Below are positions 1 to 24,071 of a stretch of DNA of 24,071 bases, piece by piece. Under the pieces are notes generated by a model, which was not told the origin of the DNA, made no database searches, and saw nothing but the letters and a program-made list of their open reading frames with translations. The position numbers and the translations under genes are program-made. The first letter of the stretch is position 1. Every line of letters begins with the position of its first letter. This DNA is from a virus (taxonomy: Duplodnaviria > Caudoviricetes), in the IMG/VR virus record IMGVR_UViG_3300027533_000089, positions 1 to 24,071 of that record. One strand, 5' to 3'.

Positions 1-1
1 G

Positions 2-217
2 CTCTGGAACGGCTACGGCACAGGGATGGATAGCCCTCTCATGAAGAACACTGTTTGGGGTCTGTATAACAGTGTGGTGGAATGGGAAGATTATCGCCCT
101 ACGCCAAAATGGGCAGAAGAAAGCCGAAGCTACAATACGCTCTTCGGTGATCGTGCTCAAAACAAGGAGCTGGCTTACGCCGAGCTTCTTCAGTTTTCAG
201 TAGAGAACGTTTCGTAA
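2..217 (+). CDS. DUF932-like phage/plasmid protein, C-terminal fragment (5' truncated by window)
   Basis: Frame open from base 2: LWNGYGTGMDSPLMKNTVWGLYNSVVEWEDY...NTLFGDRAQNKELAY. This resembles the C-terminal 'T.WG..NAVTE..D....S..FG.....K..A' signature of DUF932 proteins. Confidence 0.7.
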   Translation, partial: LWNGYGTGMDSPLMKNTVWGLYNSVVEWEDYRPTPKWAEESRSYNTLFGDRAQNKELAYAELLQFSVENVS

Positions 218-220
218 GTT

Positions 221-260
221 CAGAAGGGTGGGCTTTGCTTCGGCAGAGCCTACTCTTCTG
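221..260 (+). other. 18-bp RNA hairpin with cUUCGg tetraloop (no U-tract)
   Basis: CAGAAGGGTGGGCTTTGC-TTCG-GCAGAGCCTACTCTTCTG. It pairs fully using 3 G-U pairs, which points to a + strand RNA structure. Confidence 0.8.
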
Positions 261-302
261 CACCATACGGATGCAGCAAAACAATCCCAGAAAGGAATTA
301 CA

Positions 303-536
303 ATGAATCGCAAAAGTCGAGGCGCACCCATCAAGCATAAATATGTAGTCGCTTGGGGGAAGTATGTAGATAGTATGGATTATTATATCAAGGATCAGCT
401 TGCGCTGGCCGAGATAGACAATGCTCCGGAGAATGCGCTTTTCAAGCGTGCCTCTGGGGAATGGGCTACACTAGATAGCATTGAAGATCCCAACCTTGCT
501 GCCGCACTTACTGACTACGTAAAATATCTTCCCTAG
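303..536 (+). CDS. Hypothetical protein (77 aa)
   Basis: SD AAAGGA then ATG at 303 (MNRKSRGAP...). The longer 228 start lies inside the hairpin and has no RBS. Confidence 0.75.
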   Translation: MNRKSRGAPIKHKYVVAWGKYVDSMDYYIKDQLALAEIDNAPENALFKRASGEWATLDSIEDPNLAAALTDYVKYLP

Positions 537-542
537 TAAATT

Positions 543-723
543 CAGACTGTTGTACCCTATAATATAGGCAAGTAAGGCAACCCAACCCCCGTATAGGGTT
601 GGTTTGCCCCCTGTAAGGGGTTTATACAGGGTTTATAGCGGGGTTGCCCCCCGTTGTGCTATAAACCTACCCAACCCCCGCTATGGGCAACGTTGCCCCC
701 TGTTTATAGGGTACAATAGTCTG
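543..723. repeat. Non-coding palindromic/repeat element (candidate origin, packaging site or structured RNA)
   Basis: 20-bp terminal inverted repeat 543-562/704-723 (1 mismatch). Internal stems 576-608, 609-631, 630-667. Palindrome GGGCAACGTTGCCC at 685-698. 35-bp direct repeat 580-614/669-703. No GA or TC between 546 and 720. Confidence 0.8.
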
Positions 724-776
724 CATTATACTGGATGCAGACCAAATTCTTTCCAGAAAGAAAGGTAGCCTATGAT

Positions 777-1685
777 ATGAAACTTATCAAGGATGATTGG
801 ATGCCCATGTTCGAGATGGCTTACCAGCTCGAGAAGCAGCTCAGTAGAGATTACTGGGCTGGAATCAACAAGCATGAGCAAGGGATGCACGCAGATTATA
901 GAGCATCGCAAGTGCTGATGGCAGTATCAGAAACTATTGTGCTGCCGTCATCAATCATGATGGATCTAGTTCATAATATAGATCGCATCGACACTCGCGG
1001 AAGCTTCTTGCTGCCGTATCCTTACCTTCTCATTCAATTCACAACACCAATCCGCGAGGAAGATATTATGGTGCATATTGAAAAGAATGAGCTCCAAGAA
1101 AAAAGTGGATTTCTAGAGGACAGAGTGCAGGGAATCTTAATGGCTAACGCCTTACAAGATGATAAGTACCCTCTGCCGAATCATGTGTTTAACATGATGA
1201 ATTGCTGTATCCTCTTCGAATCCACCAGCGTCAATCGTGTAGTCTGGCAAGGCACGGACAAACCCGCAGAACCGAAGTGGGACAAGTTCATGGCTGATCC
1301 AGCTGAGATGAGCAAAGAGTCGCTGGAAAATAAACAGCGGATGATAGCTCTATGCTATGCGATTAATCTGTTTCTCAATGCTCCTAATGTTATTATCCAG
1401 AAGGAGACGCCTGACCCCAAAGTGAACGAGAAGCGTGTTCGCAAGGGGAAGGCAAAGTTACCAGAGTATCACACTGTTACCATCCAAAAGTGGACGACAG
1501 TGTATGCTAAACCGAGCGGCAGGACAGGCACAGAACACGGAAGAATGTATCCTGTGCGTGGTCACTTCCGTAAGCTCCCACAGTTTGTAGATCCAATTTG
1601 GGTTCCCAATCACTTCAGGGGACTCAAGCACGGACCAGAGTCGATGCGGCCAGAAGTTTATAAGGTAGCATCACCGAAGCGGTAG
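777..1685 (+). CDS. Conserved phage hypothetical protein with C-terminal VRGHFR...WVPNHFRG motif
   Basis: Long ORF (735-1685). The start at 777 follows SD AGAAAGGT. A basic NEKRVRKGKAKLPEY segment precedes a H..VRGHxR..W...H.RG motif seen in many uncharacterised phage proteins. The start could alternatively be 735. Confidence 0.75.
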   Translation: MKLIKDDWMPMFEMAYQLEKQLSRDYWAGINKHEQGMHADYRASQVLMAVSETIVLPSSIMMDLVHNIDRIDTRGSFLLPYPYLLIQFTTPIREEDIMVHIEKNELQEKSGFLEDRVQGILMANALQDDKYPLPNHVFNMMNCCILFESTSVNRVVWQGTDKPAEPKWDKFMADPAEMSKESLENKQRMIALCYAINLFLNAPNVIIQKETPDPKVNEKRVRKGKAKLPEYHTVTIQKWTTVYAKPSGRTGTEHGRMYPVRGHFRKLPQFVDPIWVPNHFRGLKHGPESMRPEVYKVASPKR

Positions 1686-1688
1686 TCC

Positions 1689-1740
1689 AGGGGACAGGGA
1701 TCAGATTAACGCAACATTAAATTTGCCCTCCCTGTCCCCT
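1689..1740. repeat. 12-bp perfect inverted repeat overlapping a promoter
   Basis: AGGGGACAGGGA (1689-1700) / TCCCTGTCCCCT (1729-1740), with a 28-nt spacer. Confidence 0.8.
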
Positions 1741-1751
1741 TGTGTTATACT
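1723..1751 (+). promoter_or_regulatory. Sigma70-type promoter with extended -10
   Basis: TTGCCC (1723-1728), 17 bp spacer, TATACT (1746-1751), with TG at 1743-1744. It lies about 50 nt upstream of SD AAAGGA and ATG 1800. Confidence 0.7.
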
Positions 1752-1799
1752 TTAATCGTGCAGTAAACATCACCCACCGTTCCAAGAAAGGAACTAAAA

Positions 1800-2816
1800 A
1801 TGTCAGACATACTGTCCACCCTCACCGAGTCCGACTTGGCGAACCAGATTGTTGAGCTAATCAAGAATCGAGAAGCCAATGGGAATCACACAACTGTCTC
1901 TATTGCCGCCCGAAAGTTGAATGTCAAGGCTAAAGAGGTCAGTGACAACGTTCCCGCTGGATATAAATTGCTTCCATCTAGCAATGGGGATCATGGTGGT
2001 CAACGTTTCGCAGAGAAGACTGCTGCGGATGATGAGTTGGCTGAAGCCATTACCCTTCCTGCTAATAGTAATATCGAGGAAGTCGAAGTAGTTCAGCAAA
2101 TGAAGCCAAGAAAGGACAAGCGTGTAAAAGTGGAAACAGAAAAGGTAGTGAAGGAACCAACCTACCAGCTCGACGAGGAAGGCAATCAGGTTCTTGACGA
2201 GGCAGGGAATCCAATTCCTGTCGTCGAAGAGAGCGGCCCCACAGTCATTTGTGCGATTTGTGGAAACCCTGTTCGCAAGAGCAGCATCGTGCGACGTGGG
2301 ATTTGTCCTCTTTGCTTCCGTCAGCTCGCTAAGAACTTGAGCACTACAGCTCCTAAGCTAGAAGCACTTAGCGACGAGGAGTTTGAAATTGTGCTTGGGG
2401 ATGAGCTCGGTCGTCGTGAGGCTTTGAAGGATTACAAGACCTCACGCACTTTGACGGCAGAAGAGTTCAAGGAGCGTGAAGCTGACTTGGTTCCTGTGAA
2501 GGAAGTCTTTGCTGCCGGAAAAGAAGCTGGCTACGGGCCAGGACGTGTAGCTCAGGCGATGGGTGGAGATCGCTTCCGTCACGAACCTTTGGGTGGATTC
2601 GGTAGCGTGTGGACGCCCTACTTCTACGGGCCTCGTAGTGCTTGGTACTTCGACAAGTCCATTCTTGAATCCTTCAGCGAGCTGGCAAAGCCCGTTAAGG
2701 AAAAGAAAGTAAAGGCCGAAGGTGAGGGCAAGGCTACAGGTCGCACAGGTACTCGTGGAGCCAAGATGACACCTGTCGTCGAAGCTGAAGAGTCAACCAC
2801 AGAAGCCGCAGAGTAA
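1800..2816 (+). CDS. Zn-finger (DUF6011-like CxxC...CxxC) probable nucleic-acid-binding protein, 338 aa
   Basis: CAICGNPVRKSSIVRRGICPLC. Possible HTH-like segments at the N-terminus (TTVSIAARKLNVKAKEV) and near the C-terminus (VKEVFAAGKEAGYGPGRVAQAM). Good SD, own promoter and terminator. Confidence 0.7.
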   Translation: MSDILSTLTESDLANQIVELIKNREANGNHTTVSIAARKLNVKAKEVSDNVPAGYKLLPSSNGDHGGQRFAEKTAADDELAEAITLPANSNIEEVEVVQQMKPRKDKRVKVETEKVVKEPTYQLDEEGNQVLDEAGNPIPVVEESGPTVICAICGNPVRKSSIVRRGICPLCFRQLAKNLSTTAPKLEALSDEEFEIVLGDELGRREALKDYKTSRTLTAEEFKEREADLVPVKEVFAAGKEAGYGPGRVAQAMGGDRFRHEPLGGFGSVWTPYFYGPRSAWYFDKSILESFSELAKPVKEKKVKAEGEGKATGRTGTRGAKMTPVVEAEESTTEAAE

Positions 2817-2828
2817 TCCAGCTAGAGG

Positions 2829-2866
2829 ATAATGGAGTCCCTAGAGCAATCTAGGGACTTTATTAT
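2829..2866 (+). terminator. Intrinsic terminator-like hairpin
   Basis: AGTCCCTAGA-GCAA-TCTAGGGACT followed by TTATTAT. GNRA loop, just after stop 2816. Confidence 0.7.
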
Positions 2867-2890
2867 ATCCGGAGAGGATTAGTCTAGGCG

Positions 2891-3199
2891 ATGTCACAGT
2901 GGAAGAAGATTACTCTTGCTGCCGCTGTCTTTCTAGCGGGATGGTGGATATGGAGTTACATTCATAGCCCACCGTATGAAGTTAAGTTGAATATCCCAGA
3001 AGGTTCTATGGTCGGTGTCTATATGCAAAGCACGCTGAATGACGGATCTAAGAAGACTAGATTACCTGATAACGTGAAGTGTATAAGACTAGATAATAGA
3101 ACTTACGGCGGACAATGGGTGAAGACCCGTGCGATGTACAAACTCTACTGCGAAGGACGAGAAGGTTTCGTTCTTATTTATCAAGTTACACTACCATAA
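2891..3199 (+). CDS. Small membrane-anchored hypothetical protein (102 aa)
   Basis: SD GGAGAGGA. N-terminal hydrophobic segment ITLAAAVFLAGWWIWSYI followed by a beta-rich domain with two Cys. Confidence 0.7.
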   Translation: MSQWKKITLAAAVFLAGWWIWSYIHSPPYEVKLNIPEGSMVGVYMQSTLNDGSKKTRLPDNVKCIRLDNRTYGGQWVKTRAMYKLYCEGREGFVLIYQVTLP

Positions 3200-3210
3200 G
3201 GAGAATTACA

Positions 3211-3435
3211 ATGGCTGCAAAGATTTATTACACCACTGACGAGCTCATTGAGGCTTTGGAACAACGTGCTGATGAAAGTAATGATTCTATCGGCAACACT
3301 CGTACGAAGATCGAAAGCAATGAGATGAAGGGTCAGGTTGCCGCTTTCAACGAAGCAATCCGCATGGTGAAAGCCCTTGCCAAAGGTTTGAAGGAAGGCG
3401 AAAATGGAGCAGCATCGGTGGAACGTGTGGCTTAG
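3211..3435 (+). CDS. Small helical hypothetical protein (74 aa)
   Basis: SD AAGGAG, ATG 3211 (MAAKIYYTTDELIEALEQ...), in frame with the listed 3115-3435 ORF. Confidence 0.75.
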   Translation: MAAKIYYTTDELIEALEQRADESNDSIGNTRTKIESNEMKGQVAAFNEAIRMVKALAKGLKEGENGAASVERVA

Positions 3436-3496
3436 TCTTCACTTCATAGCTTATCTGCTGTTGATGAGTATCGTAGTGATTAAGCTACTACAATAG
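3404..3496 (+). CDS. 30-aa single-TM peptide
   Basis: SD AAGGAAGG. Translates as MEQHRWNVWLSLHFIAYLLLMSIVVIKLLQ* and ends just before the terminator. Not in the ORF track. Confidence 0.5.
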   Translation: MEQHRWNVWLSLHFIAYLLLMSIVVIKLLQ

Positions 3497-3504
3497 AATA
3501 CAAG

Positions 3505-3540
3505 ATACCCTAGAGCTTCATTGCTCTAGGGTATTTTTTT
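3505..3540 (+). terminator. Intrinsic terminator at the convergence of the two transcription units (possibly bidirectional)
   Basis: ATACCCTAGAGC-TTCATT-GCTCTAGGGTAT followed by TTTTTT. Confidence 0.85.
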
Positions 3541-3547
3541 GTCCTGA

Positions 3548-3715
3548 TCAGAACGGCAGGGCAACCATCCCTGCTAGATTCAGAAGGTAGATCAGCAGAA
3601 TTACCACAATCACGGCGAGCGTGATCACTCGCCAGGGTGGGGGAAAAGAGCGAGATAGATATTCAACTCCTGCGATCAATACGACAGCTACAATGATGAA
3701 GATTAACCAGTTCAT
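3548..3715 (-). CDS. 55-aa two-TM membrane protein (Thivi_2564-like, possible holin)
   Basis: SD GAAAGGA. Translates as MNWLIFIIVAVVLIAGVEYLSRSFPPPWRVITLAVIVVILLIYLLNLAGMVALPF*. Last gene of the late operon. Not in the ORF track. Confidence 0.7.
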   Translation of the reverse strand: MNWLIFIIVAVVLIAGVEYLSRSFPPPWRVITLAVIVVILLIYLLNLAGMVALPF

Positions 3716-3740
3716 CAGGTTCCTTTCTCATCTCATCAAC

Positions 3741-3998
3741 TCAATCGTTTTCGCGTTTGATCTTCCCAGGAGGAACATCAACTGTTGCGGCAGAAGCAGG
3801 TGGAATTTCTTTATCCATACGGAAGAAGCCATTCTGCCCAATCTGCCAACCTTCCTCACCTTCGGGGATTTCATGTTGTTCTCGCAGGAACACCACGAAT
3901 TCATCTACTAACTTCTGTGCCGCTTGGAAGGCTTCGTATTTTGTGGCGAACAACTTCATTTCAGCCTTCGAGAAATTACGTTCTTCTACATTTGCCAT
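3741..3998 (-). CDS. Hypothetical protein downstream of fibre (85 aa)
   Basis: ORF with SD GAGGAG, tightly packed in the operon. Confidence 0.7.
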   Translation of the reverse strand: MANVEERNFSKAEMKLFATKYEAFQAAQKLVDEFVVFLREQHEIPEGEEGWQIGQNGFFRMDKEIPPASAATVDVPPGKIKREND

Positions 3999-4001
3999 GA
4001 T

Positions 4002-4406
4002 TTACTTCTCCTCAGTAGTTGTGGGAACGGGATTAGTCATAGAAACTGGACTGATTGTAGGAGCCGTCATAGGCTCAGAAGCAACAGGGGTATCAATACC
4101 TGTTAGAAGTAACCAATATTTCTGTACACGTCCTTCGATTTCGGCTTTTGCTGCCGGAGGATCAGCCGCCCACGCGTCGAATCCCAAATTCCAAGTGTTG
4201 TCGCTAACAATAGTAGAATGAAATCCATAGATTTGAGGTTGTCTAGTCACTTGCCCTAACTGTGTTCGGGTATTATCATCTAATACTTCTTGCTCTGTCC
4301 ATACATCATTATAATAGAGAGCTTGAGTAACTACAATACTATGAACTTGTGCCGCAAAATCTACTGAGTTGACAAAAGCACTTTTCTGGAGCGTATTTAT
4401 GCTCAT
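4002..4406 (-). CDS. Hypothetical fibre-associated protein (134 aa) with T/P/S-rich tail
   Basis: SD AGAGGA. Position after the fibre gene suggests a chaperone or accessory role (inference). Confidence 0.7.
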   Translation of the reverse strand: MSINTLQKSAFVNSVDFAAQVHSIVVTQALYYNDVWTEQEVLDDNTRTQLGQVTRQPQIYGFHSTIVSDNTWNLGFDAWAADPPAAKAEIEGRVQKYWLLLTGIDTPVASEPMTAPTISPVSMTNPVPTTTEEK

Positions 4407-4417
4407 ACTTTATCCTC

Positions 4418-4681
4418 TTAGTAATCCGTCCTATACTTGTCGAGTACCTGTTGATCCCAGCCGTTGTTCGCCGCCAACATCGCCGCTAGGTTATTGTAGG
4501 TTCCGATCATAATTTCCGTGTCTGACCCAAACTCCGGCCCCATCCCCGCCGCTCCTCCTCTGCTTTCAAAGATACCCGCAAATTCCTCAAAGCTCGTTGC
4601 GACCTGGGCAAACATTGTCACAATCGCCGTCCCCCGATTGTGCATAAACTCCGCTTCTGCCACCGTCATTGTTGGTTCCAT
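4418..4681 (-). CDS. Hypothetical fibre-associated protein (87 aa)
   Basis: SD AAGGAGG before ATG 4681 (MEPTMTVAEAEF...). The ORF-track start at 4852 overlaps the fibre gene and is unlikely. Confidence 0.75.
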   Translation of the reverse strand: MEPTMTVAEAEFMHNRGTAIVTMFAQVATSFEEFAGIFESRGGAAGMGPEFGSDTEIMIGTYNNLAAMLAANNGWDQQVLDKYRTDY

Positions 4682-4692
4682 GTCGTCCTCCT

Positions 4693-7600
4693 TTATACGT
4701 ACATTATCCATGCCATAATAGTGGTATTTGTTGCTGTGCCGCCTTGTCGTGCAACTGTCAAACCGCCACCTGACGCAGTAAATAGGTAAGTCTCGCCAGC
4801 GATGCCCTGCGAAAACGAACCGTTTGGCCCGATGACGTTGTTTATCGGCCACGATACTGCGTTCGATGTGCCAAAGCCAACGAGGAACGCTCCCCTAGTA
4901 ATCGTTCCCCCCGCCAAAAGGGTTTGAGAGGCCACAACATTGATCTTGACGAGAAAAAGGACTTTACCCGCCTGTGCGTCAAACTGGAACGATGCTCCTG
5001 AAAAGAGGAAGGGCAACGCTGTGGATGTCGGGTCGTAAAATGCTCCCAGGCCAAGTCCGCTCGTGTTGACCGCAAAGTCTGCTCGATAGCTATTGTCCAC
5101 TGGGTACATAAGGCGGAAGTAGCCGTTATTGTAGGCTGACATCATTTGGAAAAACTTTTGATAACTGCTGGTGGCTGCAATCATGTGCAAATTGAACGTG
5201 CTGTTCGGGGAGAGGGGCAAACTGTTCATTTGGACACCTTTAACGTCCAAATTTGCCTGTGGCGTTGTCGTGGCAATACCAACTGCATACGGATTGATTG
5301 TCATAACATCCTGCGCCGATGTACCAGCGTACATCCGTATCTCGTCAAAGCCACCAGGGATATACCAGGCCATACGCGAAGGCACTGTCCCTGTTCGGCG
5401 CAGAACAAGAGCCGCTTGCCCCGCGCCTGTGTTAATGATCGACGCGCCGACCGCTAATGCGTTGTTGCCTTCAACGCTCAACCGATCATAAGGTTCGGTC
5501 ACGCCAGGAGTACCTGTGCCAATGCCGACCTTGCCGCCACCATAGGCAATAATCACGTTTCCTGACGAATAAAAATTGATACCGACTGGCCCACTTGCAC
5601 CACGATGACCATCCATGACCAGCCAATCGCTATTGCCCATGATGCTTGCTTCAGTGCTTACACGAGCTACCCGCAACTGTGTTTCATTGTTGCGTGCGCC
5701 TTGAATGACTGTAGCGCGATTTAGTTGAATCCCATCACTGTCAGCCGCATGGATCAGCCAAGTGGTGACGCCAGCCGTACTTGTATCTGCAACATCAAAT
5801 GCACTATGCACGAACAATTGCATCATGCGACGATCTTCGCGATTGGCACGTAGAATAATGATGCCATCAAACTTATCTGGTAAATCTCCCGATCCAGCTT
5901 GTAGAGCTAAGGTCACATCATTCGCTACATCTTTTCCCGTTGTCTGAATAAACGCCAGCGGCAGAGCAGTATCACGGGTATCTAGATCAGTGAACCAATC
6001 AATACGATTCATTTTATTGAACGGAGAACCTGATGCCGGAGTAGCTTCTAGCGATATACCCAATGAAGGTTCAATGGATAACGTGACGTTGCTTCCGCTC
6101 GTCATCCTGATCGCTGTGTTATACAACTCTGTTCCTGTGGACGTAATCACGATGCCCGACAAGCCCGTTGATGGCCCTAGCGTCAGATCATTGGCAGCGG
6201 CGAAACCATATTTAGTTCCGCTAACTCCAGCAAAGCTAGAAAGATTACCCATCGCTGTTACGGGACGAAGATTGTTCCAGGTCTGCGAAGAGATAGTGCC
6301 AGCCGTAGGATCAGCTTTGCGTGCATAAACTGTGACGGTAGGCCCAATATGACCCAAAACGGTATCTACACTAGCTATATCTACGTAGCCATTGCTCTCT
6401 ATTCTTCCCAAACTAAAGACCGCATCTCCTGCTTGCCAATCCTTTTCTCCGAGAGCATTATGATTGCGGGTCACTGTATAGCGGAAGCCAACTGTCAATG
6501 TAGTTGGTGTCACAGAAGTGACCCGAATGACTTCCGTCTGGGCTGTAGAGGAAGCTCCTGATACTGTTTCCAGGATCAAGTAAGTATATTGAGCGAAGGA
6601 GTTGTGCTTGAGATCAATAGTTGTTGCGCCAATGAGGAAGGGTGCAAGCAAAACAGATGTTGGTCCTACTCTGACATTACCACCTACTGTCGCCATGACA
6701 TCGGCAGAAACTATATTTCCGACAATCATTTCCGCAGCATAGAAGCTACGCCATTTACGATTGTAGTCACCCAAATCAACTACACTACTCCCTCTCGGCA
6801 GCACATCAGGATCAGTCCCCATCGGAGAAAGGATAATATCTCCACCAGGAGCAAGATTAAGATTGAAGACGCCTGTGGTCGTAATCGCAGCATCAATCAT
6901 GAAATTCAGATTGGCATTGACCTGTGGAGTTGAATTGAATTGGACGATACCAGTGGCATTGAAGGTAGCATTGGCGAGGAAGGTTGCGGCCCCACCGAAG
7001 GCAACCGTATTTCCCCAAGTATGTGCGCCCGTCCAGTCAAAAGCAAAAGCACGATTGACAATAACTGCACTTGCGGAAACGGTCAAACTGCCATCTCCAG
7101 CGACGACATCTAGCGTAACATTGTTATTGAGCGTACCTCCGCCAGAAAGCCCATCACCTGCTATGACGCTGCGATTTATTAGAATATTACTGATAACATA
7201 AGCATCATCAAGCTTTACTAGGTCTGCCGTAACGATCAGTCCTGTGCCGCCCTTAAAATCAATCGTAATATTATTGTTGAGGGTTCCAGTCCCCAATAGT
7301 CCATCACCTGCGATAATGCTACGACCAGCTAAAGTATTGCTCAGCACATAGGCATTATCCAGAGCTAGAAGAACTGTAGCATTGAGGAAACCTCCTCCAG
7401 TCAAACCTGCTCCTGGAGATATTTGCCGTTGCCCCATGACAGTAGACAGCACATAGCTATCATTCAAGATGATGCTATCTGCTCCCACCGTAAGACTGGT
7501 ATTGCCAGCGATCACATCGAATGTGAAGTTAGGAGCAGTCCCCGATCGGGTCATACCTGTTCCAGCGACATAACTGCTAAGGATAGGCAGGATACCAGGA

Positions 7601-10545
7601 TCAACAGAAATCGCATCGGCTGTTACGATGATACCATAACCCGCGATAGCATTGATTTTGCCACCTGTGAAGGTTAAACCTGTTCCAGCGATTAGTGCAT
7701 CTACAGCCAATCCAGCAGTTTGATTAAGACCAGAATTGGCCGCAAGAACAAATCCGATATGAACATCGCTAACTAACGTCCCAGGAGCCGCAATCGTTAT
7801 AGCTGTGCTATCTGAAATAATAGCTCGTCCAGTTCGCACGACTGTCGTGTCAACCGACAATGTTCTATTTCCACCAAGATCACCACCACCCTGTAATCCA
7901 CTTCCCGGAAGCGTACCAATGGTTGTATACGAACGTGCAACTGTGCTATTGACCTTAAACTCTGTACCTGTTAGCGTCAGACCATCCCCTGCCGTAGCGA
8001 CCAATGTACCTGTGCCGCTGCCTGACAGCCCATTGATGGTGACGACACCCGTAGTGGGATTGATCTCGATGGAAGCTAACCCACCACGAAGTGTATTTCC
8101 TGCCTTGATCTTGAACGTGTTAGTTGTATGATCAATACCAGCCACGAACTGTTGTCCACCTGTTAACTTCCAGTGGAAAGATGCATCACCACTACCCGCT
8201 TGCTCCATCATCATGCCAGTAGTATCTAGCTGACCACCATCTTTTACATAAACATGGAAGTTGGTGCGTGCCGTAGAACCACTATCACCACCTACACGGA
8301 AGCGAGCACGTTGATCACCAAGCACATCGGGAGTAACATTGGTGATGTACTGCGCTCCCATTTCAATGACGCCACCTGTCAATCCATACCAACCGCCACC
8401 CTTGATGGCGATACTGCCCATATCGGCCCCACTGTCACCCACCGCGCGCAGGAAGATTGCCGACAGGTCAGTGCCGTAGGCGTCCAACTGTAACCTGCGA
8501 TCACTTGTGCCGCCCCATGTGCCAATCTTGGCAGTTGCAAAAATCGGAGCTAGATTGCCATCCGCAGGTAGGGAATCATACCAAGCAATGTTGCGAAGAT
8601 TGTTGGCAAACATCGCCGTATCGTTAAGGATTGACAGCCCATAAGTACGGGATAAAAAGGTAGAGATGATGGAAGCTTCGTAGAGACGGATGTCCGTATT
8701 GAAGAAACGTGCGCCAGCTACATCATCAATGGTTACACCACTGAAACCAAAGGCGGGAGTTAGACTCAAATCATTGCCAGCGGCAAACCCCCATCTAACG
8801 TTGGTAGCATAATCTACTGTGCCGCTAAGTCGCCCCATCTGTACTCTGGCTTTGAAGTTAGGAACTTGCGAAACAACAGAATCAAAGAGAGCGGTACGGA
8901 TGAACGGCCCACCACTCTCTGCTAGAGCAGACATTTCAATCATGCCTTGCCCAATTGCACCGAAATCCACCATCGTTTCGCCACGCTTCACAGCTTGATT
9001 GGTCGCACCACCATTTCTGCGAACCAGACGCCATTGCTGACGGGAAGGTATGTTGTTGGCCGCATCAGCATTTTGTCGTTGAAGATAATTTCCAACAGCT
9101 TGGAACCAGACCGAAGTAGCCAGATTAACACTGGTCATATCAACAGTACGTAGCTTGATCCAGTCGTTGGGTTGGAAAATAGATAGCGTTCCTAAGCCAG
9201 GAGCTTCTTCAAACCAGACATCTACATTTACTCCGATGGCTGGCATCGTGAAATCTTCTTGCACATCACCGTAAGAGTAGGCTAGGAACCATTCTCCACG
9301 TCGTACTCTAGCCTCGTCTGCCGTAAACTTACGCACAAAGATCTCATCAGCCTTGATAGCTGTGATGGTCAACATCATAGTATTGGCTGTGCCAGACGGC
9401 AGAGAGTAGTCCCAAATGCGGAAGCCCTTGATGCCACTCACGGAATCCAGCGCACCAACCATCTTTGATTCTTGGCTGGAAGGATAGGTAATCAGTGTGC
9501 CAGGATCAAAAACGAGCTCGGCAGCAGGTTTAAGAAATAGTGAATTAGTTGCAATAATATTATGATTTACTGCGCTTACAAAATCTATATCATTTTCTAT
9601 TTGAGGATCTGTGCGAAAGGTATGAAGCCCAGTCCATAAAAAGGCGGAATTCTGATTGACGGCAATAGTATCTGCAGCTACGCTGATCGTAGTATCTGAA
9701 GTCCCCACGCTCATGACTTTAGCAGCCGTGAGAGTCAGACCTGCACCTGCGATAGCTGAGTTCAGCGTGATGCCATTAACATCTACGATCAACCCGCTGT
9801 TGGTTGCAAGTTTTATGCGGATTTGTGTGCCAGAAAATTCTAATCCACCGTCTGACTTTAAATCAGCTATCAGAGTATTACCACTCAGACCAATACCATT
9901 GCCACGTCCAACTAGGACTTCACCAAGACCATTAAACTCAAGCGCACTTCCAGTAGGTTGTTGTCTGATGCTGATATTGGCCCCTGAAATCCCAATACCA
10001 TTCCCACCCGCATAAGCGGTTCCAGGCGGCAGAGAGCCAGGGATCAATTTGCTGATTGAAGCGTTCCAAACAGGGATTTCACCATTATCCCAACCTGACG
10101 CTTGCACATCAGTCAATCCCATGAAGGTAGTGCTACCACCTCCTGATGGAACAGCATTGACCCAGACAGCCCCATTATATCTAAGAATATTACCATTTAT
10201 GGGCGAAGTAATTGTAACATCCGTGAGATCAGCTAAAGCATCACTTCCACCAGTACCTTCAGTACCAGAGTAGAGTTCGGCTTCCCAAATTACTAGCTCA
10301 CCTTTTTCACGACGCATACGGATGAGTTGCCAGTTGGTTCGTGCCGTACCTACAGCATCACGAGCCATCGTGACACCCTGATCTCCAGCGAAGCCAGTCG
10401 TCACAACTACATATCCTGGTTTTCCTACAATATCAATGTTAGCATCTGCACCATTGTAGACGCCTAGACGACCTGCAATCCAATTGCGCTCGTTACCTTT
10501 TAACCAGATATCACTGAAAACTTTAGAAAGTTCATTTTCTAGCAT
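4693..10545 (-). CDS. Giant tail fibre / receptor-binding protein (1950 aa)
   Basis: Located after the tail-tip genes. Contains LADLTDV..GNILRYNGAVWVN linker motifs, AGxGLxGGGxL shaft repeats and GKVGIGTGTP / VGIATTTPQANLDVKG fibre motifs. Gly/Thr/Ala-rich. Confidence 0.85.
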   Translation of the reverse strand: MLENELSKVFSDIWLKGNERNWIAGRLGVYNGADANIDIVGKPGYVVVTTGFAGDQGVTMARDAVGTARTNWQLIRMRREKGELVIWEAELYSGTEGTGGSDALADLTDVTITSPINGNILRYNGAVWVNAVPSGGGSTTFMGLTDVQASGWDNGEIPVWNASISKLIPGSLPPGTAYAGGNGIGISGANISIRQQPTGSALEFNGLGEVLVGRGNGIGLSGNTLIADLKSDGGLEFSGTQIRIKLATNSGLIVDVNGITLNSAIAGAGLTLTAAKVMSVGTSDTTISVAADTIAVNQNSAFLWTGLHTFRTDPQIENDIDFVSAVNHNIIATNSLFLKPAAELVFDPGTLITYPSSQESKMVGALDSVSGIKGFRIWDYSLPSGTANTMMLTITAIKADEIFVRKFTADEARVRRGEWFLAYSYGDVQEDFTMPAIGVNVDVWFEEAPGLGTLSIFQPNDWIKLRTVDMTSVNLATSVWFQAVGNYLQRQNADAANNIPSRQQWRLVRRNGGATNQAVKRGETMVDFGAIGQGMIEMSALAESGGPFIRTALFDSVVSQVPNFKARVQMGRLSGTVDYATNVRWGFAAGNDLSLTPAFGFSGVTIDDVAGARFFNTDIRLYEASIISTFLSRTYGLSILNDTAMFANNLRNIAWYDSLPADGNLAPIFATAKIGTWGGTSDRRLQLDAYGTDLSAIFLRAVGDSGADMGSIAIKGGGWYGLTGGVIEMGAQYITNVTPDVLGDQRARFRVGGDSGSTARTNFHVYVKDGGQLDTTGMMMEQAGSGDASFHWKLTGGQQFVAGIDHTTNTFKIKAGNTLRGGLASIEINPTTGVVTINGLSGSGTGTLVATAGDGLTLTGTEFKVNSTVARSYTTIGTLPGSGLQGGGDLGGNRTLSVDTTVVRTGRAIISDSTAITIAAPGTLVSDVHIGFVLAANSGLNQTAGLAVDALIAGTGLTFTGGKINAIAGYGIIVTADAISVDPGILPILSSYVAGTGMTRSGTAPNFTFDVIAGNTSLTVGADSIILNDSYVLSTVMGQRQISPGAGLTGGGFLNATVLLALDNAYVLSNTLAGRSIIAGDGLLGTGTLNNNITIDFKGGTGLIVTADLVKLDDAYVISNILINRSVIAGDGLSGGGTLNNNVTLDVVAGDGSLTVSASAVIVNRAFAFDWTGAHTWGNTVAFGGAATFLANATFNATGIVQFNSTPQVNANLNFMIDAAITTTGVFNLNLAPGGDIILSPMGTDPDVLPRGSSVVDLGDYNRKWRSFYAAEMIVGNIVSADVMATVGGNVRVGPTSVLLAPFLIGATTIDLKHNSFAQYTYLILETVSGASSTAQTEVIRVTSVTPTTLTVGFRYTVTRNHNALGEKDWQAGDAVFSLGRIESNGYVDIASVDTVLGHIGPTVTVYARKADPTAGTISSQTWNNLRPVTAMGNLSSFAGVSGTKYGFAAANDLTLGPSTGLSGIVITSTGTELYNTAIRMTSGSNVTLSIEPSLGISLEATPASGSPFNKMNRIDWFTDLDTRDTALPLAFIQTTGKDVANDVTLALQAGSGDLPDKFDGIIILRANREDRRMMQLFVHSAFDVADTSTAGVTTWLIHAADSDGIQLNRATVIQGARNNETQLRVARVSTEASIMGNSDWLVMDGHRGASGPVGINFYSSGNVIIAYGGGKVGIGTGTPGVTEPYDRLSVEGNNALAVGASIINTGAGQAALVLRRTGTVPSRMAWYIPGGFDEIRMYAGTSAQDVMTINPYAVGIATTTPQANLDVKGVQMNSLPLSPNSTFNLHMIAATSSYQKFFQMMSAYNNGYFRLMYPVDNSYRADFAVNTSGLGLGAFYDPTSTALPFLFSGASFQFDAQAGKVLFLVKINVVASQTLLAGGTITRGAFLVGFGTSNAVSWPINNVIGPNGSFSQGIAGETYLFTASGGGLTVARQGGTATNTTIMAWIMYV

Positions 10546-10554
10546 GTGTTCCCC

Positions 10555-12471
10555 TTAACCTAGAACTGGAAGAGAAAGAGGTAAGGCACGAGGTCCTCTT
10601 GTTTCTTCCTCCCAGGTTACAACTACAGTACGAAGTAGACCTGTTTCTTGATAATCATATTGAATTACTATCTCAAGAACTTGACCAGGTTTATTCACGA
10701 TGCTAGTAGGTAGTTCACGTTCAGTTCTATTTATATCAGATATAGTCAGTAGCATCCATTTAGGATCAAATACATCCATAGCTTGATTAAACTTTTCCCA
10801 CGGAATTGTTACCAGAAAAGGCCCATATCGTCTATTTAAGTAAGCGAACCGATGCCCTTCAAATTCATACAGAGCTGCTTCCCCATTTACTAAACGATTG
10901 CTATTTTCAATCTCTTCTGTACCTTGCCCTCTAGCATCTCCAGGAGCTACGCAAGCAATGATGGGAATTGTATTCTTGCCAGCTACTACTACATAATTAC
11001 GAGTAGATTTAACAGCCATTGTACGAATTTGATTTACTCTAGGAGGTCTTGTGTACGAGTAGTGAATCTCAGTCCAACGACTGTCGTCGAAGAGACCCCA
11101 CTGATCTGCAGGATTAGCTGGATTAGGTCGGCTAGGATTAGGAGCTCCAACGCCATCTGTAGTAGCCTGGATTTGGGGATTTTCTATAATTCTCATCTGC
11201 CCTTGCCTAGAACAGACCAGCATATAATCTGGTTGTAGCATAGCGGCAAGATCATTGACCTGACTGTAAAGATTAGCCTGATCGCTACCTAAGATAATAA
11301 ATTCTAGACGAGCTAGGTCTGCCGCTCTGTCCACCAAGAAATCAGCTACTTCTAAAGCTGAAGAATGCCAGTATAAAAGATACCAAAGATAATACATCGC
11401 ATTAGGGAAATTAGTCTGCGTCCATTGTGTAGGTGCAGATTTATACTCCACAACCTGTGAAAATCCAGGTAATGTTTCTAGTCTTTTGCATACATCGAAG
11501 AAGACCATATGAGTTCCGTGCAATGTACCTGTTGATTCAGCACGGATATAGGCTTCATCTCTCTGATGCCAACCAATGAATTGGATGTTATGCCGTTGCG
11601 TTGCCGTCACAGGAATTGCGTCATCCCACAGCATCATTAAGCATCCATCGGGATATACATTTCTAGGCATAGCTTGTAGAAAGTCTATGGCAATTTCTTG
11701 CCCTGTCCTAGTTTGCATATGATTCACAATTTGGAAAGAAGTAATAGATTCATCGGCAAGAGAGTTAGGATCATGTATATAAACAGGAACTGCCATTATA
11801 TGCTCTTTGCCGAAATCCCCTCCCGTCACACGTAACTTAACGTATCTGAACCCTACAGTAAATCTAAGAGTAACCACAGCAGCATTAAGACCGCCAGATA
11901 CTACCACCCCATCTGCAGGATCCCAGGCATAAGAAGTAACAGTTGTCAGGGGAGGGGTAAGAGGAAGACTAAAAGCAAAACTCTTAGATCCATCCATCGT
12001 AACTGTATGATATCCACCTACAGCTGTCGCCGCAACACCAGTTCCTGCATTTGCTTTAGGGATAGGTTTTTCTACTCTGCCAAAAGCAGGATAATAGGTA
12101 TCTTTGTTGATGACGGCCCCAAGCATCCAAGGAATCTTAGCCCATACCCTAAATTCATCCCATACTGTTACATAGCAATTATCCGGAACGGTTGCTTGGC
12201 CGTCTTCAATACCTTGCGAATATCTAGACACAATCATCACATTAGTTGGAAAATCTACATCCATTTGGATGTAACGGATACGGCCCAACTCTGTACCCAA
12301 CGGAGCAGCTCCGAAGGTAACAGTCATCCCATTGATGAGCTGTGTATAATTTCCCAAAGTTACATTGTCAAAGACAATGCGATACTGTGGGTAGACAGCG
12401 GCATTTCCACCCCAATTTACCTGCGCTTGCATGATCGGTTTAGGTTTATGAAGATATAATCTAAGTGTCAT
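10555..12471 (-). CDS. Minor tail protein (tail tip/baseplate hub-like, 638 aa)
   Basis: Synteny TMP, small protein, this gene, fibre. A PKD/Ig-like segment is suggested by TVTMDGSKSF...VTSYAWD...VTLRF. Confidence 0.65.
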   Translation of the reverse strand: MTLRLYLHKPKPIMQAQVNWGGNAAVYPQYRIVFDNVTLGNYTQLINGMTVTFGAAPLGTELGRIRYIQMDVDFPTNVMIVSRYSQGIEDGQATVPDNCYVTVWDEFRVWAKIPWMLGAVINKDTYYPAFGRVEKPIPKANAGTGVAATAVGGYHTVTMDGSKSFAFSLPLTPPLTTVTSYAWDPADGVVVSGGLNAAVVTLRFTVGFRYVKLRVTGGDFGKEHIMAVPVYIHDPNSLADESITSFQIVNHMQTRTGQEIAIDFLQAMPRNVYPDGCLMMLWDDAIPVTATQRHNIQFIGWHQRDEAYIRAESTGTLHGTHMVFFDVCKRLETLPGFSQVVEYKSAPTQWTQTNFPNAMYYLWYLLYWHSSALEVADFLVDRAADLARLEFIILGSDQANLYSQVNDLAAMLQPDYMLVCSRQGQMRIIENPQIQATTDGVGAPNPSRPNPANPADQWGLFDDSRWTEIHYSYTRPPRVNQIRTMAVKSTRNYVVVAGKNTIPIIACVAPGDARGQGTEEIENSNRLVNGEAALYEFEGHRFAYLNRRYGPFLVTIPWEKFNQAMDVFDPKWMLLTISDINRTERELPTSIVNKPGQVLEIVIQYDYQETGLLRTVVVTWEEETRGPRALPLSLPVLG

Positions 12472-12473
12472 AT

Positions 12474-12851
12474 TTATGCGTCCGACAATTGTACTAAGTT
12501 ACAAATTCTGATAATAACACCACGAGCAAAGTAATTTTCCCAAGAAGCAGGTGGTCTTTGTGCTACACCATTATAGCGATGATAAGCATAAAGATCATCA
12601 CGAGTCCATATGGTGACGGCAGCAGACTTAGCTGTATGAAGACCTAATGGCGTCAGAACTGTTAAGAGCTGAGCTGCATCTTCTATCACACTGTAAGTCC
12701 ACTCTACATAAAGCCCCTGATCTAGAATACTACCATCTCCCATCAAAGTACGACGAGTAGCCAAAACGCCAGTACTCATAGGTTGAAGGGGTACTTTAAC
12801 CAGAGCAGCCGTAGCTCCATTGAATCCAGGCAAGACTTTATATTCACTCAT
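12474..12851 (-). CDS. Distal-tail-like small protein (125 aa)
   Basis: Directly follows the TMP with TAATG coupling. Size and position fit a Dit/gpM-like protein. Confidence 0.6.
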   Translation of the reverse strand: MSEYKVLPGFNGATAALVKVPLQPMSTGVLATRRTLMGDGSILDQGLYVEWTYSVIEDAAQLLTVLTPLGLHTAKSAAVTIWTRDDLYAYHRYNGVAQRPPASWENYFARGVIIRICNLVQLSDA

Positions 12852-15800
12852 TAGGCTACCTTCGCTACTTTCTTCAACACCGTTAGTAGACGAGATTCAA
12901 ACTCTTCCCCAAGTGCAGATACAGACTGTCCTGCCGAAGCATTGATTACGATTGCGCCTTCTTCAACTTTGATGCTAACAGCACCAGATTGTAATGTATT
13001 GCCCATCCCACTAATCATAGGAGCTTCTGCCGTCTTGCCTGTCCATACACCCATATCTACACCAGCAGCATTAACAAGACCTGAAGTTGTTGCCGGAGCA
13101 TCTGGCGATGACGGCAGCAAGTCCGTCTGGGGTTGTGGCATGAGAGGGATTGCAGTTTCAAGAGCATCTATCAATGGCCCCAGAGCAATGAGCTCATTAT
13201 TTAGATATCCAATACTAGCATCCAGTCTTGCTACTTCTTCAGGAGACGTAGATGGATCATTGCGCTTTAGAGACATCGCAGCTTTACGAGCTTCAATATC
13301 CAAATAGGCATCTTTCTTTAGAAATAGCTCATGTTCCTTAAGAGCAATGTTTCTAGCTCTACGATCAGCTTCCATCCATTGTCCATTTTGGAAACCGAGA
13401 TCAAGCATTTTCTGACGATGCTCTTCATCTAACTTATCTCGTTCTGCTTGCGCTTGCGTATTGATCTGCGTCATACGCAACCCATGAACTCTATCAAGTT
13501 CTAGAAGTTGATTGTTATGATGAGTGAAATCACGTTGCAAGCGAATCCCACGATCAATGTCTTCTTCAGTCATACGATCGATATGAGCTTGCTTCATCTC
13601 ATTCAATCGTTCAAGATCTTCAGCGGCAGTTTCATCTGCTCTTTCCTGCGCCGCTACTTTTTGATCTTCTAACTGTTGAGCATGGGCGGCATTCGCATCG
13701 GAGAGTCTAAGTTCGTGCGCTGCATTTTCTTCCGCAATTTGCTCAGCGAGGTTCTCAGTAATTTCAGTCTTACGCTTTTCTGCCGCTTTTTCATTTTCAG
13801 TAAGCTCTTCCTGAAGCCCTTCTTTTTCCTTAGCTATTTTAAGGTCAAGAGCTTCTTGCGCTTCCTTTTCTTCGCGAGCAAATTTCTTTTGCTCCCAGAA
13901 GATAGCAGCGGCATCTAGATGGGATGCAGCTTGCAAGATACTTTCGTTGTGCGCCTTCGCAGCTTTAGCCCTGTCCCTGCCGAACTCTTCTTCCATCTCC
14001 GTTAACTTCTCGGCAGAATCCTTTTTAGCATCTTCTTGCTTTTCAGCCAGATCTTCATCTACTTCTTCGATGTCATCAGCAGCATCTTCTTTAAGATCTT
14101 TTATTCTTAAGCCATGATCACGTTCCCACTTCTCTATATCTTGGGCATGATCGCGATTGGCTTTAGCAATGCTCTTACCTAAATCTTCCCAAATTTCTGC
14201 TATTTGTTCGGCAGAATCTGCTTGCGCTTTCGCAATATCTTTAGCAAATTCAGCTTCATCTCTAGCACGCTTGCGAGCAAAATCTTCAGCTTCTTCAGCT
14301 ACCTGTTGCTGATAATCTCGCTCTATATCTTTCCTACGATCAGAATACTCTTGATTCTCTTCTAGGATAGCCGCATTTGTTTCTGCTTCTATATTTCTGC
14401 GAGCAAGTGAAAAGCTACGAACTTCCGCTTCCTGATCATCTGATAATATATTTTTCTTAGGTTGGTCATCATATGTTCCACTACCAGGAGTAGGATCTTT
14501 ATAGCCACTTCGTCGCTGTTCAATGACGTTGATCACGGCCAGAGTTCTATTAGCTTTCCTAATCGTATCTCGAGCTTCTTCCAGTCCATCAGATATTCCC
14601 AATGCAGCTTCTATAGTTTTAGACATAGAAGACATAATAGAAGTATTAGCTTTGTATTGTAGAAGCAAAGCTTCTCTAGCTTGTGCGGCTGCTTTTGCCG
14701 CTTCAGCTTCATTGCGAGTAGTAGTTCCACCGCCCTTTTCACCATAATGAAGACCGCCTACAGGTGTAGGATATTCTGTATCGCCAGGATCTGTTTTCGC
14801 TAAACCTGTTGTAACCTGAGCTACCAAATCTAAGACCTGAGCTAATCTCTCAATCAAGCCATCCAATGGTCCTTTGATGACTAAAGAAAGAGCAAGACCA
14901 AAGTCACTCCATGCGGCAGCCATCTGCTCTACACCACTAGCTTGACCTTCGGTACTCTCAGCTAGTAAACCGTATCTATCTAGAGCTTGATCTAAAACAG
15001 CTTGCTGATAGGCTTGCTGCTTCGTCATAGTTCTATCAGATTCCATCAATTCTTCTTGCCGCCTACGCACATCATCGTATTGCAAGCCTAATTGATCAAG
15101 ACGTTGACCTCTTTGAGAAAAGAGTTCCAGGATAAGATTCTGCGTAACGTAATCAGCAGGTTCTCCGATGGATAGCGATATACCACGAATGGCTTTTGCG
15201 AATTGCTCTAGCTCTTGCTTTGAATCGGCAAACCCGACAGCCTGTAAGCGCACGACGCCAGCCATCTGCTTGCTCTTGGAGAGAGCTTCACCTGTAGCTT
15301 TATCATAAACTTCAAGAAGCTCATTAAGCTCTTCTTGGGTTCCAGCTAAAGTTTTACCAGCAAGATTCTGCCGTAAATAAGCATTGGACAGTTCATCGGC
15401 GGCAGCAATACCGCCTATGATAGCATTAGTTACAGCGGAAACACCTTGTACTAACGCTCCTCCGGCCAACCCACCCACAGCAGCACCAGCGACCGCACCG
15501 AGTCCACCACCCTTCCCCATTAAACCGCCAGCTACCTTGCCGATACCAGCGAGTGTACCACCGAAACCACCACCAGCGGCTTGCTTCGCAGCTTGAAATT
15601 GAAGTTTCAACTGAGCCATCGTAACTTGATGGTTTTGCTTAGAAGTTTGCATCGTAGCTTTAAGAGCTAGATTTTGCTGACCAGTTAATCCCATATACTT
15701 TTGATGAGCAGAAGTCAATTGCTGCATCGTAAGTTGATGATTTTGTTTAAGAATCTGAGTAGTACCCTTCATAGCTCCCATCTTTTGCTGATGAGATTGC

Positions 15801-16483
15801 GTATCTGCCATTGCTTGAACGGCGACAGCTTGAGTAGAAGCTTGGAAGGTCTGCTTAGACAACTGACCAGCGAGTTTAATATATCCTATCTTTTGCTGAT
15901 GGGCTTGAGTAACTTGCTTTGCATCTATATTATTTTCTTGAATTGTTAACTGATGATTTTGTCTCGACAGCTGACTGACGAGTCTAAGAGATCCCATCTT
16001 GCTATTATGGGCTTGAGTATCTTTCTTTATTTGCTGATCAACCAATTGAAAATTAGTTCTGAAGTTCTGCTGCGAAGTTTGATATCTAGTTCTAGAATTC
16101 TGCATGTACTTCGCATGGGCATTATCATCAGTTTTTATTTCAGCGGTTTTGTCTTTCATCCACTGAAGATGCTCTTGCCGTGAAGCTTGATTCTTACCTT
16201 GCGTCTTAGTTAAAGCTGTCTTCGCTTTGACGGTTTCAGTAGTAGCCTTCTGAGCTTCCTCTTTAGCTTTTTGGAAGGCAGTTCTAGCTTCAGCCCCCAT
16301 AATCCGCAAGCTAGCATTGACAGCGTCTAACGTCTTATCAAAGTTGACGACATCTTTTTCCATAGCGGCAGTAGCCGCCTTGATGACAGCTACAGCTTGA
16401 TTTATTCCTTTGACTACAAACTCAATCTCGGCAGAGACCTTTGGGCCGTCACTACCGCCACCACCACTAAGATCGTCGCTCAT
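12851..16483 (-). CDS. Tape measure protein (1210 aa)
   Basis: Long helical/coiled-coil protein after the chaperone genes, with a Gly/Ala-rich hydrophobic segment, an E/K/A-rich coiled coil and a C-terminal IVIN motif. Confidence 0.9.
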   Translation of the reverse strand: MSDDLSGGGGSDGPKVSAEIEFVVKGINQAVAVIKAATAAMEKDVVNFDKTLDAVNASLRIMGAEARTAFQKAKEEAQKATTETVKAKTALTKTQGKNQASRQEHLQWMKDKTAEIKTDDNAHAKYMQNSRTRYQTSQQNFRTNFQLVDQQIKKDTQAHNSKMGSLRLVSQLSRQNHQLTIQENNIDAKQVTQAHQQKIGYIKLAGQLSKQTFQASTQAVAVQAMADTQSHQQKMGAMKGTTQILKQNHQLTMQQLTSAHQKYMGLTGQQNLALKATMQTSKQNHQVTMAQLKLQFQAAKQAAGGGFGGTLAGIGKVAGGLMGKGGGLGAVAGAAVGGLAGGALVQGVSAVTNAIIGGIAAADELSNAYLRQNLAGKTLAGTQEELNELLEVYDKATGEALSKSKQMAGVVRLQAVGFADSKQELEQFAKAIRGISLSIGEPADYVTQNLILELFSQRGQRLDQLGLQYDDVRRRQEELMESDRTMTKQQAYQQAVLDQALDRYGLLAESTEGQASGVEQMAAAWSDFGLALSLVIKGPLDGLIERLAQVLDLVAQVTTGLAKTDPGDTEYPTPVGGLHYGEKGGGTTTRNEAEAAKAAAQAREALLLQYKANTSIMSSMSKTIEAALGISDGLEEARDTIRKANRTLAVINVIEQRRSGYKDPTPGSGTYDDQPKKNILSDDQEAEVRSFSLARRNIEAETNAAILEENQEYSDRRKDIERDYQQQVAEEAEDFARKRARDEAEFAKDIAKAQADSAEQIAEIWEDLGKSIAKANRDHAQDIEKWERDHGLRIKDLKEDAADDIEEVDEDLAEKQEDAKKDSAEKLTEMEEEFGRDRAKAAKAHNESILQAASHLDAAAIFWEQKKFAREEKEAQEALDLKIAKEKEGLQEELTENEKAAEKRKTEITENLAEQIAEENAAHELRLSDANAAHAQQLEDQKVAAQERADETAAEDLERLNEMKQAHIDRMTEEDIDRGIRLQRDFTHHNNQLLELDRVHGLRMTQINTQAQAERDKLDEEHRQKMLDLGFQNGQWMEADRRARNIALKEHELFLKKDAYLDIEARKAAMSLKRNDPSTSPEEVARLDASIGYLNNELIALGPLIDALETAIPLMPQPQTDLLPSSPDAPATTSGLVNAAGVDMGVWTGKTAEAPMISGMGNTLQSGAVSIKVEEGAIVINASAGQSVSALGEEFESRLLTVLKKVAKVA

Positions 16484-16860
16484 GGCTCGTCTGGTTTATA
16501 CTCCCATCTTCTGATGCCCCTAGTGCCTTGCTCTGCGGCTGCTAGGATTTGAGCAATACCATGTGCTGCGAAGTTACCGAATTCTGTTGGCTTCTTCTTG
16601 GGTCTTTCATAGGGCAACTTAAAATCCTGGGAAAGTAATTGCATGAGCGTATACTTCCTTTCCCATTTTGGTTGCGTAGGAGAACCGTTATTTACTTCTT
16701 CCTGTGCAGCGTTCTCGATCACACGACCAAACGTTGTGACGGCAGCATCGAACAGATAAGCGGCAAGCCGATCTTCAACACAAAGAAGATCAGAGGGACG
16801 GCTGTGGCTCGCTGATGCCGTTTGATACAACGTCCACATCTGCTGGCGATCCCGGACGAA
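16480..16860 (-). CDS. Tail assembly chaperone, second (gpT-like) segment, probably reached by frameshift
   Basis: Overlaps the end of the upstream chaperone and abuts the TMP with ATGA overlap. The in-frame ATG at 16839 has only a weak SD. Confidence 0.65.
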   Translation of the reverse strand, partial: FVRDRQQMWTLYQTASASHSRPSDLLCVEDRLAAYLFDAAVTTFGRVIENAAQEEVNNGSPTQPKWERKYTLMQLLSQDFKLPYERPKKKPTEFGNFAAHGIAQILAAAEQGTRGIRRWEYKPDEP

Positions 16861-17272
16861 ACCTGGACAATGCTTCGGCTGGCGCAAAGACCAGACGGAA
16901 GATGAATGAGCGATCGCCAAGATCCATGTCTTCTATCGTAATCTCATCGTCCCCTACAGGTTCATCCACGATCTTAGGAGATATCAGCCCTGCCGTACAG
17001 ACGATCTTCAAGCTATCCAGCATGTTGATAGCTTCTTGCTGATCTTCAGGCGTAGTTAGGAACTTCTCAAACTGATCATCCTCACCACGATCGTAGATAA
17101 GATCAAGCATAAGCGTGGTCAGCACTTGTGGAATTTTACCAAGACGTAGCAGAGCATCTGGTCGTACAGTACGAATACGAACCAGATAGCCGCTATAAGG
17201 GAGCTGAATCAGCTCCCCCTCTTCACGATTCTTGCGCCATTGAGAACCAGACGTTACGGGTAAAGTTTCCAT
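16790..17272 (-). CDS. Tail assembly chaperone (gpG-like, 160 aa)
   Basis: ATG 2 nt after the major tail protein stop. Acidic, with ...ISPKIVDEP..DDEITIEDMDLGDRSFIF...LSRFR resembling siphovirus chaperones. Confidence 0.8.
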   Translation of the reverse strand: METLPVTSGSQWRKNREEGELIQLPYSGYLVRIRTVRPDALLRLGKIPQVLTTLMLDLIYDRGEDDQFEKFLTTPEDQQEAINMLDSLKIVCTAGLISPKIVDEPVGDDEITIEDMDLGDRSFIFRLVFAPAEALSRFRPGSPADVDVVSNGISEPQPSL

Positions 17273-17274
17273 GA

Positions 17275-17859
17275 TTATGGAAGCATTGCGATATTGGTAG
17301 GTGGCATTGCGGTGATCGGCACATCTGTAGGATGTGTGATGATATTGATTGCTCCCCAACGATTGTCGTCCACAACTTGCATGGTCACTTCGGGAATGGC
17401 GAAAGTACCATATTCCATCTGTGCCAGCGTGAAGCCCGACATAACCTTACACTTCGGCAACCACAGCCAAGTATCACCTGTTTCTGCCGAGAGTGCCTTG
17501 AGGATAATCCCAACATAAGGCATCTTCTGTGCGCCAGCAATCATCAACTGTCGAGTTGAGGATGGTGACGAAGATGTGACTGCCTTGCCGAGTAGAATGG
17601 CTAGGGTATCTAGATTCAAACCACCCCATCTCATTTGCACCGTACCGCCAATCGCTTGAGCTGCGATGGCTGTCTGTGTATCATCACCAGTTAGAATGGC
17701 ACTGATGATTTCCATCGTAACACTACCCATCTGGATAGACATAATGTCACTTCCAGCGGGAGGGGCATACGACGGTGAAGCAGGTGCGACGCCAGCCGTC
17801 CATGCTGCAATTTTGGCATCATTAAGACCAAATTGTGGTGATCCCTGTTCAAAAGGCAT
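17275..17859 (-). CDS. Major tail (tube) protein (194 aa)
   Basis: SD AGGAGG. N-terminal FGLNDAKIA, LTGDD and LWLPKCK motifs, and position before the chaperones and TMP. Confidence 0.8.
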   Translation of the reverse strand: MPFEQGSPQFGLNDAKIAAWTAGVAPASPSYAPPAGSDIMSIQMGSVTMEIISAILTGDDTQTAIAAQAIGGTVQMRWGGLNLDTLAILLGKAVTSSSPSSTRQLMIAGAQKMPYVGIILKALSAETGDTWLWLPKCKVMSGFTLAQMEYGTFAIPEVTMQVVDDNRWGAINIITHPTDVPITAMPPTNIAMLP

Positions 17860-17880
17860 TGTTCTTCCTCCTAAGACTAA

Positions 17881-18294
17881 CTATTTAACCCAATCAATAA
17901 GACCCAGATTAGCCATACCTTGAAGCCCTGCACGAAGTCTTCCAGGCCAGTAGTCCAAAGCTGGCCCTATGATGCCCCATCTACCCTGATAGGCAAACTC
18001 TAACCAGACGCCATATTCAGTATCAGGATCATAGGACATACGGATTACACCTATCGGCCCCACAGACTCATCTACGTATGCGGTCAAACCTTCGCGAGCA
18101 TGGATGAGACCTGCTGGCCGTTGATCATCTGGACGATCAGTCCAGGGAGCATTGTCCTTCATCCATTGCTCAATCTGTGGTGCATAGTCATGCGCTACGA
18201 ACTTCCCCGACAAGAGCACTTGATCGATGAACTCGTTTGCTATTTCGGGGAAACGCATAGTGGGTGGAACTGTCCATCTGACTCCCATAGCCAT
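17881..18294 (-). CDS. HK97 gp10-like neck/tail completion protein (137 aa)
   Basis: SD AAGGAG before ATG 18294. Motifs MKDNAPWTDR...AREGL...YGVWLE...GRWGIIGP. Confidence 0.75.
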   Translation of the reverse strand: MAMGVRWTVPPTMRFPEIANEFIDQVLLSGKFVAHDYAPQIEQWMKDNAPWTDRPDDQRPAGLIHAREGLTAYVDESVGPIGVIRMSYDPDTEYGVWLEFAYQGRWGIIGPALDYWPGRLRAGLQGMANLGLIDWVK

Positions 18295-19327
18295 CCGTCT
18301 CCTTAGCAATTACCTCTATCAAGTTCGCTGCCGCATCCATCCAAGTTTGATGGGAAGATAACCAGTTCCTAGCTTGTAGACCAACGTGCCTACCGTAATC
18401 CGGATGCTCATAGCAATGCAGCATTTCTTCCGTTACTCTATTGACGTTAGCTACTTCCCAAGTTCCACCACCACCCAATTTGGATGAATCGTTAATATCT
18501 CGCATCTCTCCAGACGGCAGGACGATAGCCCATTCGTCCGTATGACCATCATCCAACCCTGTATTCTGCATTACAATTACAGGAAGCCCCATCATCGCTG
18601 CTTCACGATGTGGCATCCCCCAACCCTCAGAACGAGACGGCAGAGCAACACAATCTGCTTGCCGATAAAGATCCGCCATATCTTGATATTCACTTATATC
18701 CACTTTAATACGTGGATCCCAATCTTCAGCTTTCGCTATCTTCATTAGCATAGGATTGCTATTGGGCAAGCTCTTGATAATTAACCTAACGTTCTGATTG
18801 CCAGTGGTCTTGCCGCCAAAGGCTTTGTAGAAAGCATTGTACACTTCATGCCAACCCTTACGATCTCCTCGATCAGCGAGTGTAAGGAAAGTATACGGTC
18901 TATCTACCTTTTCGGTAATCAATGGGAACTCGTCTGGATCAGTACCTAGATGCACTACCGATATAGGGAATTTGAAACCGCTATCGGCAAACACATTAGC
19001 GCAGAACTGAGAAGGCACAATCAAGCGTTCTACATTCGCTCTCTTGATCTTCTTCACCGTTGCTGCCGCAAGTTTGTTCCCTTCACACATCGTGAAGAGC
19101 CAATGCTTTCCAGGTATTCGGATGATAGATCTAAGATCAAAGTAAGATATTCTAAGATCATCTGGACGTACATCCATTTGATTAAACATCCACTGTGGTC
19201 TCTCCAGATCACCAGCAGTAAGATGTTTAACATCTACACCAAATACTTGTAGATGCTTTACCATCCAAGCCGAAGATCTACCAAAGCCATTGTACTGAAG
19301 ATAGTAGCTAATCCAGTTAAGTCTCAT
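18188..19327 (-). CDS. GT-B fold glycosyltransferase (family 4-like, Glycos_transf_1)
   Basis: Motifs VVHLGTDPDEF, DRKGW and DMADLYRQADCVALPSRSEGWGMPHREAAMMGLPVI (E-x7-E). ATGA-coupled to the upstream gene. Confidence 0.9.
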   Translation of the reverse strand: MRLNWISYYLQYNGFGRSSAWMVKHLQVFGVDVKHLTAGDLERPQWMFNQMDVRPDDLRISYFDLRSIIRIPGKHWLFTMCEGNKLAAATVKKIKRANVERLIVPSQFCANVFADSGFKFPISVVHLGTDPDEFPLITEKVDRPYTFLTLADRGDRKGWHEVYNAFYKAFGGKTTGNQNVRLIIKSLPNSNPMLMKIAKAEDWDPRIKVDISEYQDMADLYRQADCVALPSRSEGWGMPHREAAMMGLPVIVMQNTGLDDGHTDEWAIVLPSGEMRDINDSSKLGGGGTWEVANVNRVTEEMLHCYEHPDYGRHVGLQARNWLSSHQTWMDAAANLIEVIAKETDGYGSQMDSSTHYAFPRNSKRVHRSSALVGEVRSA

Positions 19328-19815
19328 ACAACTTTCCGTAATCGTTTGGACATGAAGTCTGTTCTCATCATTCTTGCGCCAGATAACCCTGCATCATCCA
19401 TCAGAGGACCAGTCGTGTAAATCCATTGTGTAGGCCAATAGCTAGGAAACTTGTACCCATGCAATATCATAAAGAGCCTGTTGATGATAGCTTCTATGGT
19501 ATTGTAAGCCATGTCCTGATAGACCCAACACTCTATAGCTTGATTTACACCTACGATCTTTTCCTTGATATCTGCAACTCTAGTATCAGGTATCGGTGCT
19601 CTGGCTTTAACAATGATGATCGGCAGCAAGTAACCATCTGCATCATACGCCGCTGGTGTGGAACCTCTGTTAACGCCTTCATTGGGAAGGCTTGTGTAAG
19701 GATAGATTCCACCAGTCGCCAAAGCCATCAGAGCAGAGTCAGTCTCCAGATAGGCAGTAAACGTTTCTTCTACTGTTGTGGCTGGAGCTAACTGCGCTCG
19801 ATAACTAGGCGGCAT
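19324..19815 (-). CDS. Tail terminator / neck protein (about 163 aa)
   Basis: Synteny, plus the pattern YLETDSALMALATGGIYP...P.IIV...IECWVYQ...IEAIINRLFMILHG typical of gpU/DUF3168-like terminators. Start uncertain. Confidence 0.6.
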   Translation of the reverse strand: MPPSYRAQLAPATTVEETFTAYLETDSALMALATGGIYPYTSLPNEGVNRGSTPAAYDADGYLLPIIIVKARAPIPDTRVADIKEKIVGVNQAIECWVYQDMAYNTIEAIINRLFMILHGYKFPSYWPTQWIYTTGPLMDDAGLSGARMMRTDFMSKRLRKVV

Positions 19816-20023
19816 CTTCCGTCCCATGCAACATATCATGCACGAAAGCGATCAGGTCAGATACGTAGTCATCCGAGGGTGTGAATCCATACTTCTCCTC
19901 GATTTGCGCTGACACCATATCGATATCGCTATCGCGATTAAGATTCTCGAAGCTGAACTCTTCAGGTTCTTCTTCCTCGATAGGAGGAGCTTCTTCCTCG
20001 AAAGGTTCTTCTGGTTCTTGCAT
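19805..20023 (-). CDS. Small highly acidic protein (72 aa)
   Basis: SD GGAGG with TAATG coupling at 20021-20025. Begins MQEPEEPFEEEAPPIEEEEPEEF... Confidence 0.65.
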   Translation of the reverse strand: MQEPEEPFEEEAPPIEEEEPEEFSFENLNRDSDIDMVSAQIEEKYGFTPSDDYVSDLIAFVHDMLHGTEDAA

Positions 20024-20406
20024 TATCCGTATGCCTCCCAAATTGTTTGGATTTCGCCAAGTGTAGGGATGATATCTATACAACGATATTGATCACCTTC
20101 ATAGACGAAAACATAGTTTTCCTTAATGTCTGTGTTCGGCAAGGTAGCGTGATTACGAATACCATATACAATGACCTTGCGCTTAGGAGCTGTACCTGCT
20201 GTACTCATGGAAGGTGTTGCCGTGTTGTCGCTTTCCACTCGTACCGCTTGTCCAGGAAGCTTCACGCCAGAAGAGTTTTTGAAGATTACCATCAGAGGAT
20301 TTTCCTGGATTCTACGCCAAGATTCAGCAGCAAAAATCTGCTCTCTTATTGCTCTACTTCTAGGAGTAGCTATAATACCAGTTATCCAGGATTGTAAATC
20401 TACCAT
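20023..20406 (-). CDS. Head closure / head-tail joining protein (127 aa)
   Basis: Synteny after the connector. C-terminal DIKENYVFVYEGDQYRCIDI resembles SPP1 gp16/FII-type proteins. Confidence 0.65.
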   Translation of the reverse strand: MVDLQSWITGIIATPRSRAIREQIFAAESWRRIQENPLMVIFKNSSGVKLPGQAVRVESDNTATPSMSTAGTAPKRKVIVYGIRNHATLPNTDIKENYVFVYEGDQYRCIDIIPTLGEIQTIWEAYG

Positions 20407-20789
20407 GTGTATCCCCAAGGATATTCCTTGACGCGAGGCGGCTGTTGCATCGGCTTGCCGCTTCTGACAGCCCCGCTTTCACTAGCCGAGATTTCTGCTA
20501 TCTCTAACTTGGCTTCCCATCTCTCAAGCTCCTTAGCGAGCTGTGCATATCGTTGCGACGCCTTCTCTGATGTTCTGTTCTTCTGATAATCTACTTCATT
20601 AGCAGCTTGCATCAAGAGACGGCGCAACGATATAACTCTGGTAGCTATCGTTACAGAAGTAGGGTCATTGTACTGCTCGCCAGCTTCCAGGAAGATGTCA
20701 TCTATAACTTCATTAGATAGACTTACCTCATCATCTGGCAGAAAGCCCAAATCCATTCGTAATCGTTGCTGCTCTAGCGTTGTAGCCAT
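20400..20789 (-). CDS. Head-tail connector/adaptor (129 aa)
   Basis: First gene after the capsid gene. Motifs LRMDLG...LSNEVIDDIF...SEKASQRYAQL resemble gp15/gp6-type adaptors. Confidence 0.7.
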   Translation of the reverse strand: MATTLEQQRLRMDLGFLPDDEVSLSNEVIDDIFLEAGEQYNDPTSVTIATRVISLRRLLMQAANEVDYQKNRTSEKASQRYAQLAKELERWEAKLEIAEISASESGAVRSGKPMQQPPRVKEYPWGYTW

Positions 20790-20806
20790 GAGCTACTCCT
20801 CAACTA

Positions 20807-21820
20807 CTAGGTAGGCCAGGTGATCTCTTCGGTGGCACGCAGGACGTTAGCGTAGATGCCCAACCACACATCCCACACAACCTGATCCATAATGAAGCGG
20901 CTCACATCAGCGTTGCCCATGACTGATTCCAGCGATTGCTTCACAAGGCTTTGGAAATCCTGTTCCTTGTAAGCTGTGCTGATCAGATAAGCCTTGCCGA
21001 GCGTAACGCCAGGATAGGCGACGGTCTTCTTACCACGCACACCAGACCAGCCAGAGTACCCGATAACGCTAGAAACAAAGTTGACTGCTGCCGAATCCAG
21101 CGCAAAGCCTTCCTGAGGAACACGAGTCAACATGCGCTGAATCATGAAGGTCTGGGCAGGGTGACAAAGCAAGATATATGGCCCACTACGAGGATTGACT
21201 GGATCGGTCTGGGAAGACACGACAGCACTTTCCAATGTGAGTGCCCAATCTTCAGTGGTGGTGACACCCGAAGTGACAGCCGCCGTCTGATTTGCAGCCG
21301 CATAGGTCGCCGTAAGAATGGGCGAAAGATGCAGGTGATTCATCAGCGCATTATGGGCTTCACCAACTGCACGCTCGATGCGAGCAATCTGCCAAAGCTG
21401 ATTGAACATCGTCAGCTTCTTGCTGTACTCCAGACCAACACCGAACTGACGTTGGGAAACTGAAGCTTCGGCAGAGCGCACATGGCCGAACTTGACTTCA
21501 CCGCCTTCGAAGATTTCCTCGAAGATGAAGCCTCCTGGCCCCCAATTCTTGATGGTCAGGGTTTCTGGCAGCGAGGAATCTACGATGATGTCATAGATTG
21601 GTTCATAGAGGGTCGGCACACGGACACGGCCAGCATCAACCTCATAGCGGACGCGAGTATACCAATCCGCTGCGAAATCATCTGCACCAATGAACTCGTA
21701 AACGCTACGTCCCCCACCCTGATTGATTTCCCGAAGGTTCTTGGAAAGATCAAATCCAGGAGCGAATTGCATATACGGTTTGTCTACAACATCAGAATTT
21801 CCTAAATACTTTACAGGCAT
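20807..21820 (-). CDS. Major capsid protein (337 aa)
   Basis: SD AGGAG. EEIFEGGEVKFG...FGVGLEYS motif of HK97-fold capsids, and position after protease and cement genes. Confidence 0.85.
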   Translation of the reverse strand: MPVKYLGNSDVVDKPYMQFAPGFDLSKNLREINQGGGRSVYEFIGADDFAADWYTRVRYEVDAGRVRVPTLYEPIYDIIVDSSLPETLTIKNWGPGGFIFEEIFEGGEVKFGHVRSAEASVSQRQFGVGLEYSKKLTMFNQLWQIARIERAVGEAHNALMNHLHLSPILTATYAAANQTAAVTSGVTTTEDWALTLESAVVSSQTDPVNPRSGPYILLCHPAQTFMIQRMLTRVPQEGFALDSAAVNFVSSVIGYSGWSGVRGKKTVAYPGVTLGKAYLISTAYKEQDFQSLVKQSLESVMGNADVSRFIMDQVVWDVWLGIYANVLRATEEITWPT

Positions 21821-21866
21821 TTTCGTTATCTCCTATGCTCAGCTCAACTAAATCAAAAGTAAAAGA

Positions 21867-22253
21867 TTAACTCGCATAAGCCATTGAGTTAGCGGCGAGC
21901 ATACGACCGATCACGACGTTGTTGGCATCCTTAGCTTCCATCGCCTTGAAGAAGGCAACAGATCCAGCCGCTGGAACCTTCGTGTAAGCTGCATCTTGTG
22001 GCGTGTGACCAGTCACAGAAGCCAAGACCAAGTAAATGATCTCACCCTTCGCAACGGCCAGAGCAGCAGGAACCGTGAATTGATAGGCACGATCATCGAT
22101 CGCGATGGCAATCGTTTCACCGATCTTACCATCACTTTCTGCGATGCCTACCCATCCTTGCGCCACCACAACCTGACCCTTCGCGACAGCAGCGGTGAGG
22201 GTGACGTTTACAGCTTTCCCATCATTGTCAAAATACGACAGAAGTCCGGACAT
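21867..22253 (-). CDS. Capsid cement/decoration protein (DUF2190-like, 128 aa)
   Basis: DGKAVNVTLTAAVAKGQVVVAQGWVGIAESDGKIGETIAI matches the DUF2190 pattern. Confidence 0.8.
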   Translation of the reverse strand: MSGLLSYFDNDGKAVNVTLTAAVAKGQVVVAQGWVGIAESDGKIGETIAIAIDDRAYQFTVPAALAVAKGEIIYLVLASVTGHTPQDAAYTKVPAAGSVAFFKAMEAKDANNVVIGRMLAANSMAYAS

Positions 22254-22290
22254 TTCTTATCTCCTCATTCCTTGTGATATATCTAAAGTC

Positions 22291-22785
22291 TTACTTAGTT
22301 GCTGGTAAGACGAACCAAGTGCCCTTCATGCCAGGAACCCCGCCACTTTGGGTTGAAGACTGGCTCTGCGTTGGAGTGGTTTGCGACGGCCCCATTGTTT
22401 CTTGGAGTTCCAATTGCAGAGCCTTCTTCACCGACGGGCGATTGAGAACTTCAGCGTAGATGGTATCTACCTCTGCCACTGTCTTCGGGGCTTTGGATTC
22501 TACCAGTTCTACCACCATCTCACGGATGCTTTCAACCTTCACAGCTTTATCGCCTGTGCTACTGATCTCAACGATACGAGCTGTGACGGCATCCTTCTCA
22601 CGTTGAGTATCACGCTCCTGGATTTTCTTAACTTCGGTTACAATATCACCGTCGCCAAGTCCAAGACTCTTGCGAATGTCTGCCGTAAACTCTTGGATAA
22701 GTGCAGCCTTGACTTCGGCAGGGAGAGAGGCAGCATCAGTCGCTTTCATTTCACGGAGGGCTTGCGCCTTTTCTTCTTCTGTCAT
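22291..22785 (-). CDS. Probable internally initiated scaffold protein (164 aa)
   Basis: In-frame ATG 22785 (MTEEEKAQ...) preceded by CAAGGAGCTAAGAAA, at the domain boundary. Confidence 0.6.
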   Translation of the reverse strand: MTEEEKAQALREMKATDAASLPAEVKAALIQEFTADIRKSLGLGDGDIVTEVKKIQERDTQREKDAVTARIVEISSTGDKAVKVESIREMVVELVESKAPKTVAEVDTIYAEVLNRPSVKKALQLELQETMGPSQTTPTQSQSSTQSGGVPGMKGTWFVLPATK

Positions 22786-23412
22786 TTTCTTAGCTCCTTG
22801 TGTTCTTACGACTATGATGCCACCCTGCTCTGCCATTTCACGGGTCAAAAGCGGAACGGCAGCAAGGTCAGCGATTCCAGCACGATCTGCTGGAGCAATA
22901 TCTATTTGATTAAGACGCAGCGTAGAAGCGATCATCTTGTGTGCGCCTAACGCATCGTCCCAAACACCCTCACCTGTGGCATCAATGGAAGTAGCAATCT
23001 TGCTTCCAGTTGCTCGGTAACGTTGCAGACGTGAGCGAGATTCACCCATAGGTAAGAAGCCCTTGCCCAAAAGGTATTCCTTGACCCGCATCGCTCCCAC
23101 CCAATGAACTGCTTCTGGCGGCATTGCCCATCCCTTTTGATCTGAGGATAGATGCCCCATTAATCCAATAGGCTTGCGGTCTGCAACCTGTCGCTCAAGC
23201 TCCAAGAGGAAAGCTTCATCGTAAAATCTACGATTGCCAGACAAGACGTTCGCCTTACCAATTGGTAAGGTAACGAAGACAGGCTTGGCTTCACCGTCAG
23301 TGAGTTCCTGGAAATCCACATCTTTGAACAGCGGAATTTCGGGGAAGGAACCCTGAAACTCCGAGATGATGAGGGTATCGTGGAACGCACCAGTTACGTT
23401 TTCTTCAGCCAT
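22291..23412 (-). CDS. Prohead protease-scaffold fusion (373 aa)
   Basis: N-terminal domain SGNRRFY...GLMGHL...TSIDATG...IDI resembles prohead proteases. The C-terminal part is a helical charged scaffold-like region. Confidence 0.75.
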   Translation of the reverse strand: MAEENVTGAFHDTLIISEFQGSFPEIPLFKDVDFQELTDGEAKPVFVTLPIGKANVLSGNRRFYDEAFLLELERQVADRKPIGLMGHLSSDQKGWAMPPEAVHWVGAMRVKEYLLGKGFLPMGESRSRLQRYRATGSKIATSIDATGEGVWDDALGAHKMIASTLRLNQIDIAPADRAGIADLAAVPLLTREMAEQGGIIVVRTQGAKKMTEEEKAQALREMKATDAASLPAEVKAALIQEFTADIRKSLGLGDGDIVTEVKKIQERDTQREKDAVTARIVEISSTGDKAVKVESIREMVVELVESKAPKTVAEVDTIYAEVLNRPSVKKALQLELQETMGPSQTTPTQSQSSTQSGGVPGMKGTWFVLPATK

Positions 23413-23421
23413 GAGACCTCC

Positions 23422-24018
23422 TTACGAAATCTTCCCTGTCGAGCTAGTGGGTGAAGGGGGTGGTGTAGATGACGATGGCTGTGATGGAATTCGCGAAGAA
23501 GGTTGCTGTGATGGCTCGGTAGAATCATCCACCGTATTAGTAGCAGATTCCCCTTGCTTTTCCACGAGAGCAACAATTTCAGCTTCCGCCGCTTCCGTCA
23601 CACGCTCGCGATTCTTATGCGCCTTCTCGTACTCTAAGATCGCCATGAGTTGCTCTTGCGGCAAGCCACTCTTCACTAGCTTGAGGACTTCCCCCTCAGT
23701 CAACTTGTCGTATCCAGGAACAGGTTCCTGTCCCGCAGGAGGCGGTACGGCTGGAGGAGTGATGGTGCTTTGAGTAGGATCAACCTCTGCGGAACCTTCT
23801 TCTGTTGTATTCATATTAGGATCTCCTTTAATGGTATAAGGTGCGGCAGAAGATATAGGCTGAATCTTTCTGGGTTCCGGAAGTTTAATCTTCCGAATAT
23901 CCTCTTCCTTCATATTGTTACGCATAAGACCGTCGAGCTTGGCTTCCAGCGCAGCCAGCGAATTCTGAACTCTAGTCAGCTCTTGCTCTACTCGCTGGGA
24001 TTCCTTTGACATCGTCAT
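23422..24018 (-). CDS. Head-module protein with small helical YD.L...YE.AHKNR domain and S/P/T-rich tail (198 aa)
   Basis: SD AAGGAG. Contains PVPGYDKLTEGEVLKLV...LMAILEYEKAHKNRERV. A second strong in-frame start lies at 23814. Confidence 0.7.
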   Translation of the reverse strand: MTMSKESQRVEQELTRVQNSLAALEAKLDGLMRNNMKEEDIRKIKLPEPRKIQPISSAAPYTIKGDPNMNTTEEGSAEVDPTQSTITPPAVPPPAGQEPVPGYDKLTEGEVLKLVKSGLPQEQLMAILEYEKAHKNRERVTEAAEAEIVALVEKQGESATNTVDDSTEPSQQPSSRIPSQPSSSTPPPSPTSSTGKIS

Positions 24019-24030
24019 CTTCTTCTCTCC

Positions 24031-24069
24031 TTATATGTCTAGCGTTTCTATTTCCAACTTTAGTGCAGG
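24031..24069 (-). CDS. Possible 3' end of an upstream gene (truncated)
   Basis: Frame reads ...PALKLEIETLDI* ending at TAA 24031-24033, abutting the next SD. Too short to identify. Confidence 0.35.
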   Translation of the reverse strand, partial: PALKLEIETLDI

Positions 24070-24071
24070 AT

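What the first reader, a model, noticed from the sequence alone, without database searches (positions are those of the whole stretch)
546..720. 175-nt intergenic island with no GA or TC dinucleotide on either strand
Seen: between GA at 545-546 and TC at 720-721 (symmetric positions within the terminal inverted repeat) there is no GA or TC step. All four bases are well used, CT/AG, TT and CC are common there, and GA/TC are frequent in the flanks. A naive estimate, (7/8)^174, is about 1e-10; internal repeats reduce independence but do not obviously explain the absence. Inference: this looks like selection to keep a cis-acting site (origin or packaging site) free of a GA/TC-directed chemistry. 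One option is a phage DNA modification installed genome-wide at GA/TC that would block protein binding or melting here. Another is a host enzyme recognising TC (DarT2 ADP-ribosylates TNTC in ssDNA; DddA-type deaminases edit TC). A modification-free window would be an unusual design principle.
Basis: partly seen in the sequence, partly recalled or inferred. Interest (0 to 1): 0.85.

Follow-up and report, generated by a model that had tools for sequence, protein, structure and literature searches.

The report
Phage zones banning GA/TC dinucleotides
A 175-base stretch of an uncultured phage contains no GA or TC, and related phages keep the same site, two other control sites and a 4.7-kb early gene block just as clean, likely so that these parts stay free of a predicted chemical mark on the phage's own DNA.

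Summary
Confirmed. 546-720 has no GA/TC; the next-longest run in the window is 40, and simulations reach 100. Of 19 testable related loci, 9 have a GA/TC-free island at the same place and 7 a strongly depleted one, though the sequences are mostly unalignable; 3 have none. Relatives also keep a promoter island before the replication genes, an island after them, and a 4.6-4.8-kb early block: 8 GA/TC in 27.5 kb, with genes almost free of Asp/Glu. Best reading (0.5): virion DNA is modified at TC/GA, and parts read first stay unmodified. This island is a palindromic CCCTATA-bearing cassette, possibly an origin. Phage Iggy, a proven GA modifier, shows such islands too. The enzyme is unidentified: no DpdA or known thymidine-hypermodification enzyme was found. 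The candidate set is a divergent ThyX, dUTPase-nucleotidase, flavoprotein and glycosyltransferase, but seven cultured phages with the first three lack GA/TC islands. This scan noted GA/TC-free islands earlier in other phage genomes; my paper searches found no description.

The parts
546..720 (.). GA/TC-free island ('island c'): self-complementary, hypervariable cassette, no conserved sigma-70 promoter
   Evidence: (fold z about -6)
539..562 (+). left arm of the closing stem (conserved intergenic hairpin 1)
704..727 (+). right arm of the closing stem
555..561 (+). CCCTATA motif copy (3 of the window's 4 copies lie in the island)
592..598 (-). CCCTATA motif copy
705..711 (-). CCCTATA motif copy
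719..742 (+). hairpin 2, terminator-like, contains GA/TC; a similar two-hairpin spacer without insert lies at about 217-290
2..217 (+). 3' end of a DUF932 gene
   Evidence: homology to L016/G003 gene
303..536 (+). small early gene (77 aa) upstream; it and the island differ from close relative L008 while the flanks are near-identical
777..1685 (+). 302-aa early gene directly downstream, weakly AcrVA2-like; used as the synteny marker
   Evidence: no Pfam hit
1723..1751 (+). sigma-70-like promoter that does contain TC (internal control: not every promoter is purged)
18188..19327 (-). GT4 glycosyltransferase among head-tail genes; candidate DNA-modifying enzyme or virion-protein glycosyltransferase

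Best explanation
The island is one of four zones that this phage group keeps free of GA/TC on both DNA strands, likely because its virion DNA would carry a bulky base modification at TC/GA that proteins reading the freshly injected genome could not tolerate. Shown: (i) a 4.6-4.8-kb block heading the early genes, with two conserved acid-free genes and recoded ribosome-binding sites; (ii) island a, holding sigma-70-like promoters of the replication operon; (iii) island b at the end of that operon; (iv) this island. Inferred: host RNA polymerase starts on (i) and (ii) before any unmodified progeny DNA exists. Inferred, weaker (about 0.45 within this reading): island c is a replication origin whose inverted CCCTATA sites are bound by the phage primase-helicase. 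Inferred, weakest: the mark is a modified thymine, made as a precursor by the divergent ThyX/dUTPase-nucleotidase/flavoprotein set and decorated at TC, perhaps by the GT4 enzyme.
For: Synteny without homology: 16 of 19 testable loci have 0-7 GA/TC in their best 140 nt against about 20 expected; background minimum 9 of 77 regions. Nine block segments, 27,522 nt: sense-strand GA 7 of about 1,767 expected, TC 1 of about 1,530. Block ORFs: 3 Asp/Glu in 2,337 residues, while 4 of 9 retrieved homologues of gene b are rich in them. Island a is GA/TC-free for 152-172 nt in 7 of 8 loci and has promoter pairs in all 8 (one read by eye). Positive control: Iggy, which modifies G strictly in GA (PMC10484667, abstract and passages), has runs of 171, 161, 157, 152 nt (about 85 expected) and control regions with 5 of 26 and 5 of 25 expected sites. 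TG/TC-context thymine hypermodification is documented (PMC6449724 abstract; PMC13458397 passages). Origin lead: TACCCTA in 7 of 10 islands against 9% of block windows; 7 of CAjan's 10 CCCTATA copies cluster in a non-coding stretch near its primase gene; CCCTA occurs 12 times against 1.2 expected behind six actinophage primase genes.
Against: No modification was measured. No DpdA/FolE/QueCDE (control positive), no PaMx11-type amino-acid:DNA transferase or its neighbours, Mom in 1 of 5 contigs only. Seven cultured actinophages with the ThyX/oxidoreductase/phosphatase set (3 whole, 4 in part; two by annotation only) have no comparable GA/TC-free run: longest 45-79 against 52-62 expected. The GT4 gene sits among virion genes and G001 has a second glycosyltransferase-like gene there, which suggests protein glycosylation (recalled parallel). 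CAjan, which also modifies GA, shows only mild depletion (longest run 81, 76 expected). Other sigma-70-like promoters and the whole replication operon contain GA/TC. Against an origin: island c is missing at this site in L014 and L015, CCCTATA itself is absent from 5 of 10 islands, no origin function is known to me for the CAjan stretch, and stem mismatches favour G-T over A-C 16 to 6, mostly in the closing hairpin, which hints at an RNA role.
Confidence: 0.5

Rival explanations
1. A host DNA-level defence reads GA/TC (or a mark on it) in incoming phage DNA; the first-entering block stays site-free until its products neutralise the defence, as with site avoidance in first-injected T5/T7 DNA (recalled).
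For: GA/TC rises as a gradient over about 4 kb after the block (O/E 0.73, 0.95, 1.12, 1.18), as timing of entry would give; no known modifying enzyme in the clade; the gene after island c is weakly anti-CRISPR-like.
Against: Islands a and c lie about 16 kb and 7.5 kb from the block, amid normal GA/TC density, which entry timing does not explain. It is not shown that the block is a genome end; contig depth over it is not doubled (15.7-19 against 15.2, weak). Host unknown (searches found no prophage).
Confidence: 0.22
2. The ban has the cause given above, but island c works as RNA (processing or stabilising structure in the early transcript, ahead of the AcrVA2-like gene) and not as an origin.
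For: It sits in or beside conserved intergenic hairpins; G-T over A-C mismatches 16 to 6; the sense strand has the lower folding z-score in 9 of 10 islands; long intergenic hairpins recur through the early region.
Against: No Rfam match near threshold; no shared fold between islands; relatives without the insert keep the hairpins; an RNA role alone does not explain a two-strand ban.
Confidence: 0.2
3. An mRNA-level reader such as CmdT (ADP-ribosylates A in GA of single-stranded RNA) drives the avoidance.
For: CmdT is GA-specific and blocks translation (PMC11618068 passages); ribosome-binding sites in the block mostly lack GA.
Against: TC is banned on the sense strand even more strictly than GA (1 against 7); non-coding promoter DNA is purged too; CmdT acts only weakly on ssDNA.
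Confidence: 0.05
4. By-product of repeats, or of TC-directed hypermutation, or a recent copy of the block.
For: Low k-mer variety; L013's island resembles G001's island b (71% over 75 nt).
Against: 307 substitutions in 8 island pairs, about 94 expected to create GA/TC, none did; transversions are as common as transitions; islands are not copies of their own block or island b in G004, nor of island b in G003; conserved acidic residues were lost in block proteins.
Confidence: 0.03

Closest known systems
DpdA-dependent dPreQ0 modification at GA (Pseudomonas phage Iggy, PMC10484667; Escherichia phage CAjan, GA and GGC, PMC7544227)
   Same: Two-letter GA target; Iggy's genome has 150-170-nt GA/TC-free islands and a purged divergent control region.
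   Different: No DpdA or preQ0 genes here; no multi-kilobase block in Iggy or CAjan; the passages I saw do not mention purged regions.
5-hmdU-derived thymidine hypermodification at TG/TC (M6, ViI, phiW-14, PMC6449724; SH-Ab 15599, PMC13458397; pathway in PMC8989533)
   Same: Context includes TC; precursor-type genes (dUTPase-like, 5'-nucleotidase, thymidylate-synthase-type enzyme, flavoprotein) are clustered.
   Different: The synthase is a divergent ThyX, not ThyA-fold; no PaMx11-type transferase or related flavoprotein; TG/CA is abundant in the islands.
Site avoidance in first-injected DNA of T5 and T7 (recalled, not looked up)
   Same: A motif-free block at the head of the early genes.
   Different: The motif is a dinucleotide banned almost absolutely at the cost of acidic residues, and distant control islands obey the same ban.
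CmdT of CmdTAC (PMC11618068)
   Same: GA-specific chemistry in the infected cell.
   Different: Acts on ssRNA; cannot explain the sense-strand TC ban.
AcrVA2 (10.1101/2022.11.29.518452, search listing only; PDB 7ci1)
   Same: The downstream protein is nearest to AcrVA2-like clusters and folds most like 7ci1.
   Different: E 0.013, TM 0.30, 8% identity; activity untested.

Membership tests
DpdA 7-deazaguanine-modifying phages | dpdA gene (with or without folE, queC, queD, queE) | tested here: not met
   phmmer with CAjan and Iggy proteins against six-frame translations of 7 clade sequences: no hit at E 0.1; CAjan control positive. G003 lacks only about 4 kb of the block.
DpdA 7-deazaguanine-modifying phages | modified G at GA in virion DNA | not testable with these tools
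   only assembled contigs available
5-hmdU hypermodifying phages | 5-hmdU DNA kinase and aGPT-Pplase/amino-acid:DNA transferase | tested here: not met
   no hit with PaMx11 gp46-gp54 queries or in Pfam/PHROG scans; single-sequence sensitivity only
5-hmdU hypermodifying phages | nucleotide-pool enzymes for a thymidine substitute | tested here: inconclusive
   dUTPase_2-NT5C fusion and divergent ThyX with RTR for RHR; could equally make ordinary dTMP
DNA glycosyltransferase pathways (T4-type, TET-linked) | GT-B enzyme acting on a hydroxylated pyrimidine in DNA | tested here: inconclusive
   GT4 in the window and all 4 contigs covering the site, but among virion genes; no TET/JBP found
Mom-type adenine modification | mom gene in all island-bearing genomes | tested here: not met
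   1 of 5 contigs; all are fragments, but G001, G002 and G004 span the site
sigma-70 promoter island | conserved -35/-10 pair within island c | tested here: not met
   none conserved over 13 c-type stretches; present in island a
phage replication origin | repeated initiator-binding motif in non-coding DNA | tested here: inconclusive
   TACCCTA in 7 of 10, CCCTATA in 5 of 10 islands
phage replication origin | initiation activity or strand-skew switch | tested here: inconclusive
   skew follows gene direction and switches at the block and gene-cluster borders, not clearly at island c; activity not testable
MITE/IS-derived insertion | dispersed copies, own terminal repeats | tested here: not met
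   single copy; the arms are a hairpin that exists without the insert
known structured RNA | Rfam match at gathering score | tested here: not met
   best overlapping hit 17.8 bits against 40.6
AcrVA2 family (downstream gene) | family HMM or fold match | tested here: inconclusive
   atlas clusters with PF26125 on 13-51% of members in the top three hits; Foldseek E 0.013; 0 of 25 in the Pfam copy held

The most novel reading that the evidence does not exclude
These phages install an undescribed TC-specific base modification through a ThyX-based pathway and partition their genome into modified bulk DNA and modification-free boot zones: a 4.7-kb pre-early block whose acid-free proteins make the rest readable, the replication-operon promoters, and a swappable origin cassette.
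Probability: 0.3. Interest if true: 0.92.

Novelty: new variant of a known kind. Interest (0 to 1): 0.8.

Why it matters
How a phage with chemically camouflaged DNA gets its first genes read is an open question. Sequence alone here marks which parts must stay unmodified and which two-letter context is hit, so motif-free zones could predict unknown modifications, pre-early genes and origins in metagenomic phages. The same signature is visible in cultured phage Iggy, where it can be tested directly.

Tried and rejected
Exact search for the stem arm in viral contigs gave 5 chance hits in unrelated coding DNA. The unaligned marker found nothing in viral contigs. Both genome-collection scans found no prophage, so the host is unknown. 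Rfam: nothing. I first took the long runs at locus starts for N padding; they are real sequence. The idea that the GA/TC ban follows from the ThyX gene set failed in seven cultured phages. The flavoprotein has a generic FAD fold (UDP-galactopyranose mutase, monooxygenases; TM 0.45-0.56), is not PaMx11 gp47 and has no tblastn hit in cultured phages. A junction-motif scan gave G001, G004 and one unrelated contig. The RNA run laid nothing, which is no evidence either way. Four metagenome contigs could not be searched whole. PaMx11 shows only mild GA/TC and TG depletion before its helicase. L025 (45% marker identity, different layout) has only partial purging. Paper searches for a prior description found none; supplements were not read.

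Full report
Observation. The window is a 24-kb fragment of a tailed phage (capsid, tail and GT4 genes) and is all that is held of this genome. The GA/TC gap at 546-720 is exact, four times the next longest, and outside Markov and shuffle controls. It folds with z about -6 as DNA or RNA and has no Rfam match.

Synteny. Homologues of the downstream gene gave 21 metagenome loci and 4 IMG/VR records that duplicate four of them. L007 is the window's own contig and L026 is too short. Of the other 19, nine have a 140-nt stretch with no GA/TC just upstream, seven have 2-7 sites, and three (L014, L015, L025) have 11-14, against about 20 expected. These are not independent: L006 equals the window, L017 equals L024, and L021-L023 are near-identical. 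Most islands cannot be aligned to each other. Where they can, 307 substitutions in 8 pairs of a-, b- and c-type islands, about 94 of which should have created a site, created none (the stretches were chosen as free, so this is conditional). L014 and L015 have only the two hairpins, so the 'terminal repeat' is a conserved stem, and the island is an insert in its loop or behind the second hairpin.

The larger pattern. Relatives carry a block about 7.5 kb upstream: 4,720 nt in G004, 4,782 in G005 and 4,623 in G001, and partial blocks in six more; 27,522 nt hold 8 GA/TC. On the sense strand GA is 7 of about 1,767 expected and TC 1 of about 1,530, which points to a reader of DNA and away from an mRNA enzyme such as CmdT (PMC11618068, passages). 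Two genes in the block are conserved; 14 block ORFs have 3 Asp/Glu in 2,337 residues, while 4 of 9 retrieved homologues of gene b are rich in acidic residues and one is intermediate. Their ribosome-binding sites mostly read AAAGG or AAGGGG. After the block GA/TC recovers over about 4 kb; in the first 1.5 kb GAC/GAG are at about 0.4 and GAA/GAT at about 0.8 of their level elsewhere. Island a, before the helicase, is free for 152-172 nt in 7 of 8 loci and holds sigma-70-like promoter pairs. Island b, after the lysis end of the replication operon, is free for 166-172 nt in 4 of 4. GGCC is also rare in the blocks (O/E 0.1). In run X1, which may be the source sample, one 7,652-nt contig matches window 1-1794 exactly and L008 3372-9541 nearly so, and abuts a contig of like depth that holds the last 790 nt of L008's block. 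The window's phage therefore most likely has the block too, and differs from L008 mainly in the small gene plus island.

Which chemistry. G003 (52.5 kb) begins and ends in the block, so nearly all its genes are visible. Shared candidates are a flavoprotein, a dUTPase_2-NT5C fusion, a 143-aa phrog_1485 protein, a divergent ThyX, and GT4. Not found: DpdA and preQ0 enzymes, PaMx11-type transferase and neighbours, a shared Mom (1 of 5). The closest cultured ThyX genes are in Mycobacterium phage Onyinye and Streptomyces phages such as Gibson, next to homologous oxidoreductase and phosphatase genes (distribution also in PMC11385102, first part read). None of seven such phages has a GA/TC-free zone, so this set is not sufficient. 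Three of six (Ranch, Xenia2, P3.1) have a CA/TG-poor stretch behind the primase gene (3, 4 and 8 per 200 nt against medians of 27-29), which may reflect another context or only repeat vocabulary. TG/TC-context thymine hypermodification is known (PMC6449724 abstract; PMC13458397 and PMC8989533 passages), and GT-B enzymes with MshA-like folds do glycosylate phage DNA (PMC13326640 and 10.1101/2023.12.21.572611 passages), but GT4's place among virion genes allows protein glycosylation (recalled parallel).

Positive control. Iggy modifies G strictly in GA (PMC10484667). Its genome has GA/TC-free runs of 171, 161, 157 and 152 nt where about 85 is expected (the three longest in coding DNA), and 2 of 9 intergenic stretches examined, both at its divergent control region, have 5 sites where 25-26 are expected. 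CAjan shows only mild depletion. Self-exemption thus occurs in at least one phage of known chemistry.

What island c does. It has no conserved promoter. TACCCTA occurs in 7 of 10 distinct islands against 9% of block windows. Three of the window's four CCCTATA lie in it; seven of CAjan's ten cluster in non-coding DNA near its primase gene; CCCTA is about tenfold enriched behind six actinophage primase genes. This suggests an origin for a primase-helicase, by inference only: the motif is missing from several islands, two relatives lack the insert here, and G-T wobble bias in the closing stems supports an RNA role. The downstream protein is weakly AcrVA2-like (no Pfam hit).

Verdict. The ban is real, clade-wide, two-stranded and under selection. 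Self-exemption from a virion DNA modification is the most likely cause (0.5), a host DNA-level defence the main rival. This scan reported GA/TC-free islands in other phage genomes, mostly with DpdA or thymidine-hypermodification genes (unchecked notes, one partly fell), but nothing on this genome or its look-alikes. Four paper searches found no description; the library lacks most subscription papers. What is special here is the size of the block, the four-zone layout and the lack of any known enzyme.

Noticed in passing
L038 4153-8873 (G004 24153-28873); L062 6325-11107; G001 27777-32400: Complete 4.6-4.8-kb GA/TC-free blocks with two conserved acid-free genes of unknown function.
   Followed up: yes
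G001 27734-27753, G003 about 51679-51700, G004 24136-24155, L062 about 6255-6275: Conserved motif of the form ATCGGRGATGG-TCGG after an A/T-tract stretch, right at the left edge of the block; candidate genome end or packaging site.
   Followed up: partly
L070 about 39950-40629 (Iggy 59949-60628): Divergent control region of cultured phage Iggy is strongly purged of GA/TC, its own modification motif.
   Followed up: partly
L068 about 19970-20260 (CAjan 49970-50260): Cluster of CCCTATA repeats in non-coding DNA near the primase gene; candidate origin.
   Followed up: partly
L054 32602-32877 (Ranch), L064 35193-35528 (Xenia2), L065 35697-36055 (P3.1): CA/TG-poor non-coding stretch behind the primase-polymerase gene.
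   Followed up: partly
L008 2600-4400, G001 33000-35000, window 217-290: Early genes are separated by long stem-loops with GA/TC-free arms and TCNGA in or beside the loop; possible RNase processing sites.
   Followed up: no
L025 3885-4417: A distant relative has a promoter and small gene where GA survives almost only in Asp/Glu codons and TC, CC and GG are nearly absent.
   Followed up: no
L035 16026-17409 (G003): Mom-like and ParB-like genes inserted between the terminase-side genes in one relative only.
   Followed up: partly
L017 9672-10001, L024 7301-7630: An HNH/NUMOD4 gene is inserted between island c and the AcrVA2-like gene.
   Followed up: no
window and G003, genome-wide: CGCG is strongly avoided (O/E 0.21), then CCGG and GGCC: likely host restriction sites.
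   Followed up: no
window 3506-3533: Inverted pair of TACCCTA motifs in the convergent intergenic region.
   Followed up: no
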